Origin: a bacterium
GTDB taxonomy: Bacteria > CLD3
Direction of reading: 5' to 3'
Assembly (NCBI GenBank): GCA_020850775.1
Contig: JADZEA010000034.1
Coordinates: 1 to 62,545, forward strand
Length of the DNA: 62,545 nt
A program made the translations under genes and the position numbers. The notes under the pieces were generated by a model. The model searched no databases, was not told where the DNA came from, and was given only the letters and a program-made list of their open reading frames with translations. This document shows, one piece after another, positions 1 through 62,545 of this stretch. Every line of letters begins with the position of its first letter. The first letter of the stretch is position 1.

Positions 1-218
1 AAATCAGCTTTACTTTGCCAAAAAACTCTTCGGCAAAACTGACAATTTTCAATCTTCTTGGTGAAGTTGTGAAAGAATTTTCGCTTGACACAGGTAAAAA
101 TTTTGTTGAGTGGAACGGCACAAACCAGTCGGAAAAACAAGTTTCGTCGGGAATTTATTTTTACAGGCTTCAAAGCGGCGATTTTTCCGAAACAAAAAAA
201 ATGCTTCTGCTAAGGTGA
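1..218 (+). CDS. C-terminal end of a secreted protein carrying a T9SS (Por) C-terminal sorting domain; the N-terminus lies outside the window
   Basis: Frame 3 is open from the window edge to the TGA at 216-218. The tail KLTIFNLLGEVVKEF...SGIYFYRLQSGDFSETKKMLLLR has the beta-strand pattern typical of T9SS CTDs and resembles the tail of CDS 34095..35006. Confidence 0.75.
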   Translation, partial: ISFTLPKNSSAKLTIFNLLGEVVKEFSLDTGKNFVEWNGTNQSEKQVSSGIYFYRLQSGDFSETKKMLLLR

Positions 219-274
219 TTTTTTTCTGTTGAAGCTGCACCTTTTTTGGTTAAAAATTTATTTCAAGGAAAGAA

Positions 275-664
275 ATGAAAGGTAAACTCCACCACGTTGA
301 GATTTACGTTGACGACTTAAACGAAAGTAAAAACTTTTGGGCTTGGTTTTTAGGTTGGCTTGGTTACGATGAATTTCAAACTTGGGAAAGCGGTTTTAGC
401 TTTATTTTTGATGGAACTTACTTGGTTTTTGTCCAAACTGAAAAGGAATTTTTAGAACCAAAATTTCACAGAAAACGCACAGGGCTTAACCATTTGGCAT
501 TTTTTGTAAACACACAAAAAGAAGTTGACGAGCTAAAAACTTTGCTTGAACAAAAAGAAGTGAAAATCCTCTACCAAAATCAACGCTTTTTTGGAGAAAA
601 TTACTACGCATTATTTTTTGAAGACCCAAACAGAATTAAAGTAGAAGTTGTTGCTAAAGAGTAG
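275..664 (+). CDS. VOC family protein (glyoxalase/bleomycin-resistance/dioxygenase fold)
   Basis: 129-aa ORF containing HHVEIYVDDL, GLNHLAFFV and FEDPNRIKVEV, a typical VOC-fold pattern. Confidence 0.8.
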   Translation: MKGKLHHVEIYVDDLNESKNFWAWFLGWLGYDEFQTWESGFSFIFDGTYLVFVQTEKEFLEPKFHRKRTGLNHLAFFVNTQKEVDELKTLLEQKEVKILYQNQRFFGENYYALFFEDPNRIKVEVVAKE

Positions 665-737
665 GTTTTTATTTTTTGCACGAAAAAAAGGAAGTAAAAT
701 GAGGTCGCTGGCGACAAAGTTCAGCAAGAAATTTACC

Positions 738-775
738 AAAAGGAAATCAGGTTAACTTGGCTGTAATTTCCTTTT
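738..775 (+). terminator. Possible weak terminator or stem-loop after the VOC gene
   Basis: A 10-bp inverted repeat, aaaaggaaat (738-747) and atttcctttt (766-775), with an 18-nt loop. The only U-tract is the one inside the stem. Confidence 0.3.
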
Positions 776-870
776 GATAAAAATTCCTAAAGTTTTAACT
801 TCAATCCTTAGAAACAAAAACTTAAATCTTAACGTTAAGCCAGTTTTTTTTACTTTGGAGAACTAAAAAT

Positions 871-1755
871 ATGATGCTTCTTTCAATAAAAAACCTTTCC
901 AAAACCTACACAAATGGTGTTCAGGCTCTAAAAGATGTTTCATTAAATATTCCAACAGGAATGTTTGGTTTGCTTGGTCCAAATGGCGCCGGAAAATCAA
1001 CTTTAATGAGAACGATTGCTACGCTGCAAGAACCGGACGCAGGAACTATCCATCTTTTTGGCGAACAAAGAATTGAAGTTATCAGGGAAAAAAACGAAGT
1101 GCGGAAAATTTTAGGTTACTTGCCTCAGGAATTTGGAGTTTACCCAAAAATTTCTGCTGAAGCTTTGCTTGACCATTTTGCAGTTTTAAAAGGCATTTCA
1201 AACAGAAAAGAACGAAAAGAAATTGTTGAGGCTTTGCTTGTTCAAACAAATCTTTACGAAAATCGCCAAAAAAATCTTGGCACTTTTTCAGGTGGAATGA
1301 AACAAAGGTTTGGAATCGCTCAGGCACTTCTCGGAAATCCAAAATTAATAATTGTTGACGAACCAACAGCAGGCTTGGACCCGGCAGAACGAAACAGATT
1401 TTTAAATTTACTTGCTGAAATCGGCGAAAACAGAATCGTGATTTTATCTACTCACATTGTTGAAGACGTTAGTAATTTGTGTAGCCAAATGGCAATTATT
1501 GCAAAAGGTGAGGTTTTGCTGACTTGCGAACCAATCAAAGCAATTGAAGAACTTAACGGGAAAATTTGGCAAAAAACTATCGCCAAAAATGAAATGAAAG
1601 ACTACCGGAATAATTTTACAGTGATTTCTTCAACACTTTTTGCAGGCGAAACAATCATTCACGTTTTTAGTGAAAATCAACCTGACGCTTCTTTTGAACA
1701 AGTTGTTCCTGACCTTGAAGACGTTTATTTTTCTACTTTATTAAAAGCTGCTTAG
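871..1755 (+). CDS. ABC transporter ATP-binding protein
   Basis: Walker A GPNGAGKST, signature FSGGMKQR and Walker B LIIVDEPTAGLD. It lies 11 nt upstream of the permease-fusion gene. Confidence 0.93.
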   Translation: MMLLSIKNLSKTYTNGVQALKDVSLNIPTGMFGLLGPNGAGKSTLMRTIATLQEPDAGTIHLFGEQRIEVIREKNEVRKILGYLPQEFGVYPKISAEALLDHFAVLKGISNRKERKEIVEALLVQTNLYENRQKNLGTFSGGMKQRFGIAQALLGNPKLIIVDEPTAGLDPAERNRFLNLLAEIGENRIVILSTHIVEDVSNLCSQMAIIAKGEVLLTCEPIKAIEELNGKIWQKTIAKNEMKDYRNNFTVISSTLFAGETIIHVFSENQPDASFEQVVPDLEDVYFSTLLKAA

Positions 1756-1766
1756 AGGAAAAAATA

Positions 1767-4700
1767 ATGTTTCTGCAAATTTTTCTGTTTGAACTGAAGC
1801 TAAAACTAAAACAAGCCAATTTTTGGGTTTTTACTTTGATGTTTTTGCTTCTGACCTTTGGTGCAATTTCTACAGATTCAATAAAAATTGGTGGTTCAAT
1901 TGGAAGTGTTTTCAAAAACTCACCTTTTGTAATCACTCAAATGCTTACAATTATGACTGTTGTTGGCGTTTTTGTAATCAATACTTTTGTTGCAAATTCA
2001 ATTGTCAGGGATTTTGAACTTGAAACTTACTCAACCTTCTTCACAACACCAATCAAAAAATTTGATTACCTTTTTGGTCGTTTTTCAGCTTCGTTTCTGG
2101 TTGCATTTTTAGTTTTTGTCGGTTGTGCTTTGGGAATTTTGATTGGAAGTTTTATGCCTTGGCAAGAACCTGAAAGAATTGCAGGTTTTGATTTTAGTTA
2201 CTACGTTAACACTCTGTTTGTTTTCGTTTTGCCAAACGTGTTTTTTATGGGAAGCGTGTTTTTTACACTCGCAACACTCACCCGAAGTTCGCTCTACTCA
2301 AACATTGGTGTGATTGTATTTTTTATGGCTTTTGTGGTTTCATCGGTTTTTTTAGAAGACCTTGACAACCAATTTTTAGCTGCTTTACTTGACCCTTTCG
2401 GGATTGGTGCGTTTACTTACGCAACAAAATATTGGACAATCATTGAAAAAAACACACAAAATATTTTGCCTTCCGGTGTCGTCTTGCTAAACAGACTTTT
2501 TTGGACTTCCGTCTCGCTTCTGACTTTGGTTTTAGCGTTTTTCAGGTTTGAACTCGCAATGCCAAAAATCAAAACCAAACGCAACAGGAAAAACTCACAC
2601 GAAAACGGAACTTTACCCGTTTCACTGACAATCCCGAAAGTTTCGCAAAATTTTTCCGGCTGGCTCTCACTCAGTCAGCTTTTAACTCAGGTAAAAATTG
2701 AGTTTATCGGAACAGTAAAAAGCGTTCCGTTTTTAATTATGACTATTTTTGGTGTGTTAAACTTCCTGATTGGTTCAGCTTTTGGCAATGAATTTTACGG
2801 AACTCCCGTTTACCCTGTAACAAAAATGATGCTCAAAACTGTTGAAAACAACTTTTTCCTTTTCATTTTTATCATCTTAACTTTTTACTCAGGTGAGCTT
2901 GTTTGGAAAGAACGAACACTGAAAGTTGACAAAACTTACGACGCTTTTCCTGTTCCTGACTGGTTGCCTTTTGCCTCAAAAATCCTCTCTCTCGTTCTGA
3001 CCGTCGCCTTTTTGCTTTTAGTTGTAACGCTTTCTTCTGTCGGTTTCCAAACTTACAAAGGTTACTACAATTTTGAGTTTGAACTTTACCTGAAAACTCT
3101 TTTTCTGAAAAACCTTGTTACTTTTACTTTAATCTCGGTTTTTGCCTTCTTCGTTCACGTCCTTTTTAACAACAAATTTTTAGGTTACGCGATTGTTGTG
3201 CTTTACTTCATCAGTGAAATTGTTTTGGAAGCGATGGACTACGACCATAAACTTTATCAATTCGCAGGAACTCCGCAAACAATTTATTCAGACATCAACG
3301 GTTACGGACACTTTGTTGAACCAACTGTCTGGTTTAATGTTTACTGGGGTTTTTTTGCAATTATTTTGCTTGTTTTAGCAAAAGTTTTTTGGGTTCGCGG
3401 AACTGAAACAGGTTTCAGAGACAGGTTAAAACTTGCCGAAAGCCGCTTCACTGTTGCAAGTAAATCTTTGTTTTGGTTAGGTTTGGCTGGTTTTTTTGTA
3501 ACCGGAAGCTGGATTTTTTACAACACAAACATTCTGAACGACTACAAAACAGAAGACGACGACAACAAAACTCAGGCTCAGTACGAAAAACTCTACAAAA
3601 AATACGAAAAATTACCTCAACCAAAAATCACAGACGTTAATTGTAGTGTTGATATTTTTCCAAAGGAAAGGAATTTGAGGATAAAAGGTTTTTACCTGCT
3701 GAAAAACAAAACTGAAACAGCGGTTGATTGTGTTCACGTTTTGCTGAACGACGCTCTAAAAATCAACAAACTTGAGTTTCCACAAGGTGAACTTGTTTTG
3801 CAAGACAGTTTGCAAGGTTACTACATTTTTAAACTTGCTCAGGCTTTGCAACCACAGGACACAACAAAACTTGAGTTTGATTTGTCTTACGTAACGAAAG
3901 GTTTTGTAACGAGCCGTTCAAACCTGCAAATCGTGAACAACGGGACTTTTTTCAATAATTTTCAGTTTTTTCCACACATTGGCTACACAGCTGAAAACGA
4001 ACTTCACGACAAAAACGAACGCAAAAAACAAGGTTTGCCTGAACGTGCAAGAATGCCAAAAGTTGACGACGAGCTTGCACGAAAAGAAACTTACCTGACT
4101 AATGATTCAGACTGGATAAATTTTGAAACGATAGTTTCAACAAGCACTGACCAGGTTGCAATTGCTCCGGGTTACTTGCAAAAGGAATGGGTTGAAAATG
4201 AAAGACGATACTTTCACTACAAAATGGACGCACCGATTTTGAATTTTTACTCGTTTCTTTCTGGAAATTATCAAGTTTACAAAGACAAGTGGAACGATGT
4301 AAACATTGAAATTTTTTACAACGAAAAACACAGTTACAACATTGAAAAAATGGTTAAAGGAATTAAAGGTTCGCTTGCTTACTACACAAAAAACTTCAGT
4401 CCGTACCAACACAGGCAAGTCAGAATCATTGAATTTCCTGCTTACGCAAAGTTTGCACAGTCTTTTCCGAACACGATTCCGTACTCTGAAAGTCTTGGAT
4501 TTATTGCAAGGCTTGAAGACGAGAAAGAGATTGATTACGTTTTTTACGTAACGGCACACGAAGTAGCTCACCAGTGGTGGGCACACCAAACCATCGGCGG
4601 AAACGTTCAGGGTTCAACAGTGATGTCTGAAACGATGTCTCAGTACTCTGCTTTGATGGTTATGGAAAAAGAGTATGGAAAAGATAAAATTAAAAAATTT

Positions 4701-5327
4701 TTGAAGCACGAACTTGACCGTTACCTGAAGGGAAGAGGTAGCGAACTTGAAGAGGAATTACCTTTACTGACTTGTGAAAACCAGCCTTACATTCACTACA
4801 ACAAAGGAAGCCTCGTGATGTACGCGTTACGTGATTACGTTGGTGAGGATTCGTTGAACTCTGCTTTGAGAAGCTACCTGAAAGCCACTTCTTTTCAAAA
4901 TCCGCCTTACACGAACTCGCTTGAATTTTTCAGTTACGTTGAAAAAGCTGTTCCCGATTCGTTAAAATATTTACTTGGCGACCTTTTCCAAACGATTACG
5001 CTTTTTGAGAACAAAACTACAAAAGCAGTTTGTTCAAAAACAGCTGACGGAAGGTTTTTGGTAAAACTTGAGATTGAAACCAAGAAATTGCGGGCAAGTG
5101 AAAAAGGTGTTGAGACAGAAATCCCGATTGATGATTACGTTGACATCGGAATTTTAGGCGAAAACGACAAGGAACTTTACCTTCTCAAACACAAAATTAA
5201 CAAGCAAAAAATTGAGTTTGAAATTGTTGTTGGCGAGCTTCCCAAAAAAGCAGGAATTGACCCGTACGTAAAATTAGTTGACCGAAACTCCGACGACAAC
5301 CTGAAAAACGTGGAGGAAAATTTTTGA
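1767..5327 (+). CDS. ABC-2-type permease fused to an M1-family (gluzincin) peptidase domain
   Basis: 1186-aa ORF. The first ~590 aa contain about 13 hydrophobic segments. The C-terminal ~600 aa carry HEVAHQWW followed by a downstream Glu, an HEXXH...E zinc site. Confidence 0.85.
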   Translation: MFLQIFLFELKLKLKQANFWVFTLMFLLLTFGAISTDSIKIGGSIGSVFKNSPFVITQMLTIMTVVGVFVINTFVANSIVRDFELETYSTFFTTPIKKFDYLFGRFSASFLVAFLVFVGCALGILIGSFMPWQEPERIAGFDFSYYVNTLFVFVLPNVFFMGSVFFTLATLTRSSLYSNIGVIVFFMAFVVSSVFLEDLDNQFLAALLDPFGIGAFTYATKYWTIIEKNTQNILPSGVVLLNRLFWTSVSLLTLVLAFFRFELAMPKIKTKRNRKNSHENGTLPVSLTIPKVSQNFSGWLSLSQLLTQVKIEFIGTVKSVPFLIMTIFGVLNFLIGSAFGNEFYGTPVYPVTKMMLKTVENNFFLFIFIILTFYSGELVWKERTLKVDKTYDAFPVPDWLPFASKILSLVLTVAFLLLVVTLSSVGFQTYKGYYNFEFELYLKTLFLKNLVTFTLISVFAFFVHVLFNNKFLGYAIVVLYFISEIVLEAMDYDHKLYQFAGTPQTIYSDINGYGHFVEPTVWFNVYWGFFAIILLVLAKVFWVRGTETGFRDRLKLAESRFTVASKSLFWLGLAGFFVTGSWIFYNTNILNDYKTEDDDNKTQAQYEKLYKKYEKLPQPKITDVNCSVDIFPKERNLRIKGFYLLKNKTETAVDCVHVLLNDALKINKLEFPQGELVLQDSLQGYYIFKLAQALQPQDTTKLEFDLSYVTKGFVTSRSNLQIVNNGTFFNNFQFFPHIGYTAENELHDKNERKKQGLPERARMPKVDDELARKETYLTNDSDWINFETIVSTSTDQVAIAPGYLQKEWVENERRYFHYKMDAPILNFYSFLSGNYQVYKDKWNDVNIEIFYNEKHSYNIEKMVKGIKGSLAYYTKNFSPYQHRQVRIIEFPAYAKFAQSFPNTIPYSESLGFIARLEDEKEIDYVFYVTAHEVAHQWWAHQTIGGNVQGSTVMSETMSQYSALMVMEKEYGKDKIKKFLKHELDRYLKGRGSELEEELPLLTCENQPYIHYNKGSLVMYALRDYVGEDSLNSALRSYLKATSFQNPPYTNSLEFFSYVEKAVPDSLKYLLGDLFQTITLFENKTTKAVCSKTADGRFLVKLEIETKKLRASEKGVETEIPIDDYVDIGILGENDKELYLLKHKINKQKIEFEIVVGELPKKAGIDPYVKLVDRNSDDNLKNVEENF
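5284..5327. repeat. Direct repeat copy 1 (44 bp), the last 44 nt of CDS 1767..5327 including its stop
   Basis: gaaactccgacgacaacctgaaaaacgtggaggaaaatttttga is identical base for base to 6159..6202. Confidence 0.95.
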
Positions 5328-5361
5328 GTTGGAGACACGGCTAAAAATCTGCAAAAATTTA

Positions 5362-5407
5362 TTGACTAATCTTTGTTGACGAACTAAATTTAATTTAGTT
5401 AATTAAC
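5362..5407 (+). promoter_or_regulatory. Promoter-like element overlapping palindromes, upstream of the NYN gene
   Basis: TTGACT (5362-5367), a 17-nt spacer, then TAAATT (5385-5390). A 9+1+9 palindrome aactaaatt-t-aatttagtt spans 5382-5400, and a 10-bp palindrome gttaattaac spans 5398-5407. Confidence 0.3.
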
Positions 5408-5411
5408 TACC

Positions 5412-5463
5412 CTTTTGGTTTCGACCAAAGGTACAAGGTCACTTCGGTGACCTTTGTTTTTTT
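5412..5463 (+). terminator. Twin UUCG-tetraloop hairpins, the second followed by a T-run (intrinsic terminator-like)
   Basis: Hairpin 1 is ccttttggt-ttcg-accaaagg (5412-5431, one bulged t). Hairpin 2 is aaggtcac-ttcg-gtgacctt (5435-5454) followed by tgttttttt. Confidence 0.55.
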
Positions 5464-5480
5464 ATCCAAAACCGATTTCT

Positions 5481-6104
5481 ATGAGAACTTTTATCTATGT
5501 TGATGGTTTTAATTTTTACTACAGAGCGATAAAAAATACTCCTTACAAGTGGTTAGATTTTATGTCTCTTTTTAAAAAATTACTTAATGAAAACAATGAA
5601 ATCACAAAAATAAAGTATTTTACTGCTCGTGTTTCAGGTAAGCAAAATAGTAAAAAACCAATAAAACAAGGAACTTATCTTAGAGCATTGGAATCATTTA
5701 TTCCTGAAATTAAAATTTACTACGGACATTTTTTGACTCACGAAATTAACGCTACTTTAGTTACTCCAATAAACAATCAAAAAACAGTAAAAATTATTAA
5801 AACAGAAGAAAAAGGCTCTGATGTTAACATTGCTGTTCATTTATTAAATGACGCTTGGTTGAATAAATACGATTGTGCTGTGATTGTTTCTAACGATAGT
5901 GATTTAGCAGAAGCTATGCGACTTGTAAAAGAACACCACAAAGATAAAATTCTTGGCTTACTAATTCCAGGTAAAACTCACCCGTCAAAGGAACTTATCA
6001 AACACTCTGATTTTGTTAAACAAATCAGGAATGCTGTTTTAGAAAACTCTCAACTACCTAATCCTATTCCTAACTCTAACATTCATAAACCAATTGATTG
6101 GTAA
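5481..6104 (+). CDS. NYN domain-containing protein (PIN-like/LabA-like predicted nuclease)
   Basis: MRTFIYVDGFNFYY, KGSDVNIAVHLLNDA and AVIVSNDSDL match the acidic-residue pattern of NYN domains. I prefer the ATG at 5481 because the TTG at 5454 lies inside the upstream hairpin. Confidence 0.85.
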   Translation: MRTFIYVDGFNFYYRAIKNTPYKWLDFMSLFKKLLNENNEITKIKYFTARVSGKQNSKKPIKQGTYLRALESFIPEIKIYYGHFLTHEINATLVTPINNQKTVKIIKTEEKGSDVNIAVHLLNDAWLNKYDCAVIVSNDSDLAEAMRLVKEHHKDKILGLLIPGKTHPSKELIKHSDFVKQIRNAVLENSQLPNPIPNSNIHKPIDW

Positions 6105-6158
6105 AAATTTTATTAACCATAATTTATGAAGAACAATTCTGTATTTTTTAAATCGGCA

Positions 6159-6202
6159 GAAACTCCGACGACAACCTGAAAAACGTGGAGGAAAATTTTT
6201 GA
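6159..6202. repeat. Direct repeat copy 2 (44 bp), intergenic
   Basis: Identical to 5284..5327. The flanking bases differ on both sides (c versus a upstream, g versus a downstream). Confidence 0.95.
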
Positions 6203-6207
6203 ATTGT

Positions 6208-6287
6208 AAGATTTTCGTTAATTTACTTTTAGCCTTGAAAGTAAAATAAGATTTTCGTTAATTTACTTTTAGCCTTGAAACTAAAAT
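6208..6287. repeat. Tandem direct repeat, 2 x 40 bp, ending 11 nt upstream of the fic start codon
   Basis: aagattttcgttaatttacttttagccttgaaaGtaaaat is followed by the same unit with a single G-to-C change (6241 versus 6281). Unit 1 contains the inverted repeat tttacttt-N8-aaagtaaa, which the change disrupts in unit 2. Confidence 0.95.
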
Positions 6288-6298
6288 AAAAGGAGAAA

Positions 6299-7441
6299 AT
6301 GGAATTAGAAAAATTTAAAGCAGGACACTTTGAAAAAGGTGCAGGTTACTCTTACTTTGTTCCTCAAAAAATAAATCAACAATGGGTTTGGTCGGATGCA
6401 GAATTAAACTTCTTACTTGAAAAAGCATCAATAAAATTAGGCGAACTAAATGTTTTTTCTGGTATTGTGCCAAACATAGATTTGTTTATCCAGATGCTTG
6501 TTACCAACGAAAGTACCCTTTCAAGTAAAATTGAAGGAACAAACACTGACCTGGAAGATGCTTTTTTACCTGAAGAGGAAATAAATCCTGAGAAAAAGTT
6601 AGATTGGCGTGAAGTAAAAAACTACACTGACGCACTGAACAATGCAATTAAAGAATTAGAAAACTTACCTCTTTCAACAAGGCTTCTGAAACAAGCCCAT
6701 CTTATTCTTTTGCAGGGAGTCAGGGGCGAAAACAAACTTCCCGGCGAATTTCGGACAAGCCAAAACTGGATTGGTGGTTCTTCCATTTCCAATGCTGCTT
6801 TTATTCCTCCTTCACACACTTACGTAAACGATTTAGTTGGCGACCTTGAAAACTTTTTGCACAATGAAAAAATTCAAGTTCCTGATTTAATTAAAATTGG
6901 AATTGCTCACTACCAGTTTGAAACGATTCATCCTTTTTTGGATGGAAACGGAAGAATCGGACGTTTGCTGATTACTCTTTACCTTGTCAGTAAAAAAATT
7001 ATGAAAGCTCCTTTGCTTTACCTTTCAGCTTTTTTTGAAAAAGATAAAAACTTGTACTACGAAAGTCTTACACGTGTCAGAGAAAAAAACGATTTGCTTA
7101 ACTGGCTAAAATATTTTTTAACAGGAATTGAACAAATCGCTTCTAACTCTGCAGAAACTCTTGGAAAAGTGTCAGTGCTTCAAAAAAACTTAGAAAAAAA
7201 ACTAACTGAAAATTCAGGCAGGCGAACTCAAAGTGCTTTGAAACTTTTAAATTACTCTTTTAAAAAACCAATTGTCCAGGTCAAAGAAGTCCAAACTGTT
7301 TGCGAATTAAGCCCAAAAGCTGCTAACGACCTCGTGTTTTTTTTTGTTGAAAATAAAATTCTTGCAGAAGTGAAAGGACAAAGACGAAACCGGCTTTTCT
7401 TTTTTGCTGACTACCTGAAACTTTTTAAAAGTTACTCTTAA
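6299..7441 (+). CDS. Fic family protein (predicted AMPylase) with an N-terminal inhibitory-helix motif and a C-terminal wHTH-like region
   Basis: Fic core motif HPFLDGNGRIGR. An N-terminal SSKIEG matches (S/T)xxxE(G/N). The SD aaggag lies 5 nt before the ATG. Confidence 0.92.
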   Translation: MELEKFKAGHFEKGAGYSYFVPQKINQQWVWSDAELNFLLEKASIKLGELNVFSGIVPNIDLFIQMLVTNESTLSSKIEGTNTDLEDAFLPEEEINPEKKLDWREVKNYTDALNNAIKELENLPLSTRLLKQAHLILLQGVRGENKLPGEFRTSQNWIGGSSISNAAFIPPSHTYVNDLVGDLENFLHNEKIQVPDLIKIGIAHYQFETIHPFLDGNGRIGRLLITLYLVSKKIMKAPLLYLSAFFEKDKNLYYESLTRVREKNDLLNWLKYFLTGIEQIASNSAETLGKVSVLQKNLEKKLTENSGRRTQSALKLLNYSFKKPIVQVKEVQTVCELSPKAANDLVFFFVENKILAEVKGQRRNRLFFFADYLKLFKSYS

Positions 7442-7521
7442 CCTCGGTTTCTCTCCTGAAATTAATTTTAAAAACCCGCTTTTCATTCTTAACTTTACAG
7501 CAAAAAAAGAAAGGCTTTTAA

Positions 7522-9381
7522 TTGCTAATTTTTGACGTGATTGTTATCGGTGCAGGACACGCAGGCTGCGAAGCTGCAAGTGCTTCAGCTCGTAAAGGCT
7601 GCAAAACCCTAATCCTTACCCGCGATCTTTTCACAATCGGAAAACTCTCCTGCAATCCTGCAATGGGCGGACTTGCAAAAGGTCAGCTAATCCGCGAAGT
7701 CGATGCACTCGGAGGCGAAATCGGTAAAATCACCGACGAAACAGCAATCCAGTACAGGCTTTTAAATGCTTCAAAAGGTCCGGCAGTTCAAAGCCCGCGT
7801 GCTCAGGTTGACCGAAATCTTTACCCGCTTTTTATGAAAAAACGAATGGAATCCATCCCAAACCTCACAGTTAAAGAAGCAGAAATCATTTCAGTTCAAA
7901 AAAACAGCGAAAATCAATTTGTCCTTACTTCAGTTTTTGGTGAAAAAATGCTCGCAAAATCTGTTGTTGTCGCAACAGGAACGTTTTTAAATGGTTTGCT
8001 TCACATCGGACTTGTAAACAAAGCTGGTGGAAGAATGGGTGAAAACCCTTCTACCGAACTCGCTCAGTCCTTAGTTGATTTTGGCTTACGTGTCGGAAGG
8101 TTGAAAACAGGAACTCCACCAAGAATTTTGGGAAAATCCATTAATTTTGAAAAATGCCAACTCCAGCCAGGAGATGAAAATCCCGTTTTTTTTACTTTTG
8201 GCAGAAAAAATATCGCTCAAAAACAACTGCCTTGCCACCTGACAAACACAAACAAAACTACTCACGAAATTCTTGCCGAAGGTTTTGAACAATCACCAAT
8301 GTTTACCGGAAGAATTAAAGGGATTGGTCCGCGTTACTGTCCAAGCGTTGAAGACAAAATTAATCGTTTCAAAGACAAGGAAACTCACCAAATTTTTCTT
8401 GAGCCGGAAGGGCTTTTTACGGATGAATTTTACGTGAACGGCTTCTCAACCTCACTTCCGATGGAAATTCAGCAAAAAGCACTTCGCTCAGTTTCCGGAC
8501 TTGAAAACGTTGTGATTTCTCGTTACGGTTACGCAGTTGAGTACGATTTTTTTGACCCGACACAGCTAAAACATTCGCTTGAAAGTAAAGTCGTCAGCGG
8601 ACTTTTCCTCTGCGGACAAGTCAACGGAACTTCCGGTTACGAAGAAGCCGCAGCTCAAGGTTTTATCGCCGGAGTGAACGCTTCAAGTTTTGTGCTTGGC
8701 GAAAAACCTTTAGTTTTAGAGCGTGAACAGGCTTACGTCGGAGTGTTGATTGATGACCTCGTAACAAAAGGCGCCGACGAACCTTACAGAATGTTTACTT
8801 CACGTGCAGAACACAGACTTGTTTTGAGGTACGACAACGCAGAAGACAGACTAACCGAAATTGGTTTTGAAATTGGGCTTGTGGACAAAGAACGCTACAC
8901 AGAAATCAAAAATTATCAGGCAAAAATCCAAACAATTTCCGAGCAAGTTTCAAAAATGAAAATCTCAAAAACAACAGCCAACAAAATCATCGCAAAAGGA
9001 AACGGAAGCGAAATCGGAGACAAAGAGACAGTTCAACTCATCAGTCTGGTAAAAAGACCCGAAGTTACGACGAAATTTTTGCTTGAAGAAATTGAGTTTG
9101 ACACGGAAATTCTGGAATTTTTAGAACGGGTTTTTACAGACATCAAATACAGTGGTTACATTTCAAAGCAGAATGACAGCATAACAAAAGTGAAAAAACT
9201 TGAGGCTTTGGTAATTCCTGATGAAATTGATTACTTGAGCATTCAACTAATTTCCACAGAAGCACGACAAAAATTGCACAAAATCAGACCTGAAAACATC
9301 GGACAAGCAGGCAGAATTTCCGGAGTTTCACCTTCTGACGTAACAACTTTAATGCTTCACGTTTTGAGAATGAAAAACTAA
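7522..9381 (+). CDS. mnmG: tRNA uridine 5-carboxymethylaminomethyl modification enzyme MnmG (GidA)
   Basis: FDVIVIGAGHAGCEAA FAD-binding N-terminus, GIGPRYCPSVEDK, and a 619-aa length. The start codon is TTG. Confidence 0.95.
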   Translation: MLIFDVIVIGAGHAGCEAASASARKGCKTLILTRDLFTIGKLSCNPAMGGLAKGQLIREVDALGGEIGKITDETAIQYRLLNASKGPAVQSPRAQVDRNLYPLFMKKRMESIPNLTVKEAEIISVQKNSENQFVLTSVFGEKMLAKSVVVATGTFLNGLLHIGLVNKAGGRMGENPSTELAQSLVDFGLRVGRLKTGTPPRILGKSINFEKCQLQPGDENPVFFTFGRKNIAQKQLPCHLTNTNKTTHEILAEGFEQSPMFTGRIKGIGPRYCPSVEDKINRFKDKETHQIFLEPEGLFTDEFYVNGFSTSLPMEIQQKALRSVSGLENVVISRYGYAVEYDFFDPTQLKHSLESKVVSGLFLCGQVNGTSGYEEAAAQGFIAGVNASSFVLGEKPLVLEREQAYVGVLIDDLVTKGADEPYRMFTSRAEHRLVLRYDNAEDRLTEIGFEIGLVDKERYTEIKNYQAKIQTISEQVSKMKISKTTANKIIAKGNGSEIGDKETVQLISLVKRPEVTTKFLLEEIEFDTEILEFLERVFTDIKYSGYISKQNDSITKVKKLEALVIPDEIDYLSIQLISTEARQKLHKIRPENIGQAGRISGVSPSDVTTLMLHVLRMKN

Positions 9382-9384
9382 AAG

Positions 9385-10146
9385 TTAATTGTTAACAATC
9401 AACCTGATTCCTTCTAAAACAAGGTTTTGTTCAACTTTTGCAATTGTTTTTGATTTTGTAGCAACGAGTTCCGCAAATCCACCTGTTGCTAAAACTAAAA
9501 TTCCCGAGCTAAATTCTTTGCAAAGTTCAGCTACAATTCCATCAATCTGAAAAGCAAGCCCAAAAAGTATTCCTGCCTGAATGCACTCAACAGTGTTTTT
9601 GCCAATCATTGAATTTGGAAAAGCTAACTCAATTTCAGGAAGCTGAGCAGTTTTTGAAATTAGTGCTGAAAGGCTTGTTTTTGGTCCGGGAAAAATCATT
9701 CCACCAATAAATTTCCCATCTTTTGTTACAACGTCAAGAGTTGTTGCCGTTCCAATGTCAAAAATTGCAATGTTTTTTTCAGGAAATTTTTTGTGTGCTG
9801 CAACTGCGTTACAAACTCTGTCAACTCCCAAAGTTTGTGGGGTTTTGTAGTCAAGTTCAATTCCGGGCAGTGAGTTTACAGTTACCAAAAAAGGTTTTAC
9901 CTGAAAGTTGGTTTCAAAAAAATTAGTGAGTTTTTCTGTAACGGGCGGAACAACCGAAGCAATTGCAACACTTTTCAGGTTTGTAAAATCTTCGCCAAAA
10001 ACATTGTTTTTTTCTTGTGAGTTAAGGGTAAAATCTTCAATTTTTTCGGTTAGAATTCTGAAAGTTTTTAGCAAAATTTCGTTTTCGTAAAAACCAAAAA
10101 CTACGTTGCTGTTCCCAACGTCAATTGCTAAAAATTGCTTTTTCAT
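9385..10146 (-). CDS. coaX: Type III pantothenate kinase
   Basis: LAIDVGNSNVVFG, GVDRVCNAVAA and FDIGTATT motifs in a 253-aa protein. Confidence 0.9.
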   Translation of the reverse strand: MKKQFLAIDVGNSNVVFGFYENEILLKTFRILTEKIEDFTLNSQEKNNVFGEDFTNLKSVAIASVVPPVTEKLTNFFETNFQVKPFLVTVNSLPGIELDYKTPQTLGVDRVCNAVAAHKKFPEKNIAIFDIGTATTLDVVTKDGKFIGGMIFPGPKTSLSALISKTAQLPEIELAFPNSMIGKNTVECIQAGILFGLAFQIDGIVAELCKEFSSGILVLATGGFAELVATKSKTIAKVEQNLVLEGIRLIVNN

Positions 10147-13100
10147 TTTAATTCTTCAAAAGAAAGTTCAACGGGAATGTTCACGGTTTTTACGATTTTT
10201 ACTTCGTGAATTCCAGGGTTAAAATCCATTTTTAAAACGTTTGTTTCAATCAGAGCCTGTGTTTCAGGCGAAACGTTAAATATTTGTAAATCCTCAACTT
10301 TACCTTCTGTTGAAATGGAAAAAATTAACGTTGCTTTGGAATCAGTAATTGTTCGTTTTTGTTCAATCCGTTTTCCTGCCAAATCCATAAAAGCTTTGTT
10401 AAAAGCATTGTTAAAAAGTAAAGTTTCATAATTTTTTACTGTTGGTTTTGTCTCAATTTCTACAAAAGTAACTCCGTCAATTTTTTTCTCCGTGTTTGTA
10501 AGGTTTTGAGTTTGTAAGGAATCAGAAACAGCAATTGAATCACTAAAAGTAGTTTTTAAACTGTCTTTAGAAACTTCTTTTGGTGGTTCTTTGAGTTTAT
10601 CGGTTGCGATTTGTGCGTAAGGTGTGTTTTTAAAATTCTCTTTTAATTCTTTGTACTCTGCAAGTGCTTTTGAAAAATCCTGGATTTTTTTCTCGTAAGT
10701 CCAGGCGATTGCAAGCTGACTTTTTGGAGCAAGCTGGTTTTCGGGATAAGTTTTTACGATTTGGTCAAACTTTGTGATTGCTTCTTTGAAGTCTTCTTTT
10801 TCCCACAAAAAATCTTCTGCCTCGTGAAAAAGCACAAGAACACTGTCGGTTTTTTCTTCTTTGAGAAAGTTTTTTTCACGTTTAAGTTTGCCTTGTCCAA
10901 TCAAAATTTCTTTTCCATAAATTGTGTCAGCAAAGTTTTCCGTTAAAAGTTTTCCAAGCGAATCAGCTACAAGCGAAAGACTGTCCGTTACAAGTTCCAA
11001 GGCACGTAAAGAGTAAAGAGTTTTTGCAACCAAAGTTGAATCTTTTGTGATTTCAAGGACTTGTTTGTAAGAAGTTCTTGCAGAATCATACTTTGCAAAA
11101 TCAATAAAAAGGTATTCGCCTAAAGCAAAATTATCCAAAGCTAATTGTTCACGTTTTTTATTGATTTTAGCAAAGAAACTTTCGTTTTGAGTGTTTGTTT
11201 GGGTTGTTGTTTGCTGCGAAATTTGTTGGTTAGTTTGCTGATTTGTGCTGTCAGTTAAAACTTCTTCTTCTGCCGTTTCTAAATTTTCTGTTTCTGGTTC
11301 CTGAACAAACTCAATTCTTTTGAAAATCTTATTTTTTTCGTTGCTACGGATTTTCCGTAAATCCCAACCTTTCAAAATCATAACTGTAAGCTCAAAATTT
11401 TCGTCTTCAAGCGAAACTTGCGGAGTAACCGGAACAGTTTCTTTTTCTTCGGTGCTTGAAGTTTTATCCTTTAAAATTGAACTTGGTTCTACTTCTTCGG
11501 TTATTAATAAATTGATTTCGTAGTTTGTCAGTGGAATTTTTGCGAGGGAATCAAGAAGTGTTTTTTCAGGTTTTACAGCAAAAACAAGTATCTGAAGTTC
11601 TTGTTCGGTCATTAATCTTTTGGTTGTGTCCGCCTGTAAATTTTCTTCGTGAAAATCTAAAGTATCCGTCAAAGCAAAAGAAGTTGAGTCTTGCAAAGAA
11701 AGGCTGTCGGTTTTTGTTGTGTCTGTTTTGGCAGTTTTTTGTTTTTTGATTTGTGAACTTGCTTCTTCAAAAGAAAGCTGAAAGTTTTTTACTAAGGAAT
11801 CAACTTGAAGAGCAAAATTCAGGGAATCTGTCCACAAACTGTCAAATTGAATTTTAGTCTGTGTGTTTTTCTTTGAGAGTAACAAAAATTTTTCGAGTAG
11901 TTTTTGCTTTGCAAGTGCAGGTTTTGAGAAATTTGGAAAGTTTTGTTGACCGCTGATTTTTGAATAATTTTCCAAGGCTTGTGGAAAATCAAAAAATAAA
12001 TTTTCATTGATTGAACCGAGTTTAAAGTAGGCTTTTGTGCTGTGAACTGAGTTTGGGTAAGAATAAATTACTTCCTGAAGTTCGCCAAGTGCGGTTGGAT
12101 AATTATTTTGTTGTAAAAGCACTTCTGAGAGTTCAAAACTAACTTGCGGGAATTTTTCTTTCAGGTTTCGTTGAGCTAAGTTCACGTTGGAAACATCTTT
12201 TTCAAGAGTTAGTCTGTAAGTGTAATTTTTTGTGTAGTCGGTCAGGAAAAATTCGTTGTTCACGCTTGAAGCAAGGCTAATTTTTTTGTTCAGGTTTTTC
12301 AAAGCATTTGGTAAGGCGAAAAATTGGATAATTTCACCACTTGCAGGATTGATTTTCAAAAGTCCTGTTCCTTTGCGTGTTTTTGCGACGGTCCACAAAA
12401 AATTTGCAGTGAAAGTAATGTTTTCAGAAAAATACGAGTCAGAAAGCTGTAAAAGTCTGTAAAGTGGAGATGGTTCGCTCAAACCAGTTTCGGGATTAAT
12501 TCTAAAAATATCTTTTTCAGGAGTCAGGTACCAAAGCCAATTATTCCCAAAAGTTAAATCACCAAAACTTTGCGGAGTTACAGAGTAATCGGCAGGTAAG
12601 GGATGGAGTTTTTCAAGCCTTGCATTTTGAAGATTGAAAGTTGCGAGTTTTGGCTTGTTTTTATCAAAAACAATTGCCCAAAAATATTTTTCAGTAGTTT
12701 CCAGTGGAATTGAAAATGAAATCACTTCAGAATTGACTGAGGAATTTAAAGTAACTGGTTCTTCAATTAAGGTTGTTTCATTTTGGTTTGCGTTTCTTTT
12801 GGAAATTGGAATTGTGTAGAGAGTTGAATCCTTTAAAACGTGAAGCGAAGCTCTGATTTTTGAGTACCAAACACGGCTTGGAATGATTTTTTCAACGTTA
12901 TCAACTGGATTTTGTGTTTCAAATTTTATTTCTTCGTCACGCTTTCCACCGTCGCCAACAATGTCTCCGTTTTCATCTAAAACCTCATCTCTCTGTCTTG
13001 GTTGGTCTAAAATTGTGTTCACGTTAAAAAGAATTGCTGTAACTGCGAAAAGTTTTTCTTCACCAAAGCTTTCTTCTTTTAGTTTGAGAAGTTCAACAAA

Positions 13101-14120
13101 AATCTTTTTAGCTTCGTCAATTTTTCCTGAAAGTCTTAGTGCTTTTCCTTTTTTGTAATTTTTCTCAAATTCGTCTTCAATTCCGGGCGAAAGTTTTTCA
13201 ATTTTTGTGTACTCTGCAAGTGCTTCATCGTTCTTTCCAAGTTCAAGCAAAGCATCACCAATTTTAAAATGAACGTTGATTTTAATTTGTTTATCTTTAA
13301 TAAATTCAATTGATTTATTAAAATTTACAATTGCCTTTTCAAGGTCTAAACGTAAAACAGCAATCTCTCCGAGTGTCTGGTAAGCATCACCAACCACATA
13401 TTTTTTTTTGCTTTCAATGATTACGTTTGATAAAATTTCCTCTGCCTGGCTTGTGAATTTGATTTTATCGGTTTCAAGTGGTTCTGAAAACCGTCTTTTG
13501 TAAAGTGATTTTCCTTTCCAAAGTAAAGCGTCTTCGCAGAACTTACTTTTTGGGAAGTTTGAACGGAGTTCGTCAAATTTTTGTGTGGATTTTTCAAATT
13601 CCCACTTGTAGTAAAAAGACTTTCCAATCAAAAAAATTGCGTTGTCTTTGTGTTTGCTGTTTGGGTAAAGTTCAAGAAGTTTTGAACATTTTTCAATTAC
13701 CAAATCAAAGTCTTTTTTCTCGTTTGCGTTCAGGTCAGATTTTAATCTTGAAGTATTTTGAGCCATTGAAGAAGTGCCAAAAGCCTCTGTTTTTAGCCTT
13801 TCAAGGTAGGTTCTTTCTGTTTTTTCAAAGAGTTTTTTTGCGTTAAAAAGTGTGTTGTAGTAGGAACGTAAGGATTCTGTTTTATCCCAAAAATAGCCAA
13901 GAACGTAGCCCAAACCTTTAAAAAGATAACCAAAAGAATGTTCCCAGATTGTTCCTGAAATGCTTTTTTGGTTTGTAGCGGTAGAATCGTTGGCAAGTGT
14001 TTTTACAAGTTCAGTAGAATCGTTTTGAGTAAAATTTATGGTTTCAGTTTGGGCTACTTTTTTTGTTGAAGAACAAGCAACAACCGTAAAAAATAAGATT
14101 AGAAAGAAAATTTTTTGCAA
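10143..14120 (-). CDS. Large TPR-repeat lipoprotein of unknown function
   Basis: 1325-aa ORF with a lipoprotein signal (FFTVVACSS). It has multiple TPR/YbgF-like helical repeats, a Q/T-rich low-complexity tract, and a start that overlaps coaX by 4 nt. Confidence 0.7.
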   Translation of the reverse strand: MQKIFFLILFFTVVACSSTKKVAQTETINFTQNDSTELVKTLANDSTATNQKSISGTIWEHSFGYLFKGLGYVLGYFWDKTESLRSYYNTLFNAKKLFEKTERTYLERLKTEAFGTSSMAQNTSRLKSDLNANEKKDFDLVIEKCSKLLELYPNSKHKDNAIFLIGKSFYYKWEFEKSTQKFDELRSNFPKSKFCEDALLWKGKSLYKRRFSEPLETDKIKFTSQAEEILSNVIIESKKKYVVGDAYQTLGEIAVLRLDLEKAIVNFNKSIEFIKDKQIKINVHFKIGDALLELGKNDEALAEYTKIEKLSPGIEDEFEKNYKKGKALRLSGKIDEAKKIFVELLKLKEESFGEEKLFAVTAILFNVNTILDQPRQRDEVLDENGDIVGDGGKRDEEIKFETQNPVDNVEKIIPSRVWYSKIRASLHVLKDSTLYTIPISKRNANQNETTLIEEPVTLNSSVNSEVISFSIPLETTEKYFWAIVFDKNKPKLATFNLQNARLEKLHPLPADYSVTPQSFGDLTFGNNWLWYLTPEKDIFRINPETGLSEPSPLYRLLQLSDSYFSENITFTANFLWTVAKTRKGTGLLKINPASGEIIQFFALPNALKNLNKKISLASSVNNEFFLTDYTKNYTYRLTLEKDVSNVNLAQRNLKEKFPQVSFELSEVLLQQNNYPTALGELQEVIYSYPNSVHSTKAYFKLGSINENLFFDFPQALENYSKISGQQNFPNFSKPALAKQKLLEKFLLLSKKNTQTKIQFDSLWTDSLNFALQVDSLVKNFQLSFEEASSQIKKQKTAKTDTTKTDSLSLQDSTSFALTDTLDFHEENLQADTTKRLMTEQELQILVFAVKPEKTLLDSLAKIPLTNYEINLLITEEVEPSSILKDKTSSTEEKETVPVTPQVSLEDENFELTVMILKGWDLRKIRSNEKNKIFKRIEFVQEPETENLETAEEEVLTDSTNQQTNQQISQQTTTQTNTQNESFFAKINKKREQLALDNFALGEYLFIDFAKYDSARTSYKQVLEITKDSTLVAKTLYSLRALELVTDSLSLVADSLGKLLTENFADTIYGKEILIGQGKLKREKNFLKEEKTDSVLVLFHEAEDFLWEKEDFKEAITKFDQIVKTYPENQLAPKSQLAIAWTYEKKIQDFSKALAEYKELKENFKNTPYAQIATDKLKEPPKEVSKDSLKTTFSDSIAVSDSLQTQNLTNTEKKIDGVTFVEIETKPTVKNYETLLFNNAFNKAFMDLAGKRIEQKRTITDSKATLIFSISTEGKVEDLQIFNVSPETQALIETNVLKMDFNPGIHEVKIVKTVNIPVELSFEELK

Positions 14121-14286
14121 AGTCGTTCCTGATTTTTAAAGTTACAAACAACGGGAAATTTAACTTTCAAACTCCAAAAAGTAAACTACTGAATTTAGAA
14201 GAATTAAAAACTAAGCAGCTAATTTTAACTGATTAACTTCAGTTTTTCAGTGAAAACCGGAAAAATGAAATTTATTAATCTGACAA

Positions 14287-15210
14287 TTAATCATTAAGAT
14301 TAAGTTTTTCAATGATTTCTTTAGCTTTTTGGTAAGGTGATTCTGAGCTTTTCAGTTCAAAGTTTGCAAGTTTTGAGTTGCGGTAAAATTTTATCAATTC
14401 ATTTTCAATAATTTGGTTCGTTTTTCTTTTGTAACGTTCAGTTTGTTTTTGTGTCAGAAGGTTTGTTTTTTCCAAAAATTTTTGGTGTTTCAAAATTTCC
14501 TGTGTGAGTTGTTCGATTCCTTCATTTTGGGAAGCTACAGTTTTTAAAATTGGTGGAAACCATTTTTTGTCGTGAAGCCGGATTTCTAAAACTGATTGCA
14601 AATTAATCAAAAACTTGTTTGCACCTTCTCTGTCGGATTTGTTGAGGACAAAAATATCTGCAATTTCCATCAAACCAGATTTCATCGCCTGAATGCTGTC
14701 GCCAGATTCAGGAACAAGAACAACAACAACTGTGTCGCTTGCCTGAACAATCTCAAGTTCAGTTTGTCCAACTCCAACAGTTTCAAAGATTACGATGTCT
14801 TTTCCTGAAGCAGCTAAAACGTCTCCTGTTTCCTTAGCTTTTAAGGAAAGTCCGCCGAGGTTTCCGCGTGTTGCCATACTTCTGATAAAAACTCCGTCAT
14901 CGTTAAAAATTTCAGTCATTCGGATTCTGTCGCCGAGAATTGCTCCACCGGAAAATTGGCTTGTTGGGTCAATCGCAATAATTCCAACTGTTTTTCCAAG
15001 TTTACGGAAATTTTGGGTTAGTTTGTTTGTCAGAGTTGATTTTCCTGCTCCTGGCGGACCGGTAATTCCAATTCTGATTGCTTTTTGGGTGAAGGGGAAA
15101 AGTTCTTCAAGAAGTTCAGAAGCATTTTCGGAATCGTTTTCAATTGCTGTAATTCCTTTTGCGACTGAAAGTTTGTGCCCTTCTAAAATTTTTTGCGTGA
15201 GTCTGTGCAT
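14287..15210 (-). CDS. meaB: MeaB/ArgK-family G3E GTPase (methylmalonyl-CoA mutase-associated type)
   Basis: GITGPPGAGKSTL, DPTSQFSGGAILGDRIRM, ETVGVGQ and NKSD motifs. Confidence 0.88.
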   Translation of the reverse strand: MHRLTQKILEGHKLSVAKGITAIENDSENASELLEELFPFTQKAIRIGITGPPGAGKSTLTNKLTQNFRKLGKTVGIIAIDPTSQFSGGAILGDRIRMTEIFNDDGVFIRSMATRGNLGGLSLKAKETGDVLAASGKDIVIFETVGVGQTELEIVQASDTVVVVLVPESGDSIQAMKSGLMEIADIFVLNKSDREGANKFLINLQSVLEIRLHDKKWFPPILKTVASQNEGIEQLTQEILKHQKFLEKTNLLTQKQTERYKRKTNQIIENELIKFYRNSKLANFELKSSESPYQKAKEIIEKLNLND

Positions 15211-15301
15211 TTTTTTTTGTTTAATTTTAAAAAATTGTTCAGCAAACTGTGGATTAGACTTTAGCAGATTAGATTTGAGGGATTTTGACGGGTAGTAAGT
15301 T

Positions 15302-16378
15302 TTAGTTGTCTAATCTTTCCATTCTGTCTGCAATTTGTAGTGCTTCAAGAAATTCCTCAATTTCTCCGTTCATCACTGCATCAAGTTTGTAAAGTGTCAG
15401 GTTAATTCTGTGGTCTGTAACTCTGCTTTGGGGAAAATTGTAAGTCCTGATTTTTCCGCTTCTGTCACCAGTCCCAACTTGTAACTTTCTTTGTTGTGCA
15501 ATTTTTGCTTCTTCCTCTGCTTTTTTGATGTCGTAAATCCTTGAAGCTAAGATTTTCATAGCTTTAGCTTTATTTTTAATTTGTGATTTTTCATCCTGGC
15601 AGGAAACAACTGTTCCTGTTGGAATGTGTGTCAAACGAATTGCCGAGTAAGTTGTGTTTACACTTTGTCCGCCAGGTCCTGAAGAACAAAAAGTATCAAC
15701 TCTCACGTCGTTCGGGTCGATTTCAAAATCAAATTCTTCAATTTCGGGCAGTACCGCAACAGTTGCCGCTGAAGTGTGAATTCTTCCGCTTGCTTCAGTT
15801 TGAGGAACTCGCTGAACTCTGTGAACTCCACTTTCGAATTTCATTTTTCCGTAAGCACCTTCGCCTTTCACTAAAACAATGATTTCTTTCAGACCGCCGC
15901 CAATCCCAACTTCGCTTGTGTCCATTTCTTCGATTTTAAAACCTGCCCGTTCAATGTAGCGAATGTACATTCTGTAAAGGTCTGCTGCAAAAATTCCTGC
16001 TTCATCGCCACCGGTTCCGGCACGAATTTCAAGAATTGCATTTTTTCCATCCATCGGGTCTTTTGGAACGAGTAAAATTTTTAGTTCTTCAATAATTTCA
16101 TCAAGTTTTAGTTCAAGTTCTGAAAGTTCTTCTTTCGCAAATTCCCTGAGTTCAGCGTCTTCGTTAGAATTAATGACTTCTTTGTCGTCGTTCATTTGTT
16201 TGTAAACCTGCAAAAACTCTCTGCATTTTGGAACAAGCAAATTTATTTCTCTGAACTCACGTCCAACTTCCTGTGCTTTTTGTCTGTTGGTAAAAATTTC
16301 AGAATCGTTCAGCATTTTTTCAAGTGCTTCACGCCGTTCTAAAATTTTGGATACTTTTTGCGCCATTTTTTCTATCAT
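15302..16378 (-). CDS. prfA: Peptide chain release factor 1
   Basis: GGQSVNTT (GGQ motif), RVPQTEASGRIHTSAATV (PxT-type tripeptide region), and a 358-aa length. Confidence 0.95.
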   Translation of the reverse strand: MIEKMAQKVSKILERREALEKMLNDSEIFTNRQKAQEVGREFREINLLVPKCREFLQVYKQMNDDKEVINSNEDAELREFAKEELSELELKLDEIIEELKILLVPKDPMDGKNAILEIRAGTGGDEAGIFAADLYRMYIRYIERAGFKIEEMDTSEVGIGGGLKEIIVLVKGEGAYGKMKFESGVHRVQRVPQTEASGRIHTSAATVAVLPEIEEFDFEIDPNDVRVDTFCSSGPGGQSVNTTYSAIRLTHIPTGTVVSCQDEKSQIKNKAKAMKILASRIYDIKKAEEEAKIAQQRKLQVGTGDRSGKIRTYNFPQSRVTDHRINLTLYKLDAVMNGEIEEFLEALQIADRMERLDN

Positions 16379-16394
16379 AAAATTTAAAAAATCC

Positions 16395-17396
16395 TTAGCT
16401 TACTTCATTAAAAATAATAATTTTGCTTTTAACTTGCGGGCAGTTTTGGAACTCTTCGTTCAAAGCACTTCGCAAAGCAACAATTGCGACTTCAAGTTGT
16501 TCTGAGTTTGGTTCACTTGTAGTAATTTTTTGTAGCCAAAGTCCGGGTTGAATTAAAATTTTCACGATTGGGTTTTCGCGGTGTTTCCCTGAAAATTTCA
16601 GAAATTCAAACGAAAATCCTGCTACAAGTGGCATAAACGGGAAGTGGACTAAAAATCTTTGGAAAGCACTTGTGTAAGTAAAGTTGTAGTAAGAAGTCAA
16701 AATTGTGTCAATTACTGCAAAAATCAAAATAATTTGGATTGCAACAATTAAGAGGAAACTTGTTCCACAACGCGGATGAAGTGTGGTGTAAGTTTTTGCT
16801 GTTTCAACGTCCATTTTTTGTTCAATTTCAAAAGCGTAAATTGACTTGTGTTCTGCTCCGTGATACTCAAAAATGCGTTTAATGTCTTTCATCAGCGAAA
16901 TTGCCCAAAGGTAAACGAGAAAAAGACTTAGCCGAATAATTCCTGCTGTCAGATTGAATAAAAGTTGGTTTCCGTCAGAGCCAATCAAAAAATCAGCTGT
17001 TTGCAAAGGCAAAAACATAAAAAGTCCAACTCCAAGAAGAAGCGAAAAGACTGTAATTATTCCACCTAAAATCTTGTCAAAAATAGTAGTTGGTTTGTTG
17101 TTTTCTTCCGTTCCTGCGATTTCTGCAGAAAAATTTAATGCTGAAGTTCCGATTTTTAAAGATTCAAAAAGTGAAACGGCGCCACGAATTATTGGCAAGC
17201 CTAATATTTTATATTTTTTTGTAATTGGTTCAAAAGGTGTTTTTTTGACAACGATTTCGTTTTGCGGGTTTCGTACGGCAATTGAGATAAATTTTTTAGA
17301 ACGCATCATTACACCTTCAATCACCGCTTGTCCGCCAACTGCTAAATCTTCTTGTTCAAAATTTTTTTCGGGCATAAAAAATTGCTTTCTTTTCAT
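16395..17396 (-). CDS. DUF1385 domain-containing membrane protein
   Basis: GGQAVIEGVMMR and YHGAEHK motifs plus several TM segments. It sits in the rpmE-DUF1385-prfA order. Confidence 0.85.
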   Translation of the reverse strand: MKRKQFFMPEKNFEQEDLAVGGQAVIEGVMMRSKKFISIAVRNPQNEIVVKKTPFEPITKKYKILGLPIIRGAVSLFESLKIGTSALNFSAEIAGTEENNKPTTIFDKILGGIITVFSLLLGVGLFMFLPLQTADFLIGSDGNQLLFNLTAGIIRLSLFLVYLWAISLMKDIKRIFEYHGAEHKSIYAFEIEQKMDVETAKTYTTLHPRCGTSFLLIVAIQIILIFAVIDTILTSYYNFTYTSAFQRFLVHFPFMPLVAGFSFEFLKFSGKHRENPIVKILIQPGLWLQKITTSEPNSEQLEVAIVALRSALNEEFQNCPQVKSKIIIFNEVS

Positions 17397-17457
17397 TAAT
17401 TAAAAACTACAAAGCCACGAACTACACAAAAAACTTTTGGAAGTAAGTGGCTAAAAA

Positions 17458-17508
17458 TAAAAAAACGGAATTTGTCTTTTCAATTTGATAAGACAAATTC
17501 CGTTTTTG
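17458..17508 (-). terminator. Intrinsic terminator after rpmE (bidirectional architecture)
   Basis: A 14-bp perfect stem, acggaatttgtctt (17466-17479) and aagacaaattccgt (17491-17504), with an 11-nt loop. An A-run and a T-run flank it. Confidence 0.7.
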
Positions 17509-17520
17509 CAGAGAAAAAAG

Positions 17521-17733
17521 CTAATTTTTTTTTGCTTGCAAATTAAATTTTTTCATAAATTTTTCAACACGACCAGCTGTGTCAATAAGTTTTGCTTTTC
17601 CTGTGAAAAATGGATGGCATTCTGAACAAATTTCCACTCCAATTGTTGGTTTTGTTGAATGTGTCTCAAACTGATTACCACAAACGCAGTGAACTTTGCA
17701 AATTGGGTAGTTTGGGTGAATTCCTGTTTTCAT
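17521..17733 (-). CDS. rpmE: 50S ribosomal protein L31 (Zn-binding type A)
   Basis: [13 protein letters not shown]...[10 protein letters not shown] and AGRVEKF. Confidence 0.95.
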
Positions 17734-17872
17734 TGTTTTTTACCTTTATTTTCAATCAAACATTGTTTACTTAAAATAGCTTGAGAATGTAAAATTTTAT
17801 TTTACTTCTGCAAAGAGATAATTTGTAAATTTAAGAAATTTTTAGCCTAAAACCAAAAAAAGTTTTTCATCA

Positions 17873-18646
17873 ATGATTTTTGCCAAAAAAACTCTCGGTC
17901 AAAACTTCTTGCAAGACAAAAATATTGCACAAAAAATTGTCAGTCTTTCAAATCCGCAAAAAACGGATTTTTTTATTGAAATCGGTCCGGGACAAGGTGC
18001 TTTGACACAATTTCTTTTAGAAAAAACGGATAAACTCCTGACAATTGAAATTGATTCAAGGCTTGTTCCTGAACTTCAAAACAAATTTCAAACTTTTCAA
18101 AATTTTGAACTGCAAAATATTGATTTTTTAGAGTTTGATTTTACCACCTTGCCTCAAAGAGTTAGAATTATCGGGAACTTGCCGTACAACATTACAAGCC
18201 AAATTATTTTTAAGTGTTTTGAAAACCGCTCAAAAGTTTCTGATTTAACAATTATGGTTCAAAGAGAAGTTGCAGACAGGCTTTCAGCAAGTTACGGTTC
18301 AAAAACTTATGGAATTTTGTCTGTGATTTTATCGGTTTACGGAAACGTTAAAAAGCTCTTTAACGTTCCGCCAGCGGTTTTTTTCCCAAAACCAAAAGTT
18401 GATTCCGCAGTTGTGAGCATTACTTTTGCGGAAAATTTTGAACTTGAGTTTCAGCAGCTTTTCCTGAAAGTTGTCAAAAGTGCTTTTGGGCAGCGTAGAA
18501 AAATGCTTTCAAATTCGCTTTCTGAGTTTACAAAAGGTTTTAGTTCAGAAATTTTGGGAAATTTTGCTAACTTACGACCGGAACAACTGAGACCTGAAGA
18601 TTTTGTAGAAATTGCAAAACGAATTTTAAAAAGCGGGAAAGTTTAG
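17873..18646 (+). CDS. rsmA: 16S rRNA (adenine1518/1519-N6)-dimethyltransferase
   Basis: KKTLGQNFL, EIGPGQGALT and GNLPYNITS motifs. Confidence 0.93.
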   Translation: MIFAKKTLGQNFLQDKNIAQKIVSLSNPQKTDFFIEIGPGQGALTQFLLEKTDKLLTIEIDSRLVPELQNKFQTFQNFELQNIDFLEFDFTTLPQRVRIIGNLPYNITSQIIFKCFENRSKVSDLTIMVQREVADRLSASYGSKTYGILSVILSVYGNVKKLFNVPPAVFFPKPKVDSAVVSITFAENFELEFQQLFLKVVKSAFGQRRKMLSNSLSEFTKGFSSEILGNFANLRPEQLRPEDFVEIAKRILKSGKV

Positions 18647-18649
18647 AAA

Positions 18650-19483
18650 ATGAACTTCTTAATTAATTTTTTTGTCGTAGTTTTTTTGTTTGCCTGTTCA
18701 AAAAAAGAACAACCAAAACTAACTGAAACTTCACAAAACCAACAAGAAACAGAAACACAGGACACACTAAAAATGAAAAATGGTTTTAGTGGAATTGTGC
18801 AGGATTCTTCTTTTAAGTACTACGAAAAGGCTTTAGCGCTTTTTGATGCGGAAAAATTTGAAGAAGCTGTTCCGTTTTTCCAAAAGGTTTTGGAAATTGA
18901 TGGAAACAAGTGGCAAGCAATTCACGAATTAGCGATTTGTTACACGAACCTGCACAAATTTGATTCTGCAACTAAGCTTTACAAAAAAACAATTGAACTG
19001 AACCCAAATTTTGGTGAGGCTTACCAAAATCTTGGGAATTTGCTTTTTGCTGAAAAACACTACAAAGAAGCGATTGAAATTCTTGAGCAAGGTTTCGCAA
19101 AAACACCAACAAAATTTTACACAAACTCATTTAATAATCTTGGGACTGCGTACTATTTTCTTGGGAATTTTCAAAAATCTAACGAACATTTTGAAAATTC
19201 AATCAGGCTAATTCCTGATTCTTCCATTCCTAATTATGGAATTGGTTTGAATTACTACAATCTGAAGAATTTTAGTGAAAGTGAAAAATATTTAAAAAAA
19301 GCGATAAAAATTGATGACAATGTTGACGCTCACCTTGTTCTCGGATTGCTTTATTTTGACACTCAAAAAGATAAAGAAGCAGAAGAAAATTTCAGGTTTT
19401 ATCTTTCAAAGTATCCAAACACTTCTTACAGTAAAATTGCAATTGAAAAACTTACAGAAATTAACAAACGAAAGAAAAAATAA
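18650..19483 (+). CDS. TPR-repeat lipoprotein
   Basis: Lipobox LFACS followed by repeated TPR-like A..Y..A/G patterns in a 277-aa protein. Confidence 0.75.
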   Translation: MNFLINFFVVVFLFACSKKEQPKLTETSQNQQETETQDTLKMKNGFSGIVQDSSFKYYEKALALFDAEKFEEAVPFFQKVLEIDGNKWQAIHELAICYTNLHKFDSATKLYKKTIELNPNFGEAYQNLGNLLFAEKHYKEAIEILEQGFAKTPTKFYTNSFNNLGTAYYFLGNFQKSNEHFENSIRLIPDSSIPNYGIGLNYYNLKNFSESEKYLKKAIKIDDNVDAHLVLGLLYFDTQKDKEAEENFRFYLSKYPNTSYSKIAIEKLTEINKRKKK

Positions 19484-19516
19484 ACCTTAAAAGTTTATCA
19501 GGCTCAAAGGTAAAAA

Positions 19517-20878
19517 ATGGAACAAGCAGATTTTTTAATCAAACAAATTGCAGAACTCATTGAAAAACAAGATTTGCATTCTGCAAATAAATTGCTGGAA
19601 GATTTGCATTCGGCTGACATCGCGTACATTTTGCAAAATTTGGATAGCGATGAGGATAAAACTTTTTTGTTTTCGCTCCTAAACTCTGAAATTTCTTCCG
19701 AAGTGATTTCAGAACTTGAAGGTTCAACTTTAGACGTAATTCTTAAAGGCACTTCTTCTGAAAAATTACAAAATATTGTGAACGAACTTGAATCCGACGA
19801 AGCAGCTGACCTTGTCGCAGAACTTGACGAGAACAAAGCAGAGGAGCTTCTTGAAGCAATTCCAATTGAAACTTCTTCTGAAATCAAGGAACTTTTGCGT
19901 TACAAAGAAGACACTGCCGGAAGTTTGATGGCTTTGGAGGTTTTCAAAGTTACTGAAGACAAAACAATTTCTGAAGCAATTGAAATTTTGCGTGCAGTTG
20001 CAGCAGACCACGAAATTGATAACTTCTACAATGTTTTTGTTGTTGACGAAAAAAACAGACTTGTTGGAACTTTGAGTTTACAAAAGCTTTTACTAACCAA
20101 ACCTTACGAAATAATCAAAAATGTGATGGAAGAGCCGGTTGCTTTTGTTGAAACTGATGTTGACCAGGAAGAAGTTGCAAACATTGTAAAAAAATACAAC
20201 CTTGCTTCAATTCCTGTTGTTGATTCAAAAATGCGGGTTGTCGGAAGGATTACTCACGATGACATTACAGACGTTTTGATTGAAGAAGCTTCGGAAGATA
20301 TTTCAAAACTTACAGGTTCGGATAACGAAGAAATGTTTGAGAAAAGTTCGTTTGTGATTTCAAGAATCCGGCTTCCCTGGTTGATTGTCGGGCTTTTGGG
20401 TGAAACTGTTTCTGCCTTTGTTCTAAGCCGTTTTATAAATTCTTTGCAAGAAGTGGTTGCACTGACTTTTTTTATTCCGGTAATTATGGCGACTGCGGGA
20501 AACTGTGGAATTCAGGCTTCTTCAATTGTAATTCGTGGAATTGCAACAGGAGAATTCGCCATTTCAAGCCTTACAAGGCAATTTTGGAAAGAACTTCGTG
20601 TCGGTTTGATTAATGGAATTGTTTGTGGAATTTTGATTTTACTAATCATCACTGTTTGGTTGGATTACCGTTTTGGTTTGATTGTTGGTTTGTCTTTAAT
20701 GCTAATTATGCTTATTGCCTCAATAATGGGTTCAATTGTCCCAATCACTTTGAAACGTCTAAACATCGATCCTGCTGTTGCTGCCGGACCTTTTATCACA
20801 ACTTCAAACGATATTTTTGGATTGTTTTTTTACCTGGCTTTGACAACATTTTTTATCAAATATTTTGGGATTAACTAA
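19517..20878 (+). CDS. mgtE: Magnesium transporter MgtE
   Basis: Acidic MgtE_N region, tandem CBS-like region and a C-terminal TM domain with the PFITTSNDIFG motif. Confidence 0.93.
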   Translation: MEQADFLIKQIAELIEKQDLHSANKLLEDLHSADIAYILQNLDSDEDKTFLFSLLNSEISSEVISELEGSTLDVILKGTSSEKLQNIVNELESDEAADLVAELDENKAEELLEAIPIETSSEIKELLRYKEDTAGSLMALEVFKVTEDKTISEAIEILRAVAADHEIDNFYNVFVVDEKNRLVGTLSLQKLLLTKPYEIIKNVMEEPVAFVETDVDQEEVANIVKKYNLASIPVVDSKMRVVGRITHDDITDVLIEEASEDISKLTGSDNEEMFEKSSFVISRIRLPWLIVGLLGETVSAFVLSRFINSLQEVVALTFFIPVIMATAGNCGIQASSIVIRGIATGEFAISSLTRQFWKELRVGLINGIVCGILILLIITVWLDYRFGLIVGLSLMLIMLIASIMGSIVPITLKRLNIDPAVAAGPFITTSNDIFGLFFYLALTTFFIKYFGIN

Positions 20879-21837
20879 TGGAAACCGATTATCTCAAAAA
20901 CAAGTTTGAGCAAAAAAATTATAACTACTACGGAAAATTTTTGAAAGAAAAGTTTAGCTCAAAAGTCTTTAAAATCATTGTTGACGCAGGATTTACTTGT
21001 CCAAACCGCGATGGAAGCAAAGGCTTTGGTGGTTGTAATTATTGTAACGTTGATTCTTTTACTCCAGGCGAAACACGAAAAGGCGGAACAATTACCGAGC
21101 AAGTCCTTCGTGGAATGGAACGAGCAAAAAAATCCTACGAAGCAGAAAAATTTATCGTTTACTTTCAGCCAAACACAAATACTTACGCAAAAACTGAAAC
21201 CCTGAAAAAATATTTTGACGAAGCACTTTCAGTCTCTTCAAACGAAATTGTCGGGCTTTCTGTCGGAACGCGCCCGGATTGCATAGATGAAGAAAAAATC
21301 TCGCTTTTACAAAGCTACACCAAAGATTTTAATGTTTGTCTTGAGTTTGGGCTGGAGTCAATCTACGACGAAACTTTGGTAAAAATTAATCGCGGTTATT
21401 CCCACGAAGAATTTGAAAAAGCAATGAAACTTTCGCAAAATAAAGGAATTGACCTTTGCGTTCACACAGTTTTTGGCTTTCCCTGGGAAACGGAAGAACA
21501 AATGCTTGCTGTTGCTGACGAGTTGAACAATTACAAAATTCAGTTTGTAAAACTTCATCACTTGCACGTTGTAAAAGGCTCAAAAATGGCTTACGATTAC
21601 AAAAAAAAACCTTTTAAATTATTTACTTTGGAAGAATACACAGATTTTTTATGTAAGTTTTTGCCAAAGTTAAATCCTGAAATTTTTATCCAAAGGCTTT
21701 TTGGAATTTCTGATTGGGACGAACTCATCGCCCCAAACTGGAAACTGAAAAAAACTTTAATCCAAAATTACATCGAAAACGCTTTTGTCTCGCGAAACGT
21801 TTTTCAGGGAATGAATTACACGCAAACTAAAAATTAA
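20878..21837 (+). CDS. TIGR01212-family radical SAM protein
   Basis: CPNRDGSKGFGGCNYCN cluster motif in a 319-aa protein. The start overlaps the mgtE stop by 1 nt. Confidence 0.88.
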   Translation: METDYLKNKFEQKNYNYYGKFLKEKFSSKVFKIIVDAGFTCPNRDGSKGFGGCNYCNVDSFTPGETRKGGTITEQVLRGMERAKKSYEAEKFIVYFQPNTNTYAKTETLKKYFDEALSVSSNEIVGLSVGTRPDCIDEEKISLLQSYTKDFNVCLEFGLESIYDETLVKINRGYSHEEFEKAMKLSQNKGIDLCVHTVFGFPWETEEQMLAVADELNNYKIQFVKLHHLHVVKGSKMAYDYKKKPFKLFTLEEYTDFLCKFLPKLNPEIFIQRLFGISDWDELIAPNWKLKKTLIQNYIENAFVSRNVFQGMNYTQTKN

Positions 21838-21850
21838 TTGGTGAGTTCTA

Positions 21851-24301
21851 ATGTTTTTTGCACGACTAAACAAAATTTTTCTTGGTATTTTTGTCGGTGT
21901 TTTAGCCCTTTACTGGATGCTTTACGGAATTTCTTACTACCTTTTTTCACAAGTTGAAACACAAAAAAAAGGCTTGATACTTACAAAAATTACTTCCGAT
22001 TCCATTAATGTTATTCGTGATGATTTTGGAGTTCCAAACATCTACGCAAAAAATGACTACGACGCTTTTTTCGCGCAAGGTTTTGTTACTGCCCAAGACA
22101 GGCTTTGGCAACTCGAAATTTACAGGCTTGCCGTGAACGGCGAACTTTCAACAGTTTTTGACAAAGAAACTGAAAAAGCCGACATTTTTCTGAAAACAAT
22201 CGGTTTCAAAAAACTTGGAACAGAACTTGAAAAAAATGTTTCTGACTCAACAAAAACAATAATTAAAGCCTACACAGACGGAATTAATGCTTTCATTGAT
22301 TTTCAAAAAGGAAGTTCGGGAAACGATTTTTTGTTTCCAATTGAGTTTACACTTGTGGATTTTCAGCCCAAAAAATGGGAAATTTCAGACGTTCTTGGGC
22401 TTGTGAGAATGCTTGGCTGGGAACTTTCAATTGCAACTCAAAAAGAAATTATTTACGGCGAACTTTTCAAAAAATTTGGCAAAAAAGCAGCTGAACTTTA
22501 TCCCAAAAAAATTGAAATTGCTGACGAGGAATTGCCAAGACCCAAAAATTCCTTACTTGGAAGCGATTTTTGGCAAGGAAAAGAAAATCTTGAAAAGTTT
22601 TTATCACTAAATTCTTTTGGAAGTAATGCCTGGGCTGTCTCAGGGAAAAAAACAAAAACAGGAAAACCAATGCTTGCAAACGACCCTCACCTCAAAAATG
22701 AAGTCCCTTCAAAATGGTATGAAATCGGGATTTTTGCTCCAAATTTCAGAGTGAAAGGTTTTTCAATTCCCGGTGTTCCCTGTGTTTTGATTGGACACAA
22801 CGACGTTTTCGGTTGGGGAATTACGAACCTGAAAACTGATGACGCAGACTTTACAATTCTTGAAATGCAAAACAAAAAAACATACTTTTTTGGTAGCCAA
22901 ACTTGTGAACTTGAAACGGAATTTTCGCAAGTGAACTTCAAAACAACTAAAGAACCAAAACTTTTTGAAATTCACAAAAGCAAGTTCGGAACTGTTGTTA
23001 CAGACGTTCTTGGAAAAGATAAAAATGAAGTTTTAGCTTTGCAGTGGATTGGTTTTGATACAAAAACAGACGAAATTTCAGGCTTTTACAAAATTTGCAA
23101 AGCTAATAATCTTAATGAGTTCAGAGAAGGTTTACAAAAAATTTCCGTTCCTTCACTAAACTTTACTTTTGCAGACACAAGCGGAAACATCGGTTTGCAA
23201 AGCGCCGGTAAAATTCCGGTACGAAACTACAAAGTTTTGCCTTTTCCCGTTGTTTCAAAAGACACAACAAGGATTTGGACAAATTTTATTCCTTTTGAAG
23301 ACTTACCTTTTGAGCTTAATCCGGAAACAAATTTTATTGCAAACTCAAACAATCCAGTCTTTGCAAAAAATGGCTTTTTCATCACTGATTTTTGGGAACC
23401 AACTTCACGTTTTGAAAGAGTTTCCGAGTTTCTAAGCTCTAAAAATTTGCTGACAAATTTTGATTTTGAGGTTTTACAAAATGATTTCTACTCAAAACAA
23501 GCTGAAAAAACAATCAAATTTTTGTTTAACGGGGAAGTTGTTTCGCTTGAAAATGACTACAAAAAATCCGTCAGTTTTCTGACAAACTGGGATTTTTACG
23601 AGGCTCCGGAAAGCATTGAAGCAAGTCTTTACAATGCTTTTTGGTTTAAACTTGTAGAAAATCTTTACAAAGACGAATTTTTTAGCGGAGCAAAAACAAA
23701 ACAAGACACAATGCTTTGGAAAGAGTTTGGAAAATTTGGCTCACTTGTAACTCTTGTAACAAACAGAGTTTTGGAAGAACAAAATTCAGTTTGGATTGAC
23801 GATGTGAACACACAGGAAACCGAAACATTGAGAAAAATTGTTTCAAAAAGTTTAAAAGAAAGTGTTGATTACTTAAAACAACGTTTTGGCGAACCCTTGG
23901 AGAGTTGGGAATGGGGAAAAATCCACACTGTTACACAAGAACACCTTTTAGGAAAAATTAATTTTCTTGAAACAACTTACAACATTGGACCTTTTGAAGC
24001 AGGAGGCTCAACTTGTACTGTAAACTTACACGAGTACTACTTTGACAAACCTTTTGAAACAGTTGTTGCACCTTCGCTAAGGCAGATTTTGGATTTTTCG
24101 GATTTTAATAAAACTAAAACAATTTTACCTTCAGGGCAGTCTTCACAAAGATTTTCCACAGAAGCTGGATTTTCAAATTCTGATTACGCGAACCAAAATG
24201 AATTTTTCCGGGGGAAACTTTACAAGCCTTCGCTTTGGGATTCAACAGAAATTTTTGATACTTTTTCAGATAAATTAATTTTGAAAAAGGATGAGAATTA
24301 G
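21851..24301 (+). CDS. Penicillin acylase family protein (Ntn hydrolase, S45)
   Basis: N-terminal TM/signal segment. The GSNAWAVSGKKTKTGKPMLANDPHL processing-site/nucleophile-Ser region is present. Length is 816 aa. Confidence 0.88.
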   Translation: MFFARLNKIFLGIFVGVLALYWMLYGISYYLFSQVETQKKGLILTKITSDSINVIRDDFGVPNIYAKNDYDAFFAQGFVTAQDRLWQLEIYRLAVNGELSTVFDKETEKADIFLKTIGFKKLGTELEKNVSDSTKTIIKAYTDGINAFIDFQKGSSGNDFLFPIEFTLVDFQPKKWEISDVLGLVRMLGWELSIATQKEIIYGELFKKFGKKAAELYPKKIEIADEELPRPKNSLLGSDFWQGKENLEKFLSLNSFGSNAWAVSGKKTKTGKPMLANDPHLKNEVPSKWYEIGIFAPNFRVKGFSIPGVPCVLIGHNDVFGWGITNLKTDDADFTILEMQNKKTYFFGSQTCELETEFSQVNFKTTKEPKLFEIHKSKFGTVVTDVLGKDKNEVLALQWIGFDTKTDEISGFYKICKANNLNEFREGLQKISVPSLNFTFADTSGNIGLQSAGKIPVRNYKVLPFPVVSKDTTRIWTNFIPFEDLPFELNPETNFIANSNNPVFAKNGFFITDFWEPTSRFERVSEFLSSKNLLTNFDFEVLQNDFYSKQAEKTIKFLFNGEVVSLENDYKKSVSFLTNWDFYEAPESIEASLYNAFWFKLVENLYKDEFFSGAKTKQDTMLWKEFGKFGSLVTLVTNRVLEEQNSVWIDDVNTQETETLRKIVSKSLKESVDYLKQRFGEPLESWEWGKIHTVTQEHLLGKINFLETTYNIGPFEAGGSTCTVNLHEYYFDKPFETVVAPSLRQILDFSDFNKTKTILPSGQSSQRFSTEAGFSNSDYANQNEFFRGKLYKPSLWDSTEIFDTFSDKLILKKDEN

Positions 24302-24345
24302 TTGAAAGGAAAAAGCCTTGATGGTTTTATTTTTCTAACAATTTT

Positions 24346-26610
24346 TTACTCGATTACTATCCAGCCCGGTACACTTTGAGACCAAATTTTAGCTGTTTTG
24401 TCTGTGCCGATTGAATAGATTTTTGAAGCATTTTTAGAAAATTTAACATTGTTTACAGCTCCTTGGTGAAAGCCAACCCAAAGTAATTCTCCGTCAATTG
24501 CGTCCCAAACTTTTATTGTTGAGTCTTCAGAGCAGGAAACGACAAAACTATTTTCTGAAATGTCAAGTCCTCTGATATTTTTGTGGTGTTTGCCTGACCA
24601 AAGCAAATTACCGTTTGCTGTGTCCCAAACTTTTACTTCCGCATCGTTTTGTAAGGCTGAAGTGCCGCTTGCAAGCAAAGTAGTTTCAGAATTTAATTTT
24701 ACACGAAGAATGTTTCTGTTCAAAGAGTCTGTCTGTGTCCAAAAAGATTCTGTTTCTTTTAAATCCCAAAAAGTAATTTTACCGAATTGACTTCCTGTAG
24801 CAATTTTTTCTTTATCAAATTTTACATCGGAAGAGATAATTATTTCATCTTCAGTTTTGGTATTGGATAAAGTTTTTGTTTCTAAATCCCAAACTTTTAA
24901 TTCTCTGTCAAAACCTTGGGTAATCAGAATTTTGCTGTCGGTAGTGTTCAAGTCGTTGTTGTCGGTAAAAAGATTAACAATGACTCCTTCGTGAGAAGAC
25001 GACCATTGCAAAGAATCTCCTTTAATGCTCCAAACTGAAAAAACATTGTCCTGACCTCCGGTAATTACCAAAGAATCAAGCCGTGAAAGAATAGATTTTG
25101 TAACCTTGTCCCCCATTTTTTTTTCAAAAAGCGAAGTGCCTGAAGCAATGCTCCAAACTTTAAAAGTTGAGTCAGAGCTTGAAGAGATAATTTTACCATT
25201 GTCAGTGCTGAAATTTACATCAATAACAGTTTTTGTGTGTCCGATAAAAGTTTGCGGGAAAGAAGTGGCTATCAAATTCCAAAGTGTTACCAAACCATCT
25301 TCGCTTGCAGTTGCCATTTTGGTTTCAATTGAATTAACAGCAAAAGCATTAACTTGTCCGTTGTGAGGCAAATTTCGTGAAAGTGAGTAATTAGTTGGTG
25401 TGTACTTTATCGTTTTTCTGAACGAGAAGTCCGAAATATTTTTTTCAGTAAAGGCAGCGACTCTAAATCCATAAGTTACTGTTTCGTTTAATTCTGTGTA
25501 AACAAGGGAATTTGTTTCAGAAGACAAGGTTTGGTAGTCAAAAAAATCTCCGTCTTTTTCTCTGCGTTGAACTTTGAAACCAGAAATTGCCCAAAGCGAA
25601 TCCACATTCCAGGTACTCCAGTTTAACGTGATTTGGTTTTGGTTGTCAATGTTAATTGCAAAGTTTTTTGGCGAAGGAAAATCAGGTTTAATTGTAATTG
25701 TGTCGGAAATTTCACCAAGTTCATTTTGCCCGCCAAAAGCACGGACAAGGTAGTGGTAAGTTGAGTCAAGAACAAAACTTGTGTCTGCAAACTGAGCAAT
25801 TTCTGAAGTTTGGAAAGCACTTGTTGAGCCAATCAGGTTAAAATTCAACGAGTCAATACTTCTAAAAACTTTGTAACCGGACTCGATTTGTGTGTTGTCT
25901 TGCCAAGCAATCAGAATTTTTGAATCCGTTTGTTGCGAAGCGACAAGGCTTGAAGGAGCTGAAAGATTGTTCACAAATCCTTTTTCAAGGCGTTTTGAAA
26001 GGATTTCCTGATTATTTTTTAGAAATTTTGTTTTAACACTCAAAGAGTAGTTAGTGCTTAAAAAAAGGTTTGTAGCCAAAAAAGTTGTGTCGTTTGGTGA
26101 AATGTTTCCAATCGTTTGGTAGTTTCCGCCGCCTTGTTCTCTAAGTTCAACAATGTAACCGTCTTCAAACTTACAAACATCGTCCCAAAAAAGCCTGACT
26201 TCCGAAGCAGAAACCTGAAAAAAACGTAGGTTTAAGGGCTGAAACGGAACAAAAGTTATATTTTCTTTGCTCTCAGCGGTTTTTCCGTTTGGAAGAATTG
26301 AGACAATTTTGTAAACGTAAGTTGTGTCAAAAATTACCAAAGAAGTATCTGTAAAAAACACGGATTCAGGTGAGGTTTGAGCGATTTTTACAAAGTTTGG
26401 TTGACCTTTAAATTTTCTCCAGACTTCAAAACCTGTATCATTTCCTTTGTCTTGCCAGGTGATTTCTATAAATCCATTGACATTAATTTCAGTTTGCAAG
26501 CTGTCAGGAGCATCTGGCGAACCATTGTAATCTTTATCAAAAATATTAGAATGCTCACGTGTACAAGCGTAAACGACCAAAATTAAAATTAAAAGAAATA
26601 TTTTTTTCAT
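24346..26610 (-). CDS. Lipoprotein with an FN3-like repeat array followed by a WD40 beta-propeller
   Basis: Lipobox VVYAC and several ~90-aa FN3-like repeats (W.D....E.GY.V.R). About 8 WD repeats follow, ending VTLWNL, FKVWSI, FSVWSI, LKVWDL, ITFWDL, VKVWDT, IKVWDA and AKIWSQ. Confidence 0.75.
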   Translation of the reverse strand: MKKIFLLILILVVYACTREHSNIFDKDYNGSPDAPDSLQTEINVNGFIEITWQDKGNDTGFEVWRKFKGQPNFVKIAQTSPESVFFTDTSLVIFDTTYVYKIVSILPNGKTAESKENITFVPFQPLNLRFFQVSASEVRLFWDDVCKFEDGYIVELREQGGGNYQTIGNISPNDTTFLATNLFLSTNYSLSVKTKFLKNNQEILSKRLEKGFVNNLSAPSSLVASQQTDSKILIAWQDNTQIESGYKVFRSIDSLNFNLIGSTSAFQTSEIAQFADTSFVLDSTYHYLVRAFGGQNELGEISDTITIKPDFPSPKNFAINIDNQNQITLNWSTWNVDSLWAISGFKVQRREKDGDFFDYQTLSSETNSLVYTELNETVTYGFRVAAFTEKNISDFSFRKTIKYTPTNYSLSRNLPHNGQVNAFAVNSIETKMATASEDGLVTLWNLIATSFPQTFIGHTKTVIDVNFSTDNGKIISSSSDSTFKVWSIASGTSLFEKKMGDKVTKSILSRLDSLVITGGQDNVFSVWSIKGDSLQWSSSHEGVIVNLFTDNNDLNTTDSKILITQGFDRELKVWDLETKTLSNTKTEDEIIISSDVKFDKEKIATGSQFGKITFWDLKETESFWTQTDSLNRNILRVKLNSETTLLASGTSALQNDAEVKVWDTANGNLLWSGKHHKNIRGLDISENSFVVSCSEDSTIKVWDAIDGELLWVGFHQGAVNNVKFSKNASKIYSIGTDKTAKIWSQSVPGWIVIE

Positions 26611-26620
26611 TTTTCCAAAA

Positions 26621-28315
26621 TCAGTTAAGGTTAATTGATAAAGCTAAACCTGTAAAATTTTCGTTTCCTTCTAAATTGAAAGAAATTTTATTTTGAACAG
26701 GTTTAGAAGCATTGTAACGATAAAAATTATAGCCTGAATAAATTCCACCCAAAACTCCAGCACTAAAAGTTACCACAGTTGCAATGTCAAAAGCTTGTGT
26801 TCTTGAGTAAAATTTATCAGCTTCTTTAGAGCTTTTTGCGTTTTTGTAATTGTTGTAGGAGTTTGAAGCAAGAAAAACACAAACTCCTGAAGCTGCCAAA
26901 AAACTTCCTGTTGCAATCAAACCTTTTTTAGCCTGATTTTTGAAAATCTTTGCAGTGTTCATTTTTCCTTCGATAAATTGTTGAGTTGGGATAAAGTTAA
27001 AATTGATTTCCTGTGTCTCGTCAGAGTTTACAACAACGGTTTTTTCTAAATTTTTGTAACCAAAAACCTCACCTTGAATTTTATAAGTTCCGACTTTTAA
27101 CTTTGCAGGAGGGTAAATTGCCTCTTCGCCAATAAAATACCTTGCATTTGAAACGTTACTTGTGATTTTCACAATTCCTTCGGATTCGGCAAAATCAAAT
27201 TTGATTTCCTTGTTTTCGCCAGAAGCAAGATTGAAATTCATCTTTTGCTGAACAATCCCGTCTTTAACAATTTTAAGCTCAATTTTTTGTGGAACAATCT
27301 CTTGTAAAGCATTGGACCTTGGGTCAATAAGTTCATCGTTAAGATAAATTTTTATTCCGTGGAGTTCGTTTTTTGAAAAATCTAACGAAGCGTATTCCTG
27401 AAGTTGAAAACTTAAAGTTTTACTTTCTTCCTTGATGTTTATTTCTTCTGTTTGTGAAATAAAACCATTTTTGCTAAGCTCAAGTTTATATTTTCCCGCT
27501 TTAGGTTCCTTAATTAAAATTGGTGTCAGACCATAGATTTTTCCGTTTAAAATTATTTCTGCTCCTTCAGGTTCGGATTCAATCCGTAAAATTCCTTTGC
27601 TTGGTTGAAGTTTAATGTTTAAATCAAGTTGTTTGTTCGGTAAAACGGTAACATTTTTTGTTCCGATAAATTTTTCTGAAATCAGGCTAATCAAATGGTC
27701 TCCCGCAACAAGGTCTAAAAGAAAGGCAGGAGTTTTTTTGTTTGTTTGAACTTCGTCAACAAAAATTTCTGCTCCGGAAGGCTCGGAAGTTACTAAAATG
27801 CTTCCTTTTAAAATTTGCAAATCTGTTGTTTCGGTGTTTTCTGGCGGAGTTAGGTTAGAAATTTTGTAAGCCAAATTTTTTAGCAATGAAGTTTTGACTG
27901 CTTCTAACTTACAACTCAAACAATCCTCAATTTCTCTTCCTGTTGTTGCTTTCTTTTTAAGGTCAAAAATTTCTGCTTCACACGAAAAATAATCATCTCC
28001 AATTTGTGTGATTTCGCATGAAATGATTTTTTGCACGTTCAATAAATTCCCAATTCTAACAAAACAATGACTGCTGAAACATTTTCTTAAATCTACATTT
28101 TTTTTGAAAATTTCATCAGTTTGGTTTTTTGAAACGACTTCGTAAACGCCAATTTTTTGGATTTCCTGCCTTAGTTTTTCAGTAAAATCGTAAGTTTCGT
28201 CAGTTTCAAAATCAATGAGTATAAAATCAAGCACCACAATTTTTTCTTTAATTGTTTGGTTGTTTTGGGCGAAAATCTGTGATGTTAACAGCAAAAGCAG
28301 TAGTAAAATTTTCAT
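26621..28315 (-). CDS. PEGA domain-containing protein
   Basis: Signal peptide, repeated PEGA motifs (SEPSGAEIFVDE, SEPEGAEIILNG) and C-terminal hydrophobic segments. Confidence 0.75.
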   Translation of the reverse strand: MKILLLLLLLTSQIFAQNNQTIKEKIVVLDFILIDFETDETYDFTEKLRQEIQKIGVYEVVSKNQTDEIFKKNVDLRKCFSSHCFVRIGNLLNVQKIISCEITQIGDDYFSCEAEIFDLKKKATTGREIEDCLSCKLEAVKTSLLKNLAYKISNLTPPENTETTDLQILKGSILVTSEPSGAEIFVDEVQTNKKTPAFLLDLVAGDHLISLISEKFIGTKNVTVLPNKQLDLNIKLQPSKGILRIESEPEGAEIILNGKIYGLTPILIKEPKAGKYKLELSKNGFISQTEEINIKEESKTLSFQLQEYASLDFSKNELHGIKIYLNDELIDPRSNALQEIVPQKIELKIVKDGIVQQKMNFNLASGENKEIKFDFAESEGIVKITSNVSNARYFIGEEAIYPPAKLKVGTYKIQGEVFGYKNLEKTVVVNSDETQEINFNFIPTQQFIEGKMNTAKIFKNQAKKGLIATGSFLAASGVCVFLASNSYNNYKNAKSSKEADKFYSRTQAFDIATVVTFSAGVLGGIYSGYNFYRYNASKPVQNKISFNLEGNENFTGLALSINLN

Positions 28316-28932
28316 AAGTAGTTAATTTTTAATTTCCCTAAACTGTTTTCAAAAATTGTCTTAGCAAATTCGTCAACCAAATTTAATCTAATTTCACCAA
28401 CAAGTTTAGTACTATTTCCATAAAAAGTGTTAATGACTTTAACACCAAAAAAATCAATGTTTTTCATTGCAATGTTTGTTAGTTCGTAGGGGAAAATCAG
28501 TTCAAATTTCTTTTGTAAAACTACGGTTTTTGTCGTTGCAGTTTCAAGCGTTATTTTTGCCGAATCTGTGTAAGCCTTGACCAAACCGCCAATTCCAAGC
28601 AATGTTCCGCCAAAATACCGCGTAACAACCAAACCAACGTTTGCTAAACCCGAAAACTCAAGAACTTTGAAAATTGGTTTGCCGGCTGTTCCTGAAGGTT
28701 CTCCGTCATCGCTGAAACGAAATTCTTTTTCAAACTTGTAAGCAAAACAATTGTGGTTCGCAAGGTGATGATTTTTGCGGATTTCGTTAAGTTTTTCATC
28801 AAAATCTTTCACGGAGAAAAGCGGAAAAGCTAAACCTAAAAATCTTGAATTTTTAATTTTGATTTCCGTCGTGTTTGCAAAAGCTAAAGTCGTGAACTCG
28901 TCAGAAGTAAAATTTAAAAGGTTCTGTTGAAT
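28312..28932 (-). CDS. YigZ/IMPACT family protein, with a proposed ATT start
   Basis: HNCFAYKF and SDDGEPSGTAGKPI are present, and the conserved N-terminal EIKIKNSRF block lies upstream of the first canonical start (GTG 28812). AGGAG sits 7 nt upstream of the ATT at 28932-28930. The product call is firm but the start is uncertain. Confidence 0.7.
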   Translation of the reverse strand: MQQNLLNFTSDEFTTLAFANTTEIKIKNSRFLGLAFPLFSVKDFDEKLNEIRKNHHLANHNCFAYKFEKEFRFSDDGEPSGTAGKPIFKVLEFSGLANVGLVVTRYFGGTLLGIGGLVKAYTDSAKITLETATTKTVVLQKKFELIFPYELTNIAMKNIDFFGVKVINTFYGNSTKLVGEIRLNLVDEFAKTIFENSLGKLKINYL

Positions 28933-28959
28933 TTTTTTGCTCCTTTCAATGAAAAATTT

Positions 28960-29856
28960 TCAAGGCTGAACAAAGTCTTTAAGGTTTAAAGTTTTGCCAA
29001 GTTCTTCAAGAGTTTTGCCAATTCTCAAACCTGGGACAGCAGCAAAATCGCCGTTCAAAAATTTTAAATTTCCGTTTTCAACTGCTGAAAGTCCTTTGAT
29101 TTGTTTCCACAAAGCTAAAATTTGTTCTTTTTGAGTTTCACCAAGTTCGTTTTCTGTTGAAATTTCAATCAAAACATCAGGATTAATTTCAATCAAAACT
29201 TCTAAAGTAACACTTGGGTAACGGTTTGGAAGTTTTGCAAAAGCATTTTTTGCACCGAGAAGTTCCAAAAGTTCTGTGTAAAAAGTCTTTTTCCCGGCAA
29301 CAAAAATTTCTTCCAAACTTCCCGCTGACCTTCCTGCAACAATTCCAACCCGCAAACTGTCGCCAATTTTATATTTTTGGGATAAAGTTTGCAACGAAAA
29401 ACGAATTGATTTTTCAAGCGAATCGGCTTTTTGTTCTTCACCGACACTTTTTCCAATGATTTTTAATCCTTCAAAAATTTCGTCAATCGTTTCGTCAGGG
29501 ATTTCAATCAGTTCAGTTTTAGAGAGTTCAAGAGCCTTTTTAAGTTCAGGATTGCTGACTTTTAGTGAAAAAAACTTTGTTGGTTTCAGAGAGACAATTT
29601 TTTCGATGTCAGGATTGAAAAGGTCGCCAATTTTCTCAATTTTTTCTGCTTCCTTTGGGAAAACACAAAAACGGGTTACGCCAACAATTTTTTCTTTTTG
29701 TGAAAGTGCAAAAAGGATTTCAGTAACGTTTGGAGCGTTGGAAACGAATCTTTCTTTGTTTGAAAAAGGGATTTCTTGTTTTGGAAAAAGAAAAATACTT
29801 GCCAAAATCAAAACAGCGAAAGCGAAAAGCAAAAGCCAGTAATTTTTAATTTGCAT
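28960..29856 (-). CDS. ABC transporter periplasmic substrate-binding protein (BtuF/iron-siderophore-like class III)
   Basis: N-terminal TM/signal segment, APNVTEILFAL....IVGVT, and DIEKIVSLKPT. Length is 298 aa. Confidence 0.8.
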   Translation of the reverse strand: MQIKNYWLLLFAFAVLILASIFLFPKQEIPFSNKERFVSNAPNVTEILFALSQKEKIVGVTRFCVFPKEAEKIEKIGDLFNPDIEKIVSLKPTKFFSLKVSNPELKKALELSKTELIEIPDETIDEIFEGLKIIGKSVGEEQKADSLEKSIRFSLQTLSQKYKIGDSLRVGIVAGRSAGSLEEIFVAGKKTFYTELLELLGAKNAFAKLPNRYPSVTLEVLIEINPDVLIEISTENELGETQKEQILALWKQIKGLSAVENGNLKFLNGDFAAVPGLRIGKTLEELGKTLNLKDFVQP

Positions 29857-30232
29857 TTTTAATTAACTCGTAGTTAGCAGGTTTTTTAAAGATAAAAAAG
29901 TCCAAAATTTTTAAGAGTAAAAGTGAAAGCAGCAAGTTTAACAATCCAAAAAGTAAGGATTTTGTTTGTGAGTTAAAGAAAAACTCACCTAAAAACACAC
30001 CCAAAATTAAGGCTAAAGCAGGTAAAAACAAGGCAAGCAACCAGCTTTTTGAATTTTCATCCTGAATTTTGAGGAAATCATTTTCCTTACCCTGAAAACT
30101 TTTGTCAAAGAATGTTAGTTTAATTTTTTTCTCGTCGGGAGAACAAAGTTTGCAAGTGAAGCAATCCTCATTTTTTAGAAGTTCAACTGTAACTTTACCG
30201 TTTGAATTTTCGATAATTTTTGCGAATTTCAT
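29846..30232 (-). CDS. Small membrane protein, RseC/MucC-like (SoxR-reducing system family)
   Basis: N-terminal beta-rich region with CFTCKLC, followed by two hydrophobic segments. I chose the ATG at 30232, which avoids overlap with the mscS-like gene. Confidence 0.5.
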   Translation of the reverse strand: MKFAKIIENSNGKVTVELLKNEDCFTCKLCSPDEKKIKLTFFDKSFQGKENDFLKIQDENSKSWLLALFLPALALILGVFLGEFFFNSQTKSLLFGLLNLLLSLLLLKILDFFIFKKPANYELIKNAN

Positions 30233-30236
30233 TTTT

Positions 30237-31343
30237 TTAGTCTTTTTTGAGTTGTAAAGGGTTTTCAAAATAGATTGATTTGCTTGGGAAAGCGAACTCA
30301 AGCCCTTCATTTTTTACAAGTTCCATAATTTTAAAATTGATTTTTTGTTTTGTTTCCAAGTAAAGTTTGAAATCAATTTCTACTGTAAAGTATTGAACTA
30401 AAATGTCCAAAGAAGAAGCACCAAACTCATTAAAAACAACGACAGAACTTTCAGGAATGACGTCTTTTTCAGTGTCTAAGAAGAGTTTAATTTTGGTAAC
30501 AAGGCTTTGGATTTTTTCGGAAGAACTTGAGTAAGTTAAGCCAATTGTGAAGCGAACTCTTCGCTTTTCCATTGCTGAGAGGTTTTCAATTGCTTCTGAA
30601 GTAATCATTTTGTTTGGGACGGTAATCAAAGTTCTTGACAAACTTCGGATTTGTGTTGAACGGAAAGTTATTGATTCAATAGTTCCTTCGTAGTTATTAA
30701 ATTTAATCATTTCACCGACTTTAAAAGGCTTTGTTACGACAATTACGACAGTTCCAAAAAGGTTTGCGAGAGTTTCCTGTGCAGCAAGAGCGATTGCCAA
30801 ACCTCCAATTCCAATTCCTGCAAGTAAACTTCCGACAGAGTAACCAAGCGTTTGGACGACCAAAATTCCACCAAGTGAAATGACAATGATTTTTAAAACC
30901 TGATGAAGCATTGGAACGAGTTGTTTTGAGAGTTCTTCTTCTGAGCTTGATTTTTTAGCGAGGTTTACTTTAAAAATTTCAATCACAAAATCAGTTAATC
31001 TGAAAAAACACCAAACAGAAACAGTGGAAAGAGCAACAGTATAAATTTTGAATAAAAAAGGATTTATTGAAATGCGTTTTGGGTAGTGTAAATCAAGGTA
31101 AAAAATTGCGTAGTAAAGTCCTGTTAAAGTAATAAAAACCTTAATTGGTGGAATAATTGCGTTAATAATTATGTCATCGTACTTGGAAGCTGTTTTTTCT
31201 ACAATTTTAAGTAAGCGTTTTCCGATAATTGAACTGAAAGTCTTTTTGATAAGAAAGGTTAAAACAAGAACCGCCAAAGAAAAAAATAGCTTTTCTGTTT
31301 CAATACCTAAAATTAATTCTTTAGACCTTAGAAAATTTAGCAT
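30237..31343 (-). CDS. Mechanosensitive ion channel family protein (MscS-like)
   Basis: TM segments followed by GTVVIVVTKPFKVGEMIKFNNYEGTIESITFRSTQIRS...ITVPN. Confidence 0.9.
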   Translation of the reverse strand: MLNFLRSKELILGIETEKLFFSLAVLVLTFLIKKTFSSIIGKRLLKIVEKTASKYDDIIINAIIPPIKVFITLTGLYYAIFYLDLHYPKRISINPFLFKIYTVALSTVSVWCFFRLTDFVIEIFKVNLAKKSSSEEELSKQLVPMLHQVLKIIVISLGGILVVQTLGYSVGSLLAGIGIGGLAIALAAQETLANLFGTVVIVVTKPFKVGEMIKFNNYEGTIESITFRSTQIRSLSRTLITVPNKMITSEAIENLSAMEKRRVRFTIGLTYSSSSEKIQSLVTKIKLFLDTEKDVIPESSVVVFNEFGASSLDILVQYFTVEIDFKLYLETKQKINFKIMELVKNEGLEFAFPSKSIYFENPLQLKKD

Positions 31344-31521
31344 TAAAAAACCTTTGTTTTTAAAAGTGAGAGTTGTTAAAGTCTGGTGTTTATGGAAACA
31401 CAGTTTTAAAGATAATAAAAATTATCGTATTTTTAAAACCCCAAGATTTTTTAAAAGGCTTGCACTTTTAAAAATTTAGTTCTAATTTTGGATTTAAGAA
31501 AAATTTAGAGAGCAAAAAATA

Positions 31522-32154
31522 ATGAAAATCTTAGCTATTGGTTCGCACCCTGACGATGTTGAGTATGGTTGTGGTGGAACTTTAATTGAGTTTGCCGAAA
31601 AAGGACACGAAGTTTTTCTTTTCATTGCAACTTTAGGTTCGTACGGTGGAAATTCTGAAGTTCGTAAACAAGAACAAGAGGCAGCAGCAAAAATTATTGG
31701 AGCGAAAGAAGTCATTTGGGGAAATTACGAAGACACAAAAATCCCGCTTTCACGTGAACTAATCCAACACCTTGAAGAAGTAATTAACAGAATTAATCCT
31801 GACTTGATTTTTTCCCATTTTCCCGATGACACTCACCAGGACCATAGAAATCTTTCAAGTTGTGTCAAATCTGCGACAAGATTTGTAAGAAATTTTTTGC
31901 TTTTTGAAGGTCCGACAACTCAAAATTTTAATCCTGATATTTACGTTGACATTGAAAATGTACTTGAAAAGAAAAGGCTCCTTTTATCAACGCATCTTTC
32001 ACAAGTGCAAAAAACTAACGTTAAAGACGTTGCAATTACAAGATTTATGGAATCAACAGCAACTTTTCGCGGAATAAAAGGGCGAGTTAAGTTTGCTGAA
32101 GCCTTTGTTGCTGTCCGTTACTTTGTTGATATTTTTAAAAATGATGCAAAATGA
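31522..32154 (+). CDS. PIG-L (LmbE) family deacetylase, BshB-like
   Basis: ILAIGSHPDDVEYGCGGTL and HQDH motifs in a 210-aa protein. Confidence 0.88.
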   Translation: MKILAIGSHPDDVEYGCGGTLIEFAEKGHEVFLFIATLGSYGGNSEVRKQEQEAAAKIIGAKEVIWGNYEDTKIPLSRELIQHLEEVINRINPDLIFSHFPDDTHQDHRNLSSCVKSATRFVRNFLLFEGPTTQNFNPDIYVDIENVLEKKRLLLSTHLSQVQKTNVKDVAITRFMESTATFRGIKGRVKFAEAFVAVRYFVDIFKNDAK

Positions 32155-34007
32155 AAAAACTCTGTTTCCTAATTTTTTTACTTGTTACAAAAATTGCTTT
32201 TGCAAAGCAACCAACAATTTTACTAACCGGAAACACAAACGGAGACACAAAATTAATTCAAGCTGTTGTTTTTGCTTACGATAAAATTGAAGAACCAAAA
32301 TTTCTTTTTGCCTTAAAAAACTTTGTTTCTTACAAAGAAACTTTTGTTGACAGTGCAAAAACTCTCCAAAATTCCAAACTTACCGAAAAATTTCAAACCA
32401 AAAACACTCCTTTTTTGGCAGACAGTTCCTTGCTTTTGCTTGACGAAAACCAAACAGATTTCCAAATCTTGCTCCAAAAATTTCCAAAGTTAGAAGTAGT
32501 GGTTCTTCCTGAAAAATCTGACGTTGACAAAAATTTTTATCTCACACGTGAAAATGGAAAACTTGTTTTGTTTCTTGCCCAAGATTTTGAAGTTGGAATT
32601 TTAGAGCCAAAACAAGACTACTACAAGTTTGAAAAACTAAACCTTGAAACTTCCAATTTTCAATCTCTTTACCCGGAAAATTTGCTTCAAAACTATTGGA
32701 AACAACATTTTCCAAAAACTTTTGGCAAACCTTTTTTGGTTGGCAACAGCTTTGTCGAGCAAAGTTTTATTAATTTATCGCTTTACTCTCTAATGAAAAA
32801 ATCAGAAGTAAAACTTGTTTTTTACAGTAAAAACGATTTTGATTTGGCTTCTTTGGAAAAATTTACGGAGGATTCTTACCTTGAACTAACGGAAGCAAAC
32901 CAATTAATCAAGTCCGATGAAAAATTTTTAGTTGGAAAAATTTCAGGCTTTTTGCTCCAAAAACTTGTTTTGTTAAGCAAAGGAAAGTTTGAACTTTTAT
33001 CGGTTGATTCTTTTGTGGAGAAAAATTCCACAACACTTTTTGGCAACAAAATTTTTGAGGATAATTGCTACAAAGTTTGTTTCAGCGAAAATTTCTATCA
33101 AAAATTTAAAGAAGAGTTTGAAGGTTCAAAGCTAACAGAAACAATAACTTTACGAAACGCATTTTTAGCTGATTTTGAAAATTTTTCAGGTGGAGAACTG
33201 CTTGACACGGAAAGATTTTTCAAGGAAGACGATTTTGTGAACAAGCCTTTGGTTCAAGTTAATTTTGACGAAGTTTCATTTTTTTTGAGCAGAAACAGAG
33301 TGAAAAACAAGGAACTCTACAAAGGCGTTTCCGAAAGCGAACTGCAAGGCGAAGATTACCTTGACGTTTTGTTAAAGGCAAATATTTTTGCAACCCGCAC
33401 AACTCGTTCCACAAAATGGACAAACCAACTTTTTACCGATTTCAGAAAAGTTAAAATTAAAAATGAAGACTTCATTGAAAACGATATTTTTATCAGAAGT
33501 CTGATTGATTGGCAGTACGATTTGTTTTACGGAACTTCGCCTTTTTTAGCGATAAAATTTGATTCTGAAATCACAAAAGCAGGAAAAACAAGGCAAAAAG
33601 ATTTTTATTTTGACCTTGGTTTAGCTTTACCAAAGGCTTTTGGTTTTAAGGAGACAAGGCTTGCGTACTCAAGAATTTTTGACTTGTCAGAAAATGACAG
33701 AAACGGTTTGAACGGGATTCAGGTTGAAACTTTGCAACAAATGACTTTTAACCCAAAATCAAAGCAAAAAATCAGGCTTCAAAGCCAAATTGAAGCGATT
33801 TACTACTTTGACGACAAGAGAGAAAGTGTTGAAGGAAGGATTTTTAAACTTGATTTTTCAACTCAGCTAAAGTTTCCAATCACACAAAATTTTACTTTGA
33901 AACCTGCGCTAAACGGATTTTTTTTCAAAGGAAACAAAGACAGAAAGTGGTCAAGTGCTTTTGAAATTTTGATTGGACTTAGCTACTCACAAGACTGGAA
34001 TTTTTAA
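32151..34007 (+). CDS. Hypothetical exported protein, possibly an outer-membrane beta-barrel at the C-terminus
   Basis: Signal peptide and a 618-aa ORF. The C-terminal third has alternating hydrophobic strands and ends ...YSQDWNF (terminal Phe). ATGA overlap with the upstream deacetylase gene. Confidence 0.65.
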   Translation: MKKLCFLIFLLVTKIAFAKQPTILLTGNTNGDTKLIQAVVFAYDKIEEPKFLFALKNFVSYKETFVDSAKTLQNSKLTEKFQTKNTPFLADSSLLLLDENQTDFQILLQKFPKLEVVVLPEKSDVDKNFYLTRENGKLVLFLAQDFEVGILEPKQDYYKFEKLNLETSNFQSLYPENLLQNYWKQHFPKTFGKPFLVGNSFVEQSFINLSLYSLMKKSEVKLVFYSKNDFDLASLEKFTEDSYLELTEANQLIKSDEKFLVGKISGFLLQKLVLLSKGKFELLSVDSFVEKNSTTLFGNKIFEDNCYKVCFSENFYQKFKEEFEGSKLTETITLRNAFLADFENFSGGELLDTERFFKEDDFVNKPLVQVNFDEVSFFLSRNRVKNKELYKGVSESELQGEDYLDVLLKANIFATRTTRSTKWTNQLFTDFRKVKIKNEDFIENDIFIRSLIDWQYDLFYGTSPFLAIKFDSEITKAGKTRQKDFYFDLGLALPKAFGFKETRLAYSRIFDLSENDRNGLNGIQVETLQQMTFNPKSKQKIRLQSQIEAIYYFDDKRESVEGRIFKLDFSTQLKFPITQNFTLKPALNGFFFKGNKDRKWSSAFEILIGLSYSQDWNF

Positions 34008-34094
34008 AATAAAAAAATCTACCCGATAAAATTTTTATTCGTTAAATTGTGTCTAAGATTTTTGAAAACTCTAAATACAGTGTGAGAGGTAAAA

Positions 34095-35006
34095 TTGTTA
34101 TCAGTCAGAAATTTGTTTTTTCTCTTAGTTTTTACTACTGAAATTTTTGCTCAAGTAAATTCCGGTGCGGATTCCTTAGTTTTGTTTGTTGCAGGAAACG
34201 GAGCGTCTTTTGGACAAAATTTTTTACCAAACAATGTTTTAGGATTTCCTGACACTTTGGCGACTTCGTTTGTTCCTTCGGCAAACGAAAACCAAATTCT
34301 TTCTTTGGGAGCAAACGGGCAAATCATTTTAGGTTTTTTTAACAATCCGATAATTGATGGAAATGGGTTTGATTTCACGGTTTTTGAAAATGTTTTTTAT
34401 GTTTTTGGCGATACGACAGACCCTTTTCGTGAAACTGCGGTTGTTTCAGTCAGTAAAGACGGGCTGTTTTTTTTTGATTTTCCTTACAACCCGCAAACTT
34501 TGGCAGGTTTGGCAGGTTTAAACCCAACAAACGGAAACCAAAACCCACAAAATTTTTTAGTTTCTGGTGGTGATTCTTTTGATTTACAAACTGTTGGGCT
34601 TGACACTGCTTACTTTGTAAAACTAACTGACACGGGAAATCTTGTAATTGACGGTTCTGATAATTTTTCAGGAGGAGATTTTGACCTTGACGCAATTGTA
34701 GGGATTAATTTTGCAGGTTCTCCGTCAAAAACCACTGAAACAACGAACCTGAAAAACAGTTTTGTAATCTCAAACGTTTTTCCAAACCCAACAAATGCAC
34801 AGGTAAATTTTACTTTTTCAGGTGAAGAAACTTTTGGTAAAGTAAAAATTTTCAATTTGTTGGGAAAAACCATTTTTGAACAAACAATGCTTTTGAACAA
34901 ACAATTTTCGTGGAAAATTCAAGAAAACATTGCAAGTGGAATTTATGTTTTACAAGTTCAGTCTAAAAATGAAGTTGTAAGTAAAAAGTTTACAATTCTA
35001 AAGTAG
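34095..35006 (+). CDS. Secreted protein with a T9SS C-terminal sorting domain
   Basis: Signal peptide. The C-terminal FPNPTNAQVNFTF...GIYVLQVQSKNEVVSKKFTILK is a typical CTD. The start codon is TTG. Confidence 0.75.
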   Translation: MLSVRNLFFLLVFTTEIFAQVNSGADSLVLFVAGNGASFGQNFLPNNVLGFPDTLATSFVPSANENQILSLGANGQIILGFFNNPIIDGNGFDFTVFENVFYVFGDTTDPFRETAVVSVSKDGLFFFDFPYNPQTLAGLAGLNPTNGNQNPQNFLVSGGDSFDLQTVGLDTAYFVKLTDTGNLVIDGSDNFSGGDFDLDAIVGINFAGSPSKTTETTNLKNSFVISNVFPNPTNAQVNFTFSGEETFGKVKIFNLLGKTIFEQTMLLNKQFSWKIQENIASGIYVLQVQSKNEVVSKKFTILK

Positions 35007-35019
35007 AAAAGTGTTTTTT

Positions 35020-35436
35020 TTAAATGCTTAGTCTGTAAACGTTTTTGCTTTTTCCTTCGCCAAGTCTTTCCCTTGCTTCTTTATCGGCGCATTTTGTGCA
35101 TTTTCCTTGTGGACTTCTCCATTTTGCTTCTTTTCCACACTCAATACATTTATCGTTTTGAAATTCAACCTGAATAGTTTTAGTGCTGCTTTTGAGTTTG
35201 AGTTTTCTTTCACGTTTTTTACGTGTGATTTCATCTTCTTCTTCTTCAGAATCATCATCACTTTCAACTTCTAACAAGTCTTCCTCATCTGGTTCTTCAA
35301 TTTCCTCTGTGAATTCCAAATCATCCTCGTCTTTCTCAAAATTAGTTGTGGAATCACCATCATTTTCATCGTCACCATCAAAATATTTGTCGTCAAAGTT
35401 TTCTTCTTCCTCTTCAAGTTTTTTTTTGCGAGCCAT
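35020..35436 (-). CDS. Hypothetical highly acidic protein with a C-terminal CxxC...CxxC zinc ribbon
   Basis: 138-aa ORF with a D/E-rich N-terminal ~70 aa, a basic linker (RKKRERKLKLK), then CIECG...CTKC. Confidence 0.65.
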   Translation of the reverse strand: MARKKKLEEEEENFDDKYFDGDDENDGDSTTNFEKDEDDLEFTEEIEEPDEEDLLEVESDDDSEEEEDEITRKKRERKLKLKSSTKTIQVEFQNDKCIECGKEAKWRSPQGKCTKCADKEARERLGEGKSKNVYRLSI

Positions 35437-35681
35437 TTATTTTTTCCTTTCTTTATTAAACTAAAAAATTGGTGCGAAATTTAATAAATCATTTCCTAAA
35501 TTGCAAGGTGCAATAACGAAAATAAAATTTAGTTTGTTCCCTTAATTTTTTTAAATTTTAACCTTACTTTGAACGCGGCAATGAAGAAGAAAAGTGGTGA
35601 AAATTCTTCACTTGAAAATTCAATTTGGAAAACACGTTATCGGAAAAACCTTAGTTTGTAATAAAAAAAAGAAAGTAAAAA

Positions 35682-36176
35682 ATGGTAAAAATCCTTTTTG
35701 TTTGTGCGGGAAATGTTTGCCGTTCTCCAATGGCAAAAGCACTTTTCAAAAAAGTTGTGGAAGAAAACAACCTGCAAAATCAAGTCTTTGTCGATTCAGC
35801 AGGAACTTTAAACTCACAAGTTGGCTACACAGCTTCTGATTTTTCAGTAGAAATTTGCAAGGAAAATAATCTTTCACTTGAAAACCACCGTGCAAAACAA
35901 ATCACAAAAGAAGACCTTGAAAATTTTGATTTGATTGTTACAATGGACAGAAAAAACCAGGAAAACGTTTTGAAACTTGCAAATAATTCACAACAAAAAG
36001 AAAAAGTTGTTTTGATACGAAACTTTGACACCGAAACAAAAACTTTAGATGTTTCTGACCCTTACGGATTATCAATTGAAAATTACAGGGAAACCTACAA
36101 AATCATTGAAAGGTGCAGCACCTGGCTATTAAAATTTATAAAAATGAAATTTAAAATTAGTGAGTTTAAAAAATGA
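35682..36176 (+). CDS. Low-molecular-weight protein-tyrosine phosphatase
   Basis: ILFVCAGNVCRSPMA (CX5R(S) P-loop) and a downstream DPY motif. Confidence 0.9.
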   Translation: MVKILFVCAGNVCRSPMAKALFKKVVEENNLQNQVFVDSAGTLNSQVGYTASDFSVEICKENNLSLENHRAKQITKEDLENFDLIVTMDRKNQENVLKLANNSQQKEKVVLIRNFDTETKTLDVSDPYGLSIENYRETYKIIERCSTWLLKFIKMKFKISEFKK

Positions 36177-37060
36177 AATTTGCTGCAATTGACATCGGTT
36201 CAAACGCTGTAAGGCTTTTGTGCTCAAACGTTTTTGAGGAAGGTGGAAAAGTTATTTTTAAAAAAGCATCTTTTTTCCGTGTTCCTTTAAGGCTTGGAGA
36301 TGACGTTTTCCTGACGCAAAGAATTCCCGAAAATAAAACCAAAGACTTAATCAAAACACTTGTAGCTTTTAAAAATCTGATTGAAATTTTTGAACCGATA
36401 AATTTTATGGCTTGTGCAACTTCTGCAATGCGAGAGGCTCAAAACAACCAGGAAATTATCGAAAAAATCAAAAATGAAACGGGGATTTTAATAGAAATCA
36501 TTGACGGAGAAAGCGAAGCCGAGTTTATCTTTTCAAACCACGTCGCCGAATCACTTGAACCCGACAACTCTTACCTTTACATCGACGTCGGCGGCGGAAG
36601 CACTGAACTCACTCTCTTCGCAAAACAAAAAAAAATGGAATCCGCCTCTTTCAACATCGGAACAGTTCGTCTCTTAGAAAAACTTGTTGAAGAACCCGAA
36701 TGGGAAAAAATGAAACAATGGATAAAAAACTACGCACTAAAACATAAACCTTTAGTCGGGATTGGCTCCGGTGGAAACATTAATAAAATTTTCAAACTTG
36801 CTCAAATAAAAGATGAAAAACCACTTTCAATTAGAAAAATGATTGAAATTCACGACTACCTGAACAGTTTTACACTTGAAGAAAGAATTACAGTACTTGG
36901 CTTACGACCCGACAGGGCAGACGTGATAATTCCTGCTTTGGAAATTTACCGTGAAATTATGGAAACTGCCAAGATTTCAAAAATAATCGTTCCACAAGTT
37001 GGGCTTGTCGATGGAATAATTTGCAAACTTTACGATGACTACGTTAAAAACAAAAAATAA
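36173..37060 (+). CDS. Ppx/GppA family phosphatase (N-terminal ASKHA domains only)
   Basis: FAAIDIGSNAVRLL and IDVGGGSTE motifs in a 295-aa protein. ATGA overlap with the LMW-PTP gene. Confidence 0.88.
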   Translation: MKFAAIDIGSNAVRLLCSNVFEEGGKVIFKKASFFRVPLRLGDDVFLTQRIPENKTKDLIKTLVAFKNLIEIFEPINFMACATSAMREAQNNQEIIEKIKNETGILIEIIDGESEAEFIFSNHVAESLEPDNSYLYIDVGGGSTELTLFAKQKKMESASFNIGTVRLLEKLVEEPEWEKMKQWIKNYALKHKPLVGIGSGGNINKIFKLAQIKDEKPLSIRKMIEIHDYLNSFTLEERITVLGLRPDRADVIIPALEIYREIMETAKISKIIVPQVGLVDGIICKLYDDYVKNKK

Positions 37061-37084
37061 ACAGATTTTTTAAATCACTTGATT

Positions 37085-38116
37085 TTAACTAATCTTCCCA
37101 ATTGTTTCAAGCGAGTTAAAAACTCCGTTTTTATCAAACTTTTCTTTGAGTAAAAAATGCAGTTTCTCAACTTCTTTAGAGGAAAAACTTAACTTACGGG
37201 GAAAATCAAAATCAAACCTGCTTAGTTTTAAGTTGAACCTGAAAAAGTCTTTCAACTTCAAAACTTGCTCCCAAAATTGCGTTTCAACCAAAAAAGTTCC
37301 CGTTAAAAAATCAAGCCTGAAATCAAAATCTAAGTTTTTACAAAGTTCCTTGCTTGTTGAAATGCTTGTCAAAATTTTAAAAGCTAATTTTTCAGTGTAA
37401 AACTTATCCGTCAGTTCCTGCAAAAACACAGCTTTTTCTTCTTTGGAAAACTCCGCTTTGAAGTTTTTTGAGAAGTTCTGTTTTAAAAACTCACTGAAAA
37501 CTAAAACTTCTCTTTCTCTTCCCGAAAAACCACAGTAAAGTTTTTGGTTTGAAAGCTCAAGAACGTCGCAAGGCAGTTTCTGACAAAAATTAACGACTTC
37601 CAAAAGCTCATTTTTTTCACCTTCAAAAACGAGTAAAATTTCATTTTCAGGCAAAGCGTAAGTCCGTAAAGTTATCTCAAAAATCAAACCAAGCGTTCCG
37701 TACGAGCCAACCAAAAGTTTGTGTAAATCGTAACCGGCAACGTTTTTTACAACTTTTCCACCGGATTTCAGAAGGTTTCCTTCGCCGTCAAAAAATTTTA
37801 AACCTAAAAGATTGTCTTTAAAAGTGCCAAATTTTTTTTGGTAAAATCCACGAAAATCGCTTGCAACAAGCCCTCCAAGTGTTGAGTTTTTTGGAGCAAT
37901 TAACGGAAAAAACTGGTTCTGACGGTTGAGTTTGCTTTGAAAATCGGAAAATTTTATTCCTGCCAAAGCAGTGCAAACGAGGTCAGAAACGGAAAATTCA
38001 ACAATTTCTTTGTAGTTTGCAACCGAAAGGAAGTTTTGTTTTTCAACTCTTCCGGTTGGAAAAAGTTTTTGTTTTGTTTGATTTGCAAACGAGATTTTTT
38101 GAGTGAGCTTTTCCAT
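37085..38116 (-). CDS. FAD-binding oxidoreductase, GlcE-like (PCMH type)
   Basis: KNVAGYDLHKLLVGSYGTLG motif in a 343-aa protein. Confidence 0.75.
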   Translation of the reverse strand: MEKLTQKISFANQTKQKLFPTGRVEKQNFLSVANYKEIVEFSVSDLVCTALAGIKFSDFQSKLNRQNQFFPLIAPKNSTLGGLVASDFRGFYQKKFGTFKDNLLGLKFFDGEGNLLKSGGKVVKNVAGYDLHKLLVGSYGTLGLIFEITLRTYALPENEILLVFEGEKNELLEVVNFCQKLPCDVLELSNQKLYCGFSGREREVLVFSEFLKQNFSKNFKAEFSKEEKAVFLQELTDKFYTEKLAFKILTSISTSKELCKNLDFDFRLDFLTGTFLVETQFWEQVLKLKDFFRFNLKLSRFDFDFPRKLSFSSKEVEKLHFLLKEKFDKNGVFNSLETIGKIS

Positions 38117-38166
38117 AAATTTGTGCTGAAAACCTTCAAAGTTTTGTTCGTTTTGAAGGTTAGAAA

Positions 38167-39174
38167 TTAAAGATTGCTTAAAATTGCGTTTGTGATTTCG
38201 TTGGTGGAAGCACTTCCGCCAAGGTCTTTTGTAAGGTTTACAGGGTTTTTTAAAGTTTCACGAATTGCATTCATAATTTTTAGTGAAGCGTCTTTTTCAC
38301 CGATGTAATCAAGCATTAAACAGCTTGAAAGCATTACTGAAAGCGGGTTTGCGATTCCCATTCCAATGATGTCCGGAGCAGAACCGTGGACAGCTTCAAA
38401 AATTCCGATTCCATCTTTTCCGATGTTTGCACCGGGAGCAACTCCAAGTCCGCCAATCAAACCGGCAGTAAGGTCAGAAATTATGTCTCCAAACATGTTT
38501 GTTGTAACGATTACGTCAAATTTTGTCGGGTCAGTAACGAGTTGCATGCACATATTATCAATAATTTTGTCTTCACACTGAATTTCCGGGTACTCAAGAG
38601 CGATTTGTCTTGTAGTGTCCAAAAATAATCCACTTGAAAACTTGAGAATGTTTGCCTTGTGTACGATTGTAACTTTTTTCCTGCCATTTTGTTTTGCGTA
38701 CTCAAAAGCAAAACGTGCAATTCTTTCCGAGCCGGATTTTGTAACAATCACGACACTTTCTGCAGCTTCCCGGTTTTGCCCGATGTAGTGTTCAATTCCA
38801 CTGTAAAGTCCTTCAGTGTTTTCACGGACAATCACGAGGTCAACATTATTGTAATTGCTTTTAATTCCCTGAAATTTGATTGCAGGTCTGAGGTTTACGT
38901 AAAGGTCAAATTCTTTGCGAAGTGCAACGTTAATGCTTCTGAAACCACTTCCAACCGGAGTTGTCAAAGGTCCTTTCAGAGCAATTTTATTTTTTTGAAT
39001 GCTGTGGATAGTTTCGTTTGGCAAAGGGTTTGAAAACATTGCGATTGCATCCATTCCTGCGTGAACTTCTTCCCAAACAATTTGAACGCCTGTCTTTTCA
39101 ATTACTTTAACGGCAGCGTAAACCACTTCCGGACCAATTCCGTCGCCACGAATTAATGAAATTTTATGAGCCAT
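38167..39174 (-). CDS. Isocitrate/isopropylmalate dehydrogenase family protein (probably NAD-dependent isocitrate dehydrogenase type)
   Basis: ISLIRGDGIGPEV, SINVALRKEFDLYVNLRP and NMFGDIISDL....GGLG motifs. Confidence 0.88.
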   Translation of the reverse strand: MAHKISLIRGDGIGPEVVYAAVKVIEKTGVQIVWEEVHAGMDAIAMFSNPLPNETIHSIQKNKIALKGPLTTPVGSGFRSINVALRKEFDLYVNLRPAIKFQGIKSNYNNVDLVIVRENTEGLYSGIEHYIGQNREAAESVVIVTKSGSERIARFAFEYAKQNGRKKVTIVHKANILKFSSGLFLDTTRQIALEYPEIQCEDKIIDNMCMQLVTDPTKFDVIVTTNMFGDIISDLTAGLIGGLGVAPGANIGKDGIGIFEAVHGSAPDIIGMGIANPLSVMLSSCLMLDYIGEKDASLKIMNAIRETLKNPVNLTKDLGGSASTNEITNAILSNL

Positions 39175-39213
39175 TTTATTATTTTCCCTAATTTTTAGTT
39201 AATCAAAAATAAG

Positions 39214-39254
39214 CAAAAAAAAAGGCTTTAACAAATTTTTGTCAAGCCTTTTTT
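39214..39254 (-). terminator. Intrinsic terminator directly after nuoK
   Basis: Stem aaaggctt (39221-39228) and aagccttt (39245-39252) with a 16-nt loop (39229-39244). The A-run at 39215-39223 gives a U-tract on the minus-strand transcript. Confidence 0.6.
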
Positions 39255-39275
39255 AGAAAGTTCCGATATTTTGCT

Positions 39276-39587
39276 TTATCCTTCAAGTTGAGTAGCTTCG
39301 TCAACATTTATGGAATTGATGTGTCTGTACAAGTGAAGAATTATCGCAAGTGCAACAGCAGCTTCCGAAGCCGCCAAAATAATGATAAAAATTGTAACTA
39401 ACTGACCTGAAATGCCATTTTCAACAAATCTTGAAAAGGCTACAAAATTAATGCAGGCAGCGTTCAGGACTAACTCAACTCCCATTAAAATGCTGATTGC
39501 ATTTCGTTTTGTGAACATTGCAAGAAGTCCAAGCACAAAAAGTATAGCACTGAGAACAAGGTAAGGTTCTAAGGAATTGTAAAACAT
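39276..39587 (-). CDS. nuoK: NADH-quinone oxidoreductase subunit K
   Basis: 103-aa three-TM protein with the GVELVLNA and AASEAAVALAI pattern, in nuo order. Confidence 0.92.
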   Translation of the reverse strand: MFYNSLEPYLVLSAILFVLGLLAMFTKRNAISILMGVELVLNAACINFVAFSRFVENGISGQLVTIFIIILAASEAAVALAIILHLYRHINSINVDEATQLEG

Positions 39588-40096
39588 TAAATTTCCTCCT
39601 TTTTTTCATCACGCCCAATAATTACAGCACCAATCAAAGCAACTAAAAGCAAAATTGCCGCAAGCTCAAAAGGTAAAATAAAATTACCCATAAATGCTTT
39701 GCCAATCTCTAATGTTTGCGGAGTAAACTCCTGAGTTGTTGTTACAATTTGCCAGTCAGTGTTAAAAATCAAAGCAGCCAAAGCTCCAAGAAATGCCAAA
39801 GAAGTAGCTCCACCAATAATTTTTTGTGTTGAAGTCTCTTCAGTTGTCAGGTTGTAGATTTTTTTTGTGAGCAAAATTCCAAAAAGTATCAGAACGGAAA
39901 TTCCACCAACGTAAACAATGAGTTGAGTTCCGGCTAAGAAGTCAGCGTTTAGTAAAATGTAAATTCCACCAACTCCAAAAAAGGAAAAAAGCAATGCAAA
40001 AGCTGAGTAAATTATTTTGCTGTGGAAAACGACGACAAATCCGCAAGCAACAATCAAAGTTGCCAATATTAAAAACACGAAATCTGCAGGTACCAT
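39587..40096 (-). CDS. nuoJ: NADH-quinone oxidoreductase subunit J
   Basis: 169-aa polytopic protein between nuoI and nuoK with YVGGISVL and PFELAAILLLVALIGA. Confidence 0.88.
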   Translation of the reverse strand: MVPADFVFLILATLIVACGFVVVFHSKIIYSAFALLFSFFGVGGIYILLNADFLAGTQLIVYVGGISVLILFGILLTKKIYNLTTEETSTQKIIGGATSLAFLGALAALIFNTDWQIVTTTQEFTPQTLEIGKAFMGNFILPFELAAILLLVALIGAVIIGRDEKKEEI

Positions 40097-40118
40097 TTTT
40101 TACCTAAAAATTTAATTT

Positions 40119-40769
40119 TTACTCTTTAGTTTCAGGCTTTTGTTCAGCCTTTACTTCTTCAGTTTTAGCTTCAACTTGTGGAACTTCTGCTTTAGCCTTT
40201 GCTTCAGTTTCTGCTTTTAGTTTAGCTTCTGCGGCAGCTTTTGCTTTGGCAATTTTTTCAGCGGCTTCCTGTTGTTCACGAAGTTTAGCTTCTTGTTTTA
40301 TTTGCTCTACCTGTTCAGGTGAGTAATCTGAAAATTTGTAGAGTAAGTCTTTTCTCTCAAATTTAATAAAATTAAAATCACTGTTAATCGTGATGCACTC
40401 GGTTGGACAAGGATAAGTACAAAGTGCACAAAACATACATTTTGCCATGTCAATGTCGTAGCGGGTTAAGTAAAGCCTTCTTTTTTGTCCGTTAGAAGTG
40501 TCAGAAAGAGTTCCTGCAGGTGCTTTTACAGTTTCAATGTAAATGCAACTTACAGGGCAGGCATTCGCACATTTCATACAACCGATACAATCTTCAATCC
40601 TGTTGTGGAGCTGCTGACGTGAGAATTTTGGGAGTGGAACAGCCTTGTGAGGATACTGTGTGGTGAAAATTCCATCAGGTTTTCTCGCATTTTTAAAGTG
40701 TCTGAAGGTAATTTTCATTCCGGTTGCGATTGTGGAAAAAGCTTTAGAAATATTTCCAAAGTAAGACAT
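40119..40769 (-). CDS. nuoI: NADH-quinone oxidoreductase subunit I with a K/A/E-rich C-terminal extension
   Basis: Two 4Fe-4S motifs, CIGCMKCANACP and CMFCALCTYPCP. A ~65-aa low-complexity tail is present. Confidence 0.92.
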   Translation of the reverse strand: MSYFGNISKAFSTIATGMKITFRHFKNARKPDGIFTTQYPHKAVPLPKFSRQQLHNRIEDCIGCMKCANACPVSCIYIETVKAPAGTLSDTSNGQKRRLYLTRYDIDMAKCMFCALCTYPCPTECITINSDFNFIKFERKDLLYKFSDYSPEQVEQIKQEAKLREQQEAAEKIAKAKAAAEAKLKAETEAKAKAEVPQVEAKTEEVKAEQKPETKE

Positions 40770-40787
40770 TTAATTAGCCTTTCGGTT

Positions 40788-41876
40788 TTAAGTTAAAAAT
40801 ACTTTGTAAATCGTAACGTAAAAAAATGTGAACAGCGTGAAAGGTATCAGGTACTTCCAGCAAAGATTCATCAGTTGGTCAACACGAAGTCTCGGAAGTG
40901 TCCAGCGAACCCACATCACAACAAAAATCAAGACAAAAACTTTCGTGATAAAAATGAGCGGAGCAATTCCAGGAATGTTTGCCTCGTCAAGCATTGGAAT
41001 CCCACTGTTCCAACCACCTAAAAACAAAGTAACGGCGATTGCGTTTCCGACAAAAATTGCACCGTACTCAGCAAGGAAAAAAATCGCAAACCGCATTCCC
41101 GTGTACTCAGTGTGGTAACCGGCAACAAGCTCTGATTCTGCTTCAGGAATGTCAAAAGGTGCTCTGTTGGTTTCTGCAAGCGAGCAGGTAAAGTAAATTA
41201 AAAAATTGATAAACATTACGGGCAAAAGCACGATTCCAATTGCTCCGTTGTGTGAAATTGCTCCAAAAAGATGCCAGTTCCAAAACCAGCCGGACTGAGC
41301 TAAAACCATCTCCTTCAAACTCAGTGTCCCGCAAATCATTACAATGCTAATCAGCGAAACGCCAATCGGGATTTCGTAGCTAACCATTTGGGCAGTAGAA
41401 CGCAAAGCACCAAGAAGTCCCCATTTATTGTTTGAAGCCCAACCAGCCATTAAAATCCCTGTAACCCCAAAAGATGAAATTGCAAGAATGTAAAACAAAC
41501 CGATGTTAATGTCCGCAGGAACAAAATATTCAGCCAAAGGCAAAGCGGCAAAAGCGGCAAAAGTGCCACCAAAAACAATCATTGGAGCAAGCTTGAAAAG
41601 AAAAACATCAGCACCTTTTGGCACAATGTCTTCTTTTTGCAGAAGTTTCAAACCGTCGGCAAGGCTTTGAGCAAGACCAATTCTACCTTCTTTGAAGGTC
41701 TTTTTTCCAATAATTGCATTGGCTAAACTGCCAAAACCAACTTCCATCGGTCCGAGCCTGTCCTGCATAAAAGCAGAAACTTTTCTCTCAAGATAAATGC
41801 TGATGATTCCAACTACACTGACAAGCCCAACCATCACTAAAATTGAAATCATTGTCCAAACTAAAATGTTATCCAT
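40788..41876 (-). CDS. nuoH: NADH-quinone oxidoreductase subunit H
   Basis: [40 protein letters not shown]. Confidence 0.95.
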
Positions 41877-41899
41877 AAATTTTTCTCAAGTTTTAATTT

Positions 41900-43033
41900 T
41901 TATCTGTCAACTTCACCTAAAACAATGTCAACGCTTCCAAGAATTGCGATAACGTCTGAAATCATCACACCTTTACAAATTTCTTCCAAAATTGAAAGTG
42001 AGCAAAACGCAGGTGAACGAACTTTTACCCTGTAAGGAACCGGAGCTTTTCCGCCTTCACTCACAACGTAAATTCCCATTTCACCGCGGGGAGTTTCAGA
42101 GCGTGCGTAAACTTCACCTTTTGGCATTTTGTTAAAGTTTTTTGGAACCGTTTCGTAAATGTCTCCTTCAAGAGAAATTCCTTCAAGTGCTTGTTCAATA
42201 ATTTTTATTGACTCTCTGCACTCACGAATTCTGATAATGTAACGGTCCCAACAATCACCAACTTGTCCTTGTTCACCAGCTCCAACCGGAATGTTAAAAT
42301 CAAATTTTGTGTAAAGTGAGTAAGGTTCGTTTTTACGCAAATCCCAGTTCACACCTGAGCCACGTAAATTTGGTCCGGTAAATCCGTAACTGATTGCCAT
42401 TTCTTTTGTTACAACGCCAACGTTTGCAGTTCTTTCAACAAAGATTTTGTTCAGGCTAAGGAGTTCGTCAACTTCATCAAGAGCAGGTTTGAATTCTTGG
42501 CAAAACTTTTTGGTTTTTTTGAGCCAGTCGCCGTCAACGTCTCTTGCAACTCCGCCAACCCAAATGTAATTGTAAAGCATTCTTGCACCAGAGGCTTCTT
42601 CAAGCAGGTCAAATATTTTTTCGCGTTGGATAAAAGCAAGCAAAAACGGAGTGAAAGCGCCGATGTCTAACCCAAAAGTTCCGAAAGCGATGATGTGGCT
42701 TGCGATTCTGTTCAGTTCGCCAACAATCACACGAAGGTATTCGCATTTTTCGGAGACTTTAATTCCCATCAATTTTTCAATTGCAATGCAAAAAGCCCAG
42801 TTGTTGTTCATTGAAGCGAGGTAATCCATTCGGTCAGTAAAAGGAATAATTTTCAGGTAATCCAAAGATTCACAATGTTTTTCAAAGCAGCGATGAAGGT
42901 AACCAAGGAAAGGACGACAAGCCATAACAATTTCGCCGTCAGTTTTCAGTTCAAGGCGTAAAACTCCGTGAGTGGAAGGGTGCTGTGGTCCCATATTTAT
43001 AATCATAAAATCAGTTTCAATCTTGTGTTCCAT
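41900..43033 (-). CDS. nuoD: NADH-quinone oxidoreductase subunit D
   Basis: [15 protein letters not shown], and a C-terminus ending DIVLGEVDR. Confidence 0.95.
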
Positions 43034-43544
43034 AAGTTCCTTCCTCTTCTTCAGGTGTAACTTCCATTCCTCTCCAAAAGCGGGGGAATTTGTAATCTTT
43101 TCTTAGCGGAAATCCTTCCCAGTCTTCTTCAAGCAAAATTCTTCTGTGGTCAGGGTGGTCTTTGAACTTAATTCCAAACATATCCCAGGTTTCTCTTTCA
43201 AGCCAATTTGCAACTCCCCAGGTGTGAGCAGTTGTTCCAACTATTGGGTTATCTCTTTTTGCAGTCGCTTTTATGCAAATTTTATGGAGTTTACTCATTG
43301 AAAACAAGTGATAAACTACTTGCAGGTCATCTTTTAAATCAACTCCGCTAATGCAACAGCACTGGTCAAAAGCTAAATCTTTGTCGTGTTTGAGAAAATC
43401 GGCGAGTTCAGTCATTGCCAAAGGCTCAACGTCGATGAAAGGGTCGCAAACGTCAAAACCATTTTGCGAAGGAAGTGTCAGGCGAAGGATTTTCCCTTCA
43501 CCAAATTTTTCTTTCAGTTTGTCAAAAATTTCTTCGGGTGTCAT
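43017..43544 (-). CDS. nuoC: NADH-quinone oxidoreductase subunit C
   Basis: [26 protein letters not shown] motif. Confidence 0.92.
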
Positions 43545-43555
43545 TAGTCAAATTC

Positions 43556-44047
43556 CTAAACTACTAATTTTTTAGCGATTGTTTGTTGGTTAATTTTTTC
43601 CTGAAGTTTAAAAATTCCTTCGAGCAAGGCTTCAGGTCTTGGAGGACAACCCGGAACGTAAACATCAACGGGAATAATTCTGTCAACTCCTTTTAACACG
43701 TGGTAACCGTGTTGCCAGTAAGGTCCGCCACAGTTTGAACAACTTCCCATTGAAATTACGTACTTTGGTTCAGGCATTTGTTCGTACAGTCTTTTAACTC
43801 TGACCGCCATTTTCATTGTTACAGTTCCTGCAACAATCATTAAATCGCATTGTCTTGGGCTTGGTCTGAAGACTTCACAGCCGAAACGAGCCATGTCAAA
43901 ACGAGAAGCTCCTGTTGCCATCATTTCAATTGCACAACAAGCAAGCCCAAAACCCATTGGCCAAATTGAAGATTTTTTTGCCCAATTTAAAACGCCATCA
44001 ACGGTTGTAGTGATGACTCCTTCTTCCAAAATTCCGTCTAAACTCAT
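43556..44047 (-). CDS. nuoB: NADH-quinone oxidoreductase subunit B
   Basis: [21 protein letters not shown] and VPGCPPRPE, the N2-cluster cysteines. Confidence 0.95.
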
Positions 44048-44460
44048 TTTACTGTCTCTTTCTTAAAGTAACTTGGGTTAAGTAAACTTGGTTTAATCCA
44101 TTCTAAACCGCCTTTTATCCAATCGTAAGCTAAACCAAGCACAAGAATTGCGACAAAAATTGTCATTGCCCAAAAAGCTAAAATTCCTTCTCCGCTTTCA
44201 ATCAAACTGTTGAGAGCTACAGCCCAGGGAAAAAGCAAAACAATTTCCACGTCAAACACAAGAAAAACAAGAGCGACTAAGTAGAAACGATTGTTAAAAC
44301 GAATCCAGGCATCTCCTTCAGCAGGTTCGCCGCATTCGTAAATTTCTTCTTTTTGCTGGCTGCTAATTTTTTTGCCAAGAATTGAGGCAATGATTAGGTT
44401 TGCAGTTACGAAAACCATTCCAAAGACAAAGAAAGCCAAAATTACTGTGTATTTTTCCAT
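44044..44460 (-). CDS. nuoA: NADH-quinone oxidoreductase subunit A
   Basis: 138-aa three-TM protein with YECGEP and [15 protein letters not shown]. Confidence 0.92.
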
Positions 44461-44528
44461 TTTTGTTCTTTAGTTTAATTTACAACTTTAAAAATTAAGG
44501 CTAAAATTTAATAACTTTAAGAGATTTC

Positions 44529-45038
44529 TCAAATCTTTTTTTGCCTTTTCTTCAGTTCGTCTTTGATTAAAGAGATAACTCTTGGGTCAAGGCTTTCTTT
44601 TTTACCAATTTTTTCAATCATTTCAGTCACGGAAGCATCGAAGGAAAGAGCAGGGATTTTTTCTAAAAGCTCTAAAAGTAAATTTTCCCAGCCATCAAGT
44701 TCAGTGCTAAATTCAATTTTTTCAGTTTCTTGTGTGAACAAGTAAAAGCCAAGATAATTTTTAAAATGCCGTGTTGCAATTTGAGAAATTTTATCAAAGT
44801 GAATTTCTTTAGTTTTGCCGTAGAAATTTACAGAGACAATTTTTTCTTTGTGGATTTCAATTTTTGAATTTTTTATGAATAAAAAAAGGTAACCAACAAC
44901 CAAAAAACAAAGCGTAGCCAAAACACCTGTAAACAGTGATTTTTCTTCAAAAGCAATGCTTGAGCAAAAAAATCCAATTAGTAACCACGAAACAAGGATG
45001 ATTGAATTAAGGACTTTTTTTACTTTGTAAATTTTCAT
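44529..45038 (-). CDS. Hypothetical membrane protein
   Basis: 169-aa ORF with two N-terminal hydrophobic segments. I recognised no motif. Confidence 0.55.
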   Translation of the reverse strand: MKIYKVKKVLNSIILVSWLLIGFFCSSIAFEEKSLFTGVLATLCFLVVGYLFLFIKNSKIEIHKEKIVSVNFYGKTKEIHFDKISQIATRHFKNYLGFYLFTQETEKIEFSTELDGWENLLLELLEKIPALSFDASVTEMIEKIGKKESLDPRVISLIKDELKKRQKKI

Positions 45039-45106
45039 TTAGACTCAAGTTTTTTTAGTTGAATTTAAAACTTTATCAGGTTTAAAGGTAAATTTTTCAG
45101 GAGGGA

Positions 45107-45147
45107 ATACTTGAGAAAAGTGAACTTTTCTCAAGTATCGTTTTTTT
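45107..45147 (+). terminator. Strong plus-strand intrinsic terminator-like hairpin with no annotated plus-strand gene
   Basis: A perfect 14-bp stem, atacttgagaaaag (45107-45120) and cttttctcaagtat (45125-45138), with the 4-nt loop tgaa. It is followed by cgtttttttggttttt. Confidence 0.6.
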
Positions 45148-45196
45148 GGTTTTTAATTTTGGGAATAATTGACGTATTTTTCGGCGGGATATTTGA

Positions 45197-45784
45197 TTAA
45201 TTTTGGGAATTTTTAATAAAGCCTTTCTCTTTTGCGTATTTTAAAAGAGATTTTTGTAAAATTTTTCTGCCTCTAAAGATTCTTGACATCACAGTTCCCA
45301 ATGGAATTCCTTGAATTTCTTCAATTTCTTTGTAAGACAAGCCTTCGATATCGCAAAGTAAAATTACGCTTCTGAATTGTTCGGGCAAGGTGTCAAGAGC
45401 CTTTTTAATATCATCATCATAAATTTTTTCATAAACTAAGTCAGCATTTACTTTCCTGGTGCTGTAATGATTGTAATCAAGATTATCATACAAAAAAAAG
45501 TCTTCAAGTACATCGTAGCTCAACATTTTTGGCTGTTTTGCTTTTTTCCTGTAAAAAGTAATGTAGGAATTTGTCATAATTTTAAAAATCCATGCCCTGA
45601 AATTTGTTCCTTCTTCAAAACTATCAAAAAATCTGTAAGCTTTAAAAAACGTGTCTTGAATTAAATCACCGGCATCTTCAGGGTTTTTTGTCATCTTCAA
45701 AGCCATGCCTTGAAGCAGTTTGTTGTGAGGAGCTATTAATTCTTTAAATTTAGCTTCTCTTAGCTTGTTTGTTGCTACTAACAT
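45197..45784 (-). CDS. ECF-type RNA polymerase sigma-70 family factor
   Basis: Region 2 DLIQDTFFKAYRFFDSF...FRAWIFKIMTN and region 4 LSYKEIEEIQGIPLGTVMSRIFRGR. Confidence 0.9.
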   Translation of the reverse strand: MLVATNKLREAKFKELIAPHNKLLQGMALKMTKNPEDAGDLIQDTFFKAYRFFDSFEEGTNFRAWIFKIMTNSYITFYRKKAKQPKMLSYDVLEDFFLYDNLDYNHYSTRKVNADLVYEKIYDDDIKKALDTLPEQFRSVILLCDIEGLSYKEIEEIQGIPLGTVMSRIFRGRKILQKSLLKYAKEKGFIKNSQN

Positions 45785-45903
45785 AACTAATCCTTTAAGT
45801 AGGTTTTCTAAAATTTTTTTATTACATTCGTTCCTGTCTTAAGTTAGTCAAACCTTGTGCCAATGATTTAAAGACATTCTAAGGCACTTTTCAGTTTTTT
45901 AGG

Positions 45904-45931
45904 TTGACTTAAAATAGTATTAGTGTATCAT
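45904..45931 (+). promoter_or_regulatory. Sigma-70-like promoter candidate for the DUF4920 gene
   Basis: TTGACT (45904-45909), a 16-nt spacer, then TATCAT (45926-45931), 30 nt upstream of the ATG. A GGAG SD lies before the ATG. Confidence 0.3.
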
Positions 45932-45960
45932 TTTAAAACAAAATTGGAGAACTTAAAAAA

Positions 45961-46425
45961 ATGTTCAGGAAAATCTTACTTATCGCAACACTTTTAGCTT
46001 TTGGATGTGCTAAACAAAACCCAAAAGATGCAAAATCAAATACTTACGGTGAAGAAATGAAACTTACGGAAAGCCATTCCCTAAACGAAGTTTTAACCAA
46101 ACCTGATGAGTTCAGTGGTAAACACATTAGAATTGATTCCCAAATTTCTTCTGTTTGCCAGGCAAAAGGTTGTTGGATGATTTTAACCGAAGAAAGCGGA
46201 AAAGAAATCAGAGTAACTTTTAAAGATTACGGTTTCTTTGTTCCAAAAGATTCTAAGGGCAAAAAAGTTTCCGTTGAAGGCGATTTTGCAATCAATGAAC
46301 TTTCCGAAGAAGATGCAAAACATTACGCAAGTGAATCAGAAGGTAAAGTCAATCCCGATTCGATTCAAGGTTCACAAAAAGAATTTAGCCTTGTTGCAAA
46401 TGCAGTTGTAATTTATGAAAACTAA
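45961..46425 (+). CDS. DUF4920 domain-containing lipoprotein
   Basis: Lipobox LAFGCA and the VCQAKGCWMIL motif typical of DUF4920. Confidence 0.8.
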   Translation: MFRKILLIATLLAFGCAKQNPKDAKSNTYGEEMKLTESHSLNEVLTKPDEFSGKHIRIDSQISSVCQAKGCWMILTEESGKEIRVTFKDYGFFVPKDSKGKKVSVEGDFAINELSEEDAKHYASESEGKVNPDSIQGSQKEFSLVANAVVIYEN

Positions 46426-46444
46426 CTTTCAGAAAGCATTTTGA

Positions 46445-46891
46445 ATGAAAATTTTAACTATTTTTTCTTTACTGATTTTTTGCATTTCTACTGTTGCCGA
46501 ATCAGTTTCTCAAAGTAAAACAGTTGCTGCAAGTTCTGCAAAAGATTCTGTAAACTACCAAATTCCAAAAGGTGCTTTGAAAGAAGTAATGTTTGGAATG
46601 TTTGAAAATATTCTTGAAATCAAGGAAAAACTTAAGAAAAATCAAAGTTTAGGCAATCTTCCTGACACTTTGGTTTCGGCTTACAAAGGACTTGACAAGA
46701 CAAAATTAGACAAAAAATACCTTGATTTTGATTTGGCACTTCAAAAATCAATTCAGGAACTTTACAAATCAAAAAATGAAAAAATAGCTTTTAATAAAAT
46801 CATTGAAAACTGTGTTTCTTGCCATTCAATCTATGCTCCGCAAAAAATTATGATTGTTCAAAGGCTTGTTTTTGAGGCAGAAAAAAAATAA
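46445..46891 (+). CDS. Putative c-type cytochrome (class II / cytochrome c'-like placement of CXXCH)
   Basis: Signal peptide, a predicted all-helical 148-aa protein, and a single CVSCH heme-binding motif about 25 aa from the C-terminus. Confidence 0.5.
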   Translation: MKILTIFSLLIFCISTVAESVSQSKTVAASSAKDSVNYQIPKGALKEVMFGMFENILEIKEKLKKNQSLGNLPDTLVSAYKGLDKTKLDKKYLDFDLALQKSIQELYKSKNEKIAFNKIIENCVSCHSIYAPQKIMIVQRLVFEAEKK

Positions 46892-47013
46892 TTTTCCAGG
46901 CAAAGTTCTCAAAAAAAATTGGGGACTTTGTTTTTTGCCACACAAAAGTTGATTTATTCGGAATTAAATTCTGCCATACTTTAGTTTAATAACGAAAAAT
47001 TAAGAATACAAAA

Positions 47014-47694
47014 ATGCAAGAAAATCCACTAATTTTGATTGTTGATGACAGCATTGACAATATTAATCTGATAGAACTTTACATCACGGATTTTGGTTAT
47101 AATTTCTTTTCAACGATTGATTCATTAGAAGTTTTTGATTTAATAAATTTTCAATTGCCGGATTTAATTTTGCTTGATTACCACATGCCAAAGCAAAACG
47201 GTCTTGAAATTTTACAAAAACTTAAAGGAAATCCTGAGTTTTCCTCAATTCCTGTTGTTATGGTTACTGCTGAGACAAGCTCAAAAACTCTTTCCGAATG
47301 CCTTAGAAACGGAGCTGTTGATTACATTAAAAAGCCCGTGAACAAACTTGAACTAAAAGCAAGAATTGAATCGGTTTTGAAAATCCAAACCCTTACAAAA
47401 CAATTGATTGAAGCTGAAAAAGTCTCTACTTTCGCTGCAATGTCAGTTACTACAAACCACGAAATTAACCAACCTTTGACAGTTCTGGTAGGACACACTC
47501 AAATCTTGCGTGTTTTAGTTAAAAGTGGAAAATTATCGGTGGAAGCCATTGAAAAACACATTGATTCCATTGAAAAATCTGCTAAAAAAATCATTGAAAC
47601 ACTTAATAAATTACGTGAAATAGAAAAACCCGAATTTAAAGATTACATTGAAGGGATAAAAATGATTGACCTTCACAAGAATAACCGAACTTAA
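47014..47694 (+). CDS. Response regulator receiver fused to a HisKA-like DHp domain (no ATPase domain)
   Basis: REC domain: ILIVDDS...DLILLDYHMP...VVMVTA...DYIKKP. It is followed by the H-box NHEINQPLTVLVGHTQIL and one more helix, and the ORF ends at 226 aa. Confidence 0.85.
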   Translation: MQENPLILIVDDSIDNINLIELYITDFGYNFFSTIDSLEVFDLINFQLPDLILLDYHMPKQNGLEILQKLKGNPEFSSIPVVMVTAETSSKTLSECLRNGAVDYIKKPVNKLELKARIESVLKIQTLTKQLIEAEKVSTFAAMSVTTNHEINQPLTVLVGHTQILRVLVKSGKLSVEAIEKHIDSIEKSAKKIIETLNKLREIEKPEFKDYIEGIKMIDLHKNNRT

Positions 47695-48782
47695 TTTTTC
47701 GCAAAGATTTTACCGGGAAATTGTTTGATAATTCCTTTAAGTTCAAGTGCTAAAGCAATTGTCAGGCACTTAAAAACAGGAATTTTTGTCTGTTCAGCAA
47801 TAAAATCAATGTGAGAACCATTTGGAGAAAGTGAACTGACTAAAAGCTCTTCCTCAGGTAAAAGCTGGATAAAAACAGAGGTTTGTTTTTGCTCTTTTTG
47901 TTTTGTGTTAAAATAAAATTCCAGTTCGCTAACGATGTCTTCAGCTTTTGTTATGAGTTTTGCACCAAACTGAATCAATTGGTTTGTTCCGGAACTTTTT
48001 GGCGAATTAATAGGTCCGGGAACTGCAAAAACCTCTTTTCCTTGTTCCAAAGCGATGTCAGCAGTAATTTTTGCTCCACTTTTCATTCCAGCTTCAATAA
48101 CTACAACTCCGAGAGACATTCCACTGACAATTCTGTTTCTGACAGGGAAATTTCTTGAATCAGGTTTGGTGCCAAAAAAGAATTCAGAAACAATTGCTCC
48201 ACCATTTTCAATGATTTTTTCAACGATTCTCAGGTTTTCTGAGGGATAAATTACGTCAAGTCCCGAACCAAGAACAGCAACGGTTTTTCCTTTTTTTTCA
48301 AGTGTAAAGTTGTGGGCAACAGAATCGATTCCACGAGCAAAACCACTTACAATTGTGCAATTTTTTTCAATGAGTTCACCAACAATTTTTTCTGTTGCAA
48401 ATTTTCCGTAAACAGTTGGGCTTCGTGTTCCAACAATTGCAATTGGAATGTTTTTAACTTGTGGAAGTTCGCCAAAAACGAACAGAATTGCAGGAGCAGA
48501 AGGAATTTCTTTCAATAAAACCGGAAATTCATCGCTCCAAAAATGAACGACTTTTGCTTGTGTTTTTTCAAGTGTTTTTAATTGGTTTTCAAGCAATTTT
48601 TCGGAATCAAAACTAAGGATTTTTTGGGCAGTGGCTTCGTCAATTCCATTAATTTGTGAAATTTCAGAAACAGAAGCTTTAAAAACGTTTTCAGGGAATG
48701 AAAATTTATCAATTAGTTTACGAATGCGGGTTGGACCAATTGAAGGAATAAGGCTGAGTTTCAGTAGTTTTTCAATGTTCAT
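47691..48782 (-). CDS. dprA: DNA-processing protein DprA
   Basis: IAIVGTRSPTVYG, GFARGIDSVAH and GAKITADIALEQGKEVFAVPG. Confidence 0.92.
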   Translation of the reverse strand: MNIEKLLKLSLIPSIGPTRIRKLIDKFSFPENVFKASVSEISQINGIDEATAQKILSFDSEKLLENQLKTLEKTQAKVVHFWSDEFPVLLKEIPSAPAILFVFGELPQVKNIPIAIVGTRSPTVYGKFATEKIVGELIEKNCTIVSGFARGIDSVAHNFTLEKKGKTVAVLGSGLDVIYPSENLRIVEKIIENGGAIVSEFFFGTKPDSRNFPVRNRIVSGMSLGVVVIEAGMKSGAKITADIALEQGKEVFAVPGPINSPKSSGTNQLIQFGAKLITKAEDIVSELEFYFNTKQKEQKQTSVFIQLLPEEELLVSSLSPNGSHIDFIAEQTKIPVFKCLTIALALELKGIIKQFPGKIFAKN

Positions 48783-49135
48783 TAAGTTTGTGTTTTCAGG
48801 TAAAAATCAGGTTTTAAATTTTTAATCAAACAATTTAAATTGAAAAAATAAAAAAAGCCCCATAAAAATTCGGATAGTTTTTAGAAATCTTTGGACTCAA
48901 AAATTGGACTAAAAAAGTTTGAGCTTCAGGATTTTAAAATATCTCAAAAAATTATGAGGCATTAGCAACAAACATTAATTTAAACTTTATTTTCAGGCTC
49001 GCTTATTCCCTAAAAAGTAATTTTTATTTTAAGCAATTTTAAAGGAGACCAAATCAATAAATTTTATTTACATTCAAAACTAAATAAATTATTTTGCTAC
49101 TTAAAAGAAATTTAATTTTTTGGAGGATTAAGGGA

Positions 49136-49819
49136 ATGACGGATGTTATTGTTCAACTTAGAAGAATTCCAATCTTTGCAGACCTTTCTCAATTTGATTT
49201 GGATAAAATTGCATCTCTTGTAACCATTCAGCATTGCAAAAAAGACAGTTTAATTTTTCTTGAAGAAGACATGGGAAGAGTTCTTTTTATGATTGGAAAA
49301 GGAAAGGTTAAGGTTTCACAAGTAAATGACGATGGAAAGGAAGTTATACTTTCTATTTTATTGCAGGGAAATTTCTTTGGTGAAATGGCTTTACTTGACG
49401 GAAGTGCAAGAAGTGCAACTGTAACTTCTCTGACTGATTCAGAACTTTTAATCTTACGCAGAGGTGATTTCCTGAACCTTTTGGAAGAGTATCCAAAAGT
49501 TACAATCAATTTGTTAAAGGAACTCACTAAAAGAATACGTCAGTCCGACTCCCAAATCAAAAGTCTTTCCCTCAAAAATGCGACGGGAAAAGTCGCTCAC
49601 GTGATTTTGAGGCTTGCAGAAGACACAGGAATTATTAAAGGGAATTCAATTGAAGTTAGCGGCTTACCAATGCAACAAGACATTGCAAACATGGCCGGAA
49701 CTTCACGTGAGACCGTTTCCAGAGTGCTTTCTAAATTATCCGAAAGTAAATTGATTATTAAAAAGGGAGGCAAAATTACGATTCTTGACATCAACAGGTA
49801 CCGTAATTTTTTTGCTTAA
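49136..49819 (+). CDS. Crp/Fnr family transcriptional regulator
   Basis: cNMP-binding fold (FFGEMALLDGSARSATV) and a C-terminal HTH (QDIANMAGTSRETVSRVLSKL). I prefer the ATG at 49136, which follows GGAGG, over the TTG at 49094. Confidence 0.9.
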   Translation: MTDVIVQLRRIPIFADLSQFDLDKIASLVTIQHCKKDSLIFLEEDMGRVLFMIGKGKVKVSQVNDDGKEVILSILLQGNFFGEMALLDGSARSATVTSLTDSELLILRRGDFLNLLEEYPKVTINLLKELTKRIRQSDSQIKSLSLKNATGKVAHVILRLAEDTGIIKGNSIEVSGLPMQQDIANMAGTSRETVSRVLSKLSESKLIIKKGGKITILDINRYRNFFA

Positions 49820-49852
49820 ACTTAGCTTTTTCTTAAAATTCTGAGGAACAAA

Positions 49853-50098
49853 ATGCTAAACAAAACAATTCTTGCTCTGCCAACTGCAATCGTTAGTTTA
49901 TTGGGAATTTTTTATTCGTTTTTCTTGAGTTCACAAGATTTTGTCGTTATTGGTTGTTTTGCTGTAATTTTATTCCGTTCAGTTGTTGGGCTTCTTGCAA
50001 AAGAACCTGATTTTTATGAAGATGAAACAATTTTTGAAACTCCTCTTCCTCAGGAAGAACCTTTTGGGGAAGAAGACAATGAAGAGAAAAAAAACTAA
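49853..50098 (+). CDS. Small membrane protein with an acidic tail (hypothetical)
   Basis: 81-aa ORF with two hydrophobic segments and a D/E-rich C-terminus. Confidence 0.5.
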   Translation: MLNKTILALPTAIVSLLGIFYSFFLSSQDFVVIGCFAVILFRSVVGLLAKEPDFYEDETIFETPLPQEEPFGEEDNEEKKN

Positions 50099-50275
50099 AA
50101 AACTTCAGTGTTTTAAATTATCAATTTCCGCCAGCCAGCCAAAAAAACTTTCAATCAGGTATTAAAAATTTAAGATTAAAAAGCTACAGGCAAAATCTCA
50201 TTTTTGGCTTTGTTTAAGTTTTTTTAAGTCTTAAATTTTCATCAAAATATTGGTCCCAAAAAAACAGGTATAAAA

Positions 50276-52003
50276 ATGAAAAACTTTACGAAACTATTTT
50301 TAGTTTTTAGTTTTTTCTTTGGTTGTGCGGAAAAACAAAAAACCGAAACCACAACTGAAACAAAAACAGTAGTTCCACTAATTGAAACAGCTAAAAAACC
50401 ACAATTCGTAAACATTGCGGAAAAAGCAGGGATTACCGCAAAAAATATCAATGGAGCAGAATTTGACAAGGTTTTTTTGATTGAAGCAACTAACGGAGGT
50501 TGTGGATTTTTTGATTTTGACGGAGATGGTTTGTTAGACGTTTACCTGACCAACGGACAACTTTTGGATAATTCTTCAAAAGCAGGAAACAGCCTTTACA
50601 AAAATAATGGTAACGGAACTTTCACAGACGTAAGCGAAAAATCTAAAACGAATTCCAAAAAATGGTCAATGGGAGTTTGTGCGGCGGATTATGATTCTGA
50701 CGGAGACTTGGATATTTACGTTACAAATTATGGCGAAAACGAACTTTTCCAAAATAACGGTGATGGAACTTTTACTGAAGTTGCTAAAAAAGCAGGAATA
50801 AACGTTGGTGGCTGGAGCACCGGAGCAGCTTTTGGTGATTACGATAACGACGGAGACCTTGACCTTTACGTCGCAAATTACGTCGCTTTTAATCCAAAAA
50901 CAGACCCGAAACCGGGCGAAATTAAGTTTGGAAAATGGAAGGGAATACCTGTAATTGTTGGTCCGCAAGGGCTTCAGGGTGAACCTGATTATTTTTTTGA
51001 AAACAACGGCGACGGAACTTTTACCGACAAAACAAAAGAAGCAAACCTCGTTGACAAAAATAATTACTACGGTTTTAGCGTTGTTTGGGAAGATTTGGAC
51101 GAAGACGGCTGGCTTGACCTTTACATCGCAAACGACTCAAATCCAAACTACGTTTACTTTAATCAAAAAAATAAGACTTTCGTTGAAAGTGGCGTTTTTA
51201 GTGGAATTGCTTACAACGAAGAAGGAAAAGAACAAGCAGGAATGGGAGTTGCACTTGACGATTTTGACGGCGACAAAAAACCTGATATTTTTGTAACAAA
51301 CTTTTCTGACGACACAAACACACTTTACAAAAACGAAGGTAACAGACTTTTTACAGACCTGACTTACCAGGCAAATCTCGGTGAAAGTTCGCTAAAATAT
51401 CTTGCCTGGGGAACAGATTTTTTTGATTACGACAATGACGGAGACAAAGATATTTTTGTTTCTAACGGTCATCTTTACCCACAAGCGGAAAAATTTGATT
51501 TTAACACGAAGTTTTTACAGGAAAACCAACTTTATGAAAATCTTGGAAACCTGAAGTTTAAAGAAGTTACTGAACTTGTCAGTCTTCAGGAACGCAAGTC
51601 AAGTCGCGGAGCAGCTTTTGGCGATTTTGACAACGACGGAGACGTTGATGTTTTGGTTTTGAACTTGAATGATTTTCCAAATCTTTTGCAAAATGAAGGT
51701 GGAAACACACAAAACTGGCTTTCTGTTGAGCTTGTTGGTGAAGGGAAAAATACTTTTGCAGTTGGTTCGGTTGTGAAGGTTGAAACGGGAGAAATTCACT
51801 CGCGAAATTCTGTTCAGGCAGGAGCAAGTTTTATTTCTCAAAATGATTACCGTTTACATTTTGGGCTTGGAACAAACAAAGAAGCAGAGAAATTGGAAGT
51901 GGTCTGGGCTTCATCAAACAAGAAGTCAAGTTTTGAAAAAATTCCTGCAAATTCGTTTGTAAAAATTTTTGAAAACGGAAAGATTGACATTAAACAAAGA
52001 TAA
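50276..52003 (+). CDS. FG-GAP/VCBS repeat lipoprotein with an ASPIC/UnbV-like C-terminus (CRTAC1 family)
   Basis: Lipobox FFFGCA. Repeated D.D.DGD.D(I/L)(Y/F)V.N motifs occur at least 7 times. The C-terminal SQND..LHFGLG motif is present. Confidence 0.85.
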   Translation: MKNFTKLFLVFSFFFGCAEKQKTETTTETKTVVPLIETAKKPQFVNIAEKAGITAKNINGAEFDKVFLIEATNGGCGFFDFDGDGLLDVYLTNGQLLDNSSKAGNSLYKNNGNGTFTDVSEKSKTNSKKWSMGVCAADYDSDGDLDIYVTNYGENELFQNNGDGTFTEVAKKAGINVGGWSTGAAFGDYDNDGDLDLYVANYVAFNPKTDPKPGEIKFGKWKGIPVIVGPQGLQGEPDYFFENNGDGTFTDKTKEANLVDKNNYYGFSVVWEDLDEDGWLDLYIANDSNPNYVYFNQKNKTFVESGVFSGIAYNEEGKEQAGMGVALDDFDGDKKPDIFVTNFSDDTNTLYKNEGNRLFTDLTYQANLGESSLKYLAWGTDFFDYDNDGDKDIFVSNGHLYPQAEKFDFNTKFLQENQLYENLGNLKFKEVTELVSLQERKSSRGAAFGDFDNDGDVDVLVLNLNDFPNLLQNEGGNTQNWLSVELVGEGKNTFAVGSVVKVETGEIHSRNSVQAGASFISQNDYRLHFGLGTNKEAEKLEVVWASSNKKSSFEKIPANSFVKIFENGKIDIKQR

Positions 52004-52043
52004 CATTAGATTTAAGTAGAATTTTGGAAAACAGGAAAATTTT

Positions 52044-53147
52044 ATGAATAAAAAGATTTTGTCAATAACATTTTTAATGTTTGTAGTTTTATCAAACTTG
52101 GCTTTTGCCGCAAGACCAACCGGTTTCAGAAAAACGGACGTGAGAGCAATTGGAGCAGGAAACGCAGGAATTGCGAATGACAGGTACAATTCAGCTTTTA
52201 TTTTTAATCCTTCGCTTTTGAAGTACAAACTCACCGAACACTTTGAACTCATCAATTCAAACATTGGAATCAGCAACAACTATAAAAGTTTGGTGGATTT
52301 TTTGGATAACAATAAAACCAACCTGACTAATTTTTCAACACTTAGCAACTCAGCACAAACAAACTTAATCAATAATTTTAATAAGCACGGAAACCACTCT
52401 GAAAGAATTAGTAATTCTTTTATGATTCTTTTTACAAGAAAAGATTTTGCACACGCTTTGTTTGTTGAATCAAGTTTTGCAATGGATGCAATTAATGGAA
52501 ATGCAACGACTTCAACTGCTCCAGGTGTTAGAACCCGTTCTCAGGTTGACTATCTTTTTGTGAACGGAAAATCTCACAGACTCTTTTACGATTTAACAAT
52601 TGGTTACAACATTAAAACTTTTCTCAGGCAGTATTCGGCAAAAGTTCAAACTGCTTCTTCGTTTTACAGTTCACCTTTTGACAAAGGTTTCACAAAATTT
52701 CATTACAAACCCGGAGTTTCAGGTGATTTGGGTTTGACTTACAGACCTGGTCAGGTAATGCGTGAAAAACTTCTTCTAAGTGCAGCTTGTGAGGATGTTT
52801 TGGGAATTTATGACAGTAAAAAAATTAAGGAAAACCTTAAAGCAGGATTTGGTTGGAAGGTTTCAGGAAAAATTACTGTTTTAGGTGAGTACAACGATAT
52901 TTTGAACAACTACAAAAAAGTTGACGGCTCAAAAGTCAAACCAGTTAACCACGTCAGAACAGGAATGGAATACTACGGAAAATGGCACAACGTCAGAGTT
53001 GGAATGCTGAACAAACAACTTACAGTTGGTTTTGGGCTACATATTTTTTGGTTTGACATTGATTACGCATTTTCTAACAGCGATATTAACAGCGTGAACA
53101 GTAAAAACAGTCCAGTTCATTTTTTTGAACTCAGAACCACTTTTTAG
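52044..53147 (+). CDS. Putative outer-membrane beta-barrel protein (FadL/PorV/TraF-like, family uncertain)
   Basis: Signal peptide, an N-terminal RAIGAGNAGIA motif, alternating strand pattern, and a C-terminus ending ...FFELRTTF. Confidence 0.6.
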   Translation: MNKKILSITFLMFVVLSNLAFAARPTGFRKTDVRAIGAGNAGIANDRYNSAFIFNPSLLKYKLTEHFELINSNIGISNNYKSLVDFLDNNKTNLTNFSTLSNSAQTNLINNFNKHGNHSERISNSFMILFTRKDFAHALFVESSFAMDAINGNATTSTAPGVRTRSQVDYLFVNGKSHRLFYDLTIGYNIKTFLRQYSAKVQTASSFYSSPFDKGFTKFHYKPGVSGDLGLTYRPGQVMREKLLLSAACEDVLGIYDSKKIKENLKAGFGWKVSGKITVLGEYNDILNNYKKVDGSKVKPVNHVRTGMEYYGKWHNVRVGMLNKQLTVGFGLHIFWFDIDYAFSNSDINSVNSKNSPVHFFELRTTF

Positions 53148-53159
53148 GGAAAGATAAAA

Positions 53160-55103
53160 ATGAAAATTTTTCTGATTTTATTCGTTTTGTTTGTTGGTTG
53201 CAACCCTGCTTTGCAAGAAATTCACAGACAAAGATTACCAAAATCATACTTGCGTCAGTTAGACCAAAACACAGCAATTGATGTTGAACCTGCCTGGTCG
53301 CCTTTAGGAAATGAGTTTGTTTTTTCTTCTGACCGTTCGGGAAACTATGATATTTGGAGGCTTGATTTGGAAGGAAAATTAAGCCAGATTACAAGTTCTG
53401 CGAACAACGAAAGAAATCCTGATTGGTCTCAGGACGGGAAAAAAATTGTTTACGAGGTTTCACAAGCTAAAAAATCATACTTTGAAATTCTGCGGTTAAA
53501 CGGTGGCGAAAAGGAAACCATTAGCAGCGATTTGGGAAATTGTTACAATCCGGTTTGGTCACCAGACAGCAAAACAATTGCTTACAGTTCGGATAAAGGT
53601 GGAGATTTTGACATTTGGATTTACGACACACTTACAAAAACAAAGACCCAAATTACAAACGAAGAAGGCGATGAAAAAACACCTTCGTGGTCTCCTGATG
53701 GAAAAAACTTGGTTTTTACGCACAAAAAAACTAAATTTTTCAGTCTTTACACAGTGAACACCGAGAGCAGAGAAATTGTAAAACTTACAGACGGATTGGG
53801 TGACGATTCAGAACCGGAATGGTCGCCAAACGGACAGGAAATCTATTTTTCTTCGCAACGCAGAAACACACAGGGAATTTGGAAATTTGTTCTTGCCAAA
53901 AAAGAAATGAAACCCGTTAAAATCAACACTTGGCAAAACTCAAGTCCTTGTCTTGCTCCTGACGGGAAAAGAATGCTTTTCCAAAGTAATTTTAGTGGTT
54001 CGCCGGATATTTGGCTCTACAATGAAGAAGGAAGGCTTGGAGTTGTAATTCCCGAAGAACTGGCAAAAAATTACAAACCTGAGTGGACTTTTCCGGGTCT
54101 GAAAAATTATTTTTACCAAAAGAACGGACACGATTTTAATATTATGGCTGACCCAAACCTTGATTATTTTCCAACTCAACTTACAACTTCAAAGTGGTCG
54201 GAGCTTTATCCTCAATGGTCAAATGACGGTAAGAAAATAATTTATCAATCTGCACGCGGAGGACGTTTCAGAATTTGGGAAATTTCTCCAAATGGTTTGA
54301 ATGAAAAAGTTTTGACAGAAGTAAAGAACAAACAAGTTTTCCCGATTCTTTCGCCGGACAACAAGTTACTTGCTTATTTTTCTAACGAAGACCGTTATGG
54401 AAATTTATGGATTAAGAATTTGGAAGACAATAAAACTCATAAAATTGATTTAATTGGAAATGTTGAAATCACTTCGTTTTGTTTTTCTCCAACAAGCGAT
54501 AAAATTTGCTACGATTCTTATTTTAATGGAAACAGGGATATTTGGGTTGCAGATGTTTATGGAGATACTTTGACACAAATGACTCGTTCTTTGGCAAGTG
54601 ATTTTGCTCCAAAATGGTCTCCAAATGGAAATGAAATAGCTTTTCTTTCTTTTAGAGAAGGGAATTCGGATATTTTTACAATTGACGTAACAAGCCTGAA
54701 AGAAAGGCAAATTACAAATTCTAAATACGATGAAAGTGGAATTTGTTGGTCTCCAAATGGTCTTGAACTTGCTTACACTTACGAAGAGCCTGGAAATTTT
54801 GATGTTTTCACTGTTCAGTTAGAGAGCAAAAAAACAAAGAAAATTAGTGAAAGTTCTGTTCAGGATTTTTTACCGAGTTGGTCTCCTGATGGAAATAAAA
54901 TTGTTTTTCATTCTACGATTACAAACAAGGAAACGCTTTGGGTGAAATTTATTGACACGGAAAACATTAAGCAAATTACTTTTGACATTGCAGGAAACAG
55001 GCTTGTAAGTTGGGACCCTTTAGGTGAAAATTTAGTTTTTGATTCGCATTTATCAGGCAATAGCGATATTTGGTTGGTTAGGGTTAGTGATACAAGCGAA
55101 TAA
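53160..55103 (+). CDS. TolB-like PD40 (WD40-like beta-propeller) repeat lipoprotein
   Basis: Lipobox LFVGCN. More than 12 PD40 repeats are visible (P.WSPDG..I.F.S.R.G..DIW...). Confidence 0.85.
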   Translation: MKIFLILFVLFVGCNPALQEIHRQRLPKSYLRQLDQNTAIDVEPAWSPLGNEFVFSSDRSGNYDIWRLDLEGKLSQITSSANNERNPDWSQDGKKIVYEVSQAKKSYFEILRLNGGEKETISSDLGNCYNPVWSPDSKTIAYSSDKGGDFDIWIYDTLTKTKTQITNEEGDEKTPSWSPDGKNLVFTHKKTKFFSLYTVNTESREIVKLTDGLGDDSEPEWSPNGQEIYFSSQRRNTQGIWKFVLAKKEMKPVKINTWQNSSPCLAPDGKRMLFQSNFSGSPDIWLYNEEGRLGVVIPEELAKNYKPEWTFPGLKNYFYQKNGHDFNIMADPNLDYFPTQLTTSKWSELYPQWSNDGKKIIYQSARGGRFRIWEISPNGLNEKVLTEVKNKQVFPILSPDNKLLAYFSNEDRYGNLWIKNLEDNKTHKIDLIGNVEITSFCFSPTSDKICYDSYFNGNRDIWVADVYGDTLTQMTRSLASDFAPKWSPNGNEIAFLSFREGNSDIFTIDVTSLKERQITNSKYDESGICWSPNGLELAYTYEEPGNFDVFTVQLESKKTKKISESSVQDFLPSWSPDGNKIVFHSTITNKETLWVKFIDTENIKQITFDIAGNRLVSWDPLGENLVFDSHLSGNSDIWLVRVSDTSE

Positions 55104-55173
55104 TAATGTGTTGACAAGTTTAAAATTTTATTTATTTTTGTAAAACGGAAATTAATTAGAGCAGATTAAAAAT

Positions 55174-55971
55174 ATGTATCTTGATTATTGGGAACTTCAG
55201 ATAAAACCTTTTGATAACACGCCGGACCCAAAGTTTTTCTTTTTTGGAAGGGAACACGAAGAAGCTTTTTTGAGATTGGTTTACACGATTAAAGAAAACA
55301 AAGGTGCTTTTTTATTAACAGGTGAGTACGGTTGTGGAAAGACAACACTCATTAGAACGTTAATTCAAGAGTGTATTTTTTCAGGGAATTTTGAGATGGC
55401 TTTTCTTGGAAACCCTGTTTGGAAAGACAATCCTAACGAATTTTTAAAAGACATTCTTTTCGAATTAGAAAAAGAAGTCTCTGTAACAACTTCTCGTTCT
55501 GAACTGTTGAGAATGATTGGTGATGCTTTGATGCAAAATGCAGCTTCGGGAAAAAACACGATTTTAATAATTGATGAAGCACAATTAATTGAAGATGATA
55601 AAATTTTTGAGTACATCAGGCTGCTTTTAAACTATCAGCTTGATGACAGGAATTTGCTGACAATTATTCTTGTAGGACAGCCCGATTTGAGGGAAAAAGT
55701 TATGAACTTTCCACAATTAGACCAAAGAGTTGGGATTAAGTATCACCTTCACACTTTGGACAGAGAAGAAACGGAACAATACATTTTGCACAGGTTAAAA
55801 GTAGCAGGAACAGAAAAAATTATTTTTGAACAAGATGCAATTGATGAAATTTATAAATCTTCCTTTGGCACACCAAGAAGAATCAATAATATTTGTGACC
55901 TTGCTTTATTTACCGGTTCACAAAAAGGTCTAAAAGAAATTAACTCTAAAATCATTAATGCTGTAATTTAA
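55174..55971 (+). CDS. ExeA-family AAA ATPase (ATPase module only)
   Basis: Walker A GEYGCGKTT, Walker B ILIIDEAQ, and GTPRRINNICD near the C-terminus. Length is 265 aa. Confidence 0.8.
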   Translation: MYLDYWELQIKPFDNTPDPKFFFFGREHEEAFLRLVYTIKENKGAFLLTGEYGCGKTTLIRTLIQECIFSGNFEMAFLGNPVWKDNPNEFLKDILFELEKEVSVTTSRSELLRMIGDALMQNAASGKNTILIIDEAQLIEDDKIFEYIRLLLNYQLDDRNLLTIILVGQPDLREKVMNFPQLDQRVGIKYHLHTLDREETEQYILHRLKVAGTEKIIFEQDAIDEIYKSSFGTPRRINNICDLALFTGSQKGLKEINSKIINAVI

Positions 55972-55994
55972 GGATTTTAAGAAGGCAAAAAAAT

Positions 55995-57641
55995 ATGTTA
56001 AAATCAAGACAACTTTTCCAAAGCATTTCTTCTGTAAAAACTACGGAAGAACAAGAAGCAGAACCAAAAAAACTCAAAAAAAATATCTTGGTTGTTGATG
56101 ACGACCCTTACATTTTGCGTGCTTTGTCTCATCACCTGAACGATATGGGATACGACACTGTTCCGGCACCAAATGGAGACGCCGCAATCAAAAAACTTAA
56201 CGAGGCAAAAGTTGATTTAATCATTTCTGACGTTGTAATGCCAGGAATGAACGGACACCAGTTTTGTCAGTTAGTAAAGTCTAACGCTTCAACTTCGCAA
56301 ATTCCTTTCATTTTTATTTCTGCTAAAGACCAGCTTCCCGATAAACTTGTCGGTTTTCAAACTGGTGCAGATGATTACATTACAAAACCTTTCGAACTTA
56401 GCGAACTAAAAGTCAGAATAGAATCTTTGTTAAGGAGAATTGAAAAAAATGCTCCTGTGATAAATCAATCAAAAGTTATTTTACCTTCTGTAAATTACGA
56501 AACACCAGCCGATTTTTCTCAGATGGCTTCAAACGAAAGAATAACAAACATTTCGGCACAAACTTCAAGGGAACTTCCACCAATTCAGGACATCGACGCA
56601 CTTAAAGAGCTTGAAAAAACAATGCAAACACGTTCTCCGGAAAGAAAAAATGTTCAAAAAGTTGAAAGAGTCGTTTCTAATACTTACGAAACTTTTGAAC
56701 AGGTTAATTCTTCTGAAGCTGCTGCAATCGATTACGAAACATTGTTTTCCGTTGTAGAAAAAACAATTGAAGGAATAAAAAATGAACAAGGTTTTGAGAT
56801 TGATGACATTCTGGAGGCTTCAACTTTAGTCCTCAAAAGTATCCGAACAAACAACAATTTAATTCTGCAGGCACTTTCTAACTACGAATACGACCCGTTC
56901 AAATCACAGCTTGTTAATGTCTGTATTTTCTCAATGAAAATTGGCATTGGACTAAAAATGAGCGATGAAGATTTAATTAAATTAGGTGCCGGTGCTTTAA
57001 TTCACGATGTTGGGCATCTTTACCTTCCAGGTTATCTTTCACCCGAAGACTTAAATGAACGTGAAGACAAACTTTCTCAAGATGAATTGGATTTGATTAA
57101 AAGCCATCCCTTGAAAGGAATTGAAATCCTGTCAAAATTTATTCCTGACTTGAAAACTGATTACAAATGGCTCTACAACATTGTTTTGCAAGAACACGAG
57201 AGAGAAAATGGCTCTGGTTATCCTCACGGTCTGAAAGGCAGTGAAATTTCTCTTCAAGCTAAAGTAATCGGAATTGCCGATACTTTTGAGTCACTTGCTC
57301 ACAAAAGAACTTACAAAAAAGACGAATTTATCACTTACGTTGCAATGCAAAAAATTATCAAATTGAAAGACAGAATTTTTGACTCACAAATTATTAAATC
57401 TTTAATCAATGAAATTTCCCTTTTTCCGTTGGATTCTTATTTGAAAATTAATACCGGAGAAATTGGAAAGGTTATCCAAATCAATCACCAAAATCCTCTA
57501 AGACCCGTAATAAAAATTATTTACGACAAACAGTTTAATAAAATTATACAAGAAAGAGTGATTGACCTGAAAAGTTCACCTTTTATTTTTGTCGTTAAAC
57601 CGATTTATGATTTGTCTTACGAAATGAAAATTAACAAGTAG
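55995..57641 (+). CDS. Response regulator with an HD-GYP domain (predicted cyclic-dinucleotide phosphodiesterase)
   Basis: REC domain: ILVVDDDP...DLIISDVVMPGMNG...DDYITKPF. HD-GYP domain: HDVGHLYLP...HERENGSGYPHGL. Confidence 0.9.
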   Translation: MLKSRQLFQSISSVKTTEEQEAEPKKLKKNILVVDDDPYILRALSHHLNDMGYDTVPAPNGDAAIKKLNEAKVDLIISDVVMPGMNGHQFCQLVKSNASTSQIPFIFISAKDQLPDKLVGFQTGADDYITKPFELSELKVRIESLLRRIEKNAPVINQSKVILPSVNYETPADFSQMASNERITNISAQTSRELPPIQDIDALKELEKTMQTRSPERKNVQKVERVVSNTYETFEQVNSSEAAAIDYETLFSVVEKTIEGIKNEQGFEIDDILEASTLVLKSIRTNNNLILQALSNYEYDPFKSQLVNVCIFSMKIGIGLKMSDEDLIKLGAGALIHDVGHLYLPGYLSPEDLNEREDKLSQDELDLIKSHPLKGIEILSKFIPDLKTDYKWLYNIVLQEHERENGSGYPHGLKGSEISLQAKVIGIADTFESLAHKRTYKKDEFITYVAMQKIIKLKDRIFDSQIIKSLINEISLFPLDSYLKINTGEIGKVIQINHQNPLRPVIKIIYDKQFNKIIQERVIDLKSSPFIFVVKPIYDLSYEMKINK

Positions 57642-57647
57642 CTTTCA

Positions 57648-58562
57648 ATGTTTTTTCTCAAGCGTTTGGTTTCCACAATTCCTGTTCTTTGGGGAGTTGT
57701 AACTTTTGTTTTTCTGATTGTTCATTTAATCCCTGGCGACCCTGTTGAATTAATGCTTGGTGAAACAGCAAAACAAACCGATGTTGAAACTTTAAGAACA
57801 AATCTTGGACTTGATAAACCGCTCTTTGTTCAGTACACAAATTTCCTGAAAAATATTGTTACCGGAAACCTCGGCAATTCAATTTTAAAACTAAAACCTG
57901 TTGGAAAGCTAATTCTTGAGCATTTTCCTCCAACGATTGCTTTGACTTTTGCAAGTATGTTTTTTTCGCTGATTTTTTCCTTTCCTGCTGGAATTGTTTC
58001 CGCACTTAAAAAAGGCTCCGTTTGGGATTCTTTTTCCTTAGTTTTTACACTTGTCGGAGTTTCAATGCCAAACTTTTGGTTAGGTCCTTTGCTAATCATT
58101 TTTTTTGCAGTTTTTTTAAAAATTCTTCCTGTTGAAGGCTACGGAATTGACGCTCACCTCATTTTACCGGCTTTGACGATGGGACTTGGAATGTCTGCAA
58201 TCGTAACGAGAGTTTTACGTTCAAGTATGATTGAAACACTTGGCGAAGATTTTATCCGAACTGCAAAAGCTAAAGGCTTAACTCAAAGCTCCGTTGTCTT
58301 GAAACATTGCCTTAGAAACGCGGTTTTACCTGTTGTTACAGTTGTTGGTTTACAGTTTGGAGCTTTGCTTAGCGGAACTTTGATTACAGAAGTGATTTTT
58401 TCCTGGCCCGGAATCGGAAGGCTTTTGATTGGAGCAGTCCAAAACAGAGATTACCCTTTAATTCAAGGTTGTGTCCTGGCGATTGCAATTTCATACGTTT
58501 TTGTAAATTTATTGGTGGACTTGTTTTATTCAAAAATTGACCCGCGAATTTCTTTTGATTGA
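57648..58562 (+). CDS. ABC transporter permease, DppB/OppB family
   Basis: LKRLVSTIPVLWGVVTFVFLIVHLIPGDP N-terminus and the EDFIRTAKAKGL EAA-loop. Confidence 0.9.
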   Translation: MFFLKRLVSTIPVLWGVVTFVFLIVHLIPGDPVELMLGETAKQTDVETLRTNLGLDKPLFVQYTNFLKNIVTGNLGNSILKLKPVGKLILEHFPPTIALTFASMFFSLIFSFPAGIVSALKKGSVWDSFSLVFTLVGVSMPNFWLGPLLIIFFAVFLKILPVEGYGIDAHLILPALTMGLGMSAIVTRVLRSSMIETLGEDFIRTAKAKGLTQSSVVLKHCLRNAVLPVVTVVGLQFGALLSGTLITEVIFSWPGIGRLLIGAVQNRDYPLIQGCVLAIAISYVFVNLLVDLFYSKIDPRISFD

Positions 58563-58564
58563 TT

Positions 58565-59500
58565 TTACTTCCTTAATTCTTTCAGGTGTTCTTCAACCGC
58601 TTCTGCCAAAGCGTCAAGATTGTAACCTCCTTCAAGAACTGAAACAATCCTTCCTTTACAAACCTTTTCCGCACAATTTTTCAGCATTTTGGTTACTTTT
58701 CCAAAACCTGCCGTTGAAACCCGCAAGTTGCTTAAAGGGTCTGATTTGTGGGCATCAAAACCTGCTGAAAGCAAAAGAAACTCTGGTTTGAACTCTTCAA
58801 GTTTTGGAATTACGTAGTTCTGGAATTTTTCAAGAAAGTGAAAGTCGCTTGACTCAGGTTTTAGTGGTAAGTTTAGAGTAAAACCTTCGCCTTTTTGGTC
58901 TCCTGTCTCGTCTGCAGAACCTGTTCCCGGATAAAGTGGAACTTGGTGAGTGCTGACGTAAAGCACTGTTTCGTCTTCGTAAAAACTGTTTTGAGTTCCG
59001 TTTCCGTGGTGAACGTCAAAATCAACAATCGCAATTTTTTCAATTTTGTGTTTTTGCTGCAAATATTTTGCACCAATCGCAACATTGTTAAAAAGGCAAA
59101 ATCCCATAATTTTATCTTTTTCTGCGTGGTGTCCCGGAGGTCTGACTGCACAAAAAGCGTTTTTAATTTCTCCTGAAATCACTTTGTCAATTGCTTCCAA
59201 AACTCCGCCAACAGCAAGTTTTGCAATTCTAAAAGAATCTTTGCAAATTTCTGTGTCGGTGTCAACAAACCTGATTCCTTCTTCGCAGTAAGTTTTTACA
59301 CTTAAAATAAAATCTTTGTCGTGAATTGTCTCAATCCACTTTTCACTTGCTTCTTTTGGAGGAATTAGTGTTAATTTTTCCAAAAGACCACTTTTTTCCA
59401 ATTTGCTGACAATTGCTTTTAGCCTTTTTGGAGATTCCGGATGAGGCATTGTTGTGTTGTGCAATAAAAATTCATCAGAGTAAACAAAACCTGTTTGCAT
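58565..59500 (-). CDS. Histone deacetylase family protein (AcuC/acetylpolyamine amidohydrolase-like)
   Basis: RPPGHHAE, DFDVHHGNGTQ and EGGY motifs. Confidence 0.9.
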   Translation of the reverse strand: MQTGFVYSDEFLLHNTTMPHPESPKRLKAIVSKLEKSGLLEKLTLIPPKEASEKWIETIHDKDFILSVKTYCEEGIRFVDTDTEICKDSFRIAKLAVGGVLEAIDKVISGEIKNAFCAVRPPGHHAEKDKIMGFCLFNNVAIGAKYLQQKHKIEKIAIVDFDVHHGNGTQNSFYEDETVLYVSTHQVPLYPGTGSADETGDQKGEGFTLNLPLKPESSDFHFLEKFQNYVIPKLEEFKPEFLLLSAGFDAHKSDPLSNLRVSTAGFGKVTKMLKNCAEKVCKGRIVSVLEGGYNLDALAEAVEEHLKELRK

Positions 59501-59510
59501 TGTTTTGCCT

Positions 59511-60896
59511 TTAGTTGTTAAAATCTGTTTTTACTAAAAATAAACTTGTGTCAATTCCCCGCAGAACAAAAAAAGTTACTTCTTTGTCCTTACTTTGTGA
59601 AATTTTTTCAAGAGTTGTTGCAAAATCTTCAACTGTCAGGATTAAAGTAGAATTGATTTTTTGAATAACGTCTCCGTTGGAAATTCCTGCCAAAGCAATC
59701 CAGCTTGCAGGCTCAACGTCAGCAACGTAAACGCCACTAATTTGGTTTGCGATGTTAAAAGTTTTTCTGATGTCAAAAGTAAGTTCAACAACTGTAACCC
59801 CAAATTCTTCATTTTTGTACTCTTCTGCAAAAAATGAGCTTTTTGGTGCTTCGCCAAAAGTTACTCCAAAAACCTGGTCTTCACCGTCGCGAATGACTGT
59901 AAAAATTGCTTCGTCGTTTGGTTTAAATTCACGGACAAGGTTTCTGAAAACCTCTAACTGGTAGTCTTCACGAGCAAAAACCTGAGTAGAATTGATTGAG
60001 GTAATTACGTCACCTTCGCTAAGTCCTGCTTTGTCTGCAGGAGAATCCGGTAAAATTGTTGAAATTACGACACCTTCCCGACCTTTGATTTTCCAGTAAA
60101 TTGCCATTTCTTCTGTCAAAGGTTGTGTTTCAATTCCTAACCAGGCTTTAGATTTGTTCACTTTTTGAGAAAGGTTTTCCAATGCTTTTGCAAACCTTTT
60201 TGAAGTGCTGACAAAACTACAAAACTCAACAGCTCTTCCAAAACCTGTTTCTTCAGGCAAACCGACAACTCCAATTCCCAAACCTGTTTTTAAATCAATT
60301 ATCGGTGAACCGATGTTTCCTTCGTGAGATGGGATGGAAACGCTGACAAAATCTTTTGGTGTTTTCAAAATCCCGTTTACGTAGCCGTTGTAAAAGATTT
60401 TGGAATAATTTTGCTCTTTGTCCAAAGTTGTAATCATCAAAGTTTCATCACCAACGTTTATCGCTTCGCTTGAAAATTTCAGGTAAGTTTTTGGTCGTTT
60501 ACTAACTTCCTCAATTTGTAAAAAAGCAACTTGCAAGTCTTCGTCACGGTCAATTATTTTTGCTTTGGCAGTTTTTTCCTCGCTGAAAATAATTTTAAAA
60601 TCCTCAACTTTTGCACTTGGGTTGAAAGTTGTGTTTGGGAAAATGTGGTCGCTAATCATCACAATTCCGGTGTCAGAAACAACTATTCCAATCGTGTTAC
60701 TTTCAAACTTATCGCCTTTTCCACCAAAAATAGTTGTTAAATCCGCAATAAATTCAACTTGTACAACTGCATTTTTGTAAGTTTGAAAAATTTGGGCAAA
60801 ATCCTTAGAAGTTTTGATTGGGCTTGGAACTTGTGTTTTTTGAGCAGCAAAATTGTTCCCAACTAAAAAAACTAAGACTAAAATTATTTTAAACAT
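59511..60896 (-). CDS. HtrA-like trypsin-fold protein with two PDZ-like domains and a degenerate active site
   Basis: Signal peptide. The His (ISDHIF) and Asp (EDLQVAFLQI) contexts are retained, but GNIGSP stands in place of GNSGGP. Confidence 0.75.
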   Translation of the reverse strand: MFKIILVLVFLVGNNFAAQKTQVPSPIKTSKDFAQIFQTYKNAVVQVEFIADLTTIFGGKGDKFESNTIGIVVSDTGIVMISDHIFPNTTFNPSAKVEDFKIIFSEEKTAKAKIIDRDEDLQVAFLQIEEVSKRPKTYLKFSSEAINVGDETLMITTLDKEQNYSKIFYNGYVNGILKTPKDFVSVSIPSHEGNIGSPIIDLKTGLGIGVVGLPEETGFGRAVEFCSFVSTSKRFAKALENLSQKVNKSKAWLGIETQPLTEEMAIYWKIKGREGVVISTILPDSPADKAGLSEGDVITSINSTQVFAREDYQLEVFRNLVREFKPNDEAIFTVIRDGEDQVFGVTFGEAPKSSFFAEEYKNEEFGVTVVELTFDIRKTFNIANQISGVYVADVEPASWIALAGISNGDVIQKINSTLILTVEDFATTLEKISQSKDKEVTFFVLRGIDTSLFLVKTDFNN

Positions 60897-60910
60897 TTTT
60901 TCCTTAACTC

Positions 60911-62257
60911 TTAACGTTTTTTGGTTATCAGAACAAATTTCCGTGATTTGTTTTGTTCTGTTAGAAGCATTGTTCTCTCTGTTTTTGAACGTAAAATTTT
61001 ATCATAAATTTCTTTAAAACTTTCCAAATCAGAAACGTCTTGTCCGTCAACAGATAAAATTAAGCTCCCTTGTTCAAGGTGTGATTTTTGAGCAAGGCTT
61101 CCTGTTTTTAATCCTGTAACTAAAATTCCATAATCTTTTGAAACTTTTAGTTTTCGTGCAAGCCTTTGGCTTAGTTGTTTTGCTGAAAATCCCCATTCCG
61201 TAAACTCAAATTCTTTTTCGTCGTACTTTCCTTTTTTGGTTGTTGTAAGAATAAACTCAAATTGTTTTCCTTGCCTGAGAGCCTGAATTTTTACAGTTTT
61301 TCCAATTTCTGTGTCAGCCATTAATTTGTTAATTTCAGGTAATTCTTCTTTGAACCTTGCTGAAACTTCTACGCTGTCAAAACTTGTAATCACGTCTTGT
61401 GGTAAAATTCCAGCCAAAAATGCGGGTGAATCCTCTTCAACACTTGCAACAAGAACGCCTTTTGTGTTTTTTAGGTTCAGGACTTCCTCAAAGTCTTTCA
61501 GATTTTGCAGGTTTAATCCAATCCAGCTTCTTTTCACTTCGCCAAAATCAATGATTTGTTTTGCCACTTCGTAAACAATGTCAATTGGAATTGCAAAACC
61601 AAGATTTTCACCTTGCCGAATTCCTCTTGAATTAATTCCAATCACTTGTCCTTCAATGTTTACAAGTGGTCCGCCGCTGTTTCCGGGATTAATTGCGGCG
61701 TCAGTTTGAATCCATAAGTTGTAAGGAGAAATAAAATCGCCAAAATCTTCAAAGTAACGGTCAATTGAAGAAATTACACCAATTGAAAGTGAACGTGAAA
61801 AGCCTAACGGACTTCCAAAAGCTAAAACGGTTTGTCCAACCTGAAGGTTGGATGATTTGCCGAGTTCAGCCCAAACAATCGGAGATTTTAGTCCTTTTGG
61901 ATTGAGTTTGAGAACTGCAATGTCTGTGTAAGGGTCTGTTCCGATGACTTCAGCAGAAATTTCTTCTTTGTTTGAAAGCACACAATTTACTTTTGTGGCA
62001 TTTTCGGCTACGTGATTGTTTGTGATTACGTAACCTTCTTTTGAAAAAATTATTCCACTTCCCGTAACTGAACGCTTTTGTTTTTTACCTTCGCTGTAAA
62101 TTTCCTTAACAGGTTCAACGTGAACAAGTGCAGGCATAATTTTGTCTCTTGCGGTAAAGATTTGGCTTTGTTCAGACAAAGGTGGTTGTGTTTGTGCGTT
62201 GCTAAAAGAAGTCAGGAAAAAAGAAACTACAAACGTAGTTGTAAAGAGGCTTTTCAA
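60911..62257 (-). CDS. htrA: Do/DegP/HtrA family serine endoprotease with two PDZ domains
   Basis: VITNNHVA, TDIAVLKL and TDAAINPGNSGGPLVN, a canonical triad context. Confidence 0.92.
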   Translation of the reverse strand: MKSLFTTTFVVSFFLTSFSNAQTQPPLSEQSQIFTARDKIMPALVHVEPVKEIYSEGKKQKRSVTGSGIIFSKEGYVITNNHVAENATKVNCVLSNKEEISAEVIGTDPYTDIAVLKLNPKGLKSPIVWAELGKSSNLQVGQTVLAFGSPLGFSRSLSIGVISSIDRYFEDFGDFISPYNLWIQTDAAINPGNSGGPLVNIEGQVIGINSRGIRQGENLGFAIPIDIVYEVAKQIIDFGEVKRSWIGLNLQNLKDFEEVLNLKNTKGVLVASVEEDSPAFLAGILPQDVITSFDSVEVSARFKEELPEINKLMADTEIGKTVKIQALRQGKQFEFILTTTKKGKYDEKEFEFTEWGFSAKQLSQRLARKLKVSKDYGILVTGLKTGSLAQKSHLEQGSLILSVDGQDVSDLESFKEIYDKILRSKTERTMLLTEQNKSRKFVLITKKR

Positions 62258-62458
62258 TTTTGGTCCTTATTTTTTGCGAACCAAATTTACTAAAAAATCC
62301 GATAAAAAACAAATTTTTAAACTAAGAAAGTGGGATTTTGGGTTTTTCGCTTTTGAAATCAACTACCCGTGGAAAAAAATATTTTTTTCCCTTGACTTCT
62401 GCATTTTTTTTTCATTGAATAGCAAATTCAATTTTTTAAATTTTTTTTGAGGTTTGGT

Positions 62459-62545
62459 ATGACAAAACGAATTTTTTTAGCAGTATTTTTATTTGCTGCT
62501 ACAGAACTTTATTCTCAAAACTCACAGGAAAATGAGTTTGCACCG
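62459..62545 (+). CDS. 5' end of a secreted protein gene that continues beyond the window
   Basis: ATG at 62459 followed by MTKRIFLAVFLFAATELYSQ (signal peptide-like). The frame is open to the window end. Confidence 0.4.
   Translation, partial: MTKRIFLAVFLFAATELYSQNSQENEFAP

Follow-up and report, generated by a model that had tools for sequence, protein, structure and literature searches.

The window analyzed here is the whole of contig JADZEA010000034.1 (assembly GCA_020850775.1), a stretch of 62,545 nucleotides of bacterial DNA. An open reading frame (ORF) at 1767..5327 on the forward strand, to which all coordinates below refer unless stated otherwise, encodes an ABC-2 permease fused to an M1 peptidase (Pfam PF01433, PF12730, and PF12698). 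The final 44 nucleotides of this gene, TGA included, form the first copy of a direct repeat (5284..5327), which encodes …R-NSDDNLKNVEENF* and has an imperfect extension to 5331. The second copy (6159..6202, imperfectly extended to 6206) is noncoding, a truncated leftover of the peptidase 3' end that runs straight into the native downstream DNA (ATTG…). The two copies bracket a cassette of 831 bp (5328..6158; 29.6% GC) that holds one whole NYN/HEC-09 module. About 100 nt past copy 2 starts a Fic/DOC gene (6299..7441; Pfam Fic_N and Fic) of the SoFic defense type (PADLOC SoFic, E = 5e-112), and the NYN and SoFic genes constitute a two-gene defense islet flanked by the peptidase gene and mnmG. 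Besides, a 40-bp tandem duplication (6207..6286; 39/40 identical) lies between copy 2 and the SoFic start, only 4 nt from copy 2, and is thus a second local duplication within the same 130 bp. DprA is also encoded in the window.

An initial annotation of this DNA had described a perfect 44-bp repeat with differing flanking bases, and this description proved accurate. Positions 5284-5327 and 6159-6202 were identical at 44/44 sites, with a pairwise BLAST E-value of 1e-17 that excludes chance; the left flanks diverged immediately, and on the right side G5328 faced A6203. Rightward, the match went on for 4 nt with this one mismatch, followed by TTG, giving 47/48 identical positions. Copy 1 was indeed the peptidase ORF's own end including the TGA, and no third copy of the 44-mer was detected by BLAST on either strand of the window. 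It can be read directly off the sequence that recombination between the copies would, as had been proposed, give ...TGA-ATTG... and keep the peptidase ORF intact. Such an excision would leave ...TTTTTGA joined to ATTGTAAGATTTTCG, and the excised circle would read ...AAATCGGCA–44-mer–GTTGGAGAC....

The sole ORF in the cassette is the NYN gene (5481..6104), consistent with the earlier remark that no integrase lies inside, and the cassette extends 153 nt 5' of the NYN ATG and 54 nt 3' of the stop codon. The sequences on both sides of the NYN gene are conserved along with it in other contexts; the likeness of the module 3' tail (6105..6158) to other modules stops within a few nucleotides of the copy 2 junction, and no further copy of the cassette occurs in the window. 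As to its other contents, the palindrome, the two hairpins, and the NYN gene named by the initial annotation were all present, the palindrome being an imperfect one at 5375-5407. The promoter-like element (5362..5390; TTGACT-17-TAAATT) was recovered too but was weak on a scan alone, promoter-like matches in the region being no more common than in shuffled sequence; it matches the position of a conserved TAnnTTTG-type box in homologous modules. The atypical AT richness and codon usage noted by eye amounted to about 2 standard deviations. The NYN gene had a GC content of 29.5% (rank 2 of 54 genes; z = -2.1), the lowest GC3 among the 54 genes (20.8%; z = -2.3), and 7.2% TTA, AGA, and ATA codons against a mean of 4.5% (z = +1.8), while just 1.9% of 831-bp windows equaled the cassette in AT richness.

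The NYN gene encodes a protein of 207 amino acids related to the MARF1/LabA-like RNases (Pfam PF01936, E = 8e-12) and belongs to the HEC-09 family, residues 2-207 aligning with positions 3-202/203 of PADLOC profile PDLC04163 (E = 3.5e-43). The acidic residues D8, D114, D139, and D141 were invariant among 25 homologues. A sequence search of solved structures gave no match, but a fold search with the AF2 model (pLDDT, 88.9) found relatives, with 2QIP (E = 1.7e-8) and the MARF1 NYN structures 6FDL and 5YAA as the top folds. The product is predicted to be a metal-dependent RNase with an NYN/PIN-like fold and a conserved acidic pocket.

Directly upstream of the NYN gene, the two hairpins reported earlier are, as judged from the alignment of homologous loci, a conserved, covarying RNA element followed by a predicted intrinsic terminator. 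This structured element (5402..5464) consists of a 5' flank AACUACCC, hairpin 1 (5411-5431; a bulged stem with a UUCG-type loop), and hairpin 2 (5433-5457) with a U-run to 5463, and it ends 17 nt before the NYN ATG. Its minimum free energy was -21.1 kcal/mol (z = -2.7), and it scored 78.9 bits with our covariance model (R1). Across the alignment, 93% of cells were paired and double-sided changes occurred at 16/18 pairs, a result obtained in 0/500 shuffles. Each of the 32 NYN loci with sufficient upstream sequence had a single copy of the element, immediately 5' of the gene, and no other copy occurred in 885 kb; the same was true of 14/14 loci from three contexts kept out of model building. Accordingly, all 46 chromosomal loci sampled from the window's subfamily (about 46 to 100% protein identity) carry it.

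Among six distant homologues (five on plasmids and one in a prophage), the window layout was found in three, a convergent downstream element in two, and no match in one. The two convergent elements, on a Paenarthrobacter plasmid (58.5 bits) and in a Mycobacterium prophage (37.3 bits), each lie on the opposite strand just past the NYN stop codon and have their own TTGACA-type promoter, and on 4.6-kb E. coli plasmids the NYN gene is preceded by three to four hairpin units in tandem and then a terminator. The subfamily covariance model fails to reach homologues below about 35% identity, so for these the claim is one of layout alone, hairpin and terminator before the ORF, as judged by eye and with RNAfold. 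No terminator was seen upstream of the Mycobacterium intracellulare NYN homologue. Rfam 15 gave no match to the element at E ≤ 10 in the window or at E ≤ 1 in ten other loci, and for the E. coli plasmid loci at E ≤ 0.1 the only match was a separate RNAI. No tRNA, tmRNA, or Rfam family accounted for the hairpins, and no such gene was found that could have served as an integration target.

The module is found in many other contexts. Homologues of the NYN family were present in 457 plasmid records and 3 phage records, and in complete E. coli genomes the module occurred on small plasmids only, with no chromosomal site. One NYN protein (P0060) was identical in two unrelated contexts whose common DNA is only 855 bp long (97.5% identity), spanning 165 nt before the ATG and 66 nt after the stop codon, with which the bounds of our cassette agree. 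No bracketing repeats were found at either P0060 copy, and none comparable to those of the window were found in about 25 other NYN contexts. The two repeat-free relocations imply that modules also travel by routes that leave no duplication, and we conclude that modules relocate as units of about 0.85 kb among chromosomes, plasmids, and prophages.

A transposon-like element that duplicates its target was accordingly rejected, and so was an insertion sequence or transposon in the window: NYN is the sole ORF, none of 14 inverted pairs forms terminal inverted repeats, and the duplication is 44 to 48 bp long. Two further sets of repeats were set aside. An 18-bp perfect repeat around an 819-bp module (L095) is part of a palindrome, and the same 18-mer also ends another module (L100) without an upstream copy; the 186-bp repeats of about 90% identity at three loci (L084, L085, and L088) represent paralogous small genes in three copies rather than a target duplication.

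The initial annotation had regarded the NYN gene as a recently acquired cassette. This view gains support from the unit limits matched elsewhere, the lowest GC3, the full-length HEC-09 match, the SoFic neighbor, and the frequency of the family on plasmids, and the sequence supports the assignment of the gene to a discrete cassette that was probably acquired. The perfect identity of the 44-bp repeat, together with the atypical composition, indicates that the insertion is recent.

The gene that received the cassette is conserved in its own right. An ABC-ATPase gene and the permease::peptidase gene, the latter second, make up a pair kept in 80 genomes, each with a different downstream neighborhood, and in none of the 80 was NYN, Fic, or mnmG found downstream. 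The nearest peptidase homologue was 56 to 57% identical, with 57% as the best value in a whole-protein search of 5.8 billion proteins, and a scan of genome contigs with the peptidase C terminus gave a best match of 63% identity. Furthermore, in three unrelated lineages the 3' end of this peptidase gene was duplicated over 43 to 289 bp on either side of unrelated cargo, at differing positions and with 91 to 100% identity. In L041, the two copies are identical over a tract of 43 bp, past which the gene ends are homologous but diverged, RVLKEKKKEE* upstream and RVLKEVESDSLGE* in the remnant; in L058, copies of 289 bp with about 91% identity enclose an intact DUF433/DUF5615 pair; and in L032, a 63- to 73-bp repeat lies at the 3' end of the gene. 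Of the eight dispersed repeats in 920 kb, three were located where this peptidase gene ends (P = 0.0008 to 0.006, although only about 0.04 by estimate if this end is counted as one junction in about 10). The enrichment is partly trivial, since a conserved operon gives way to variable DNA there. Two further cases were left out, namely, another repeat pair in L041, which is a MITE-like element bearing terminal inverted repeats, and a 121-bp "perfect repeat" in L003, which flanks Ns at the end of the peptidase gene and is a scaffold-gap artifact.

We propose that one complete module of RNA and NYN RNase was inserted after the peptidase stop codon, that the repeat arose from one-sided homology, and that the RNA serves as a partner of the RNase, a reading to which we give a probability of roughly 0.5. 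The module would have entered directly 3' of the stop codon, in a variable interval that also holds SoFic. The incoming DNA would have carried the module joined to at least 44 to 48 bp of near-identical peptidase 3' end, for which the simplest donor would be a related strain where the module already followed the peptidase gene. One crossover with the chromosome inside this stretch, either of Campbell type with a circular or circularized molecule or in an equivalent one-ended event, would then leave an intact gene that runs directly into the module, with the resident 3' end downstream as a truncated remnant. We infer this step from its product alone, and the circular or one-ended intermediate is hypothetical. 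The imperfect continuation of the repeat (47/48) is what would be expected of two slightly different alleles and not of a staggered-cut fill-in. One-sided homology is favored by the variable and partly diverged duplications in L041, L058, and L032, by the enrichment of dispersed repeats at this gene end, by the experimental precedent cited below (PMC3240628), and by the presence of DprA but, in the window ORFs scanned, of no recombinase. On the other hand, a homology of 44 to 48 bp is close to the minimum that RecA-dependent exchange needs to be efficient, which counts against this model.

Of the other explanations, the one that fares best, although we regard it as unlikely, is the site-specific integration favored by the initial annotation, in which the 44-mer is an attL/attR core and the cassette an integrase-less, CIME-like element inserted and excisable in trans by a tyrosine or serine recombinase whose gene lies elsewhere in the genome or on a helper element. 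Integrative elements typically carry identity segments of tens of base pairs that reconstitute the 3' end of the gene they enter. The window has identical repeats at both ends, with copy 1 inside the gene end and a perfect tract ending near the stop codon, and L041 shows the classic pattern with an element-borne replacement 3' end. However, no integrase, transposase, or recombinase domain was detected in the cassette or in 53 of the 54 window ORFs longer than 100 amino acids (all except 59511-60896), and 831 bp has no space for arm-type sites besides the promoter and the RNA, which are conserved for other reasons. Moreover, bracketing repeats are missing from the roughly 25 other NYN contexts, including the two very recent P0060 relocations, and the core is not reused, the 44-mer being found nowhere else in the window. 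The parallel duplications at peptidase ends vary in position, length, and identity, one being 91% identical over 289 bp, which disfavors a fixed core site, and thus the attL/attR reading was not sustained.

Somewhat less probable still is an error of break repair or replication, that is, a fill-in of the overhangs of about 44 to 48 nt at a staggered double-strand break with ligation of a foreign fragment between the ends, or a replication template switch that copied the module and re-entered 48 nt back. Either event would duplicate the target with neither homology nor a recombinase. Error-prone replicative repair characteristically leaves small duplications in clusters, and the tandem duplication next to copy 2 would fit such an origin, as would the lack of recombinase genes in the ORFs scanned; the P0060 relocations show, too, that no homology is needed to join the module to unrelated DNA. 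Nevertheless, copies made by fill-in should be identical and end cleanly, whereas the match in the window continues for 4 nt with a mismatch, and the copies in L041 and L058 are homologous yet diverged, which fill-in cannot yield.

An assembly artifact, with the 44-mer as a graph node common to two populations (one with and one lacking the module) or to a separate small molecule and threaded once, seems highly improbable. The locus does come from a single contig of a metagenome-assembled genome, with one contig each carrying NYN and the peptidase, and the comparable repeat in L003 turned out to be a scaffold-gap artifact. The region has no Ns or gaps, however, and the bracketed segment is exactly one intact module with limits that match an independently defined unit. 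A 44-bp repeat is also shorter than the read length and the usual final k-mers, so reads would span it, and even a loop would need a circle of 875 bp that has 44 bp in common with the chromosome, which amounts to the same biology. We give equally little credence to an old vertical arrangement, in which a long-resident NYN gene is flanked by copies whose identity is maintained through gene conversion or selection, for example on Fic signals in copy 2: no relative is near enough to date the insertion and copy 2 does precede the Fic start closely, but the arrangement is absent from the 80 peptidase-operon genomes, the cassette composition is atypical, a neutral 44-nt remnant would soon decay, conversion over 44 bp is inefficient, and the gene-end fragment bears no sign of function.

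Returning to the one-sided homologous insertion of an RNA-RNase module, the role of its RNA can be outlined as follows. The promoter would drive a structured RNA of about 60 nt, comprising the conserved hairpin and then the intrinsic terminator, and read-through past the terminator would yield the NYN/MARF1-like RNase of a candidate defense family. The RNA would serve as the partner of the RNase, as an inhibitor, a substrate, or a regulator, in the manner of type III toxin-antitoxin systems. This suggestion is drawn from the tandem hairpin units on E. coli plasmids and from the separate convergent transcription in two actinobacterial cases. The module is thus a candidate phage defense or toxin-antitoxin unit. 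No mention of an RNA element with NYN or HEC-09 was found in the literature examined, and no paper was found that ties NYN to type III systems. It is possible, although we advance this only tentatively, that the RNA and the NYN RNase represent an undescribed RNA-protein class of toxin-antitoxin or abortive-infection systems with a type III-like layout and an NYN/PIN-like nuclease, present in many phyla on chromosomes, plasmids, and prophages, in which the RNA would inhibit the nuclease or be processed by it.

If this is true, such a class would explain the negative phage tests of HEC-09, and addiction to the module would explain the persistence of repeat-flanked, deletion-prone insertions. A functional RNA partner would mean a new RNA-protein toxin-antitoxin or defense class and would be a reason to reconsider HEC-09 together with its RNA, and the NYN homologues on numerous clinical plasmids of Klebsiella and E. 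coli would then be relevant. The junction formed when a small defense-type gene without mobile-element machinery was recently gained is also still visible at this locus. To our knowledge, the route by which such genes enter "defense islets" is largely unexplained, and the window and the three parallel cases at the same conserved gene point to homologous recombination of a one-sided kind, with the end of a conserved gene as its anchor.

The locus shares features with several known systems. As in defense islands and hotspots, a variable interval 3' of a conserved operon holds unrelated small defense genes, here NYN/HEC-09 and SoFic, without nearby mobile-element genes; hotspot surveys rarely see the joint itself, whereas the window keeps it as a perfect duplication. 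In Campbell-type integration, as with suicide vectors, the insert is likewise bracketed by a gene-end duplication of variable length, with the upstream copy still joined to the intact gene and the downstream copy truncated. In experiments with circular molecules that contained part of a gene's end, single crossovers duplicated that end over 109 to 950 bp in 56 of 60 events (PMC3240628), whereas the homology in the window is 44 to 48 bp and no vector backbone is present. CIMEs, such as that at the fda locus of Streptococcus thermophilus, also have direct repeats that rebuild a gene 3' end, lack an internal recombinase, and are in principle mobilizable in trans. They are, however, kilobases long and of ICE or IME origin, and their att sites are shared with a known cognate integrase, in contrast to the window element of 0.83 kb with no helper and a core that does not recur at other insertions.

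At the protein level, the gene resembles HEC-09 (Hma-embedded candidate 09) as a lone NYN/MARF1-like RNase gene of about 200 amino acids with a conserved acidic pocket that sits among defense genes, here beside SoFic. It differs in that it follows a housekeeping-type operon and is not embedded in an Hma system. Furthermore, HEC-09 has been described as a protein alone, without an RNA (PADLOC-DB v2; Payne et al., bioRxiv 10.1101/2024.01.29.577857), and in that study it showed no anti-phage activity with the phages used.

The module as a whole is most readily compared with the type III toxin-antitoxin systems (ToxIN, CptIN, and TenpIN), with which it shares the order of promoter, small structured RNA, Rho-independent terminator, and endoribonuclease gene. 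In addition, the family is frequent on plasmids, the RNA unit is repeated three to four times in tandem in relatives on E. coli plasmids, and a link to abortive infection or defense is plausible. Nevertheless, the nuclease of the window has an NYN (PIN-like) fold and not the ToxN/AbiQ fold, and in two actinobacterial members the RNA lies downstream and is transcribed convergently. The antitoxin RNA of type III systems, moreover, consists of tandem repeats, whereas the window has one RNA unit rather than an array, which counts against the parallel, and most homologues have only one as well; three to four units are seen only in the small E. coli plasmids.

The final 44 nt of the ABC-2 permease::M1 peptidase ORF (1767 to 5327, plus strand, with its own ABC ATPase gene upstream), including the stop codon, occupy positions 5284 to 5327 and recur exactly at 6159 to 6202 (44/44 identity; E = 1e-17 in BLAST), as the initial annotation had described, and no third copy was detected on either strand of the window. 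The left flanks of the two copies diverge at once, and to the right another 4 nt can be aligned with a single mismatch (GTTG versus ATTG), giving 47/48. The 831 bp between the copies contain an NYN ORF of 207 codons (5481 to 6104), preceded by a promoter-like hexamer pair (5362 to 5390, plus strand) and two hairpins, the second of which carries a T-run; a Fic gene and then mnmG follow on the 3' side. An imperfect palindrome (5375 to 5407; 16-nt arms, 81% complementary) overlaps the promoter-like -10 region; it is not conserved in homologous modules and may be due to chance in AT-rich DNA. Windowed GC and codon statistics confirmed, with a moderate effect, the AT-richness and codon usage noticed earlier: only 1.9% of 831-bp windows match the cassette in AT-richness, and among the 54 window genes NYN has the lowest GC3 (z = -2.3), the second-lowest GC (z = -2.1), and commoner TTA, AGA, and ATA codons (z = +1.8).

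When the window was aligned to NYN loci from unrelated contexts, the noncoding flanks (promoter region, two hairpins, and about 50 nt past the stop codon) were conserved together with the ORF, and the 3' similarity stopped within a few nucleotides of the junction with the downstream repeat copy. Besides, one identical NYN homologue (P0060) was found in two different neighborhoods; the DNA common to the two loci amounts to no more than 855 bp (97.5% identity), beginning 165 nt ahead of the ATG and ending 66 nt past the stop codon, with unrelated DNA on either side. In the window insert, the corresponding distances are 153 nt and 54 nt, and the insert is the same kind of mobile unit. Since the flanks travel with the gene, the P0060 unit is shared between neighborhoods, and homologues occur on 457 plasmid records and 3 phage records, the earlier claim that the cassette was acquired is well supported. 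Other contexts of the module have features of their own. In Melioribacteraceae (L146 to L148, including the complete chromosome CP129490.1), its neighbors are an ImuB-like Y-family polymerase gene on one side and, on the other, a separate gene for a DnaE-like C-terminal fragment; a PemK toxin-antitoxin pair and a Y1 transposase also occur close by in the L148 strain variant. In L084, L085, and L088, a 62-aa small-gene repeat occurs three times (455 to 638, 2756 to 2941, and 3704 to 3794; about 90% identical) around the module and an EamA transporter gene. In L095, a perfect 18-bp repeat, TCAAACTGACCCACTACC (330 to 347 and 1167 to 1184), flanks an 819-bp module; this 18-mer is part of a palindrome there and is the module end in L100, which has no upstream copy.

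The NYN family comprises thousands of homologues of very uniform length (about 207 aa; 65 to 79% identical), mostly from Ignavibacteria, Melioribacteraceae, and Bacteroidota MAGs. The window protein matched the PADLOC HEC-09 model end to end (E = 3.5e-43); HEC-09 is an NYN/MARF1-like candidate found embedded in Hma defense systems, and it did not protect against the phages tried (bioRxiv 10.1101/2024.01.29.577857). In its AlphaFold model (pLDDT, 88.9), the nearest folds are LabA-like 2QIP and MARF1 NYN domains, and residues D8, D114, D139, and D141 are invariant; therefore, the protein is probably an active metal-dependent RNase. The Fic gene (6299 to 7441) strongly matches PADLOC SoFic (E = 5e-112), which makes the stretch from the peptidase gene to mnmG a two-gene defense islet (NYN and SoFic). 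We consider it highly probable (about 0.85) that the cassette is a self-contained NYN/HEC-09 module recently inserted in this small islet.

The best peptidase match among species representatives was 63% over the C-terminal 399 aa, and the best whole-protein match among 5.8 billion proteins was 57%; neither collection contained a close relative of the window organism. We recovered the conserved ATPase-peptidase operon from 80 genomes, in which the downstream genes were always different, and three of these genomes carry unrelated cargo flanked by direct repeats of the peptidase 3' end. A Marinoscillum MAG (L058, 7027 to 8339) has the same architecture as the window with other cargo, a minus-strand DUF433/DUF5615 (PIN-like, Mut7-C) toxin-antitoxin pair, between 289-bp copies (about 91% identical) that contain the peptidase 3' end and the terminator hairpins of that gene. 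In a Balneola MAG (L041, 7218 to 9600), a perfect 43-bp repeat inside the gene brackets 2.26 kb with three ORFs; the upstream copy continues as RVLKEKKKEE to a stop, and the downstream remnant continues as RVLKEVESDSLGE to a stop, a diverged homologous, vestigial gene end. One of these ORFs is AhpC/TSA-like, and the locus also carries a 75-bp MITE-like element with terminal inverted repeats (370 to 444 and 2244 to 2373). On a Balneolaceae chromosome (L032, 7280 to 8536), a repeat of 63 to 73 bp (90 to 94% identical), starting from the peptidase stop codon, brackets a minus-strand gene for a 260-aa lipoprotein-like protein. A perfect 121-bp peptidase-end repeat in a public MAG (L003, 7148 to 7489) was rejected as a scaffolding artifact flanking a run of Ns. 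Only eight dispersed repeats of the bracketing kind were found in 920 kb, three of them at the peptidase 3' end (P = 0.0008 to 0.006), an excess that is partly expected because this end is a boundary between conserved and variable DNA.

These parallel repeats differ from one another in length and position, and their copies are similar but nonidentical, which fits one-sided recombination in a gene end and does not fit a fixed-stagger target duplication, break fill-in, or a single att core. The most likely origin of the window repeat, held tentatively and at somewhat below even odds, is thus a one-sided homologous, Campbell-type event. Recombination would be anchored in the conserved gene end, with homology on one side only, so that the incoming DNA would supply the upstream copy and the resident gene end would remain as the downstream one. 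As an experimental precedent, when circular molecules bearing part of the lacZ end underwent single crossovers in E. coli, 56 of 60 events left duplications of that end, 109 to 950 bp long, flanking the insert (PMC3240628). The extension to 47/48 in the window is what two slightly different alleles would give if they shared ...TGA-NTTG and diverged thereafter. The window also encodes DprA (47691 to 48782); this would be in keeping with single-stranded DNA uptake and recombination, but the gene is widespread in noncompetent bacteria too.

Integration by a recombinase acting in trans, with the repeats as attL/attR cores, had been proposed initially and now seems unlikely. A domain scan upheld the statement that the cassette holds no integrase, and genes for integrases, transposases, or other mobile-element functions were absent both from it and from 53 of the 54 ORFs listed for the window (all but 59511 to 60896). 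The genes around it are ordinary core genes, and no comparable bracketing repeat occurred among about 25 other NYN contexts. Break repair or template switching is somewhat less probable still. A 40-bp unit, TAAGATTTTCGTTAATTTACTTTTAGCCTTGAAAGTAAAA, is tandemly duplicated (39/40) at 6207 to 6286, only 4 nt past the downstream repeat copy, and this proneness to local duplication keeps a replication or repair origin alive. This second local duplication within the same 130 bp lies shortly before the SoFic start codon and may double a promoter element of Fic. An assembly artifact and an old arrangement are both very improbable.

Turning to the hairpin element preceding NYN (5402 to 5464), we aligned 24 nonidentical upstream regions with MAFFT. 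The two-helix structure was kept in 93% of cells (36 to 61% with slid partners), double-sided changes occurred in 16 of 18 pairs, no shuffle of 500 reached the observed covariation, and RNAalifold returned essentially the same structure. Helix 1 contains a bulge and a UUCG-type loop and is flanked on its 5' side by the conserved AACUACCC; helix 2 and its U-run form an intrinsic terminator that ends 6 to 19 nt ahead of the start codon. Scanning with a covariance model located a single copy of the element, directly upstream, at each of the 32 NYN loci whose upstream sequence was long enough, and none elsewhere in the 885 kb scanned; a further 14/14 loci, from three contexts left out of model building, also carried it. 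The model also found the element upstream of 41 to 46% identical plasmid homologues in Leptospira and Phaeobacter, and weakly upstream of an E. coli plasmid homologue (E = 0.018). No Rfam family matched. The hairpin pair is a conserved RNA element.

On small mobilizable ColE1-type E. coli plasmids of 4.6 kb, the hairpin unit is present three to four times in tandem, followed by the terminator and NYN, as in pRHB40-C03_3 (L121, 577 to 721) and about 49 other Escherichia plasmid records; the 33-nt unit consists of the hairpin CCTGTGGCGTGCCGCAGG and the linker AACAACCCC, and the replication RNA RNAI (344 to 445) is separate. In a Paenarthrobacter plasmid (L123, 2130 to 2191; 58.5 bits) and the Mycobacterium prophage prophiGD43A-1 (L122, 2119 to 2191; 37.3 bits), the element is encoded on the strand opposite NYN, directly past the NYN stop codon, with a TTGACA-type promoter of its own in front, and so must be a convergent, separately transcribed small RNA. 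Given the tandem arrays and the opposite-strand placement, we argue that the element is more than a cis-acting leader. A hairpin and terminator of differing sequence just before the ORF also occur in distant subfamilies (Thiothrix, Xanthomonas, Klebsiella, Agrobacterium, and Granulicella) and were not seen at the M. intracellulare homologue.

The insertion itself is a modest curiosity, and the conserved RNA partner of the NYN family is the more valuable result and is directly testable. We found no paper tying NYN to a type III toxin-antitoxin system. The order of RNA, terminator, and endoribonuclease is the same in both, whereas the nuclease of the NYN module has a different fold and the RNA is a single unit in most members; by analogy, this suggests that a widespread NYN family and its RNA partner constitute a type III-like RNA-protein module.
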